Below, piece after piece: positions 1 to 64,000 of a DNA stretch of 64,000 bases. Within the stretch, counting starts at the first letter, position 1; each line of letters starts with the position of its first letter. The DNA lies in contig OZ024744.1 in the NCBI GenBank assembly GCA_964016885.1, positions 131,936,001 through 132,000,000 on the forward strand. The letters are read 5' to 3'. Source of the DNA: Eledone cirrhosa. Lineage: Eukaryota. The position numbers and the translations under genes are program-made. The notes beneath the pieces were generated by a model that saw only the letters and a list, made by a program, of their open reading frames with translations, was not told the origin of the DNA and did no database searches.

Positions 1-3000
1 TTGGGGTTGAGTTAAGTTGGGGTTGAGTTAATTTAGGGTTAAGTTAAGTTGGGGTTAAGTTAAGTTGGGTTTAAGTTAAGTTGGGGTTAAATTAAGTTGG
101 GGTTAAATTAAGTTGGGGTTAAGTTAGGTTGGGGGTAAGTTAAGTTGGGGGCAAGTTAAGTTGGGGTTAAGTTAAGTTGGGGTCAAATTAAGTTGGGGTT
201 AAGTTAAGTTGGTGTTAAGTTAAGTTGGGGTTTATTTAAGTTGGGGTTAATTAAGTTGGGGTTAAGTTAAGTTGGGGTTAAGTTAAGTTGGGGTTAATTT
301 AAGTTGGGGTTGAGTTAAGTTGGGGTTAAGTTAAGTTGTGTTTATATTAAGTTGGGGTTAAGTTAAGTTGGGGTTAAGTTAAGTTGGGGTTCAGTTAAGT
401 TGCGGTTAAGTTAAGTTGGGGTTAAGTTAAGTTGGGGTTAAGTTAAGTTGGGGTTAATTTAAGTTGGGGTTAAGTTAAGTTGGTGTTAAGTTAAGTTGGG
501 GCTAAGTTAAGTTGGGGCTGAGTTAAGTTGGGGCTGAGTTAAGTTGGGGTTAAGTTAAGTTGGGGTTGAGTTAAGTTGGGGTTAAGTTAAGTTGGGGTTA
601 AGTTAAGTTGGGGTTTAGTTAAGTTGGCGTTCAGTTAAGTTGGGGTTAAGTTAAGTTTGGGTTAAATTAATTTGGGGTTAAGTTAAGTTGGGGTTTAGTT
701 TAGTTGGGGTTAAGTTAAGTTAGGGTTAATTTAAGTTGGGGTTAAGTTAAGTTGCGGGTAATTTAAGTTGGGGTTAAGTTAAGTTGGGGTTAAGTTAAGT
801 TGGGGTTAAGTTAAGTTGGGGTTAAGTTAAGTTGGGGTTAAGTTAAGCTGGGGGTAAGTTAAGTTGGGGGTAAGTTAAGTTGGGGGTAAGTTAAGTTGGG
901 GTTAAGTTAAGATAGGGTTAAGTTAAGTTGGGGTTGAGTTAAGTTGGGGTTAAGTTAAGTTGGGGTTACGTTAAGTTGGGGTTAAGTTAAGTTGCGGTTA
1001 AGTTAAGTTGGGGTTAAGTTAAGTTGGGGTTAAGTTAAATGGGGGTTCAGTTAAGTTGGGGTTAAGTTAAGTTGGGGTTAAGTTAAGTTGGGGTTAAGTT
1101 AAGTTGGAGTTAAGTTAAGTTGGGGTTAAGTTGGGGTTAAGTTAAGTTAGGGTTAAGTTAAGTTGGGGTTGAGTTAAGTTGGGGCTAAGTTAAGTTGGGG
1201 TTAAGTTAAGTTGGGGTTCAGTTAATTTGGGGTTAAGTTAAGTTGGGGTTAAGATGGGGTTAAATTATGTTGGGGTTAAGTTAAGTTGGGGTTAAGTTAA
1301 GTTGGGGTTCAGTTAAGTTGGGGTTAAGTTAAGTTGGGGTTAAGATGGGGTTAAATTAAGTTGGGGTTAAGTTAAGTTGGGGTTAAGTTAAGTCGGGGTT
1401 AAGTTAAGTCGGGGTTAAGTTAAGTTAGGGTTAATTTAAGTTGGAGTTGAGTTATGTTGGGGTTAAGTTAAGTTGGGGTTAAGTTAAGTTGCAGTTAATT
1501 TAAGTTGAGGTTAAGTTAAGTTGGGGTTAAGTTAAGTTGGGGTTAAGTTAAGTTGGGGCTAAGTTAAGTTGGGGCTAAGTTAAGTTGGGGTTCAGTTAAG
1601 TTGGGGTTAAGTTAAGTTTGGGTTAAGTTGGGGTTAAATTAAGTTGGGGTTAAGTTAAGTTGGGGTTTAGTTAAGTTGGGGTTAAGTTAAGTTGGGGTTA
1701 ATTTAAGTTGGGGTTAAGTTAAGTTGGGGTTAAGTTAAGTGTTGGTTATGTTAAGCTGGGGTTAAGTTAAGTTGGGGTTAATTTAAATTGGGGTTAAGTT
1801 AACTTTGTGGTTAAGTTAAGTGGGGGTTAAGTTAAGTTGGGGTTAAGTTAAGTTGGGGTTGAGTTAAGTCGGGGTTAAGTTAAGTTGGCGTTGAGTTAAG
1901 TTGGGGTTAATTTAAGTTGGGGCTAAGTTAATTTGTGGTTAAGTTAAGTTGGGGTTAAGTTGGGGTTGAGTTAAGTTGGGGTTGAGTTAATTTAGGGTTA
2001 AGTTAAGTTGGGGTTAAGTTAAGTTGGGTTTAAGGTAAGTTGGGGTTAAATTAAGTTGGGGTTAAATTAAGTTGGGGTTAAGTTAGGTTGGGGGTAAGTT
2101 AAGTTGGGGGCAAGTTAAGTTGGGGTTAAGTTAAGTTGGGGTCAAATTAAGTTGGGGTTAAGTTAAGTTGGTGTTAAGTTAAGTTGGGGTTTATTTAAGT
2201 TGGGGTTAATTAAGTTGGGGTTAAGTTAAGTTGGGGTTAAGTTAAGTTGGGGTTAATTTAAGTTGGGGTTGAGTTAAGTTGGGGTTAAGTTAAGTTGGGT
2301 TTATATTAAGTTGGGGTTAAGTTAAGTTGGGGTTAAGTTAAGTTGGGGTTCAGTTAAGTTGCGGTTAAGTTAAGTTGGGGTTAAGTTAAGTTGGGGTTAA
2401 GTTAAGTTGGGGTTAAGTTAAGTTGGGGTTAAGTTAAGTTGGTGTTAAGTTAAGTTGGGGCTAAGTTAAGTTGGGGCTGAGTTAAGTTGGGGCTGAGTTA
2501 AGTTGGGGTTAAGTTAAGTTGGGGTTGAGTTAAGTTGGGGTTAAGTTAAGTTGGGGTTAAGTTAAGTTGGGGTTTAGTTAAGTTGGCGTTCAGTTAAGTT
2601 GGGGTTAAGTTAAGTTTGGGTTAAGTTGGGGTTAAATTAATTTGGGGTTAAGTTAAGTTGGGGTTTAGTTTAGTTGGGGTTAAGTTAAGTTAGGGTTAAT
2701 TTAAGTTGGGGTTAAGTTAAGTTGCGGGTAATTTAAGTTGGGGTTAAGTTAAGTTGGGGTTAAGTTAAGTTGGGGTTAAGTTAAGTTGGGGTTAAGTTAA
2801 GTTGGGGTTAAGTTAAGCTGGGGGTAAGTTAAGTTGGGGGTAAGTTAAGTTGGTGGTAAGTTAAGTTGGGGTTAAGTTAAGATAGGGTTAAGTTAAGTTG
2901 GGGTTGAGTTAAGTTGGGGTTAAGTTAAGTTGGGGTTACGTTAAGTTGGGGTTAAGTTAAGTTGCGGTTAAGTTAAGTTGGGGTTAAGTTAAGTTGGGGT

Positions 3001-3155
3001 TAAGTTAAATGGGGGTTCAGTTAAGTTGGGGTTAAGTTAAGTTGGGGTTAAGTTAAGTTGGGGTTAAGTTAAGTTGGAGTTAAGTTAAGTTGGGGTTAAG
3101 TTGGGGTTAAGTTAAGTTAGGGTTAAGTTAAGTTGGGGTTGAGTTAAGTTGGGGT
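1..3155 (+). repeat. Higher-order duplication: about 1-1170 repeated at about 1960-3155 (offset 1959-1970)
   Basis: GGGGGCAAG (C at 152 and 2111), GATAGGG (911 and 2881), GCTGGGGG, TTACG and AAATGGGGG occur in the same order. The offset shifts by one 11-bp monomer. Confidence 0.88.
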
Positions 3156-3164
3156 TAAGTTAAG

Positions 3165-6100
3165 TGGTGGTTATGTTAAGTTGGGGCTAAGTTAAGTTGG
3201 GGTTAATTTAAAATGGGGTTAAGTTAACTTTGTGGTTAAGTTAAGTTGGGGTTAAGTTAAGTTGGGGTTAATTTAAGTTGGGGTTGAGTTAAGTTGGGGT
3301 TGAGTGAAGTTGGGGTTAAGTTAAGTTGGGGTTAAGTTAAGTTGGGGTTAAGTTAAGTTGGGGTTAAGTTGGGTTTAAGTTAAGTTGGGGATAAATTAAG
3401 TTGGGGTTAAATTAAGTTGGGGTTAAGTTAAGTTGGGGGTAAGTTAAGTTGGGGTTAAGTTAAGTTGGGGTTAAGTTAAGTTGGGGTTAAGTTAGGTTGG
3501 GGTCAAGTTAAGTTGGGGTTAAGTTAAGTTGGGGTTAAGTTAAGTTGGGGTTAATTTAGTTGGGGTTAAGTTAAGTTGGGGCTAAGTTAAGTTGGGGCTA
3601 AGTTAAGTTGGGGGTAAGTTAAGTTGGGGTTAAGTTAAGTTGGGGTTAAGTTAAGTTGGGGTTAAGTTAAGTTGGGGTTAAGTTAAGTTGGTGTTAAGTT
3701 AAGTTGGGGCTAAGTTAAGTTGAGGCTAAGTTAAGTTGGGGTTCAGTTAAGTTGGGGTTAAGTTAAGTTGGGGTTAAGATGGGGTTAAATTAAGTTGGGG
3801 TTTAGTTAAGTTGGGGTTAAGTTAAGTTGGGGTTAAGTTAAGTTGGGGTTAAGTTAAGTCGGGGTTAATTTAAGTCGGGGTTAATTTAAGTTAGGGTTAA
3901 GTTTAATTGGAGTTAAGTTAAGTTGGGGTTAAGTTAAGTTGGGGGTAAGTTAAGTTGGGGTTAAGTTAAGTTGGGGTTAAGTTAAGTTGGGGTTAAGTTA
4001 GGTTGGGGTCAAGTTAAGTTGGGGTTAAGTTAAGTTGGGGTTAAGTTAAGTTGGGGTTAATTTAGTTGGGGTTAAGTTAAGTTGGGGCTGAGTTAAGTCG
4101 GGGTTAAGTTAAGTTGGGGTTAAGTTAAGTTGGGGTTAAGTTAAGTTGGGGTTAAGTTAAGTTGGGGTTGAGTTAAGTTGGGGTTAAGTTAAGTTGGGGT
4201 TAAGTTAAGTTGGGGTTCAGTTAAGTTGGGGTTAAGTTAAGTTGGGGTTAAGATGGGGTTAAATTAAGTTGGGGTTTAGTTAAGTTGGGGTTAAGTTAAG
4301 TTGGGGTTAAGTTAAGTTGGTGTTAAGTTAAGTCGGGGTTAATTTAAGTCGGGGTTAAGTTAAGTTAGGGTTAAGTTAAGTTGGAGTTAAGTTAAGTTGG
4401 GGTTGATTTAAGTTGGGGTTGAGTTAAATTAGGGTGGAGTTAAGTTGGGGTTGAGTTAAGTTGGTGTTGAGTTAAGTTGCAGTTAAGTTATATTGAGGTT
4501 AAGTTAAGTTGGGGTTAAGTTAAGTTGGGGTTAAATTAAGTTTGGGTTAAGTTGGGGTTAAATTAAGTTGGGGTTAAGTTAAGTTGGGGTTTAGTTAAGT
4601 TGGGGTTAAGTTAAGTTGGGGTTAAGTCAAGTTGGGGTTAAGTCAAGTTGGGGTTAAGTAAAGTTGGGGTTCAGTCAAGTTGGGGTTAAGTTAAGTTGGG
4701 GTTAAGTTAAGTTGGGGTTAAGTTAAGTTGGGCGTAAGTTAAGTTGGGTGTAAGTTAAGTTGGGGTTAAGTTAAGTTGGGGTTAAGTTAAGTTGGGGTTA
4801 ATTTAAGTTGGGGTTAAGTTAAGTTGGGGTTAAGTTAAGTGGTGGTTATGTTAAGTTGGGGTTAAGTTAAGTTGGGGTTAATTTAAATTGGGGTTAAGTT
4901 AACTTTGTGGTTAAGTTAAGTTGGGGTTAAGTTAAGTTGGGGTTAAGTTAAGTTGGGGTTGAGTTAATTGGGGTTGAGTGAAGTTGGGGTTAAGTTAAGT
5001 TGGGGTTAATTTAAGTTGGGGTTAAGTTAAGTCGGGGTTAAGTTAAGTCGGGGTTGAGTTAAGTTGGGGTTAATTTAAGTTGGGGCTAATTTAATTTGTG
5101 GTTAAGTTGGGGTTAAGTTAAGTTGGGGTTAAGTTAAGTTGGGGTTGAGTTAAGTTGGGGTTGAGTTAATTTAGGGTTCAGTTAAGTTGGGGTTAAGTTA
5201 AGTTGGGTTTAAGTTAAGTTGGGGTTAAATTAAGTTGGGGTTAAGTTAAGTTGGGGGTAAGTTAAGTTGGGGGCAAGTTAAGTTGGGGTTAAGTTAAGTT
5301 GGGGTTAAATTAAGTTGGGGTTAAGTTAAGTTGGTGTTAAGTTAAGTTGGGGTTTATTTAAGTTGGGGTTAATTAAGTTGGGGTTAAGTTAAGTTGGGGT
5401 TAAGTTAAGTTGGGGTTAATTTAAGTTGGGGTTGAGTTAAGTTGGGGTTAAGTTAAATGGGTTTATATTAAGTTGGGGTTAAGTTAAGTTGGGGTTCAGT
5501 TAAGTTGCGGTTAATTTAAGTTGGGGTTAAGTTAAGTTGGGGTTAAGTTAAGTTGGGGTTAAGTTTAGTTGCGGCTAAGTTAAGTTGGGGTTAAGTTAAG
5601 TTGGTGTTAAGTTAAGTTGGGGCTAAGTTAAGTTGGGGCTGAGTTAAGTTGGGGCTGAGTTAAGTTGGGGTTAAGTTAAGTTGGGGTTGAGTTAAGTTGG
5701 GGTTAAGTTAAGTTGGGGTTAAGTTAAGTTGGGGTTAAGTTAAGTTGGGGTTTAGTTAAGTTGGGGTTCAGTTAAGTTGGGGTTAAGTTAAGTTTGGGTT
5801 AAGTTGGGGTTAAATTAATTTGGGGTTAAGTTAAGTTGGGGTTTAGTTTAGTTGGGGTTAAGTTAAGTTGGGGTTAATTTAAGTTGGGGTTAAGTTAAGT
5901 TGCGGGTAATTTAAGTTGGGGTTAATTTAAGTTGGGGTTAAGTTAAGTTGGGGTTAAGTTAAGTTGGGGTTAAGTTAAGTTGGGGGTAAGTTAAGTTGGG
6001 GGTAAGTTAAGTTGGGGGTAAATTAAGTTGGGGTTAAGTTAAGTTAGGGTTAAGTTAAGTTGGGGTTGAGTTAAGTTGGGGTTAAGTTAAGTTGGGGTTA

Positions 6101-9100
6101 TGTTAAGTTGGGGTTAAGTTAAGTTGCGGTTAAGTTAAGTTGGCGTTATGTTAAGTTGGGGTTAAGTTAAATTGGGGTTAAGTTAAGTTGGGGTTAAGTT
6201 AAGTTGGGGTTAAGTTAAGTTGGGGTTAAGTTAGATTGTGGTTAAGTTAAGTTGGGGTTAAGTTAAGTTGGGGTTAAGTTAAGTTGGGGTTAAGTTAAGG
6301 CGGGGTTAAGTTGAGTTGGTGTTAAGTTAAGTTGGGGTTAAGTTAAGTTGGGGTTGAGTTAATTTGGGGTTAACTTAAGTTGGGGGTACTTAAGTTGGGT
6401 TTAAGTTAAGTGGGGTTAAGTTAAGTTGGGGTTAAGTTAAGTTGGGGTTAAGTTAAGTTGGGGTTAAGTTAGGTTGTGGTTAAGTTAAGTTGGGGGTAAG
6501 TTAAGTTGGGGGTAAGTTAAGTTGGGGTTAATTTAAGTTGGGTCTAATTAAGTTGGGGTTAATTTAAGTTGGGGTTAAGTTAAGTTGGGGTTGAGTTAAT
6601 TTGGGGTTAACTTAAGTTGGGGGTACTTAAGTTGGGTTTAAGTTAAGTGGTGTTAAGTTAAGTTGGGGGTAAGTTAAGTTGGGGGTAAGTTAAGTTGGGG
6701 TTAATTTAAGTTGGGTCAAATTAAGTTGGGGTTAAGTTAAGTTGGGGTTAAGTTAAGTTGGGATTAAGTTAAGTTGGGGTTGAGTTAAGTTGGGGTTGAG
6801 TTAATTTAGGGTTAAGTTAAGTTGTGGTTAAGTTAAGTTGGGTTTAAGTTAAGTTGGGGTTAAAGTAAGTAGGGGTTAAATTAAGTTGGGGTTAAGTTAG
6901 GTTGGGGGTAAGTTAAGTTGGGGGCAAGTTAAGTTGGGGTTAAGTTAAGTTGGGGTTAAATTAAGTTGGGGTTAAGTTAAGTTAGTGTTAAGTTAAGTTG
7001 AGGTTTATTTAAGTTGGGGTTAATTAAGTTGGGGTTAAGTTAAGTTGGGTTTAAGTTACGTTGGGGTTAATTTAAGTTGGGGTTGAGTTAAGTTGGGGTT
7101 AAGTTAAGTTGGGTTTTTATTAAGTTGGGGTTAAGTCAAGTTGGGGTTAAGTTAAGTTGGGGTTCAGTTAAGTTGCGGTTAAGTTAAGTTGGGGTAAAGT
7201 TAAGTTGGTGTTAAGTTAAGTTGGGGTTAAGTTAAGTTGGTGTTAAGTTAAGTTGGGGCTAAGTTAAGTTGGGGCTGAGTTAAGTTGGGGCTGAGTTAAG
7301 TTGGGGTTAAGTTAAGTTGGGGTTGAGTTAAGTTGGGGTTAAGTTAAGTTGGGGTTAAGTTAAGTTGGGGTTAAGTTAAGTTGGGGTTTAGTTAAGTTGG
7401 GGTTCAGTTAAGTTGGGGTTAAGTTAAGTTTGGGTTAAGTTGGAGTTAAATTAATTTGGGGTTAAGTTAAGTTGGGGTTTAGTTTAGTTGGGGTTAAGTT
7501 AAGTTGGGGTTAATTTAAGTTGGGGTTAAGTTAAGTTGCGGGTAATTTAAGTTGGGGTTAAGTTAAGTTGGGGTTAAGTTAAGTTGGGGTTAAGTTAAGT
7601 TGGGGTTAAGTTAAGTTGGGGGTAAGTTAAGTTGGGGTCAAGTTAAGTTGGGGTTAAAATTAAGTTGGGGTTAAGTCAAGTTGGGGTTAAGTTAAGTTGG
7701 GGTTAATTTAGTTGGGGTTAAGTTAAGTTGGGGCTAAGTTAAGTTGGGGCTAAGTTAAGTTGGGGTTAAGTTAAGTTGGGGTTAAGTTAAGTTGGGGTTA
7801 ATTTAAATTGGGGTTAAGTTAACTTTGTGGTTAAGTTAAGTTGGGGTTAAGTTAAGTTGGGGTTAATTTAAAATGGGGTTAAGTTAACTTTGTGGTTAAG
7901 TTAAGTGGTGGTTATGTTAAGTTGGGGTTAAGTTAAGTTGGGGTTAATTTAAAATGGGGTTAAGTTAACTTTGTGGTTAAGTTAAGTTGGGGTTAAGTTA
8001 AGTTGGGGTTAATTTAAGTTGGGGTTGAGTTAAGTTGGGGTTGAGTGAAGTTGGGGTTAAGTTAAGTTGGGGTTAAGTTAAGTTGGGGTTAAGTTAAGTT
8101 GGGGTTAAGTTGGGTTTAAGTTAAGGTGGGGTTAAATTAAGTTGGGGTTAAATTAAGTTGGGGTTAAGTTAAGTTGGGGGTAAGTTAAGTTGGGGTTAAG
8201 TTAAGTTGGGGTTAAGTTAAGTTGGGGTTAAGTTAGGTTGGGGTCAAGTTAAGTTGGGGTTAAGTTAAGTTGGGGTTAAGTTAAGTTGGGGTTAATTTAG
8301 TTGGGGTTAAGTTAAGTTGGGGCTAAGTTAAGTTGGGGCTAAGTTAAGTTGGGGGTAAGTTAAGTTGGGGTTAAGTTAAGTTGGGGTTAAGTTAAGTTGG
8401 GGTTAAGTTAAGTTGGGGTTAAGTTAAGTTGGTGTTAAGTTAAGTTGGGGCTAAGTTAAGTTGAGGCTAAGTTAAGTTGGGGTTCAGTTAAGTTGGGGTT
8501 AAGTTAGGTTGGGGTTAAGATGGGGTTAAATTAAGTTGGGGTTTAGTTAAGTTGGGGTTAAGTTAAGTTGGGGTTAAGTTAAGTTGGGGTTAAGTTAAGT
8601 CGGGGTTAATTTAAGTCGGGGTTAAGTTAAGTTAGGGTTAAGTTAAGTTGGAGTTAAGTTAAGTTGGGGTTAAGTTAAGTTGGGGGTAAGTTAAGTTGGG
8701 GTTAAGTTAAGTTGGGGTTAAGTTAAGTTGGGGTTAAGTTAGGTTGGGGTCAAGTTAAGTTGGGGTTAAGTTAAGTTGGGGTTAAGTTAAGTTGGGGTTA
8801 ATTTAGTTGGGGTTAAGTTAAGTTGGGGCTGAGTTAAGTCGGGGTTAAGTTAAGTTGGGGTTAAGTTAAGTTGGGGTTAAGTTAAGTTGGGGTTAAGTTA
8901 AGTTGGGGTTGAGTTAAGTTGGGGTTAAGTTAAGTTGGGGTTAAGTTAAGTTGGGGTTCAGTTAAGTTGGGGTTAAGTTAAGTTGGGGTTAAGATGGGGT
9001 TAAATTAAGTTGGGGTTTAGTTAAGTTGGGGTTAAGTTAAGTTGGGGTTAAGTTAAGTTGGTGTTAAGTTAAGTCGGGGTTAATTTAAGTCGGGGTTAAG

Positions 9101-11665
9101 TTAAGTTAGGGTTAAGTTAAGTTGGAGTTAAGTTAAGTTGGGGTTGATTTAAGTTGGGGTTGAGTTAAATTAGGGTGGAGTTAAGTTGGGGTTGAGTTAA
9201 GTTGGTGTTGAGTTAAGTTGCAGTTAAGTTAAGTTGAGGTTAAGTTAAGTTGGGGTTAAGTTAAGTTGGGGTTAAATTAAGTTTGGGTTAAGTTGGGGTT
9301 AAATTAAGTTGGGGTTAAGTTAAGTTGGGGTTTAGTTAAGTTGGGGTTAAGTTAAGTTGGGGTTAAGTCAAGTTGGGGTTAAGTCAAGTTGGGGTTAAGT
9401 AAAGTTGGGGTTCAGTCAAGTTGGGGTTAAGTTAAGTTGGGGTTAAGTTAAGTTGGGGTTAAGTTAAGTTGGGCGTAAGTTAAGTTGGGTGTAAGTTAAG
9501 TTGGGGTTAAGTTAAGTTGGGGTTAAGTTAAGTTGGGGTTAATTTAAGTTGGGGTTAAGTTAAGTTGGGGTTAAGTTAAGTGGTGGTTATGTTAAGTTGG
9601 GGTTAAGTTAAGTTGGGGTTAATTTAAATTGGGGTTAAGTTAACTTTGTGGTTAAGTTAAGTTGGGGTTAAGTTAAGTTGGGGTTAAGTTAAGTTGGGGT
9701 TGAGTTAATTGGGGTTGAGTGAAGTTGGGGTTAAGTTAAGTTGGGGTTAATTTAAGTTGGGGTTAAGTTAAGTCGGGGTTAAGTTAAGTTGGGGTTGAGT
9801 TAAGTTGGGGTTAATTTAAGTTGGGGCTAATTTAATTTGTGGTTAAGTTGGGGTTAAGTTAAGTTGGGGTTAAGTTAAGTTGGGGTTGAGTTAAGTTGGG
9901 GTTGAGTTAATTTAGGGTTCAGTTAAGTTGGGGTTAAGTTAAGTTGGGTTTAAGTTAAGTTGGGGTTAAATTAAGTTGGGGTTAAGTTAAGTTGGGGGTA
10001 AGTTAAGTTGGGGGCAAGTTAAGTTGGGGTTAAGTTAAGTTGGGGTTAAATTAAGTTGTGGTTAAGTTAAGTTGGTGTTAAGTTAAGTTGGGGTTTATTT
10101 AAGTTGGGGTTAATTAAGTTGGGGTTAAGTTAAGTTGGGGTTAAGTTAAGTTGGGGTTAATTTAAGTTGGGGTTGAGTTAAGTTGGGGTTAAGTTAAATG
10201 GGTTTATATTAAGTTGGGGTTAAGTTAAGTTGGGGTTCAGTTAAGTTGCGGTTAATTTAAGTTGGGGTTAAGTTAAGTTGGGGTTAAGTTAAGTTGGGGT
10301 TAAGTTTAGTTGCGGCTAAGTTAAGTTGGGGTTAAGTTAAGTTGGTGTTAAGTTAAGTTGGGGCTAAGTTAAGTTGGGGCTGAGTTAAGTTGGGGCTGAG
10401 TTAAGTTGGGGTTAAGTTAAGTTGGGGTTGAGTTAAGTTGGGGTTAAGTTAAGTTGGGGTTAAGTTAAGTTGGGGTTAAGTTAAGTTGGGGTTTAGTTAA
10501 GTTGGGGTTCAGTTAAGTTGGGGTTAAGTTAAGTTTGGGTTAAGTTGGGGTTAAATTAATTTGGGGTTAAGTTAAGTTGGGGTTTAGTTTAGTTGGGGTT
10601 AAGTTAAGTTGGGGTTAATTTAAGTTGGGGTTAAGTTAAGTTGCGGGTAATTTAAGTTGGGGTTAATTTAAGTTGGGGTTAAGTTAAGTTGGGGTTAAGT
10701 TAAGTTGGGGTTAAGTTAAGTTGGGGGTAAGTTAAGTTGGGGGTAAGTTAAGTTGGGGGTAAATTAAGTTGGGGTTAAGTTAAGTTAGGGTTAAGTTAAG
10801 TTGGGGTTGTGTTAAGTTGGGGTTAAGTTAAGTTGGGGTTATGTTAAGTTGGGGTTAAGTTAAGTTGCGGTTAAGTTAAGTTGGCGTTATGTTAAGTTGG
10901 GGTTAAGTTAAATTGGGGTTAAGTTAAGTTGGGGTTAAGTTAAGTTGGGGTTAAGTTAAGTTGGGGTTAAGTTAGATTGTGGTTAAGTTAAGTTGGGGTT
11001 AAGTTAAGTTGGGGTTAAGTTAAGTTGGGGTTGAGTTAAGGCGGGGTTAAGTTGAGTTGGTGTTAAGTTAAGTTGGGGTTAAGTTAAGTTGGGGTTGAGT
11101 TAATTTGGGGTTAACTTAAGTTGGGGGTACTTAAGTTGGGTTTAAGTTAAGTGGGGTTAAGTTAAGTTGGGGTTAAGTTAAGTTGGGGTTAAGTTAAGTT
11201 GGGGTTAAGTTAGGTTGTGGTTAAGTTAAGTTGGGGGTAAGTTAAGTTGGGGGTAAGTTAAGTTGGGGTTAATTTAAGTTGGGTCTAATTAAGTTGGGGT
11301 TAATTTAAGTTGGGGTTAAGTTAAGTTGGGGTTGAGTTAATTTGGGGTTAACTTAAGTTGGGGGTACTTAAGTTGGGTTTAAGTTAAGTGGTGTTAAGTT
11401 AAGTTGGGGGTAAGTTAAGTTGGGGGTAAGTTAAGTTGGGGTTAATTTAAGTTGGGTCTAATTAAGTTGGGGTTAAGTTAAGTTGGGGTTAAGTTAAGTT
11501 GGGATTAAGTTAAGTTGGGGTTGAGTTAAGTTGGGGTTGAGTTAATTTAGGGTTAAGTTAAGTTGTGGTTAAGTTAAGTTGGGTTTAAGTTAAGTTGGGG
11601 TTAAATTAAGTTGGGGTTAAATTAAGTTGGGGTTAAGTTAGGTTGGGGGTAAGTTAAGTTGGGGT
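3165..11665 (+). repeat. Higher-order tandem duplication, offset 4741 bp (about 3165-6925 repeated at about 7905-11665)
   Basis: AAAATGGGG (T at 3214 and 7955), GGGCGTAAG (C at 4733 and 9474) and AAGGCGGGG (C at 6301 and 11042) are each 4741 apart. Confidence 0.92.
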
Positions 11666-14600
11666 TATGTTAAGTTGGGGTTAAGTTAAGTTGCGGTTAA
11701 GTTAAGTTGGGGTTATGTTAAGTTGGGGTTAAGTTAAATTGGGGTTAAGTTAAGTTGGGGTTAAGTTAAGTTGGGGTTAAGTTAAGTTGGGGTTAAGTTA
11801 GATTGTGGTTAAGTTAAGTTGGGGTTAAGTTAAGTTGGGGTTAAGTTAAGGCGGGGTTAAGTTGAGTTGGTGTTAAGTTAAGTTGGGGTTAAGTTAAGTT
11901 GGGGTTGAGTTAATTTGGGGTTAACTTAAGTTGGGGGTACTTAAGTTGGGTTTAAGTTAAGTGGGGTTAAGTTAAGTTGGGGTTAAGTTAAGTTGGGGTT
12001 AAGTTAAGTTGGGGTTAAGTTAGGTTGGGGTTAATTTAAGTTGGGGTTGAGTTAAGTTGGGGTTAAGTTAAGTTGGGTTTATATTAAGTTGGGGTTAAGT
12101 TAAGTTGGGGTTAAGTTAAGTTGGGGGTCAGTTAAGTTGCGGTTAAGTTAAGTTGGGGTAAAGTTAAGTTGGTGTTAAGTTAAGTTGGGGTTAAGTTAAG
12201 TTGGTGTTAAGTTAAGTTGGGGCTAAGTTAAGTTGGGGCTGAGTTAAGTTGGGGCTGAGTTAAGTTGGGGTTAAGTTAAGTTGGGGTTGAGTTAAGTTGG
12301 GGTTAAGTTAAGTTGGGGTTAAGTTAAGTTGGGGTTAAGTTAAGTTGGGGTTTAGTTAAGTTGGGGTTAAGTTAAGTTGGGGTTAATTTAAGTTGGGGTT
12401 AAGTTAAGTTGCGGGTAATTTAAGTTGGGGTTAAGTTAAGTTGGGGTTAAGTTAAGTTGGGGTTAAGTTGGGGTTAAATTAATTTGGGGTTAAGTTAAGT
12501 TGGGGTTTAGTTTAGTTGGGGTTAAGTTAAGTTGGGGTTAATTTAAGTTGGGGTTAAGTTAAGTTGCGGGTAATTTAAGTTGGGGTTAAGTTAAGTTGGG
12601 GTTAAGTTAAGTTGGGGTTAAGTTGGGGTTAAATTAATTTGGGGTTAAGTTAAGTTGGGGTTTAGTTTAGTTGGGGTTAAGTTAAGTTGGGGTTAATTTA
12701 AGTTGGGGTTAAGTTAAGTTGCGGGTAATTTAAGTTGGGGTTAAGTTAAGTTGGGGTTAAGTTAAGTTGGGGTTAAGTTAAGTTGGGGTTAAGTTAAGTT
12801 GGGGGTAAGGTAAGTTGGGGTCAAGTTAAGTTGGGGTTAAAATTAAGTTGGGGTTAAGTCAAGTTGGGGTTAAGTTAAGTTGGGGTTAATTTAGTTGGGG
12901 TTAAGTTAAGTTGGGGCTAAGTTAAGTTGGGGCTAAGTTAAGTTGGGGTTAAGTTAAGTTGGGGTTAAGTTAAGTTGGGGTTAATTTAAATTGGGGTTAA
13001 GTTAACTTTGTGGTTAAGTTAAGTTGGGGTTAAGTTAAGTTGGGGTTAAGTTAAGTTGGGGTTGAGTTAAGTTGGGGTTGAGTGAAGTTGGGGTTAAGTT
13101 AAGTTGGGGTTAAGTTAAGTTGGCGTTAAGTTAAGTTGGGGTTGAGTTAAGTTGGGGTTGAGTTAATTTAGGGTTAAGTTAAGTTGGGGTTAAGTTAAGT
13201 TGGGTTTAAGTTGAGTTGGGGTTAAATTAAGTTGGGGTTAAATTAAGTTGGGGTTAAGTTAAGTTGGGGGTAAGTTAAGTTGGGGTTAAGTTAAGTTGGG
13301 GTTAAGTTAAGTTGGGGTCAAGTTAAGTTGGGGTTAAAATTAAGTTGGGGTTAAGTCAAGTTGGGGTTAAGTTAAGTTGGTGTTAATTTAAGTTGGGGTT
13401 AAGTTAAGTTGGGGTTAAGTTAAGTTGGGTTTAAGTTGAGTTGGGGTTAAATTAAGTTGGGGTTAAATTAAGTTGGGGTTAAGTTAAGTTGGGGGTAAGT
13501 TAAGTTGGGGTTAAGTTAAGTTGGGGTTAAGTTAAGTTGGGGTCAAGTTAAGTTGGGGTTAAAATTAAGTTGGGGTTAAGTCAAGTTGGGGTTAAGTTAA
13601 GTTGGTGTTAATTTAAGTTGGGGCTAAGTTAAGTTGGGGTTGAGTTAAGTTGGGGTTAATTTAAATTGGGGTTAAGTTAACTTTGTGGTTAAGTTAAGTT
13701 GGGGTTAAGTTAAGTTGGGGTTGAGTTAAGTTGGGGTTGAGTGAAGTTGGGGTTAAGTTAAGTTGGGGTTAAGTTAAGTTGGCGTTAAGTTAAGTTGGGG
13801 TTGAGTTAAGTTGGGGTTGAGTTAATTTAGGGTTAAGTTACTTTGGGGTTAAGTTAAGTTGGGTTTATGGTAAGTTGGGGTTAAGTTAAGTTGGGGGTAA
13901 GTTAAGTTGGGGTTAAGTTAAGTTGGGGTTAAGTTAAGTTGGGGTTAAGTTAAGTTGGGGTCAAGTTAAGTTGGGGTTAAAATTAAGTTGGGGTTAAGTC
14001 AAGTTGGGGTTAAGTTAAGTTGGGGTTAATTTAGTTGGGGTTAAGTTAAGTTGGGGCTAAGTTAAGTTGGGGCTAAGTTAAGTTGGGGCTAACTTAAGTT
14101 GGGGTTAAGTTAAGTTGGGGTTGAGTTAAGGTGGGGTTAATTTAAGTTGGGGTCAACTTAAATTGGGGTTAAGTTAAGTTGGAGTTAAGTTATGTTGGGG
14201 TTAAGTTAAGTAGGGGTTAATTTAAGTTGGGGTTAAATTAAGTTGGTGTTAAGTTAAGTTGGGGCTAAGTTAAGTTGGGGCTGAGTTAAGTTGGGGTTGA
14301 GTTAAATTGGGGTGGAGTTAAGTTGGGGTTGAGTTAAGTTGGTGTTGAGTTATGTTGGGGTGGAGTTAAGTTGGGGTTGAGTTAAGTTGGTGTTGAGTTA
14401 TGTTGGGGTTAAGTTAAGTTGCAGTTAATTTAAGTTGAGGTTAAGTTAAGTTGGGGTTAAGTTAAGTTGGGGTTAAGTTAAGTTGGGGCTAAGTTAAGTT
14501 GGGGCTAAGTTAAGTTGGGGCTAAGTTAAGTTGGGGTTCAGTTAAGTTGGGGTTAAGTTAAGTTGGGGTTAAGTTGGGGTTAATTTAAGTTGGGGTTAAG

Positions 14601-17600
14601 TTAAGTTGGGGTTTAGTTAAGTTGGGGTTAAGTTAAGTTGGGGTTAATTTAAGTTGGGGTTAAGTTAAGTTGGGGTTAAGTTAAGTGGTGGTTATGTTAA
14701 GTTGGGGTTAAGTTAAGTTGGGATTAATTTAAATTGGGGTTAAGTTAAATTTGTGGTTAAGTTAAGTGGGGGTTAAGTTAAGTTGGGGTTAAGTTAAGTT
14801 GGGGTTGAGTTAAGTTGGGGTTGAGTGAAGTTGGGGTTAAGTTAAGTTGGGGTTAATTTAAGTTGGGGTTAAGTTAAGTCGGGGTTAAGTTAAGTTGGGG
14901 TTGAGTTAAGTTGGGGTTAATTTAAGTTGGGGCTAAGTTAATTTGTGGTTAAGTTGGGGTTAAGTTAAGTTGGGGTTAAGTTAAGTTGGGGTTGAGTTAA
15001 GTTGGGGTTAAGTTAATTTGTGGTTAAGTTAAGTTGGGGTTAAGTTAAGTTGGGGTTAAGTTAAGTTGGGTTTAAGTTAAGTTGGGGTTAAATTAAGTTG
15101 GGGTTAAGTTAGGTTGGGGGTAAGTTAAGTTGGGGTCAAGTTAAGTTGGGGTGAAAATTAAGTTGGGGTTAAGTCAAGTTGGGGTTAAGTTAAGTTGGGG
15201 TTAATTTAGTTGGGGTTAAGTTAAGTTGGGGCTAAGTTAAGTTGGGGCTAAGTTAAGTTGGGGCTAACTTAAGTTGGGGTTAAGTTAAGTTGGGGTTGAG
15301 TTAAGGTGGGGTTAATTTAAGTTGGGGTCAACTTAAATTGGGGTTAAGTTAAGTTGGGGTTAAGTTAAGTTGGGGTTAAGTTAAGTGGGGGTTAAGTTAA
15401 GTTGGGGTTAAATTAAGTTGGTGTTAAGTTAAGTTGGGGCTAAGTTAAGTTGGGGCTGAGTTAAGTTGGGGCTGAGTTAAGTTGGGGTTAAGTTAAGTTG
15501 GGGTTGAGTTAAGTTGGGGTTAAGTTAAGTTGGGGTTAAGTTAAGTTGGGGTTAAGTTAAGTTGGGGTTAAGTTAAGTTGGGGTTGAGTTAAGTTGGGGT
15601 TAAGTTAAGTTGGGGTTCAGTTAATTTGGGGTTAAGTTAAGTTGGCGTTAAGATGGGGTTAAATTAAGTTGGGGTTAAGTTAAGTTGGGGTTAAGTTAAG
15701 TTGGGGTTCAGTTAAGTTGGGGTTAAGATGGGGTTAAATTAAGTTGGGGTTAAGTTAAGTTGGGGTTAAGTTAAGTTGGGGTTAAGTTAAGTTGGGGTTA
15801 AGTTAAGTCGGGGTTAAGTTAAGTCGGGGTTAAATTAAGTTAGGGTTAATTTAAGTTGGAGTTAAGTTAAGTTGGGGTTGAGTTAAGTTGGGGTTGAGTT
15901 AAATTGGGGTGGAGTTAAGTTGGGGTTGAGTTAAGTTGGTGTTGAGTTATGTTGGGGTTAAGTTAAGTTGGGGTTAAGTTAAGTTGCAGTTAATTTAAGT
16001 TGAGGTTAAGTTAAGTTGGGGTTAAGTTAAGTTGGGGTTAAGTTAAGTTGGGGCTAAGTTAAGTTGGGGCTAAGTTAAGTTGGGGCTAAGTTAAGTTGGG
16101 GTTCAGTTAAGTTGGGGTTAAGTTAAGTTTGGGTTAAGTTGGGGTTAAATTAAGTTGGGGTTAAGTTAAGTTGGGGTTTAGTTAAGTTGGGGTTAAGTTA
16201 AGTTGGGGTCAATTTAAGTTGGGGTTAAGTTAAGTTGGGGTTAAGTTAAGTGGTGGTTATGTTAAGTTGGGGTTAAGTTAAGTTGGGATTAATTTAAATT
16301 GGGGTTAAGTTAACTTTGTGGTTAAGTTAAGTGGGGGTTAAGTTAAGTTGGGGTTAAGTTAAGTTGGGGTTGAGTTAAGTTGGGGTTGAGTGAAGTTGGG
16401 GTTAAGTTAAGTTGGGGTTAATTTAAGTTGGGGTTAAGTTAAGTCGGGGTTAAGTTAAGTTGGGGTTGAGTTAAGTTGGGGTTAATTTAAGTTGGGGCTA
16501 AGTTAATTTGTGGTTAAGTTAAGTTGGGGTTAAGTTAAGTTGGGGTTAGGTTAAGTTGGGGTTGAGTTAAGTTGGGGTTAAGTTAATTTGTGGTTAAGTC
16601 AAGTTGGGGTTAAGTTAAGTTGGGGTTAAGTTAAGTTGGGTTTAAGTTAAGTTGGGGTTAAATTAAGTTGGGGTTAAATTAAGTTGGGGTTAAGTTAGGT
16701 TGGGGGTAAGTTAAGTTGGGGGCAAGTTAAGTTGGGGTTAAGTTAAGTTGGGGTTAAATTAAGTTGGGGTTAAGTTAAGTTGGTGTTAAGTTAAGTTGGG
16801 GTTTATTTAAGTTGGGGTTAATTAAGTTGGGGTTAAGTTAAGTTGGGGTTAATTTAAGTTGGGGTTGAGTTAAGTTGGGGTTAAGTTAAGTTGGGTTTAT
16901 AATAAGTTGGGGTTAAGTTAAGTTGGGGTTAAGTTAAGTTGGGATTCAGTTAAGTTGCGGTTAAGTTAAGTTGGGGTTAAGTTAAGTTGGGGTTAAGTTA
17001 AGTTGGGGTTAAGTTAAGTTGGGGTTAAGTTAAGTTGGTGTTAAGTTAAGTTGGGGCTAAGTTAAGTTGGGGCTGAGTTAAGTTGGGGCTGAGTTAAGTT
17101 GGGGTTAAGTTAAGTTGGGGTTGAGTTAAGTTGGGGTTAAGTTAAGTTGGGGTTAAGTTAAGTTGGGGTTAAGTTAAGTTGGGGTTAAGTTAAGTTGGGG
17201 TTTAGTTAAGTTGGGGTTCAGTTAAGTTGGGGTTAAGTTAAGTTTGGGTTAAGTTGGGGTTAAATTAATTTGGGGTTAAGTTAAGTTGGGGTTTAGTTTA
17301 GTTGGGGTTAAGTTAAGTTGGGGTTAATTTAAGTTGGGGTTAAGTTAAGTTGCGGGTAATTTAAGTTGGGGTTAATTTAAGTTGGGGTTAAGTTAAGTTG
17401 GGGGTAAGTTAAGTTGGGAGTAAGTTAAGTTGGGGGTAAGTTAAGTTGGGGTTAAGTTAAGATAGGGTTAAGTTAAGTTGGGGTTGAGTTAAGTTGGGGT
17501 TAAGTTAAGTTGGAGTTACGTTAAGTTGGGGTTAAGTTAAGTTGCGGTTAAGTTAAGTTGGGGTTAAGTTAAGTTGGGGTTAAGTTAAATGGGGGTTAAG

Positions 17601-20349
17601 TTAAGTTGGGGTTAAGTTAAGTTGGGGTTAAGTTAAGTTGGGGTTAAGTTAGATTGTGGTTAAGTTAAGTTGGGGTTAAGTTAAGTTGGGGTTAAGTTAA
17701 GTTGGGGTTAAGTTAAGTTGGGGTTAAGTTGGGGTTAAGTTACGTTAGGGTTAAGTTAAGTTGGGGTTGAGTTAAGTTGGGGTTAAGTTAAGTGGTGGTT
17801 ATGTTAAGTTGGGGTTAAGTTAAATTGGGGTTAATTTAAATTGGGGTTAAGTTAACTTTGTGGTTAAGTTAAGTTGGGGTTAAGTTAAGTTGGGGTTAAT
17901 TTAAGTTGGGGTTGAGTTAAGTTGGGGTTGAGTGAAGTTGGGGTTAAGTTAAGTTGGGGTTAAGTTAAGTTGGCGTTAAGTTAAGTTGGGGTTGAGTTAA
18001 GTTGAGGTTGAGATAATTTAGGGTTAAGTTAAGTTGGGGTTAAGTTAAGTTGGGTTTAAGTTAAGTTGGGGTTAAATTAAGTTGGGGTTAAATTAAGTTG
18101 GGGTTAAGTTAAGTTGGGGGTAAGTTAAGTTGGGGTTAAGTTAAGTTGGGGTTAAGTTAAGTTGGGGTTAAGTTAGGTTGGGGTCAAGTTAAGTTGGGGT
18201 TAAGTTAAGTTGGGGTTAAGTTAAGTTGGGGTTAATTTAGTTGGGGTTAAGTTAAGTTGGGGCTAAGTTAAGTTGGGGCTAAGTTAAGTTGGGGCTAAGT
18301 TAAGTTGGGGTTAAGTTAAGTTGGGGTTAAGTTAAGTTGGGGTTAAGTTAAGTTGGGGTTAAGTTAAGTTGGTGTTAAGTTAAGTTGGGGCTAAGTTAAG
18401 TTGAGGCTGAGTTAAGTTGGGGCTGAGTTAAGTTGGGGTTAAGTTAAGTTGGGGTTGAGTTAAGTCGGGGTTAAGTTAAGTTGGGGTTAAGTTAAGTTGG
18501 GGTTAAGTTAAGTTGGGGTTAAGTTAAGTTGGGGTTAAGTTAAGTTGGGGTTGAGTTAAGTTGGGCTTAAGTTAAGTTGGGGTTAAGTTAAGTTGGGGTT
18601 CAGTTAAGTTTGGGTTAAGTTAAGTTGGGGTTAAGATGGGGTTACATTAAGTTGGGGTTTAGTTAAGTTGGGGTTAAGTTAAGTTGGGGTTAAGTTAAGT
18701 TGGGGTTAAGTTAAGTTTGGGTTAAGTTGGGGTTAAATTAATTTGGGGTTAAGTTAAGTTGGGGTTTAGTTTAGTTGGGGTTAAGTTAAGTTGGGGTTAA
18801 TTTAAGTTGGGGTTAAGTTAAGTTGCGGGTAATTTAAGTTGGGGTTAATTTAAGTTGGGGTTAAGTTAAGTTGGGGGTAAGTTAAGTTGGGAGTAAGTTA
18901 AGTTGGGGGTAAGTTAAGTTGGGGTTAAGTTAAGATAGGGTTAAGTTAAGTTGGGGTTGAGTTAAGTTGGGGTTAAGTTAAGTTGGAGTTACGTTAAGTT
19001 GGGGTTAAGTTAAGTTGCGGTTAAGTTAAGTTGGGGTTAAGTTAAGTTGGGGTTAAGTTAAGTTGGGGTTAAGTTAAATGGGGGTTAAGTTAAGTCGGGG
19101 TTAAGTTAAGTCGGGGTTAAGTTAAGTTAGGGCTAAGTTAAGTTGGAGTTAAGTTAAGTTGGGGTTGATTTAAGTTGGGGTTGAGTTAAATTAGGGTGGA
19201 GTTAAGTTGGGGTTGAGTTAAGTTGGTGTTGAGTTAAGTTAGGGTTAAGTTAAGTTGGGGTTAAGTTAAGTTGCAGTTAAGTTAAGTTGAGGTTAAGTTA
19301 AGTTGGGGTTAAGTTAAGTTTGGGTTAAGTTGGGGTTAAATTAAGTTGGGGTTAAGTTAAGTTGGGGTTTAGTTAAGTTGGGGTTAAGTTAAGTTGGGGT
19401 TAATTTAAGTTGGGGTTAAGTTAAGTTGGGGTTAAGTTAAGTGGTGGTTATGTTAAGTTGGGGTTAAGTTAAGTTGGGGTTAATTTAAATTGGGGTTAAG
19501 TTAACTTTGTGGTTAAGTTGGGGTTAAGTTAAGTTGGGGTTAAGTTAAGTTGGGGTTGAGTTAATTGGGGTTGAGTGAAGTTGGGGTTAAGTTAAGTTGG
19601 GGTTAATTTAAGTTGGGGTTAAGTTAAGTCGGGGTTAAGTTAAGTTGGGGTTGAGTTAAGTTGGGGTTAATTTAAGTTGGGGCTAATTTAATTTGTGGTT
19701 AAGTTGGGGTTAAGTTAAGTTGGGGTTAAGTTAAGTTGGGGTTGAGTTAAGTTGGGGTTGAGTTAATTTAGGGTTAAGTTAAGTTGGGGTTAAGTTAAGT
19801 TGGGTTTAAGTTAAGTTGGGGTTAAATTAAGTTGGGGTTAAGTTAAGTTGGGGGTAAGCTAAGTTGGGGGCAAGTTAAGTTGGGGTTAAGTTAAGTTGGG
19901 GTTAAATTAAGTTGGGGTTAAGTTAAGTTGGTGTTAAGTTAAGTTGGAGTTTATTTAAGTTGGGGTTAATTAAGTTGGGGTTAAGTTAAGTTGGGGTTAA
20001 GTTAAGTAGGGGTTAATTTAAGTTGGGGTTGAGTTAAGTTGGGGTTAAGTTAAATGGGTTTATATTAAGTTGGGGTTAAGTTAAGTTGGGGTTAAGTTAA
20101 GTTGGGGTTCAGTTAAGTTGCGGTTAATTTAAGTTGGGGTTAAGTTAAGTTGGGGTTAAGTTAAGTTGGGGTTAAGTTAAGTTGGGGCTAAGTTAAGTTG
20201 GGGTTAAGTTAAGTTGGTGTTAAGTTAAGTTGGGGCTAAGTTAAGTTGGGGCTGAGTTAAGTTGGGGCTGAGTTAAGTTGGGGTTAAGTTAAGTTGAGGT
20301 TGAGTTAAGTTGGGGTTAAGTTAAGTTGGGGTTAAGTTAAGTTGGGGTT

Positions 20350-23300
20350 AAGTTAAGTTGGGGTTAAGTTAAGTTGGGGTTTAGTTAAGTTGGGGTTCAG
20401 TTAAGTTGGGGTTAAGTTAAGTTTGGGTTAAGTTGGGGTTAAATTAATTTGGGGTTAAGTTAAGTTGGGGTTTAGTTAAGTTGGGGTTAAGTTAAGTTGG
20501 GGTTAATTTAAGTTTGGGTTAAGTTAAGTTGCGGGTAATTTAAGTTGGGGTTAATTTAAGTTGGGGTTAAGTTAATTTGGGGTTAAGTTAAGTTGGGGTT
20601 AAGTTAAGTTGGGGGTAAGTTAAGTTGGGGGTAAGTTAAGTTGGGGGTAAGTTAAGTTGGGGTTAAGTTAAGTTAGGGTTAAGTTAAGTTGGGGTTGAGT
20701 TAAGTTGGGGTTAAGTTAAGTTGCGGTTAAGTTAAGTTGGGGTTATGTTAAGTTGGGGTTAAGTTAAATTGGGGTTAAGTTAAGTTGGGGTTAAGTTAAG
20801 TTGGGGTTAAGTTAAGTTGGGGTTAAGTTAAGTTGGGGTTAAGTTAAGGCGGGGTTAAGTTGAGTTGGTGTTAAGTTAAGTTGGGGTTAAGTTAAGTTGG
20901 GGTTGAGTTAATTTGGGGTTAACTTAAGTTGGGGGTACTTAAGTTGGGTTTAAGTTAAGTGGGGTTAAGTTAAGTTGGGGTTAAGTTAAGTTGGGGTTAA
21001 GTTAAGTTGGGGTTAAGTTAGGTTGTGGTTAAGTTAAGTTGGGGGTAAGTTAAGTTGGGGGTAAGTTAAGTTCGGGTTAATTTAAGTTGGGTCTAATTAA
21101 GTTGGGGTTAAGTTAAGTTGGGGTTAAGTTAAGTTGGGGTTGAGTTAATTTGGGGTTAACTTAAGTTGGGGGTACTTAAGTTGGGTTTAAGTTAAGTTGG
21201 GGGTAAGTTAAGTTGGGGGTAAGTTAAGTTGGGGTTAATTTAAGTTGGGTCAAATTAAGTTGGGGTTAAGTTAAGTTGGGGTTAAGTTAAGTTAGGGTTA
21301 AATTAAGTTGGGGTTAATTTAAGTTGGGGTTAAATTAAGTTGGCGCTAAGTTAATTTGTGGTTAAGTTAAGTTGGGGTTAAGTTAAGTTGGGATTAAGTT
21401 AAGTTGGGGTTGAGTTAAGTTGGGGTTGAGTTAATTTAGGGTTAAGTTAAGTTGGGGTTAAGTTAAGTTGGGTTTAAGTTAAGTTGGGGTTAAATTAAGT
21501 TGGGGTTAAATTAAGTTGGGGTTAAGTTAGGTTGGGGGTAAGTTAAGTTGGGGGCAAGTTAAGTTGGGGTTAAGTTAAGTTGGGGTTAAATTAAGTTGGG
21601 GTTAAGTTAAGTTGGTGTTAAGTTAAGTTGGGGTTTATTTAAGTTGGGGTTAATTAAGTTGGGGTTAAGGTAAGTTGGGTTTAAGTTAAGTTGGGGTTAA
21701 TTTAAGTTGGGGTTGAGTTAAGTTGGGGTTAAGTTAAGTTGGGTTTATATTAAGTTGGGGTTAAGTTAAGTTGGGGTTAAGTTAAGTTGGGGTTCAGTTA
21801 AGTTGCGGTTAAGTTAAGTTGGGGTAAAGTTAAGTTGGTGTTAAGTTAAGTTGGGGTTAAGTTAAGTTGGTGTTAAGTTAAGTTGGGGCTAAGTTAAGTT
21901 GGGGCTGAGTTAAGTTGGGGTTAAGTTAAGTTGGGGTTAAGTTAAGTTGGGGTTTAGTTAAGTTGGGGTTCAGTTAAGTTGGGGTTAAGTTAAGTTTGGG
22001 TTAAGTTGGAGTTAAATTAATTTGGGGTTAAGTTAAGTTGGGGTTTAGTTTAGTTGGGGTTAAATTAAGTTGGGGTTAATTTAAGTTGGGGTTAAGTTAA
22101 GTTGCGGGTAATTTAAGTTGGGGTTAAGTTAAGTTGGGGGTAAGTTAAGTTGGGGGTAAGTTAAGTTGGGGGTTAGTTAAGTTGGGGTTAAATTAAGTTA
22201 GGGTTAAGTTAAGTTGGGGTTGAGTTAAGTTGGGGTTAAGTTAAGTTGGGGTTATGTTAAGTTGGGGTTAAGTTAAGTTGGGGTTAAGTTAAATTGGGGT
22301 TAAGTTAAGTTGGGGTTAAGTTAAGTTGGGGTTAAGTTAAGTTGGGGTTAAGTTAGATTGTGGTTAAGTTAAGTTGGGGTTAAGTTAAGTTGGGGTTAAG
22401 TTGGGGTTAAGTTAAGTTAGGGTTAAGTTAAGTTGGGGTTGAGTTAAGTTGGGGTTAAGTTAAGTGGTGGTTATGTTAAGTTGGGGTTAAGTTAAGTTGG
22501 GGTTAATTTAAATTGGGGTTAAGTTAACTTTGTGGTTAAGTTAAGTTGGGGTTAAGTTAAGTTGGGGTTAAGTTAAGTTGGGGTTGAGTTAAGTTGGGGT
22601 TGAGTGAAGTTGGCGTTAAGTTAAGTTGGGGTTAAGTTAAGTTAGGGTTAAGTTAAGTTGGGGTTCAGTTAAGTTGCGGTTAAGTTAAGTTGGGGTAAAG
22701 TTAAGTTGGTGTTAATTAAGTTGGGGTTAAGTTAAGTTGGTGTTAAGTTAAGTTGGGGCTAAGTTAAGTTGGGGTTGAGTTAAGTTGGGGTTAAGTTAAG
22801 TTGGGGTTATGTTAAGTTGGGGTTAAGTTAAGTTGGAGTTAAGTTAAGTTGGGGTTGATTTAAGTTGGGGTTGAGTTAAATTAGGGTGGAGTTAAGATGG
22901 GGTTGAGTTAAGTTGGTGTTGAGTTAAGTTAGGGTTAAGTTAAGTTGGGGTTAAGTTAAGTTGCAGTTAAGTTAAGTTGAGGTTAAGTTAAGTTGAGGTT
23001 AAGTTAAGTTGGGGTTAAGTTAAGTTTGGGTTAAGTTGGGGTTAAATTAAGTTGGGGTTAAGTTAAGTTGGGGTTTAGTTAAGTTGGGGTTCAGTTAAGT
23101 TGGGGTTAAGTTAAGTTTGGGTTAAGTTGGGGTTAAATTAATTTGGGGTTAAGTTAAGTTGGGGTTTAGTTAAGTTGGGGTTAAGTTAAGTTGGGGTTAA
23201 TTTAAGTTTGGGTTAAGTTAAGTTGCGGGTAATTTAAGTTGGGGTTAATTTAAGTTGGGGTTAAGTTAATTTGGGGTTAAGTTAAGTTGGGGTTAAGTTA

Positions 23301-26300
23301 AGTTGGGGGTAAGTTAAGTTGGGGGTAAGTTAAGTTGGGGGTAAGTTAAGTTGGGGTTAAGTTAAGTTAGGGTTAAGTTAAGTTGGGGTTGAGTTAAGTT
23401 GGGGTTTAGTTAAGTTGGGGTTAAGTTGGGGTTAAATTAATTTGGGGTTAAGTTAAGTTGGGGTTTAGTTAAGTTGGGGTTAAGTTAAGTTGGGGTTAAT
23501 TTAAGTTTGGGTTAAGTTAAGTTGCGGGTAATTTAAGTTGGGGTTAATTTAAGTTGGGGTTAAGTTAATTTGGGGTTAAGTTAAGTTGGGGTTAAGTTAA
23601 GTTGGGGGTAAGTTAAGTTGGGGGTAAGTTAAGTTGGGGGTAAGTTAAGTTGGGGTTAAGTTAAGTTAGGGTTAAGTTAAGTTGGGGTTGAGTTAAGTTG
23701 GGGTTAAGTTAAGTTGCGGTTAAGTTAAGTTGGGGTTATGTTAAGTTGGGGTTAAGTTAAATTGGGGTTAAGTTAAGTTGGGGTTAAGTTAAGTTGGGGT
23801 TAAGTTAAGTTGGGGTTAAGTTAAGTTGGGGTTAAGTTAAGGCGGGGTTAAGTTGAGTTGGTGTTAAGTTAAGTTGGGGTTAAGTTAAGTTGGGGTTGAG
23901 TTAATTTGGGGTTAACTTAAGTTGGGGGTACTTAAGTTGGGTTTAAGTTAAGTGGGGTTAAGTTAAGTTGGGGTTAAGTTAAGTTGGGGTTAAGTTAAGT
24001 TGGGGTTAAGTTAGGTTGTGGTTAAGTTAAGTTGGGGGTAAGTTAAGTTGGGGGTAAGTTAAGTTCGGGTTAATTTAAGTTGGGTCTAATTAAGTTGGGG
24101 TTAAGTTAAGTTGGGGTTAAGTTAAGTTGGGGTTGAGTTAATTTGGGGTTAACTTAAGTTGGGGGTACTTAAGTTGGGTTTAAGTTAAGTTGGGGGTAAG
24201 TTAAGTTGGGGGTAAGTTAAGTTGGGGTTAATTTAAGTTGGGTCAAATTAAGTTGGGGTTAAGTTAAGTTGGGGTTAAGTTAAGTTAGGGTTAAATTAAG
24301 TTGGGGTTAATTTAAGTTGGGGTTAAATTAAGTTGGCGCTAAGTTAATTTGTGGTTAAGTTAAGTTGGGGTTAAGTTAAGTTGGGATTAAGTTAAGTTGG
24401 GGTTGAGTTAAGTTGGGGTTGAGTTAATTTAGGGTTAAGTTAAGTTGGGGTTAAGTTAAGTTGGGTTTAAGTTAAGTTGGGGTTAAATTAAGTTGGGGTT
24501 AAATTAAGTTGGGGTTAAGTTAGGTTGGGGGTAAGTTAAGTTGGGGGCAAGTTAAGTTGGGGTTAAGTTAAGTTGGGGTTAAATTAAGTTGGGGTTAAGT
24601 TAAGTTGGTGTTAAGTTAAGTTGGGGTTTATTTAAGTTGGGGTTAATTAAGTTGGGGTTAAGGTAAGTTGGGTTTAAGTTAAGTTGGGGTTAATTTAAGT
24701 TGGGGTTGAGTTAAGTTGGGGTTAAGTTAAGTTGGGTTTATATTAAGTTGGGGTTAAGTTAAGTTGGGGTTAAGTTAAGTTGGGGTTCAGTTAAGTTGCG
24801 GTTAAGTTAAGTTGGGGTAAAGTTAAGTTGGTGTTAAGTTAAGTTGGGGTTAAGTTAAGTTGGTGTTAAGTTAAGTTGGGGCTAAGTTAAGTTGGGGCTG
24901 AGTTAAGTTGGGGTTAAGTTAAGTTGGGGTTAAGTTAAGTTGGGGTTTAGTTAAGTTGGGGTTCAGTTAAGTTGGGGTTAAGTTAAGTTTGGGTTAAGTT
25001 GGAGTTAAATTAATTTGGGGTTAAGTTAAGTTGGGGTTTAGTTTAGTTGGGGTTAAATTAAGTTGGGGTTAATTTAAGTTGGGGTTAAGTTAAGTTGCGG
25101 GTAATTTAAGTTGGGGTTAAGTTAAGTTGGGGGTAAGTTAAGTTGGGGGTAAGTTAAGTTGGGGGTTAGTTAAGTTGGGGTTAAATTAAGTTAGGGTTAA
25201 GTTAAGTTGGGGTTGAGTTAAGTTGGGGTTAAGTTAAGTTGGGGTTATGTTAAGTTGGGGTTAAGTTAAGTTGGGGTTAAGTTAAATTGGGGTTAAGTTA
25301 AGTTGGGGTTAAGTTAAGTTGGGGTTAAGTTAAGTTGGGGTTAAGTTAGATTGTGGTTAAGTTAAGTTGGGGTTAAGTTAAGTTGGGGTTAAGTTGGGGT
25401 TAAGTTAAGTTAGGGTTAAGTTAAGTTGGGGTTGAGTTAAGTTGGGGTTAAGTTAAGTGGTGGTTATGTTAAGTTGGGGTTAAGTTAAGTTGGGGTTAAT
25501 TTAAATTGGGGTTAAGTTAACTTTGTGGTTAAGTTAAGTTGGGGTTAAGTTAAGTTGGGGTTAAGTTAAGTTGGGGTTGAGTTAAGTTGGGGTTGAGTGA
25601 AGTTGGCGTTAAGTTAAGTTGGGGTTAAGTTAAGTTAGGGTTAAGTTAAGTTGGGGTTCAGTTAAGTTGCGGTTAAGTTAAGTTGGGGTAAAGTTAAGTT
25701 GGTGTTAATTAAGTTGGGGTTAAGTTAAGTTGGTGTTAAGTTAAGTTGGGGCTAAGTTAAGTTGGGGTTGAGTTAAGTTGGGGTTAAGTTAAGTTGGGGT
25801 TATGTTAAGTTGGGGTTAAGTTAAGTTGGAGTTAAGTTAAGTTGGGGTTGATTTAAGTTGGGGTTGAGTTAAATTAGGGTGGAGTTAAGATGGGGTTGAG
25901 TTAAGTTGGTGTTGAGTTAAGTTAGGGTTAAGTTAAGTTGGGGTTAAGTTAAGTTGCAGTTAAGTTAAGTTGAGGTTAAGTTAAGTTGAGGTTAAGTTAA
26001 GTTGGGGTTAAGTTAAGTTTGGGTTAAGTTGGGGTTAAATTAAGTTGGGGTTAAGTTAAGTTGGGGTTTAGTTAAGTTGGGGTTCAGTTAAGTTGGGGTT
26101 AAGTTAAGTTTGGGTTAAGTTGGGGTTAAATTAATTTGGGGTTAAGTTAAGTTGGGGTTTAGTTAAGTTGGGGTTAAGTTAAGTTGGGGTTAATTTAAGT
26201 TTGGGTTAAGTTAAGTTGCGGGTAATTTAAGTTGGGGTTAATTTAAGTTGGGGTTAAGTTAATTTGGGGTTAAGTTAAGTTGGGGTTAAGTTAAGTTGGG

Positions 26301-28580
26301 GGTAAGTTAAGTTGGGGGTAAGTTAAGTTGGGGGTAAGTTAAGTTGGGGTTAAGTTAAGTTAGGGTTAAGTTAAGTTGGGGTTGAGTTAAGTTGGGGTTA
26401 AGTTAAGTTGCGGTTAAGTTAAGTTGGGGTTATGTTAAGTTGGGGTTAAGTTAAATTGGGGTTAAGTTAAGTTGGGGTTAAGTTAAGTTGGGGTTAAGTT
26501 AAGTTGGGGTTAAGTTAGATTGTGGTTAAGTTAAGTTGGGGTTAAGTTAAGTTGGGGTTAAGTTAAGTTGGGGTTAAGTTAAGGCGGGGTTAAGTTGAGT
26601 TGGTGTTAAGTTAAGTTGGGGTTAAGTTAAGTTGGGGTTGAGTTAATTTGGGGTTAACTTAAGTTGGGGGTACTTAAGTTGGGTTTAAGTTAAGTGGGGT
26701 TAAGTTAAGTTGGGGTTAAGTTAAGTTGGGGTTAAGTTAAGTTGGGGTTAAGTTAGGTTGTGGTTAAGTTAAGTTGGGGGTAAGTTAAGTTGGGGGTAAG
26801 TTAAGTTCGGGTTAATTTAAGTTGGGTCTAATTAAGTTGGGGTTAAGTTAAGTTGGGGTTAAGTTAAGTTGGGGTTGAGTTAATTTGGGGTTAACTTAAG
26901 TTGGGGGTACTTAAGTTGGGTTTAAGTTAAGTTGGGGGTAAGTTAAGTTGGGGGTAAGTTAAGTTGGGGTTAATTTAAGTTGGGTCAAATTAAGTTGGGG
27001 TTAAGTTAAGTTGGGGTTAAGTTAAGTTAGGGTTAAATTAAGTTGGGGTTAATTTAAGTTGGGGTTAAATTAAGTTGGCGCTAAGTTAATTTGTGGTTAA
27101 GTTAAGTTGGGGTTAAGTTAAGTTGGGATTAAGTTAAGTTGGGGTTGAGTTAAGTTGGGGTTGAGTTAATTTAGGGTTAAGTTAAGTTGGGGTTAAGTTA
27201 AGTTGGGTTTAAGTTAAGTTGGGGTTAAATTAAGTTGGGGTTAAATTAAGTTGGGGTTAAGTTAGGTTGGGGGTAAGTTAAGTTGGGGGCAAGTTAAGTT
27301 GGAGTTAAGTTAAGTTGGGGTTAAATTAAGTTGGGGTTAAGTTAAGTTGGTGTTAAGTTAAGTTGGGGTTTATTTAAGTTGGGGTTAATTAAGTTGGGGT
27401 TAAGGTAAGTTGGGTTTAAGTTAAGTTGGGGTTAATTTAAGTTGGGGTTGAGTTAAGTTGGGGTTAAGTTAAGTTGGGTTTATATTAAGTTGGGGTTAAG
27501 TTAAGTTGGGGTTAAGTTAAGTTGGGGTTCAGTTAAGTTGCGGTTAAGTTAAGTTGGGGTAAAGTTAAGTTGGTGTTAAGTTAAGTTGGGGTTAAGTTAA
27601 GTTGGTGTTAAGTTAAGTTGGGGCTAAGTTAAGTTGGGGCTGAGTTAAGTTGGGGTTAAGTTAAGTTGGGGTTAAGTTAAGTTGGGGTTTAGTTAAGTTG
27701 GGGTTCAGTTAAGTTGGGGTTAAGTTAAGTTTGGGTTAAGTTGGAGTTAAATTAATTTGGGGTTAAGTTAAGTTGGGGTTTAGTTTAGTTGGGGTTAAAT
27801 TAAGTTGGGGTTAATTTAAGTTGGGGTTAAGTTAAGTTGCGGGTAATTTAAGTTGGGGTTAAGTTAAGTTGGGGGTAAGTTAAGTTGGGGGTAAGTTAAG
27901 TTGGGGGTTAGTTAAGTTGGGGTTAAATTAAGTTAGGGTTAAGTTAAGTTGGGGTTGAGTTAAGTTGGGGTTAAGTTAAGTTGGGGTTATGTTAAGTTGG
28001 GGTTAAGTTAAGTTGGGGTTAAGTTAAATTGGGGTTAAGTTAAGTTGGGGTTAAGTTAAGTTGGGGTTAAGTTAAGTTGGGGTTAAGTTAGATTGTGGTT
28101 AAGTTAAGTTGGGGTTAAGTTAAGTTGGGGTTAAGTTGGGGTTAAGTTAAGTTAGGGTTAAGTTAAGTTGGGGTTGAGTTAAGTTGGGGTTAAGTTAAGT
28201 GGTGGTTATGTTAAGTTGGGGTTAAGTTAAGTTGGGGTTAATTTAAATTGGGGTTAAGTTAACTTTGTGGTTAAGTTAAGTTGGGGTTAAGTTAAGTTGG
28301 GGTTAAGTTAAGTTGGGGTTGAGTTAAGTTGGGGTTGAGTGAAGTTGGGGTTAAGTTAAGTTGGGGTTAAGCTAAGTTGGCGTTAAGTTAAGTTGGGGTT
28401 AAGTTAAGTTAGGGTTAAGTTAAGTTGGGGTTCAGTTAAGTTGCGGTTAAGTTAAGTTGGGGTAAAGTTAAGTTGGTGTTAATTAAGTTGGGGTTAAGTT
28501 AAGTTGGTGTTAAGTTAAGTTGGGGCTAAGTTAAGTTGGGGTTGAGTTAAGTTGGGGTTAAGTTAAGTTGGGGTTATGTT
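20350..28580 (+). repeat. Three-copy higher-order repeat of about 2.7-3.0 kb; third copy cut by the inversion
   Basis: GTTCGGG (C at 21073, 24066, 26808); GGAGTTAAGATGG (22897, 25890); late TATG marker at 22808, 25801 and 28575. Confidence 0.9.
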
Positions 28581-31500
28581 AACTTAACCCCAACTTAACT
28601 TATCCCCAACTTAACTTAACCCCAACTTAACTTAAACCCAACTTAACTTAACCCCAACTTAAACTATCCCCAACTTAACTTATCCCCAACTTAACTTAAC
28701 CCCAACTTAACTTAACCCCAACTTAACTTAACCCCAACTTAATTTAACCCCAACTTAACTTAACCTCAACTTAACTTAACCCCAACTTAACTTAACCCCA
28801 ACTTAACTTAACCCCAACTTAAATTAGCCCCAACTTAACTTAACCCCAACTTAAATTAACCCCAACTTAACTTAACCCCAACTTAACTTAACCCCGACTT
28901 AAATTAACCCCAACTTAACTTAACCCCAACTTAACTTAACCCCAACTTAACTTAACCACAAATTAACTTAACCCCAACTTAACTTAACCCCAACTTAACT
29001 TAACCCCAACTTAACTTAACCCCAACTTAACTTAAACCTAACTTGACTTAACCCCAACTTAACCCCAACTTAACTTGACCCCAACTTAACTTAACCCCAA
29101 CTTAACTCAACCCCAACTTAACTTAACCCCAACTTCACTCAGCCCCAACTTAACTCAGCCCCAACTTAACTTAGCCCCAACTTAACTTAACACCAACTTA
29201 ACTTAACCCCAACTTAACTTAACCCCAACTTAACTTAACCCCAACTTAACTCAACCCCAACTTAACTGAACCCCAACTTAACTTAACCCCAACTTAATAT
29301 AACCCCAACTTAACTTAACCCCAACTTAACTCAACCCCAACTTAAATTAACCCCAACTTAACTTAACCCCAACTTAACTTAACCCCAACTTAATTAACCC
29401 CAACTTAAATTAACCCCAACTTAACTTAACACCAACTTAACGTAACCCCAACTTAACTTAACCCCAACTTAACTTAAACCTAACTTAACTTAACCCCAAC
29501 TTAACCCCAACTTAACTTGACCCCAACTTAACTTAACCCCAACTTAACTCAACCCCAACTTAACTTAACCCCAACTTAACTCAGCCCCAACTTAACTCAG
29601 CCCCAACTTAACTTAGCCCCAACTTAACTTAACACCAACTTAACTTAACCCCAACTTAACTTAACCCCAACTTAACTTAACCCCAACTTAACTTATCCCC
29701 AACTTAACTGAACCCCAACTTAACTGAACCCCAACTTAAATTAACCCCAACTTAACTTAACCCCAACTTAACTTAACCCCAACTTAACTCAACACCAACT
29801 TAACTCAACCCCAACTTAACTCAACCCCAATTTAACTCAACCCCAACTTAACTCAACCCCAACTTAACTTAACCCCAACTTAACTGAACCCTAACTTAAC
29901 TTAACCCCGACTTAACTTAACCCCGACTTAACTTAACCCCAACTTAACTTAACCCCAACTTAACTTAACCCCAACTTAACTTAACCCCAACTTAATTTAA
30001 CCCTATCTTAACCCCAACTTAACTTAACCCCAACTTAAATGAACCCCAACTTAAATTAACCCCAACTTAAATAAACCCCAACTTAACTTAACCCCAACTT
30101 AACTTAACCCCAACTTAACTTAACCCCAACTTAACTCAGCCCCAACTTAACTTAGCCCCAACTTAACTTAACCCCAACTTAACTTAACCCCAACTTAACT
30201 TAACCCCAACTTAACTTAACCCCAACTTAACTTAACCCCAACTTAACTTAAACCCAACTTAACTTAACCCCAACTTAAATTATCCCCAACTTAACTTATC
30301 CCCAACTTAACTTAACCCCAACTTAACTTAACCCCAACTTAACTTAACCCCAACTTAATTTAACCCCAACTTAACTTAACCTCAACTTAACTTAACCCCA
30401 ACTTAACTTAACCCCATCTTAACTTAACCCCAACTTAACTTAACCCCAACTTAACTTAACCCCAACTTAAATTAACCCCAACTTAACTTAACCCCAACTT
30501 AACTTAACCCCGACTTAACTTAACCCCAACTTAACTTAACCCCAACTTAACTTAACCCCAACTTAATCCCAACTTAACTTGACCCCAACTTAACTTAACC
30601 CCAACTTAACTCAACCCCAACTTAACTTAACCCCAACTTAACTCAGCCCCAACTTAACTCAGCCCCAACTTAACTTAGCCCCAACTTAACTTAACACCAA
30701 CTTAACTTAACCCCACCTTAACTTAACCCCAACTTAACTTAACCCCAACTTAACTTATCCCCAACTTAACTGAACCCCAACTTAACTTAACCCCAACTTA
30801 ATATAACCCCAACTTAACTTAACCCCAACTTAACTCAACCCCAACTTAAATTAACCCCAACTTAACTTAACCCCAACTTAACTTAACCCCAACTTAATTA
30901 ACCCCAACTTAAATTAACCCCAACTTAACTTAACACCAACTTAACGTAACCCCAACTTAATTTAACCCCAACTTAAATTAACCCCAACTTAACTTGCCCC
31001 CAACTTAACTTACCCCCAACGTAACTTAACCCCAACTTAATTTAACCCCAACTTAATTTAACCCCAACTTAACTTAACCCCAAATTAACTCAACCCCAAC
31101 TTAACTCAACCCCAACTTAACTTAACCCCAACTTAAATTAACCCCAACTTAACTTAACCACAAATTAACTTAGCCCCAACTTAAATTAACCCCAAGTTAA
31201 CTCAACCACAACTTAACTTAACCCCGACCTAACTTAACCCCAACTTAACTTAACCCCAACTTAACTTAACCCCAACTTCACTCAACCCCAACTTAACTCA
31301 ACCCCAACTTAACCCCAACTTAACTTAACCCCAACTTAAATTAACCACAAAGTTAACTTAACCCCAATTTAAATTAACCCCAACTTAACTTAACCCCAAC
31401 TTAACATAACCACCACTTAATTAACCCCAACTTAACTCAACCCCAACTTAACTTAACCCTAACTTAACTTAACCCCAACTTAACCGCAACTTAACTTAAC

Positions 31501-31605
31501 CCCAACTTAACTTACCCCCAACTTAACTTACCCCCAACTTAACTGAACCCCAACTTAAGTTAAGCCTAACTTAACTTAACGCCAACTTAACTTAACCCCG
31601 ACTTA
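28581..31605 (-). repeat. Same 16-bp satellite in inverted orientation, (CTTAACTTAACCCCAA)n on +
   Basis: Reverse complement of the monomer from 28581 to ...CCCCGACTT at about 31604. Confidence 0.97.
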
Positions 31606-31778
31606 GGGCTTAAGTTAAGTTGGGGCTAAGTTAAGTTGGGGTTAAGTCAAGTTGGAAGTTGTGGTTGAGTGAAGTTGGGGTTAAGTTAAGTTGGGGTTGA
31701 GTGAAGTTGGGGTTAAGTTAAGTTGGGGTTGAGTTACGTTGGGGTTGAGTGAAGTTGGGGTTAAGTTAAGTTGGGGTT
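31606..31778 (+). repeat. Short inverted island (about 11 monomers, G-rich) inside the C-rich block
   Basis: Begins GGGCTTAAG after CCCCGACTTA, carries three TTGAGTGAAG variants, and ends at GGGGTT|AACCCC (31773-31784). Confidence 0.95.
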
Positions 31779-34700
31779 AACCCCAACTTAACTTAACCCC
31801 AACTTAACTTAACCCCAACTTAACTTAACCCCAACATAACTTAACCCCAACTTAAATTAACCCCAACTTAACTTAAACTCAACTTAACTAACCAACTTAA
31901 CTTAACCCCAACTTAACTTAACCCCAACTTAACTTAACCCCAACTTAACTTAACCCCAACTTAACTTAACCCCAACTTAACTTAACCCCAACTTAAATTA
32001 ACCCCAACTTAACTTAACCCCAACTTAACTTAACCCCGACTTAACTTAACCCCAACTTAACTTAACCCCAACTTAACTTAGCCCCAACTTAACTTAGCCC
32101 CAACTTAACTTAGCCCCAACTTAACTTAACCCCAACTTAACATAACCGCACCTTAACTTAACCTCAACTTAACTTAACTGCAACTTAACTTAACCCCAAC
32201 TTAACTTAACCCCAACTTAACTCAACACCAACTTAACACAACCCCAACTTAACTCAACCCCAATTTAACTCAACCCCAAGTTAACTCAACCCCAACTTAA
32301 CTTAACCCCAACTTAACTGAACCCTAACTTAACTTAACCCCGACTTAAATTAAGCCCAACTTAACTTAACCCCAACTTAACTCAGCCCCAACTTAACTTA
32401 GCCCTAACTTAACTTAACCCCAACTTAACTTAACCCCAACTTAATTAACCCCAACTTAAATTAACCCCAACTTAACTTAACACCAACTTAACGTAACCCC
32501 ATCTTAAATAAACCCCAACTTAAATTAACCCCAACTTAACTTAACCCCAACTTAACTTAACCCCAACTTAACTCAGCCCCAACTTAACTTAGCCCCAACT
32601 TAACTTAACCCCAACTTAACTTAACCCCAACTTAACTTAACCCCAACTTAACTTATCCCCAACTTAACTTAACCCCAACTTAACTTAAACCCAACTTAAC
32701 TTAACCCCAACTTAAACTATCCCCAACTTAACTTATCCCCAACTTAACTTAACCCCAACTTAACTTAACCCCAACTTAACTTAACCCCAACTTAATTTAA
32801 CCCCAACTTAACTTAACCTCAACTTAACTTAACCCCAACTTAACTTAACCCCAACTTAACTTAACCCCAACTTAAATTAGCCCCAACTTAACTTAACCCC
32901 AACTTAAATTAACCCCAACTTAACTTAACCCCAACTTAACTTAACCCCGACTTAAATTAACCCCAACTTAACTTAACCCCAACTTAACTTAACCCCAACT
33001 TAACTTAACCACAAATTAACTTAACCCCAACTTAACTTAACCCCAACTTAACTTAACCCCAACTTAACTTAACCCCAACTTAACTTAACCCCAACTTAAC
33101 TTAAACCTAACTTAACTTAACCCCAACTTAACCCCAACTTAACTTGACCCCAACTTAACTTAACCCCAACTTAACTCAACCCCAACTTAACTTAACCCCA
33201 ACTTCACTCAGCCCCAACTTAACTCAGCCCCAACTTAACTTAGAGCCAACTTAACTTAACACCAACTTAACTTAACCCCAACTTAACTTAACCCCAACTT
33301 AACTCAACCCCAACTTAAATTAACCCCAACTTAACTTAGCCCCAACTTAACTTAACACCAACTTAACTTAACCCCACCTTAACTTAACCCCAACTTAACT
33401 TAACCCCAACTTAACTTATCCCCAACTTAACTGAACCCCAACTTAACTTAGTCCCAACTTAACTTAGCCCCAACTTAACTTAACCCCAACTTAACTTAAC
33501 CCCAACTTAACTTAACCCCAACTTAACTTATCCCCAACTTAACTTAACCCCAACTTAACTTAAAGCCAACTTAACTTAACCCCAACTTAAATTATCCCCA
33601 ACTTAACTTATCCCCAACTTAACTTAACCCCAACTTAACTTAACCCCAACTTAACTTAACCCCAACTTAATTTAACCCCAACTTAACTTAACCTCAACTT
33701 AACTTAACCCCAACTTAAATTAACCCCAACTTAACTTAACCCCAACTTAACTTAGCCCCAACTTAACTTAACCCCAACTTAAATTAACCCCAACTTAACT
33801 TAACCCCAACTTAACTTAACCCCGACTTAACTTAACCCCAACTTAACTTAACCCCAACTTAACTTAACCCCAACTTAACTTAACCACAAATTAACTTAAC
33901 CCCAACTTAACTTAACCCCAATTTAACTTAACCCCAACTTAACTTAACCCCAACTTAACTTAACCCCAACTTAACTTAAACCTAACTTAACTTAACCCCA
34001 ACTTAACCCCAACTTAACTTGACCCCAACTTAACTTAACCCCAACTTAACTCAACCCCGACTTAACTTAACCCCAACTTAACTCAGCCCCAACTTAATTC
34101 AGCCCCAACTTAACTTAGCCCCAACTTAACTTAACACCAACTTAACTTAACCCCAACTTAACTTAACCCCAACTTAACTTAGCCCCAACTTAACTTATCC
34201 CCAACTTAACTGAACCCCAACTTAACTCAACCACAAATTAACTTAACCCCAACTTAACTTAACCCCAACTTAACTTAACCCCAACTTAACTTAACCCCAA
34301 CTTAACTTAACCCCAACTTAACTTAAACCTAACTTAACTTAACCCCAACTTAATCCCAACTTAACTTGACCCCAACTTAACTCAACCCCAACTTAACTCA
34401 ACCCCAACTTAACTTAACCCCAACTTAACTCAGCCCCAACTTAACTCAGCCCCAACTTAACTTAGCCACAACTTAACTTAACACCAACTTAACTTAACCC
34501 CAACTTAACTTAACCCCAACTTAACTTAACCCCAACTTAAGTTAACCTCCACTTAACTTAACCCCAACTTAACTTAACCCCAACTTAATTTAACCCCAAC
34601 TTAACTTAACCCCAACTTAATTTAACCCCAACTTAACTTAACCCCAACTTAAATTAACCCCAACTTAATTAGACCCAACTTAAATAAACCCCAACTTAAC

Positions 34701-37700
34701 TTACCGCCAACTTAACTTACCCCCAACTTAACTTAACCACAACCTAACTTAACCCCAACTTAACTTAACCCCAACTTAACTTAACCCCAACTTAACTTAA
34801 CACCAACTTAACTTAACCCCAACTTAATTTAACCCCAACTTAACTCAACCCAACTTAACTTAACCCTAACTTAACCCCAAATTAACTTAACCCCAACTTA
34901 ACTTAACCCCATCTTAACTTACCCCCAACTTAACTTACCACCAACTTAACTTACCCCCAACTTAAGTTAACCTCCACTTAACTTAACCCCAACTTAACTT
35001 AACCCCAACTTAATTTAACCCCAACTTAACTTAACCCCAACTTAATTTAACCCCAACTTAACTTAACCCCAACTTAAATTAACCCCAACTTAATTTGACC
35101 CAACTTAAATTAACCCCAACTTAACTTACCCCCAACTTAACTTACCACCAACTTAACTTAACCCCAACTTAACTTAACCCCAACTTAACTTAACCCCACT
35201 TAACTTAAAACCAACTTAAGTACCCCCAACTTAAGTTAACCCCAAATTAACTCAACCCCAACTTAACTTAACCCCAACTTAACTTAACCCCAACTTAATT
35301 AGACCCAACTTAAATTAACCCCAACTTAACTTACCCCCAACTTAACTTACCCCCAACTTAACTTAACCACAACCTAACTTAACCCCAACTTAACTTAACC
35401 CCAACTTAACTTAACCCCAACTTAACTCAACCCCAACTTAACTTAACCCTAACTTAACTTAACCCCAACTTAACTTAACCCCAACTTAACTTACCCCCAA
35501 CTTAACTTACCCCCAACTTAACTTTCCCCCAACTTAACTTAACCCCAACTTAACTTAACCCCAACTTAACTTAACCCCAACTTAACTTAACCCCAACTTA
35601 AATCACCCGCAACTTAACTTAACCCCAACTTAAATTAACCCCAACTTAACTTAACCCTAACTTAACTAAACCCCAACTTAACTTAACCCCAAATTAATTT
35701 AACCCCAACTTAACCCAAACTTAACTTAACCCCAACTTAACTGAACCCCAACTTAACTAGACCCCAACTTAACTTAAGCCCAACTTAACGTAACCCCAAC
35801 TTAACTTAACCCCAACTTAACTTAACCCCAACTTAACTCAACCCCAACTTAACTTAACCCCAACTTAACTCAGCCCCAACTTAACTCAGCCCCAACTTAA
35901 CTTAGCCCCAACTTAACTTAACCCCAACTTAAATTAACCCCAACTTAAATTAACCGCAACTTAACTGAACCCCAACTTAACTTAACCCCAACTTAACTTA
36001 ACCCCAACTTAATATAAACCCAACTTAACTTAACCCCAACTTAACTAAACCCCAATTTAAATTAACCCCAACTTAACTTAACCCCAACTTAACTTAACCC
36101 CAACTTAACTTAACCCCAACTTAATTTAACCCCAACTTAACTCAACCCAACTTAACTTAACCCTAACTTAACCCCAAATTAACTTAACCCCAACTTAACT
36201 TAACCCCATCTTAACTTACCCCCAACTTAACTTACCACCAACTTAACTTACCCCCAACTTAATTTAACCCCAACTTAACTTAAACCCAACTTAACTTAAC
36301 CCCAACTTAACTTAACCCTAAATTAACTCAACCCCAACTTAACTCAACCCCAACTTAACTTAACCCCAACTTAACTTAACCCCAACTTAACTTAACCACA
36401 AATTAACTTAGCCCCAACTTAAATTAACCCCAACTTAACTCAACCCCAACTTAACTTAACCCCGACTTAACTTAACCCCAACATAAATTAACCCCAACTT
36501 AACTTAACCCCAACTTCACTCAACCCCAACTTAACTCAACCCCAACTTAACTTAACCCCAACTTAACTTAACCCCAACTTAACATAACCAACACTTAACT
36601 TAACCCCAACTTAACATAACCAACACTTAACTCAACCCCAACTTAACTTGCCCCCAACTTAACTTACCCCCAACTTAACTTAACCCCAACTTAATTTAAC
36701 CCCAACTTAATTTAACCCCAACTTAACTTAACCCCAACTTAACTTAACCCCAACTTAACTTAACCCCAACTTAATTTAACCTCAACTTAACTCAACCCCA
36801 ACTTAATTTAACCCCAACTTAACTTAACCCCAACTTAACTTAACCCCAACTTAATTAGACCCAACTTAAATTAACCCCAACTTAACTTACCCCCAACTTA
36901 ACTTGCCCCCAACTTAACTTAACCACAACCTAACTTAACCCCAACTTAACTTAACCCCAACTTAACTTAACCCCAACTTAACTTAACCCCAACTTAATTT
37001 AACCCCAACTTAACTCAACCCAACTTAACTTAACCCTAACTTAACCCCAAATTAACTTAACCCCAACTTAACTTAACCCCATCTTAACTTACCCCCAACT
37101 TAACTTACCACCAACTTAACTTACCCCCAACTTAACTTAACCCCAACTTAACTTAACCCCAACTTAACTTAACCCCAACTTAAATTAACCCCAACTTAAC
37201 TTAACCCCAACTTAACTTAACCCCAACTTAAATTAACCGCAACTTAACTTAACCCCAACTCAACTTAACCCCAACTTAACTTAACCCTAACTTAACTTAA
37301 CCCCAACTTAACCCCAACTTAACTTAACCCCATCTTAACTTAACCCCAACTTAACTTAACCCCAACTTAACTTAACCCCAACTTTATTTAACCCCAACTT
37401 AACTCAACCCAACTTAACTTAACCCTAACTTAACCCCAAATTAACTTAACCCCAACTTAACTTAACCCCATCTTAACTTACCCCCAACTTAACTTACCAC
37501 CAACTTAACTTACCCCCAACTTAACTTAACCCCAACTTAACTTAACCCCAACTTAACTTAACCCCAACTTAATTTAACCCCAACTTAACTTAACCCCAAC
37601 TTAATTTAACCCCAACTTAACTTAACCCCAACTTAAATTAACCCCAACTTAATTTGACCCAACTTAAATTAACCCCAACTTAACTTACCCCCAACTTAAC

Positions 37701-40700
37701 TTACCCCCAACTTAACTTAACCCCAACTTAACTTAACCCCAACTTAACTTAACCCCACTTAACTTAAACCCAACTTAAGTACCCCCAACTTAAGTTAACC
37801 CCAAATTAACTCAACCCCAACTTAACTTAACCCCAACTTAACTTAACCCCAACTTAATTAGACCCAACTTAAATTAACCCCAACTTAACTTACCCCCAAC
37901 TTAAGTTACCCCCAACTTAACTTAACCACAACCTAACTTAACCCCAACTTAACTTAACCCCAACTTAACTTAACCCCAACTTAACTTAACCCCACTTAAC
38001 TTAAACCCAACTTAAGTACCCCCAACTTAAGTTAACCCCAACTTAACTTAACCCCAACTTAACTTAACCCCAACTCAACTTAACCCCGCCTTAACTTAAC
38101 CCCAACTTAACTTAACCCCAACTTAACTTAACCCCAACTTAACTTAACCCCAACTTAACTTAACCCCAACTTAACTTAACCCCAACTTAACTTAACCGCA
38201 ACTTAACATAACCCCAACTTAAATTAACACCAACTTAACTCAACCCCAACTTAACTTAACCCTAACTTAACTTAACCCCAACTTAACTTAACCCCAACTT
38301 AACTTACCCCCAACTTAACTTACCCCCAACTTAACTTTCCCCCAACTTAACTTAACCCCAACTTAACTTAACCCCAACTTAACTTAACCCCAACTTAACT
38401 TAACCCCAACTTAAATCACCCGCAACTTAACTTAACCCCAACTTAAATTAACCCCAACTTAACTTAACCCCAACTTAACTAAACCCCAACTTAACTTAAC
38501 CCCAAATTAATTTAACCCCAACTTAACCCAAACTTAACTTAACCCCAACTTAACTGAACCCCAACTTAACTAAACCCTAACTTAACTTAACCCCAACTTA
38601 ACTTAACCCCAACTTAACTTAACCCCAACTTAACTCAACCCCAACTTAACTTAACCCCAACTTAACTCAGCCCCAACTTAACTCAGCCCCAACTTAACTT
38701 AGCCCCAACTTAACTTAACACCAACTTAACTTAACCCCAACTTAACTTAACCCCAACTTAACTTAACCCCAACTTAACTTAACCCCAACTTAAATTAACC
38801 GCAACTTAACTGAACCCCAACTTAACTTAACACCAACTTAACTTAACCCTAACTTAATTCATCCCCAACTTAACTTAACCCCAACTTAACTTGCCCCCAA
38901 CTTAACTTACCCCCAACTTAACTTAACCCCAACTTAATTTAACCCCAACTTAACTTAAACCCAACTTAACTTAACCCCAACTTAACTTAACCCTAAATTA
39001 ACTCAACCCCAACTTAACTCAACCCCAACTTAACTCAACCCCCACTTAACTTAACCCCGACTTAACTTAACCCCAACATAAATTAACCCCAACTTAACTT
39101 AACCCCAACTTCACTCAACCCCAACTTAACTCAACCCCAACTTAACTTAACCCCAACTTAACATAACCCCAACTTAACATAACCCCAACTTACCTTAACC
39201 CCAACTTAATTTAACCCCAACTTAACTTAACCCCAACTTAACTTGCCCCCAACTTAACTTACCCCCAACTTAACTTAACCCCAACTTAATTTAACCCCAA
39301 CTTAATTTAACCCCAACTTAACTTAACCCCAACTTAACTTAACCCCATCTTAACTTAACCCCAACTTAATTTAACCTCAACTTAACTTAACCCCAACTTA
39401 ATTTAACCCCAACTTAACTTAACCCCAACTTAACTTAACCCCAACTTAATTAAACCCAACTTAAATTAACCCCAACTTAACTTACCCCCAACTTAACTTA
39501 CCCCCAACTTAACTTAACCACAACCTAACTTAACCCCAACTTAACTTAACCCCAACTTAACCTAACCCCAACTTAACTTAACCCCAACTTAATTTAACCC
39601 CAACTTAACTCAACCCAACTTAACTTAACCCTAACTTAACCCCAAATTAACTTAACCCCAACTTAACTTAACCCCATCTTAACTTACCCCCAACTTAACT
39701 ACCACCAACTTACCTTACCCCCAACTTAACTTAACCCCAACTTAACTTAACCCCAACTTAACTTAACCCCAACTTAATTTAACCCCAACTTAACTTAACC
39801 CCAACTTAATTTAACCCCAACTTAACTTAACCCCAACTTAAATTAACCCCAACTTAATTTGACCCAACTTAAATTAACCCCAACTTAACTTACCCCCAAC
39901 TTAACTTACCCCCAACTTAACTTAACCCCAACTTAACTTAACCCCAACTTAACTTAACCCCACTTAACTTAAACCCAACTTAAGTACCCCCAACTTAAGT
40001 TAACCCCAAATTAACTCAACCCCAACTTAACTTAACCCCAACTTAACTTAACCCCAACTTAATTAGACCCAACTTAAATTAACCCCAACTTAACTTACCC
40101 CCAACTTAACTTACCCCCAACTTAATTTAACCACAACCTAACTTAACCCCAACTTAACTTAACCCCAACTTAACTTAACCCCAACTTAACTTAACCCCAC
40201 TTAACTTAAACCCAACTTAAGTACCCCCAACTTAAGTTAACCCCAACTTAACTTAACCCCAACTTAACTTAACCCCAACTCAACTTAACCCCGCCTTAAC
40301 TTAACCCCAACTTAACTTAACCCCAACTTAACTTAACCCCAACTTAACTTAACCACAATCTAACTTAACCCCAACTTAACTTAACCCCAACTTAAATTAA
40401 CCCCAACTTAACTTAACCCCAATTTAACTTAACCCCAACTTAACTTAACCCCAACTTAACTTAACCGCAACTTAACTTAACCCCAACTTAAAATAACCCC
40501 AACTTAACTTAACCCCAACTTAACTCAACCCCAACTTAACTTAACCCTAACTTAACTTAACCCCAACTTAACTTAACCCCAACTTAACTTACCCCCAACT
40601 TAACTTACCCCCAACTTAACTTTCCCCCAACTTAAATTAACCCCAACTTAACTTAACCCCAACTTAACTTAACCCCAACTTAACTTAACCCCAACTTAAC

Positions 40701-43700
40701 TTAACCCCAACTTAAATCACCCGCAACTTAACTTAACCCCAACTTAAATTAACCCCAACTTAACTTAACCCCAACTTAAATAAACCCCAACTTAAATTAA
40801 CCCCAACTTAACTTAACCCCAACTTAACTTAACCCCAACTTAACTCAGCCCCAACTTAACTTAGCCCCAACTTAACTTAACCCCAACTTAACTTAACCCC
40901 AACTTAACTTAACCCCAACTTAACTTATCCCCAACTTAACTTAACCCTAACTTAACTTAAACCCAACTTAACTTAACCCCAACTTCAATTATCCCCAACT
41001 TAACTTATCCCCAACTTAACTTAACCCCAACTTAACTTAACCCCAACTTAATTTAACCCCAACTTAACTTAACCCCAACTTAACTTAACCCCAACTTAAC
41101 TTAACCACAAATTAACTTAACCCCAACTTAACTTAACCCCAACTTAACTTAACCCCAACTTAACTTAAACCTAACTTAACTTAACCCCAACTTAACCCCA
41201 ACTTAACTTGACCCCAACTTAACTTAACCCCAACTTAACTCAACCCCAACTTAACTTAACCCCAACTTAACTCAGCCCCAAATTAACTCAGCCCCAACTT
41301 AACTTAGCCCCAACTTACCTTAACACCAACTTAACTTAACCCCAACTTAACTTAACCCCAACTTAACTTAACCCCAACTTAACTTATCCCCAACTTAACT
41401 GAACCCCAACTTAACTTAACCCCAACTTAATATAACCCCAACTTAACTTAACCCCAACTTAACTCAACCCCAACTTAAATTAACCCCAACTTAAATTAAC
41501 CTCAACTTAACTTAACACCAACTTAACGTAACCCCAACTTAACTTAACCCCAACTTAACTTAAACCTAACTTAACTTAACCCCAACTTAACCCCAACTTA
41601 ACTTGACCCCAACTTAACTTAACCTCAACTTAACTTAACCCCAACTTAACTTAACCACATCTTAACTTAACCCCAACTTAACTTAACCCCAACTTAACTT
41701 AACCCCAACTTAAATTAACCCCAACTTAACTTAACCCCAACTTAACTTAACCCCGACTTAACTTAACCCCAACTTAACTTAACCCCAACTTAACTTAACC
41801 CCAACTTAACTTAACCACAAATTAACTTAACCCCAACTTAACTTAACCCCAACTTAACTTAACCCCAACTTAACTTAACCCCAACTTAATTAAACCTAAC
41901 CTAACTTAACCCCAACTTAACCCCAACTTAACTTGACCCCAACTTAACTTAACCCCAACTTAACTCAACCCCAACTTAACTTAACCCCAACTTAACTCAG
42001 CCCCAACTTAACTCAGCCCCAACTTAACTTAGCCACAACTTAACTTAACACCAACTTAACTTAACCCCAACTTAACTTAACCCCAACTTAACTTAACCCC
42101 AACTTAACTTATCCCCAACTTAACTGAACCCCAACTTAACTTAACCCCAACTTAATATAACCCCAACTTAACTCAACCCCAACTTAAATTAACCCCAACT
42201 TAACTTATCCCCAACTTAACTTAACCCCAACTTAATTAACCCCAACTTAAATTAACCCCAACTTAACTTAACACCAACTTAACGTAACCCCAACTTAACT
42301 TAACCCCAACTTAACTTAAACCTAACTTAACTTAACCCCAACTTAACCCCAACTTAACTTGACCCCAACTTAACTTAACCCCAACTTAACTCAACCCCAA
42401 CTTAACTTAACCCCAACTTAACTTAGCCCCAACTTAACTTAACACCAACTTAACTTAACCCCAACTGAACTTAACCCCAACTTAACTTAACCCCAACTTA
42501 ACTTATCCCCAACTTAACTGAACCCCAACTTAACTGAACCCCAACTTAAATTAACCCCAACTTAACTTAACCCCAACTTAACTTAACCCCAACTTAACTC
42601 AACACCAACTTAACTCAACCCCAACTTAACTCAACCCCAATTTAACTCAACCCCAACTTAACTCAACCCCAACTTAACTTAACCCCAACTTAACTGAACC
42701 CTAACTTAACTTAACCCCGACTTAACTTAACCCCGACTTAACTTAACCCCAACTTAACTTAACCCCAACTTAACTCAACCCCAACTTAACTTAACCCCAA
42801 CTTAATTTAACCCCATCTTAACCCCAACTTAACTTAACCCCAACTTAACTGAACCCCAACTTAATTTAACACCAACTTAACGTAACCCCAACTTAAATAA
42901 ACCCCAACTTAAATTAACCCCAACTTAACTTAACCCCAACTTAACTTAACCCCAACTTAACTTAACCCCAACTTAACTTACCCCCAACTTAACTTAACCC
43001 CAACTTAACTTAAACCCAACTTAACTTAACCCCAACTTAACTTAACCCCAACTTAATTTAACGCCAACTTAACTTAACCTCAACTTAACTTAACCCCAAC
43101 TTAACTTAACCCCAACTTAACTTAACCCCAACTTAATTTAACCCCAACTTAACTTAACCTCAACTTAACTTAGCCCCAACTTAACTTAACCCCAACTTAA
43201 ATTAACCCCAACTTAACTTAACCCCAACTTAACTTAACCCCGACTTAACTTAACCCCAACTTAACTTAACCGCAACTTAACTTAACCCCAACTTAACTTA
43301 ACCACAAATTAACTTAACCCCAACTTAACTTAACCCCAACTTAACTTAACCCCAACTTAACTTAACCCCAACTTAACTTAAACCTAACTTAACTTAACCC
43401 CAACTTAACCCCAACTTAACTTGACCCCAACTTAACTTAACCCCAACTTAACTCAACCCCAACTTAACTTAACCCCAACTTAACTCAGCCCCAACTTAAC
43501 TCAGCCCCAACTTAACTTAGCCCCAACTTAACTTAACACCAACTTAACTTAACCCCAACTTAACTTAACCCCAACTTAACTTAACCCCAACTTAACTTAT
43601 CCCCAACTTAACTGAACCCCAACTTAACTCAACCCCAACTTAAATTAACCCCAACTTAACTTAACCCCAACTTAACTTAACCCCAACTTAACTTAACCCC

Positions 43701-46700
43701 AACTTAACATAACCAACACTTAACTTAACCCCAACTTAACATAACCAACACTTAACTCAACCCCAACTTAACTTGCCCCCAACTTAACTTACCCCCAACT
43801 TAACTTAACCCCAACTTAATTTAACCCCAACTTAATTTAACCCCAACTTAACTTAACCCCAACTTAACTTAACCCCAACTTAACTTAACCCCAACTTAAT
43901 TTAACCTCAACTTAACTCAACCCCAACTTAATTTAACCCCAACTTAACTTAACCCCAACTTAACTTAACCCCAACTTAATTAGACCCAACTTAAATTAAC
44001 CCCAACTTAACTTACCCCCAACTTAACTTGCCCCCAACTTAACTTAACCACAACCTAACTTAACCCCAACTTAACTTAACCCCAACTTAACTTAACCCCA
44101 ACTTAACTTAACCCCAACTTAATTTAACCCCAACTTAACTCAACCCAACTTAACTTAACCCTAACTTAACCCCAAATTAACTTAACCCCAACTTAACTTA
44201 ACCCCATCTTAACTTACCCCCAACTTAACTTACCACCAACTTAACTTACCCCCAACTTAACTTAACCCCAACTTAACTTAACCCCAACTTAACTTAACCC
44301 CAACTTAAATTAACCCCAACTTAACTTAACCCCAACTTAACTTAACCCCAACTTAAATTAACCGCAACTTAACTTAACCCCAACTCAACTTAACCCCAAC
44401 TTAACTTAACCCTAACTTAACTTAACCCCAACTTAACCCCAACTTAACTTAACCCCATCTTAACTTAACCCCAACTTAACTTAACCCCAACTTAACTTAA
44501 CCCCAACTTTATTTAACCCCAACTTAACTCAACCCAACTTAACTTAACCCTAACTTAACCCCAAATTAACTTAACCCCAACTTAACTTAACCCCATCTTA
44601 ACTTACCCCCAACTTAACTTACCACCAACTTAACTTACCACCAACTTAACTTACCCCCAACTTAACTTAACCCCAACTTAACTTAACCCCAACTTAACTT
44701 AACCCCAACTTAACTTAAACCTAACTTAACTTAACCCCAACTTAACCCCAACTTAACTTGACCCCAACTTAACTTAACCCCAACTTAACTCAACCCCAAC
44801 TTAACTTAACCCCAACTTAACTCAGCCCCAAATTAACTCAGCCCCAACTTAACTTAGCCCCAACTTACCTTAACACCAACTTAACTTAACCCCAACTTAA
44901 CTTAACCCCAACTTAACTTAACCCCAACTTAACTTATCCCCAACTTAACTGAACCCCAACTTAACTTAACCCCAACTTAATATAACCCCAACTTAACTTA
45001 ACCCCAACTTAACTCAACCCCAACTTAAATTAACCCCAACTTAAATTAACCTCAACTTAACTTAACACCAACTTAACGTAACCCCAACTTAACTTAACCC
45101 CAACTTAACTTAAACCTAACTTAACTTAACCCCAACTTAACCCCAACTTAACTTGACCCCAACTTAACTTAACCTCAACTTAACTTAACCCCAACTTAAC
45201 TTAACCACATCTTAACTTAACCCCAACTTAACTTAACCCCAACTTAACTTAACCCCAACTTAAATTAACCCCAACTTAACTTAACCCCAACTTAACTTAA
45301 CCCCGACTTAACTTAACCCCAACTTAACTTAACCCCAACTTAACTTAACCCCAACTTAACTTAACCACAAATTAACTTAACCCCAACTTAACTTAACCCC
45401 AACTTAACTTAACCCCAACTTAACTTAACCCCAACTTAATTAAACCTAACCTAACTTAACCCCAACTTAACCCCAACTTAACTTGACCCCAACTTAACTT
45501 AACCCCAACTTAACTCAACCCCAACTTAACTTAACCCCAACTTAACTCAGCCCCAACTTAACTCAGCCCCAACTTAACTTAGCCACAACTTAACTTAACA
45601 CCAACTTAACTTAACCCCAACTTAACTTAACCCCAACTTAACTTAACCCCAACTTAACTTATCCCCAACTTAACTGAACCCCAACTTAACTTAACCCCAA
45701 CTTAATATAACCCCAACTTAACTCAACCCCAACTTAAATTAACCCCAACTTAACTTATCCCCAACTTAACTTAACCCCAACTTAATTAACCCCAACTTAA
45801 ATTAACCCCAACTTAACTTAACACCAACTTAACGTAACCCCAACTTAACTTAACCCCAACTTAACTTAAACCTAACTTAACTTAACCCCAACTTAACCCC
45901 AACTTAACTTGACCCCAACTTAACTTAACCCCAACTTAACTCAACCCCAACTTAACTTAACCCCAACTTAACTTAGCCCCAACTTAACTTAACACCAACT
46001 TAACTTAACCCCAACTGAACTTAACCCCAACTTAACTTAACCCCAACTTAACTTATCCCCAACTTAACTGAACCCCAACTTAACTGAACCCCAACTTAAA
46101 TTAACCCCAACTTAACTTAACCCCAACTTAACTTAACCCCAACTTAACTCAACACCAACTTAACTCAACCCCAACTTAACTCAACCCCAATTTAACTCAA
46201 CCCCAACTTAACTCAACCCCAACTTAACTTAACCCCAACTTAACTGAACCCTAACTTAACTTAACCCCGACTTAACTTAACCCCGACTTAACTTAACCCC
46301 AACTTAACTTAACCCCAACTTAACTCAACCCCAACTTAACTTAACCCCAACTTAATTTAACCCCATCTTAACCCCAACTTAACTTAACCCCAACTTAACT
46401 GAACCCCAACTTAATTTAACACCAACTTAACGTAACCCCAACTTAAATAAACCCCAACTTAAATTAACCCCAACTTAACTTAACCCCAACTTAACTTAAC
46501 CCCAACTTAACTTAACCCCAACTTAACTTACCCCCAACTTAACTTAACCCCAACTTAACTTAAACCCAACTTAACTTAACCCCAACTTAACTTAACCCCA
46601 ACTTAATTTAACGCCAACTTAACTTAACCTCAACTTAACTTAACCCCAACTTAACTTAACCCCAACTTAACTTAACCCCAACTTAATTTAACCCCAACTT

Positions 46701-49700
46701 AACTTAACCTCAACTTAACTTAGCCCCAACTTAACTTAACCCCAACTTAAATTAACCCCAACTTAACTTAACCCCAACTTAACTTAACCCCGACTTAACT
46801 TAACCCCAACTTAACTTAACCGCAACTTAACTTAACCCCAACTTAACTTAACCACAAATTAACTTAACCCCAACTTAACTTAACCCCAACTTAACTTAAC
46901 CCCAACTTAACTTAACCCCAACTTAACTTAAACCTAACTTAACTTAACCCCAACTTAACCCCAACTTAACTTGACCCCAACTTAACTTAACCCCAACTTA
47001 ACTCAACCCCAACTTAACTTAACCCCAACTTAACTCAGCCCCAACTTAACTCAGCCCCAACTTAACTTAGCCCCAACTTAACTTAACACCAACTTAACTT
47101 AACCCCAACTTAACTTAACCCCAACTTAACTTAACCCCAACTTAACTTATCCCCAACTTAACTGAACCCCAACTTAACTCAACCCCAACTTAAATTAACC
47201 CCAACTTAACTTAACCCCAACTTAACTTAACCCCAACTTAACTTAACCCCAACTTAACATAACCAACACTTAACTTAACCCCAACTTAACATAACCAACA
47301 CTTAACTCAACCCCAACTTAACTTGCCCCCAACTTAACTTACCCCCAACTTAACTTAACCCCAACTTAATTTAACCCCAACTTAATTTAACCCCAACTTA
47401 ACTTAACCCCAACTTAACTTAACCCCAACTTAACTTAACCCCAACTTAATTTAACCTCAACTTAACTCAACCCCAACTTAATTTAACCCCAACTTAACTT
47501 AACCCCAACTTAACTTAACCCCAACTTAATTAGACCCAACTTAAATTAACCCCAACTTAACTTACCCCCAACTTAACTTGCCCCCAACTTAACTTAACCA
47601 CAACCTAACTTAACCCCAACTTAACTTAACCCCAACTTAACTTAACCCCAACTTAACTTAACCCCAACTTAATTTAACCCCAACTTAACTCAACCCAACT
47701 TAACTTAACCCTAACTTAACCCCAAATTAACTTAACCCCAACTTAACTTAACCCCATCTTAACTTACCCCCAACTTAACTTACCACCAACTTAACTTACC
47801 CCCAACTTAACTTAACCCCAACTTAACTTAACCCCAACTTAACTTAACCCCAACTTAAATTAACCCCAACTTAACTTAACCCCAACTTAACTTAACCCCA
47901 ACTTAAATTAACCGCAACTTAACTTAACCCCAACTCAACTTAACCCCAACTTAACTTAACCCTAACTTAACTTAACCCCAACTTAACCCCAACTTAACTT
48001 AACCCCATCTTAACTTAACCCCAACTTAACTTAACCCCAACTTAACTTAACCCCAACTTTATTTAACCCCAACTTAACTCAACCCAACTTAACTTAACCC
48101 TAACTTAACCCCAAATTAACTTAACCCCAACTTAACTTAACCCCATCTTAACTTACCCCCAACTTAACTTACCACCAACTTAACTTACCCCCAACTTAAC
48201 TTAACCCCAACTTAACTTAACCCCAACTTAACTTAACCCCAACTTAATTTAACCCCAACTTAACTTAACCCCAACTTAATTTAACCCCAACTTAACTTAA
48301 CCCCAACTTAAATTAACCCCAACTTAATTTGACCCAACTTAAATTAACCCCAACTTAACTTACCCCCAACTTAACTTACCCCCAACTTAACTTAACCCCA
48401 ACTTAACTTAACCCCAACTTAACTTAACCCCACTTAACTTAAACCCAACTTAAGTACCCCCAACTTAAGTTAACCCCAAATTAACTCAACCCCAACTTAA
48501 CTTAACCCCAACTTAACTTAACCCCAACTTAATTAGACCCAACTTAAATTAACCCCAACTTAACTTACCCCCAACTTAAGTTACCCCCAACTTAACTTAA
48601 CCACAACCTAACTTAACCCCAACTTAACTTAACCCCAACTTAACTTAACCCCAACTTAACTTAACCCCACTTAACTTAAACCCAACTTAAGTACCCCCAA
48701 CTTAAGTTAACCCCAACTTAACTTAACCCCAACTTAACTTAACCCCAACTCAACTTAACCCCGCCTTAACTTAACCCCAACTTAACTTAACCCCAACTTA
48801 ACTTAACCCCAACTTAACTTAACCCCAACTTAACTTAACCCCAACTTAACTTAACCCCAACTTAACTTAACCGCAACTTAACATAACCCCAACTTAAATT
48901 AACACCAACTTAACTCAACCCCAACTTAACTTAACCCTAACTTAACTTAACCCCAACTTAACTTAACCCCAACTTAACTTACCCCCAACTTAACTTACCC
49001 CCAACTTAACTTTCCCCCAACTTAACTTAACCCCAACTTAACTTAACCCCAACTTAACTTAACCCCAACTTAACTTAACCCCAACTTAAATCACCCGCAA
49101 CTTAACTTAACCCCAACTTAAATTAACCCCAACTTAACTTAACCCCAACTTAACTAAACCCCAACTTAACTTAACCCCAAATTAATTTAACCCCAACTTA
49201 ACCCAAACTTAACTTAACCCCAACTTAACTGAACCCCAACTTAACTAAACCCTAACTTAACTTAACCCCAACTTAACTTAACCCCAACTTAACTTAACCC
49301 CAACTTAACTCAACCCCAACTTAACTTAACCCCAACTTAACTCAGCCCCAACTTAACTCAGCCCCAACTTAACTTAGCCCCAACTTAACTTAACACCAAC
49401 TTAACTTAACCCCAACTTAACATAACCCCAACTTAACTTAACCCCAACTTAACTTAACCCCAACTTAAATTAACCGCAACTTAACTGAACCCCAACTTAA
49501 CTAACACCAACTTAACTAACCCTAACTTAATCATCCCCAACTAACTAACCCCAACTTAACAATCCCCCAACTAACTACCCCCAACTAACTAACCCCAACT
49601 AATTAACCCCAACTAACAAACCCAACTACTTAACCCCCACTAACTAACCCAAATAACCACCCCACTAAACTCAACCCCAACTTAACCAACCACCCCACTA

Positions 49701-51342
49701 ACTTAACCCCACTTAACTTAACCCCAACATAAATAACCCCAACTAACTAACCCCAACTTCACTCACCCCCACTAACTCAACCCCAACTAACTTAACCCCA
49801 ACTAACATAACCCCAACTTAACATAACCCCAACTACCTAACCCCCAACTAATTAACCCCAACTTAACTAACCCCAACATAACTTCCCCCAACTAACTACC
49901 CCCAACTTAACTAACCCCAACTTAATTAACCCCAACTTAATTAACCCCAACTAACTAACCCCAACTTAACTTAACCCCATCTTAACTAACCCCAACTAAT
50001 TAACCTCAACTAACTAACCCCAACTTAATTAACCCCAACTTAACTTAACCCCAACTTAACTTAACCCCCAACTTAATAAAACCCAACTTAAATTAACCCC
50101 AACTTAACTTACCCCCAACTAACTTACCCCAACTTAACTTAACCACAACCTAACTTAACCCCAACTTAACTTAACCCCAACTTAACCTAACCCCAACTTA
50201 ACTTAACCCCAACTTAATTAACCCCAACTTAACTCAACCCAACTTAACTTAACCCTAACTTAACCCCAAATTAACTTAACCCCAACTTAACTAACCCCAT
50301 CTTAACTTACCCCAACTTAACTACCACCAACTTACCTTACCCCCAACTTAACTTAACCCCAACTTAACTTAACCCCAACTTAACTTAACCCCAACTTAAT
50401 TTAACCCCAACTTAACTTAACCCCAACTTAATTTAACCCCAACTTAACTTAACCCCAACTTAAATTAACCCCAACTTAATTTGACCCAACTTAAATTAAC
50501 CCCAACTTAACTTACCCCCAACTTAACTTACCCCCAACTTAACTTAACCCAACTTAACTTAACCCCAACTTAACTTAACCCCACTTAACTTAAACCCAAC
50601 TTAAGTACCCCCAACTTAAGTTAACCCCAAATTAACTCAACCCCAACTTAACTTAACCCCAACTTAACTTAACCCCAACTTAATTAGACCCAACTTAAAT
50701 TAACCCCAACTTAACTTACCCCCAACTTAACTTACCCCCAACTTAATTTAACCACAACCTAACTTAACCCCAACTTAACTTAACCCCAACTTAACTTAAC
50801 CCCAACTTAACTTAACCCCACTTAACTTAAACCCAACTTAAGTACCCCCAACTTAAGTTAACCCCAACTTAACTTAACCCCAACTTAACTTAACCCCAAC
50901 TCAACTTAACCCCGCCTTAACTTAACCCCAACTTAACTTAACCCCAACTTAACTTAACCCCAACTTAACTTAACCACAATCTAACTTAACCCCAACTTAA
51001 CTTAACCCCAACTTAAATTAACCCCAACTTAACTTAACCCCAATTTAACTTAACCCCAACTTAACTTAACCCCAACTTAACTTAACCGCAACTTAACTTA
51101 ACCCCAACTTAAAATAACCCCAACTTAACTTAACCCCAACTTAACTCAACCCCAACTTAACTTAACCCTAACTTAACTTAACCCCAACTTAACTTAACCC
51201 CAACTTAACTTACCCCCAACTTAACTTACCCCCAACTTAACTTTCCCCCAACTTAAATTAACCCCAACTTAACTTAACCCCAACTTAACTTAACCCCAAC
51301 TTAACTTAACCCCAACTTAACTTAACCCCAACTTAAATCACC
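31779..51342 (-). repeat. 16-bp satellite array, inverted orientation (C-rich on +)
   Basis: Continuous CTTAACTTAACCCCAA periodicity up to the N run. Confidence 0.97.
41130..48180 (-). repeat. Tandem duplication, offset 3550 bp
   Basis: CCAACTGAACTTAAC at 42461 and 46011; CCCCAACTTTATT at 44501 and 48051; AACATAACCAACAC at 43706 and 47256. Confidence 0.92.
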
Positions 51343-51542
51343 NNNNNNNNNNNNNNNNNNNNNNNNNNNNNNNNNNNNNNNNNNNNNNNNNNNNNNNNNN
51401 NNNNNNNNNNNNNNNNNNNNNNNNNNNNNNNNNNNNNNNNNNNNNNNNNNNNNNNNNNNNNNNNNNNNNNNNNNNNNNNNNNNNNNNNNNNNNNNNNNNN
51501 NNNNNNNNNNNNNNNNNNNNNNNNNNNNNNNNNNNNNNNNNN
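51343..51542. other. Assembly/scaffold gap, 200 N
   Basis: Run of exactly 200 N. The round number suggests a placeholder of unknown true length. Confidence 0.99.
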
Positions 51543-52062
51543 AACCCCAACTTAACTTAACCCCAACTTCACTCAACCCCAACTTAACTCAACCCCAACT
51601 TAACTTAACCCCAACTTAACTTAACCCTAACTTAACTTAACCCCGACTTAAACTTAACCCCAACTTAACTCAAACTTAACTTAACTTAACCCCAAGTTAA
51701 CTTAACCACAACTTAACTCAACCCCAACTTAACTTAACCTCCCACTTAACTTAGACCCGATTTAACTTAACCCCAACTTAGCTTACCCCGAACTTAACTT
51801 AACCCGAACTTAAATTAACCCCAACTTAACTTAACACCAACTTAACGTAACCCCAACTTAACTTAACCCCAACTTAACTCAACCCCAACTTAACTCAACC
51901 CCAACTTAACTTAACCCCAACTTAACTTAACCCCAAGTTAACTTAACCTCAACTTAACTTAACCCCAACTTAACTTAACCCCAACTTAATTAACCCCAAC
52001 TTAATTTAACCTCAACTTAACTTAACCCCAACTTAACTTAACCCCAACTTAACTTAACCCCA
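51543..52062 (-). repeat. C-rich satellite segment; probably an enlarged inverted island whose left junction lies in the gap
   Basis: Starts with the island-type variant order CTTCACTC, CTCAAC, CCCTAAC, CCCCGAC and ends at CCCCAAAGTCGGAG (52058-52071). Confidence 0.9.
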
Positions 52063-54687
52063 AAGTCGGAGTTAGGTTAAGTTGGGGTTAAGTTAAGTTA
52101 GGCTTAACTTAAGTTGGGGTTAAGTTAAGTTGGGGGTAAGTTAATTTGGGGTTAAGTTAAGTTGGTGTTAAGTTGGGGTTAAGTTAAGTTGGGGTTAAGT
52201 TGGGGTTAAGTTAAGTGGTGGTTATGTTAAGTTGGGGTTAACTTAAGTTGGGGTTAATTTAAATTGGGGTTAAGTTAACTTTGTGGTTAAGTTAAGTTGG
52301 GGTTAAGTTAAGTTGGGGTTAAATTAAGTTGGGGTTGAGTGAAGTTGGGGTTAAGTTAAGTTGGGGTTAACTTAAGTTGGGTTTAAGTTAAGTTGCGGTT
52401 AAGTTAAGTTGGGGTTAAGTTAAGTTGGGGTTAAGTTAAGTCGGGGTTAATTTAAGTTGGGGTTGAGTTAAGTTGAGGTTAATTTAAGTTGAGGTTATGT
52501 TAAGTTGGGGTTAATTTAAGTTGGGGTTAAGTTAAATTGGGGTTAAGTTAAGTTGGGGTTAATTTAAGTTGGGATTAAGTTCAGTTGGGGTTAAATTAAG
52601 TTGGGGTTAAGTTAAGCTGGGGTTAAATTAAGTTGGGGTTAAGTTAAGTTGGGGTTAAGTTAAGTTGGGGTTAAGTTAAGTTAGGGTTAATTTAAGTTGG
52701 GGTTATGTTAAGTTGGGGTTAAGTTAAGTTGGGGTTAAGTCGAGTTGGGGTTAAGTTAAGTTGGGGTTAGTTAAGTTGAGTTTAAGTTAAGTTGGGGTTA
52801 ATTTAAGTTGGGGTTAAGTTAAGTTGGGGTTCAGTTAAGTTGGGGTTAAGTTAAGTTGGGGTTAAGTTAAGTTGGTTTAAGTTAAGTTGGGGTTAGGTTA
52901 AGTTGGGGATAAGTTAAGTTGGGGATAAGCTAAGTTGGGGTTAAGTTAAGTTGGGTTTAAGTTAAGTTGGGGTTAAGTTAAGTTAGGCTTAACTTAAGTT
53001 GGGGTTAAGTTAAGTTGGGGGTAAATTAAGTTGGGGGTAAGTTAAGTTGGGGTTAAGTTAAGTTGGGTTTAAGTTAAGTGGTGGTTATGTTAAGTTGGGG
53101 TTAAGTTAAGTTGGGGTTAAATTAACTTGGGGTTAAGTTATGTTGGGTGTAAGTTAAGTTGGGGTTGAGTGAAGTTGGGGTTAAGTTAAGTTGGGGTTAA
53201 GTTAAGTTAGGGTTAATTTAAGTTGGGGTTATGTTAAGTTGGGGTTAAGTTAAGTTGGGGTTAAGTAGAGTTGGGGTTAAGTTAAGTTGGGGTTAAGTTA
53301 AGTTGGTGTTAAGTTGGGGTTAAGTTAAGTTGGGGTTAAGTTAAGTCGGGGTTAAGTTAAGTTGGGGTTGAGTTAAGTTGGGGTTAATTTAAGTTGAGGT
53401 TATGTTAAGTTGGGGTTAATTTAAGTTGGGGTTAATTTAAGTTGGGGTTAAGTTAAGTTGGGGTTAAGTTGAGGTTAAGTTAAGTTGTGGTTAAGTTAAG
53501 TTGGGGCTAAGTTAAGTTGGGGCTAAGTTAAGTTGGGGCTAAGTTAAGTTGGGGTTAAGTTAAGTTGGGGTTAAGTTAAGTTGGGTTTAATTTAAGTTGG
53601 GGTCGACTTAAGTTGGGGTTAAGTTGAGTTGGGGTTAAATTAAGTTGGGGTTAATTTAAGTTGGGGCTAAGTTAAGTTGGGGCTGAGTTAAGTTGGGGTT
53701 AAGTTAAGTTGGGGTTAAGTTAAGTTGGGGTTAAGTTAATTTTGGGTTAAGTTAAGTTGTGGTTCAGTTAAGTTGGGGTTAAGTTAAGTTTGGGTTAATT
53801 TGGGGTTAAATTAAGTTGGGGTTAAGTTAAGTTGGGGTTAAGTTAAGTTGGGGTTAAGTTAAGTTGGGGATAATTTAAGTTGGGGTTAAGTTAAGTCGGG
53901 GTTAAGTTAAGTCGGTGTTAAGTTAAGTTAGGGTTAAGTTAAGTTGGGGTTAAGTTAAGTTGGCTTTAAGTTAAGCTGGGGTTAAGTTAAGTTGGGGTTA
54001 AATTAAGTTTTGGTTAAGTTAAGTTGGGGTTAGGTTAAGTTTGGGTTAGGTTAAGTTGGGGTTAAATTAAGTTGGGGTTAAGTTAAGTTGGGGTTAAGGT
54101 AAGTTGGGGTTAGGTTAAGTTGGGGATAAGTTAAGTTGGGGATAATTTAAGTTGGGGTTAAGTTAAGTTGGGTTTAAGTTAAGCTGGGGTTAATTTAAGT
54201 TGGGGTTAAATTAAGTTGGGGTTAAGTTAAGTTGGGGTTAAGTTAAGTTTGGGTTAGGTTAAGTTGGGGATTAGTTAAGTTGGGGATAAGTTAAGTTGGG
54301 GTTAAGTTAAGTTGGGTTTAAGTTAAGTTGTGGTTAAGTTAAGTTGGGGTTAAGTTAAGTTGGGGGTTAAGTTAAGTTGGGGTTAGTTAAGTTTAGTTTA
54401 AGTTAAGTTGGGGTTAATTTAAGTTGGGGTTAAGTTAAGTTGGGGTTCAGTTAAGTTGGGGATAAGTCAAGTTGGGGTTAAGTTAAGTTGGGGTTAAGTT
54501 AAGTTGGGGTTAGGTTAAGTTGGGGATAAGTTAAGTTGGGGATAAGCTAAGTTGGGGTTAAGTTAAGTTGGGTTTAAGTTAAGTTGGGGTTAAGTTAAGT
54601 TGGGGTTAAATTAAGTTGGAGATAAGTTAAGCTGGGGTTAAATTAAGTTGGGGTTAAGTTAAGTTGGGGTTAGGTTAAGTTGGGGTT
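52063..54687 (+). repeat. 16-bp satellite array, G-rich on +
   Basis: Monomer periodicity; rich in GGGGATAAG and TTAGGTTAAG variants. Confidence 0.97.
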
Positions 54688-54950
54688 AACCCCAACTTAA
54701 CTTAACCCCAACTTAACTTAGCCCCAACTTCACTCAACCCCAACTTAACTTAACCCCAACTTAAGTTAACCCCAACTTAACTTAACCCTAACTTAACTTA
54801 ACCCCGACTTAACTTAACCCCGACTTAACTTAACCCCAACTTAACTTAACCCCAACTTAACTTAACCCCAACTTAACTTAATCCCAACTTGACTTAACCC
54901 CAACTTAACTCACACCCAACTTAACTTACCCCCAACTTAACTTAACCCCA
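54688..54950 (-). repeat. Inverted island, 263 bp
   Basis: GGGGTT|AACCCC at 54682-54693; ends at CCCCAAAATCGGAG (54946-54959). Confidence 0.96.
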
Positions 54951-57646
54951 AAATCGGAGTTACGTTAAGTTGGGGTTAAGTTAAGTTAGGCTTAACTTAA
55001 GTTGGGCTTAAGTTAAGTTGGGGGTAAGTTAAGTTGGGGGTAAGTTAAGTTGGGGTTAATTTAAGTTGGGGTTAAGTTAAGTGGTGGTTATGTTAAGTTG
55101 GGGTTAAGTTAAGTTGGGGTTAAATTAAGTTGGGGTTAAGTTAAGTTGGGTGTAAGTTAAGTTGGGGTTGAGTGAAGTTGGGGTTAAGTTAAGTTGGGGT
55201 TAAGTAGAGTTGGGGTTAAGTTAATTGGGGTTAAGTTGGTGTTAAGTTGGGGTTAAGTTAAGTTGGGGTTAAGTTGGGGTTAAGTTAAGTGGTGGTTATG
55301 TTAAGTTGGGGTTAACTTAAGTTGGGGTTAATTTAAATTGGGGTTAAGTTAACTTTGTGGTTAAGTTAAGTTGGGGTTAAGTTAAGTTGGGGTTAAGTTA
55401 AGTTGGGGTTGAGGGAAGTTGGGGTTAAGTTAAGTTGGGGTTAACTTAAGTTGGGTTTAAGTTAAGTTGCGGTTAAGTTAAGTTGGGGTTAAGTTAAGTT
55501 GGGGTTAAGTTAAGTCGGGGTTAAGTTAAGTTGGGGTTGAGTTAAGTTGGGGTTAATTTAAGTTGAGGTTATGTTAAGTTGGGGTTAATTTAAGTTGGGG
55601 TTAAGTTAAGTTGGGGTTAAGTTAAGTTGGGGTTAATTTAAGTTGGGGTTAAGTTCAGTTGGGGTTAATTTAAGTTGGGGTTAAGTTAAGTTGGGTTTAA
55701 GTTAAGTTGGGGTTAAATTAAGTTGGGGTTAAATTAAGTTGGGGTTAAGTTAAGTTGGGGTTAGGTTAAGTTGGGGATAAGTTAAGTTGGGGATAAGCTA
55801 AGTTGGGGTTAAGTTAAGTTGGGTTTAAGTTAAGTTGGGGTTAAGTTAAGTCGGGGTTATGTTAAGTCGGTGTTAAGTTAAGTTAGGGTTAAGTTAAGTT
55901 GGGGTTAAGTTAAGTTGGGGTTGAGTTAAGTTGGGGTTGAGTTAAATTGGGGTTGAGTTAATTTGGGGTTAAGTTAAGTTGGGGTTAAGTTAAGTTGGGG
56001 TTGAGTTAAGTTGGGGCTACTTCAAGTTGGGGCTAAGTTAAGTTGGGGCTGAGTTAAGTTGGGTGTACGTTAAGTTGGGGTTGACTGAAGTTGGGGTTAA
56101 GTTAAGTTGGGGTTAAGTTAAGTTAGGGTTAATTTAAGTTGGGGTTATGTTAAGTTGGGGTTAAGTTAAGTTGGGGTTAAGTAGAGTTGGGGTTAATTTA
56201 AGTTGGGGTTAAGTTAAGTTGGTGTTAAGTTGGGGTTAATTTAAGTGGTGGTTATGTTAAGTTCGGGTTAAGTTAAGTTGGGGTTAATTTAAATTGGGGT
56301 TAAGTTAACTTTGTGGTTAAGTTAAGTTGGAGTTAAGTTAAGTTGGAGTTAAGTTAAGTTGGGGTTGAGTGAAGTTGGGGTTAAGTTAAGTTGGGGTTAA
56401 CTTAAGTTGGGTTTGAGTTAAGTTGGGGTTAAGTTAAGTTGGGGTTTAATTAAGTTGGGGTTGAGTTAAGTTGGGGTTGACTTAAGTTGGGCTTAAGTTA
56501 AGTTGGGGTTAAGTTAAGATGTGGTTAAGTTAAGTTGGGGTTAAGTTAAATTGGGGTTAAATTAAGTTGGGGTTAAGTTAAGTTGGGGGTAAGGTAAGTT
56601 GGTGGTAAGTTAAGTTGGGGGTAAGTTAAGATGGGGCTAAGTTAAGTTGGGGTTAAGTTAATTTGGGGTTAAGTTAAGTTAGGGTTAAGTTAAGTTGGGG
56701 TTGACTTATGTTGGGGTTAAGTTAAGTTGGGGTTATGTTAAGTTGGGTTTAAGTTAAGTTGGGGTTAAGTTAAGTTGGGGTTAAGTTAAGTTGCGGTTAA
56801 GTTAAGTTGGGGTTAAGTTAAGTTGGGGATAATTTAAGTTGGGGTTAAGTTAAGTCGGGGTTAAGTTAAGTCGGTGTTAAGTTAAGTTAGGGTTAAGTTA
56901 AGTTGGGGTTAAGTTAAGTTGGCTTTAAGTTAAGCTGGGGTTAAGTTAAGTTGGGGTTAAATTAAGTTTTGGTTAAGTTAAGTTGGGGTTAGGTTAAGTT
57001 TGGGTTAGGTTAAGTTGGGGTTAAATTAAGTTGGGGTTAAGTTAAGTTGGGGTTAAGGTACGTTGGGGTTAGGTTAAGTTGGGGATAAGTTAAGTTGGGG
57101 ATAATTTAAGTTGGGGTTAAGTTAAGTTGGGTTTAAGTTAAGCTGGGGTTAATTTAAGTTGGGGTTAAATTAAGTTGGGGTTAAGTTAAGTTGGGGTTAA
57201 GTTAAGTTTGGGTTAGGTTAAGTTGGGGATTAGTTAAGTTGGGGATAAGTTAAGTTGGGGTTAAGTTAAGTTGGGTTTAAGTTAAGTTGTGGTTAAGTTA
57301 AGTTGGGGTTAAGTTAAGTTGGGGGTTAAGTTAAGTTGGGGTTAGTTAAGTTTAGTTTAAGTTAAGTTGGGGTTAATTTAAGTTGGGGTTAAGTTAAGTT
57401 GGGGTTCAGTTAAGTTGGGGATAAGTCAAGTTGGGGTTAAGTTAAGTTGGGGTTAAGTTAAGTTGGGGTTAGGTTAAGTTGGGGATAAGTTAAGTTGGGG
57501 ATAAGCTAAGTTGGGGTTAAGTTAAGTTGGGTTTAAGTTAAGTTGGGGTTAAGTTAAGTTGGGGTTAAATTAAGTTGGAGATAAGTTAAGCTGGGGTTAA
57601 ATTAAGTTGGGGTTAAGTTAAGTTGGGGTTAGGTTAAGTTGGGGTT
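54951..57646 (+). repeat. 16-bp satellite array, G-rich on +
   Basis: Monomer periodicity between two islands. Confidence 0.97.
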
Positions 57647-57877
57647 AACCCCAACTTAACTTAACCCCAACTTAACTTAGCCCCAACTTCACTCAACCCC
57701 AACTTAACTTAACCCTAACTTAACTTAACCCCGACTTAACTTAACCCCGACTTAACTTAACCCCAACTTAACTTAACCCCAACTTAACTTAACCCCAACT
57801 TAACTTAATCCCAACTTGACTTAACCCCAACTTAACTCACACCCAACTTAACTTACCCCCAACTTAACTTAACCCCA
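57647..57877 (-). repeat. Inverted island, 231 bp
   Basis: GGGGTT|AACCCC at 57641-57652; ends at CCCCAAAATCGGAG (57873-57886). Matches the 54688 island apart from two missing monomers (32 bp). Confidence 0.96.
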
Positions 57878-60800
57878 AAATCGGAGTTACGTTAAGTTGG
57901 GGTTAAGTTAAGTTAGGCTTAACTTAAGTTGGGCTTAAGTTAAGTTGGGGGTAAGTTAAGTTGGGGGTAAGTTAAGTTGGGGTTAATTTAAGTTGGGGTT
58001 AAGTTAAGTGGTGGTTATGTTAAGTTGGGGTTAAGTTAAGTTGGGGTTAAATTAAGTTGGGGTTAAGTTAAGTTGGGTGTAAGTTAAGTTGGGGTTGAGT
58101 GAAGTTGGGGTTAAGTTAAGTTGGGGTTAAGTAGAGTTGGGGTTAAGTTAATTGGGGTTAAGTTGGTGTTAAGTTGGGGTTAAGTTAAGTTGGGGTTAAG
58201 TTGGGGTTAAGTTAAGTGGTGGTTATGTTAAGTTGGGGTTAACTTAAGTTGGGGTTAATTTAAATTGGGGTTAAGTTAACTTTGTGGTTAAGTTAAGTTG
58301 GGGTTAAGTTAAGTTGGGGTTAAGTTAAGTTGGGGTTGAGGGAAGTTGGGGTTAAGTTAAGTTGGGGTTAACTTAAGTTGGGTTTAAGTTAAGTTGCGGT
58401 TAAGTTAAGTTGGGGTTAAGTTAAGTTGGGGTTAAGTTAAGTCGGGGTTAAGTTAAGTTGGGGTTGAGTTAAGTTGGGGTTAATTTAAGTTGAGGTTATG
58501 TTAAGTTGGGGTTAATTTAAGTTGGGGTTAAGTTAAGTTGGGGTTAAGTTAAGTTGGGGTTAATTTAAGTTGGGGTTAAGTTCAGTTGGGGTTAATTTAA
58601 GTTGGGGTTAAGTTAAGTTGGGTTTAAGTTAAGTTGGGGTTAAATTAAGTTGGGGTTAAATTAAGTTGGGGTTAAGTTAAGTTGGGGTTAGGTTAAGTTG
58701 GGGATAAGTTAAGTTGGGGATAAGCTAAGTTGGGGTTAAGTTAAGTTGGGTTTAAGTTAAGTTGGGGTTAAGTTAAGTCGGGGTTATGTTAAGTCGGTGT
58801 TAAGTTAAGTTAGGGTTAAGTTAAGTTGGGGTTAAGTTAAGTTGGGGTTGAGTTAAGTTGGGGTTGAGTTAAATTGGGGTTGAGTTAATTTGGGGTTAAG
58901 TTAAGTTGGGGTTAAGTTAAGTTGGGGTTGAGTTAAGTTGGGGCTACTTCAAGTTGGGGCTAAGTTAAGTTGGGGCTGAGTTAAGTTGGGTGTACGTTAA
59001 GTTGGGGTTGACTGAAGTTGGGGTTAAGTTAAGTTGGGGTTAAGTTAAGTTAGGGTTAATTTAAGTTGGGGTTATGTTAAGTTGGGGTTAAGTTAAGTTG
59101 GGGTTAAGTAGAGTTGGGGTTAATTTAAGTTGGGGTTAAGTTAAGTTGGTGTTAAGTTGGGGTTAATTTAAGTGGTGGTTATGTTAAGTTCGGGTTAAGT
59201 TAAGTTGGGGTTAATTTAAATTGGGGTTAAGTTAACTTTGTGGTTAAGTTAAGTTGGAGTTAAGTTAAGTTGGAGTTAAGTTAAGTTGGGGTTGAGTGAA
59301 GTTGGGGTTAAGTTAAGTTGGGGTTAACTTAAGTTGGGTTTGAGTTAAGTTGGGGTTAAGTTAAGTTGGGGTTTAATTAAGTTGGGGTTGAGTTAAGTTG
59401 GGGTTGACTTAAGTTGGGCTTAAGTTAAGTTGGGGTTAAGTTAAGATGTGGTTAAGTTAAGTTGGGGTTAAGTTAAATTGGGGTTAAATTAAGTTGGGGT
59501 TAAGTTAAGTTGGGGGTAAGGTAAGTTGGTGGTAAGTTAAGTTGGGGGTAAGTTAAGATGGGGCTAAGTTAAGTTGGGGTTAAGTTAATTTGGGGTTAAG
59601 TTAAGTTAGGGTTAAGTTAAGTTGGGGTTGACTTATGTTGGGGTTAAGTTAAGTTGGGGTTATGTTAAGTTGGGTTTAAGTTAAGTTGGGGTTAAGTTAA
59701 GTTGGGGTTAAGTTAAGTTGCGGTTAAGTTAAGTTGGGGTTAAGTTAAGTTGGGGTTAAGTTAAGTTGGGGTTAAGTTAAGTTGGGGTTAAGTTAAGTTG
59801 GGGTTAATTTAAGTTGGGGTTAAATTAAGTTGGGGTTAATTTAAGTTGGGGGTTAAGATAAGTTGGGGTTAAGTTAAGTTGGGGTTAAATTAAGTTGGGG
59901 TTAAGTTAAGTTGGGGTTAATTTAAGTTGGGGTTAAGTTAAGTTGGGGTTGAGTTAAGTTGGGGGTAAGTTAAGTTGGGGGTAAGTTAAGTTGGGTGTAA
60001 GTTAAGATGGGGTTAAGTTAAGTTGGGGTTAAGTTATTTTGGGGTTAAGTTAAGTTGGGGGTAAGTTAAGTTGGTGATAAGTTAAGTTGGGGGTAAGTTA
60101 AGTTGGGGTTAAGTTAAGTTGGGTTAAGTTGGGGTTAAGTTAAGTTAGGGTTAAGTTAAGTTGGGGTTGAGTTAAGTTGGGGTTAAGTTAAGAGGTGGTT
60201 ATGTTCAGTTGGGGTTAAGTTAAGTTGGGGTTAAGTTAAGTTGGGGTTAAGTTAAGTTGGGGTTAAGATAAGTTGGGGTTAAGTTAAGTTGGGGTTGAGT
60301 TAAGTTGGGGTTGAGTTAATTTGGGGTTAAGTTAAGTTGGGGTTAACTTAATTTGGGTTTAATTTAAGTTGGGGTTAAGTTAAGTTGGGGTTAAATTAAG
60401 TTGGGATTAAGTTAAGTTGGGTGTACGTTAAGTTGGGGTTGACTGAAGTTGGGGTTAAGTTAAGTTGGGGTTAAGTAGAGTTGGGGTTAATTTAAGTTGG
60501 GGTTAAGTTAAGTTGGTGTTAAGTTGGGGTTAAGTTAAGTTGGGGTTAAGTTGGGGTTAAGTTAAGTGGTGGTTATGTTAAGTTGGGGTTAAGTTAAGTT
60601 GGGGTTAATTTAAATTGGGGTTAAGTTAACTTTGTGGTTAAGTTAAGTTGGAGTTAAGTTAAGTTGGGGTTAAGTTAAGTTGGGGTTGAGTGAAGTTGGG
60701 GTTAATTTAAGTTGGGGTTCAGTTAAGTTGGGGTTAAGTTAAGTTGGGGTTGAGTTAAGTTGGGGTTAATTTAAGTTGAGGTTATTTTAAGTTGGGGTTA

Positions 60801-62814
60801 AGTTAAGTTGGGGTTAAGTTAAGTTGGGGTTAAGTTAAGTTGGGGTTAAGTTAAGTTGGGGTTAAGTTAAGTTGGGTTTAAGTTAAGTTGGGGTTAAATT
60901 AAGTTGGGGTTAAATTAAAGTGGGGTTAAGTTAAGTTGGGGGTAATTTAAGTTGGGGGTAAGTTAAGTTGGTGTTAAGTTAAGTTGGGGTTAAGTTAAGT
61001 TGGGGTTAAGTTAAGTTGGGTTTAAGTTAAGTTGGGACTAAGTTAAGTTAGGGCTAAGTTCAGTTGGGGTAAAGTTAAGTTGGTTTAAGTTAAGTTGGGG
61101 TTAGGTTAAGTTGGGGATAAGTTAAGTTGGGGATAAGCTAAGTTGGGGTTAAGTTAAGTTGGGTTTAAGTTAAGTTGGGGTTAAGTTAAGTTAGGCTTAA
61201 CTTAAGTTGGGGTTAAGTTAAGTTGGGGGTAAATTAAGTTGGGGGTAAGTTAAGTTGGGGTTAAGTTAAGTTGGGGTTAAGTTAAGTGGTGGTTATGTTA
61301 AGTTGGGGTTAAGTTAAGTTGGGGTTAAATTAAGTTGGGGTTCAGTTATGTTGGGTGTAAGTTAAGTTGGGGTTGAGTGAAGTTGGGGTTAAGTTAAGTT
61401 GGGGTTAAGTTAAGTTAGGGTTAATTTAAGTTGGGGTTATGTTAAGTTGGGGTTAAGTTAAGTTGGGGTTAAGTAGAGTTGGGGTTAAGTTAAGTTGGGG
61501 TTAAGTTAAGTTGGTGTTAAGTTGGGGTTAAGTTAAGTTGGGGTTAAGTTAAGTTGGGGTTGAGTGAAGTTGGGGTTAAGTTAAGTTGGGGTTAAATTAA
61601 GTTGGGGTTAACTTAAGTTGGGTTTAAGTTAAGTTGCGGTTAAGTTAAGTTGGGGTTAAGTTAAGTTGGGGTTAAGTTAAGTCGGGGTTAAGTTAAGTTG
61701 GGGTTGAGTTAAGTTGGGGTTATTTTAAGTTGAGGTTATGTTAAGTTGGGGTTAATTTAAGTTGGGGTTAAGTTAAGTTGGGGTTAATTTAAGTTGGGGT
61801 TAAGTTCAGTTGGGGTTAATTTAAGTTGGGGTTAAGTTAAGTTGGGTTTAAGTTAAGTTGGGGTTAAGTTAAGTTGGGGTTAAGTTAAGTTGGGTTTAAG
61901 TTAAGTTGGGGCTAAGTTAAGTTGGGTCTAATTTGAGTTGGGGTTAAGTTAAGTTGGGGTTAAGTTAAGTTGAGGTTAAATTAAGTTGGGGTTAATTAAG
62001 TTGGGGTTAAGTTAAGTTGGGGTTAAGTTAAGTTGAGGTTAAGTTAACTTGGGGTTAAGTTAAGTTGGGGTTAAGTTAAGTTGGGGTTGAGTTAAGTTGG
62101 GGTTGAGTTAAGTTGGGGTTAAGTTAAGTTGGGGTTAAGTTAAGTTGGGGTTAAGTTAAGTTGGGGTTAATTTAAGTTCGGGTTAAGTTAAGTTCGGGGT
62201 AAGCTAAGTTGGGGTTAAGTTAAATCGGGTCTAAGTTAAGTGGGAGGTTAAGTTAAGTTGGGGTTGAGTTAAGTTGTGGTTAAGTTAACTTGGGGTTAAG
62301 TTAAGTTTGAGTTAAGTTGGGGTTAAGTTGGGGTTAAGTTAAGTTGGGGTTAAGTTACGTTGGGGTTAAGTTAAGTTGGGGTTAAGTTGAGGTTAAGTTA
62401 AGTTGTGGTTAAGTTAAGTTGGGGCTAAGTTAAGTTGGGGCTAAGTTAAGTTGGGGTTAAGTTAAGTTGGGGTTAATTTAAGTTGGGGTTAGGTTAAGTT
62501 GGGGATAATTTAAGTTGGGGATAAGTTAAGTTGGGGTTAAGTTAAGTTGGGTTTAAGTTAAGCTGGGGTTAAGTTAAGTTGGGGTTAAATTAAGTTGGGG
62601 TTAAGTTAAGTTTGGGTTAGGTTAAGTTGGGGATAAGTTAAGTTGGGGATAAGTTAAGTTGGGGTTAAGTTAAGTTGGGTTTAAGTTAAGTTGGGGTTAA
62701 GTTAAGTTGGGGTTAAGTTAAGTTGGGGTTAAGTTAAGTTGCGGTTAGTTAAGTTGAGTTTAAGTTAATTTAAGTTGGGGTTAAGTTAAGTTGGGGTTAG
62801 GTTAAGTTGGGGTT
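57878..62814 (+). repeat. 16-bp satellite array, G-rich on +
   Basis: Monomer periodicity between islands. Confidence 0.97.
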
Positions 62815-63045
62815 AACACCAACTTAACTTAACCCCAACTTAACATAACCCCAACTTCACTCAACCCCAACTTAACTTAACCCCAACTTCACTCAACCCC
62901 AACTTAACTCAACCCCAACTTAACTTAACCCCAACTTAACTTAACCCCAACTTAACTTAACCCTAACTTAACTTAACCCCGACTTAACGTAAGCCCGACT
63001 TAACTTAACCCCAACTTAACTTACCCCCAACTTAACTTAACCCCA
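62815..63045 (-). repeat. Inverted island, 231 bp
   Basis: GGGGTT|AACACC at 62809-62820; two CTTCACTC variants; ends at CCCCAAAGTCGGAG (63041-63054). Confidence 0.96.
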
Positions 63046-63859
63046 AAGTCGGAGTTAAGTTGGGGTTAAGTTAAGTGGTGGTTATGTTAAGTTGGGGTTA
63101 AGTTAAGTTGGGGTTAAATTAAGTTGGGGTTAAGTTAAGTTGGGTGTAAGTTAAGTTGGGGTTGAGTGAAGTTGGGGTTCAGTTAAGTTGGGGTTAAGTA
63201 GAGTTGGGGTAAGTTAAGTTGGGGTTAAGTTAAGTTGGTGTTAAGTTGGGGTTAAGTTAAGTTGGGGTTAAGTTAAGTTGGGGTTGAGTGAAGTTGGGGT
63301 TAAGTTAAGTTGGGGTTAAATTAAGTTGGGGTTAACTTAAGTTGGGTTTAAGTTAAGTTGCGGTTAAGTTAAGTTGGGGTTAAGTTAAGTTGGGGTTAAG
63401 TTAAGTCGGGGTTAAGTGAAGTTGGGGTTGAGTTAAGTTGGGGTTATTTTAAGTTGAGGTTATGTTAAGTTGGGGTTAATTTAAGTTGGGGTTAAGTTAA
63501 GTTGGGGTTAATTTAAGTTGGGGTTAAGTTCAGTTGGGGTTAATTTAAGTTGGGGTTAAGTTAAGTTGGGTTTAAGTTAAGTTGGGGTTAAGTTAAGTTG
63601 GGGTTAAGTTAAGTTGAGTTTAAGTTAAGTTGGGGCTAAGTTAAGTTGGGTCTAATTTGAGTTGGGGTTAAGTTAAGTTGGGGTTAAGTTAAGTTGAGGT
63701 TAAATTAAGTTGGGGTTAATTAAGTTGGGGTTAAGTTAAGTTGGGGTTAAGTTAAGTTGAGGTTAAGTTAACTTGGGGTTAAGTTAAGTTGGGGTTAAGT
63801 TAAGTTGGGGTTGAGTTAAGTTGGGGTTAAGTTAAGTTGGGGTTAGTTTAAGTGGGGTT
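63046..63859 (+). repeat. 16-bp satellite array, G-rich on +
   Basis: Monomer periodicity; homologous to about 61270-62100. Confidence 0.96.
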
Positions 63860-64000
63860 AACCCCAACTTAACTTAACCCCAACTTAACTTAACCCCAAC
63901 TTCACTCAACCCCAACTTAACTTAACCCCAACTTCACTCAACCCCAACTTAACTCAACCCCAACTTAACTTAACCCTAACTTAACTTAACCCCGACTTAA
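63860..64000 (-). repeat. Inverted island truncated by the window end
   Basis: GGGGTT|AACCCC at 63854-63865, followed by CTTCACTC x2, CCCTAAC and CCCCGAC as in the other islands. Confidence 0.9.

What the first reader, a model, noticed from the sequence alone, without database searches (positions are those of the whole stretch)
52040..64000. A recurrent inverted-island cassette with stereotyped junctions propagates inside the satellite
Seen: islands at 54688-54950, 57647-57877, 62815-63045, 63860-end and probably 51543-52062 are not independent inversions. Every visible left junction is a spacerless GGGGTT|AAC(C/A)CC, in three cases preceded by TTAGGTTAAG. Every visible right junction is CCCCAAA[G/A]TCGGAG (52058, 54946, 57873, 63041). 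The interiors share the variant order CTTCACTC ... CCCTAAC ... CCCCGAC. Inference: a single ancestral micro-inversion of about 11-16 monomers was amplified as part of kb-scale units, placing fold-back-capable palindrome pairs every 1-5 kb in an otherwise polar G/C-skewed array. These could extrude hairpins or cruciforms, or yield dsRNA if transcribed. Function is not shown.
Basis: partly seen in the sequence, partly recalled or inferred. Interest (0 to 1): 0.75.

Follow-up and report, generated by a model that had tools for sequence, protein, structure and literature searches.

The report
One satellite flip, copied 900 times
Short back-to-front patches in a 16-base repeat array are real and recur about 900 times on one chromosome; they likely descend from one old copying slip that was carried along as a passenger when the array duplicated itself, with no sign of selection on the junctions, though a few patches have likely swapped sequence with the oppositely oriented array.

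Summary
The islands belong to one family of at least 930 copies (703 exact matches plus 233 mapped) in an 8.3-Mb array of a 16-bp satellite on C28, in three regional subfamilies. All 278 islands examined share one right-junction register and a rare variant; most share rare flank and interior variants. Copies share kilobases of flank with variable ends, so they are passengers of segmental duplication, not a mobile cassette. Isolated substitutions hit junction cores as often as flanks (0.0019 vs 0.0016). A non-palindromic AT-rich insert is equally stereotyped, and about 3 Mb of the same array lacks islands. That argues against a selected junction. The event was not a clean 11-16-monomer inversion: phase arithmetic shows lost bases and the ancestor was likely 21-26 monomers. 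New here: the 51543 island holds 399 bp copied exactly, in reverse, from forward array 13 kb away (2 of 278 islands are such recombinants). Closest precedent: conserved inversion sites in Tribolium satellites. This scan already noted the same family in four neighbouring windows.

The parts
52063..64000 (+). G-rich forward array of the 16-bp satellite, start of an 806-kb gap-bounded contig that holds 205 islands
51543..52062 (-). Recombinant island (gamma subfamily): normal start and right junction, left junction lost in the gap
51651..52049 (-). 399-bp tract, exact reverse complement of forward array at C28:132,000,690 (13 kb downstream; the only exact forward copy in the two joined regions searched)
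54690..54950 (-). Island, 261 bp; left palindrome centre 54687/54688, right junction at 54946
57649..57877 (-). Island, 229 bp; tandem duplicate of the previous one, two monomers shorter
53811..56833 (+). About 3-kb unit that carries island 54690 and recurs 2,959/2,927 bp downstream with 5 differences
62817..63045 (-). Island, 229 bp, with a C-to-A change in the left palindrome
63858..64000 (-). Island, 201 bp in all (ends at 64058), second left-flank type
31606..31780 (+). Island of the alpha subfamily inside the C-rich block 28583-51342
28575..28590 (.). Single large-block orientation switch at the monomer's other TTAA; not an island junction and not a mirror copy
51343..51542 (.). Assembly gap (200 N); orientation across it is not established

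Best explanation
The islands are copies of one inverted segment that likely arose once, by a replication template switch at the monomer's own TTAA palindrome, and was then likely multiplied passively by the kilobase-scale duplications that turn over this satellite. Step 1 (inferred): a nascent strand switched to the opposite strand at TTAA, copied about 21-26 monomers of a neighbouring higher-order unit, and returned through one base of overlap. Step 2 (shown by shared variants): the island and its flanks were inherited as one haplotype that split into three regional subfamilies. Step 3 (shown): copies share 0.05 to over 3 kb of flank with variable ends, as expected from unequal exchange or segmental duplication. 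Step 4 (inferred): being inverted shields the island from same-strand exchange with the array, which makes it look more conserved than its flanks without selection. Step 5 (shown in 2 of 278 islands, mechanism inferred): islands occasionally pair with forward array and take up sequence from it in reverse.
For: One register in 281 of 281 C-to-G switches and in 245 of 247 G-to-C switches. The T-to-C variant at the right junction is in 278 of 278 islands vs 1.9% of background monomers; a rare flank variant is in 216 of 278 vs 0.8% expected; the interior marker is in 231 of 243 vs 5.4%. Island cores cluster apart from forward homologues (2 changes vs 21.7 shuffled; monophyly not rejected, p-AU 0.48). 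Shared flank with best partner: median 1,547 bp right and 1,254 bp left, n=216. Isolated substitution rates: cores 11/5,789, interior 42/31,076, flanks 95/60,952, p=0.39; p=0.28 and 0.76 at two other thresholds. A non-palindromic AT-rich insert is just as stereotyped: 51 of 55 copies enter at one site. No islands in 7 of 7 samples at 127.0-130.0 Mb, 4 of 4 at 133.4-134.2 Mb, or 9 of 9 on C2. Perfect arms are short (mostly 7-30 bp, maximum 43) and not shorter than chance.
Against: Counting all substitutions, cores differ less than average (29 of 571, p=0.006). This vanishes for isolated changes and cores equal the interior, but the core test rests on 8-12 events and assembly errors would dilute a signal. 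Selection on orientation rather than on sequence would not be seen by this test. The template-switch origin is not proved: the forward source motif lies at no fixed distance from either junction, and the pre-event haplotype was not found in the fetched sequence. About 1.7 Mb of one assembly was read (the window and 160 fetched stretches); no read-level check was made.
Confidence: 0.72

Rival explanations
1. Islands are drivers: their hairpins stall forks or are cut, and the repair amplifies island-bearing units or seeds larger inversions.
For: Predicted fold -125.1 kcal/mol for an island with flanks vs -21.1 for polar array. Two islands captured forward sequence in reverse. At C28:132,857,197 a long C-rich block ends in an island tail and right junction, so a crossover inside an island joined it to a larger inverted block. 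Islands spread through about 2.5 Mb at one per few kb.
Against: Recombinants are 2 of 278, and one sits at a contig end. Shared flanks end at variable distances, not at the island. Island-free parts of the array are also made of kb-scale duplicates (self-diagonals). Breakpoint clustering was not tested.
Confidence: 0.13
2. Islands are kept for a structural role (cruciform or loop sites for centromeric or heterochromatin proteins, or a dsRNA source), as proposed for Tribolium inversion sites.
For: Both junctions fold into hairpins in silico (-16.5 to -28.4 kcal/mol per 60 nt vs mean -3.1). The finding's contig interleaves two satellites (29% AT-rich repeat), as Tribolium (peri)centromeres do. 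The same two repeats meet at the midpoint of the 416-Mb contig C2.
Against: No excess conservation. 32 of 205 islands have lost the left palindrome to the AT-rich insert. Listings for the junction words start at C28, so lower-numbered contigs show no exact match, and the C2 array shows no switch.
Confidence: 0.08
3. Islands arose many times independently, because the monomer's internal TTAA sites favour fold-back.
For: The left junction sits on 4 bp of natural microhomology; two further switches use the other TTAA.
Against: The right junction has one base of overlap yet one register in 281 of 281, with linked rare variants on both sides.
Confidence: 0.03
4. Assembly or read-chimera artefact.
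For: One assembly only; the contig is bounded by gaps; the three runs that hold the stretch come from one sample, possibly the source.
Against: Hundreds of copies with nested variants in several gap-separated contigs and both orientations. Arms are not mirror copies. Three runs hold 0.69-0.77 of 26 sampled words. Copy number and the 124.6-Mb placement could still be off.
Confidence: 0.02

Closest known systems
Conserved inversion sites and macro-dyad symmetries of Tribolium madens TmSat1/TmSat2 (PMC13081366, passages read) and T. freemani TfSat01/TfSat03 (PMC12581902, passages read)
   Same: A few inversion-junction types copied hundreds to thousands of times; no foreign spacer at the junction; predicted hairpins; two satellites interleaved through stereotyped transition zones.
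   Different: Tribolium subarrays are kilobases long, tend to symmetry and occur on many chromosomes. Here the inverted piece is 134-523 bp, out-and-back, 7% of the contig, in a 16-bp monomer, and was seen on one chromosome only. Here junction conservation was compared with flanks and is not higher.
Small inverted triplications, DUP/IN/DUP (PMC13334657; abstract and sections 2.4 and 2.6 read); lead taken from note e1-10310859
   Same: Inverted piece of similar size (median 160 bp) with microhomology junctions, made by replication error.
   Different: Those are fresh single events in unique DNA and are eliminated from plasmids in E. coli and yeast. Flanking duplications and spacers cannot be shown here, and this event has persisted and multiplied.
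Human HSat3B5 (chr9) and beta-satellite arrays with over 200 inversion breakpoints (bioRxiv 10.1101/2021.07.12.452052, passages read)
   Same: Short-monomer satellite arrays with many strand switches.
   Different: The passages read do not say whether the breakpoints are copies of one junction.

Membership tests
Tribolium-type macro-dyad satellite | Conserved inversion sites in many copies, no foreign spacer | tested here: met
Tribolium-type macro-dyad satellite | Multi-kb inverted subarrays tending to symmetry | tested here: not met
   Islands 134-523 bp between forward spacers of median 2.0 kb
Tribolium-type macro-dyad satellite | Major and minor satellites interleaved with conserved transition zones | tested here: met
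   55 AT-rich inserts, 51 with one entry site
Tribolium-type macro-dyad satellite | Same inversion sites on several chromosomes | tested here: not met
   94 of 94 matches on C28; other listings show the first 100 only, all C28; higher-numbered contigs are not excluded
Tribolium-type macro-dyad satellite | (Peri)centromeric location | not testable with these tools
   No chromatin data
Small inverted triplication (template switch) | Microhomology at junctions | tested here: inconclusive
   4 bp at the left, 1 bp at the right (read from sequence)
Small inverted triplication (template switch) | Forward copies of the inverted piece on both sides at short distance | tested here: inconclusive
   Source motif persists forward throughout the array but at no fixed distance
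Balanced micro-inversion | Reverting the island restores monomer phase at both ends | tested here: not met
   The two junctions hold 10 bases between G-runs; intact monomers need 14, 19 or 24 (arithmetic on the junctions)
Mobile element (MITE-like cassette) | Fixed ends in unrelated flanks | tested here: not met
   Flanks shared over variable, kb-scale lengths

The most novel reading that the evidence does not exclude
The islands are a self-reinforcing architecture: once present, each is a standing strand-switch site that lets sequence move between the two orientations, seeds larger inversions and biases amplification toward island-bearing units, so one old slip now steers the evolution of a multi-megabase array.
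Probability: 0.13. Interest if true: 0.68.

Novelty: new variant of a known kind. Interest (0 to 1): 0.3.

Why it matters
Conserved inversion sites in satellites have been read as hints of function (PMC13081366 says so, and says such symmetries were documented only in Tribolium). This array offers a clean neutral counter-example with internal controls: equal mutation rates, an equally stereotyped non-palindromic junction, and island-free megabases. The islands also serve as lineage markers for how a satellite spreads, and the captured tracts record exchange between opposite orientations. No new mechanism or function is shown.

Tried and rejected
Search for the un-inverted ancestral haplotype in the fetched background (62,263 monomers): not found; the genome-wide version of this question stays open. 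Local fold-back from the left flank: suggested by alpha copies (15 of 30 have the source motif 25-44 monomers to the left) but not by beta or gamma, so not claimed. The pattern was too strict and was redone. Selection for interrupted palindromes: arm lengths not shorter than chance. Mirror symmetry at 28583: absent. Rfam on three loci: 0 matches. Literature: the monomer words were found in 0 papers; searches gave no closer precedent than those cited, judged from listings only; PMC10766183 (ODIRA) was seen in a listing only. Supplements were not read. Rows dropped: 60 of 340 short segments were forward spacers and were removed; two more 654-bp spacers stayed and were removed from then on. The tree used 31 of 43 distinct island cores and 34 of 107 forward cores, and no alpha islands, which lack the core. 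The organism was not identified.

Full report
Setting. The window is C28:131,936,001-132,000,000 of a 3.0-Gb assembly. It is all one 16-bp satellite. Sampling puts the array between about 127.0 and 135.3 Mb of a 136.5-Mb contig, with a second block at 124.599-124.691 Mb. The organism was not identified.

The right-junction 18-mer has 124 forward and 23 reverse exact matches in the genome and 0 for the reversed control. All 94 matches of its commoner form are on C28, in two blocks. The finding is the start of a gap-bounded contig (131,987,543-132,793,543) with 205 islands of 134-523 bp, forward spacers of median 2.0 kb (373-7,907 bp), and 29% of an unrelated AT-rich repeat of about 37 bp. All 205 end in the same right junction. 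On the left, 172 have the spacerless palindrome, 32 abut the AT-rich repeat and 1 runs into the gap.

The family is wider. A sister form of the right junction has 703 further exact matches and the left 24-mer has 763 forward matches (near-palindromic, so the strands are not additive). Only the first 100 places are listed in each, all on C28. With the 233 islands mapped in the two blocks above, the family has at least about 930 copies. In the fetched sequence analysed, 281 of 281 C-to-G switches share one register and 245 of 247 G-to-C switches share one; the two others (window 28583 and C28:132,859,243) use the monomer's second TTAA. There are three subfamilies: alpha (about 170-215 bp; 130.2-131.2, 133.2-133.35 and 134.5-135.0 Mb, and window 31606), beta (197-421 bp; 131.0-131.9 Mb) and gamma (the finding).

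Single origin. All 278 islands carry a T-to-C variant at the right junction (background 1.9%). 216 of 278 carry a rare variant within five flank monomers (0.8% expected). 231 of 243 carry the interior marker near the start (5.4%) and 238 of 278 a marker near the end (5.3%). In a tree of 31 island cores and 34 forward homologues the label changes twice, against 21.7 in shuffles, and monophyly is not rejected (p-AU 0.48), though support is low. Long beta and gamma islands share start, core and end, so the ancestor was likely 21-26 monomers and shorter forms are likely deletions (inference).

Origin. The left junction sits on the TTAA palindrome of the monomer; the right has one base of overlap. 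Reverting the island leaves 10 bases between G-runs where intact monomers need 14, 19 or 24, so this was not a balanced inversion (arithmetic). The island core still exists in forward orientation across the array. A template switch fits these facts; an inversion with end loss is not excluded, because the source motif lies at no fixed distance from the junctions and the ancestral haplotype was not found.

Propagation. In the window, a 3-kb unit with its island is duplicated in tandem with 5 differences. Across 216 islands, the flank shared with the best partner has a median of 1.5 kb right and 1.25 kb left, from about 50 bp to the 3-kb limit, and partners lie a median 78 kb apart. There are no fixed ends, so this is not a mobile cassette.

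Selection. On a spanning tree of distinct copies, all substitutions are fewer in cores and interior than in flanks (cores p=0.006). Flank differences come in clusters, as out-of-register exchange would give. Isolated substitutions are equal: cores 0.0019, interior 0.0014, flanks 0.0016 per site, p=0.39 on 119 edges, with like results at two other thresholds. The test has only 8-12 core events. Controls agree with it. The non-palindromic AT-rich insert enters at one site in 51 of 55 copies. No switch was seen in 7 of 7 samples from 127.0-130.0 Mb or 4 of 4 from 133.4-134.2 Mb, and the listing has no left junction between 124.69 and 130.25 Mb. The same 16-mer on C2 shows no switch in 9 of 9 samples.

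Structure. An island with flanks folds at -125.1 kcal/mol as single-stranded DNA, against -21.1 for polar array. Perfect arms at the left junction are mostly 7-30 bp and at most 43, against a chance median of 9. These are predictions; nothing here shows extrusion or transcription.

Exchange between orientations. The longest exact match between an island and forward array is normally about 84 bp (95th percentile 112). Two of 278 stand out. The window's 51543 island has 399 bp identical in reverse to C28:132,000,690, the only exact forward copy in the two joined regions searched. Its start and rare right flank match the island at 132,003,712, 3 kb from the donor. The island at 132,608,443 has 221 bp with 33 exact forward copies, one 1.5 kb away. 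The first lies at a contig end and needs read support. At 132,857,197 a C-rich block of at least 7 kb ends in an alpha island tail and right junction, which agrees with earlier scan notes that islands terminate larger inversions.

Artefact. Three runs of one sample hold 0.69-0.77 of 26 sampled words. They may be the source sample, so this is weak. The stronger argument is the nested variation over hundreds of copies in separate contigs, and the lack of mirror symmetry at junctions.

Comparison. Tribolium madens has inversion sites in thousands of copies at 98-99% identity, and T. freemani has six conserved types (passages). This array works like them at the junction level but fails the size, symmetry and multi-chromosome features, so it is a variant and not a member. 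Small inverted triplications are the closest model for the first event. Human HSat3B5 and beta satellites have over 200 breakpoints. The monomer was found in 0 papers. Four earlier notes of this scan describe the same family in neighbouring windows.

Verdict. A real, single-origin, passively amplified inverted island. Interest 0.3: a neat neutral control for a published functional hypothesis, plus two records of exchange between orientations, but no new mechanism.

Noticed in passing
L143-L151 (C2:209.196-209.81 Mb): The same 16-mer forms part of a composite unit of about 520 bp (about 270 bp of other sequence plus 9-18 monomers) at the midpoint of a 416-Mb contig, next to the AT-rich repeat. 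Possibly centromeric; not tested.
   Followed up: partly
L117:7581-7811 and C28:124,692,841: A 231-bp tract of the 16-mer sits in a dispersed element; the two copies align over 2.8 kb. It is followed by sequence like the C2 unit and a long inverted repeat, which fits a transposon origin of the satellite.
   Followed up: partly
C28:132,011,832 onward (L002-L099): 55 inserts of an AT-rich repeat of about 37 bp, 0.7-41 kb long, with stereotyped ends; 32 join an island directly. More matches lie at 128.56-128.83 Mb.
   Followed up: partly
L021-L033 (C28:124.57-124.69 Mb): Gamma islands in opposite orientation 7.3 Mb away, ending at a gap and joined to a related 32-bp satellite; a similar repeat appears at 135.35 Mb (judged by eye). 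A true inverted duplicate or a misplaced contig.
   Followed up: partly
window 28583 and L102:9243: Two large-block switches at the monomer's second TTAA, with different flanks, so likely independent events.
   Followed up: partly
L139 (C28:135.5 Mb): An unrelated 48-bp satellite fills this sample.
   Followed up: no
L036 near C28:124,723,564: Short interstitial run of telomere-like hexamer repeats.
   Followed up: no
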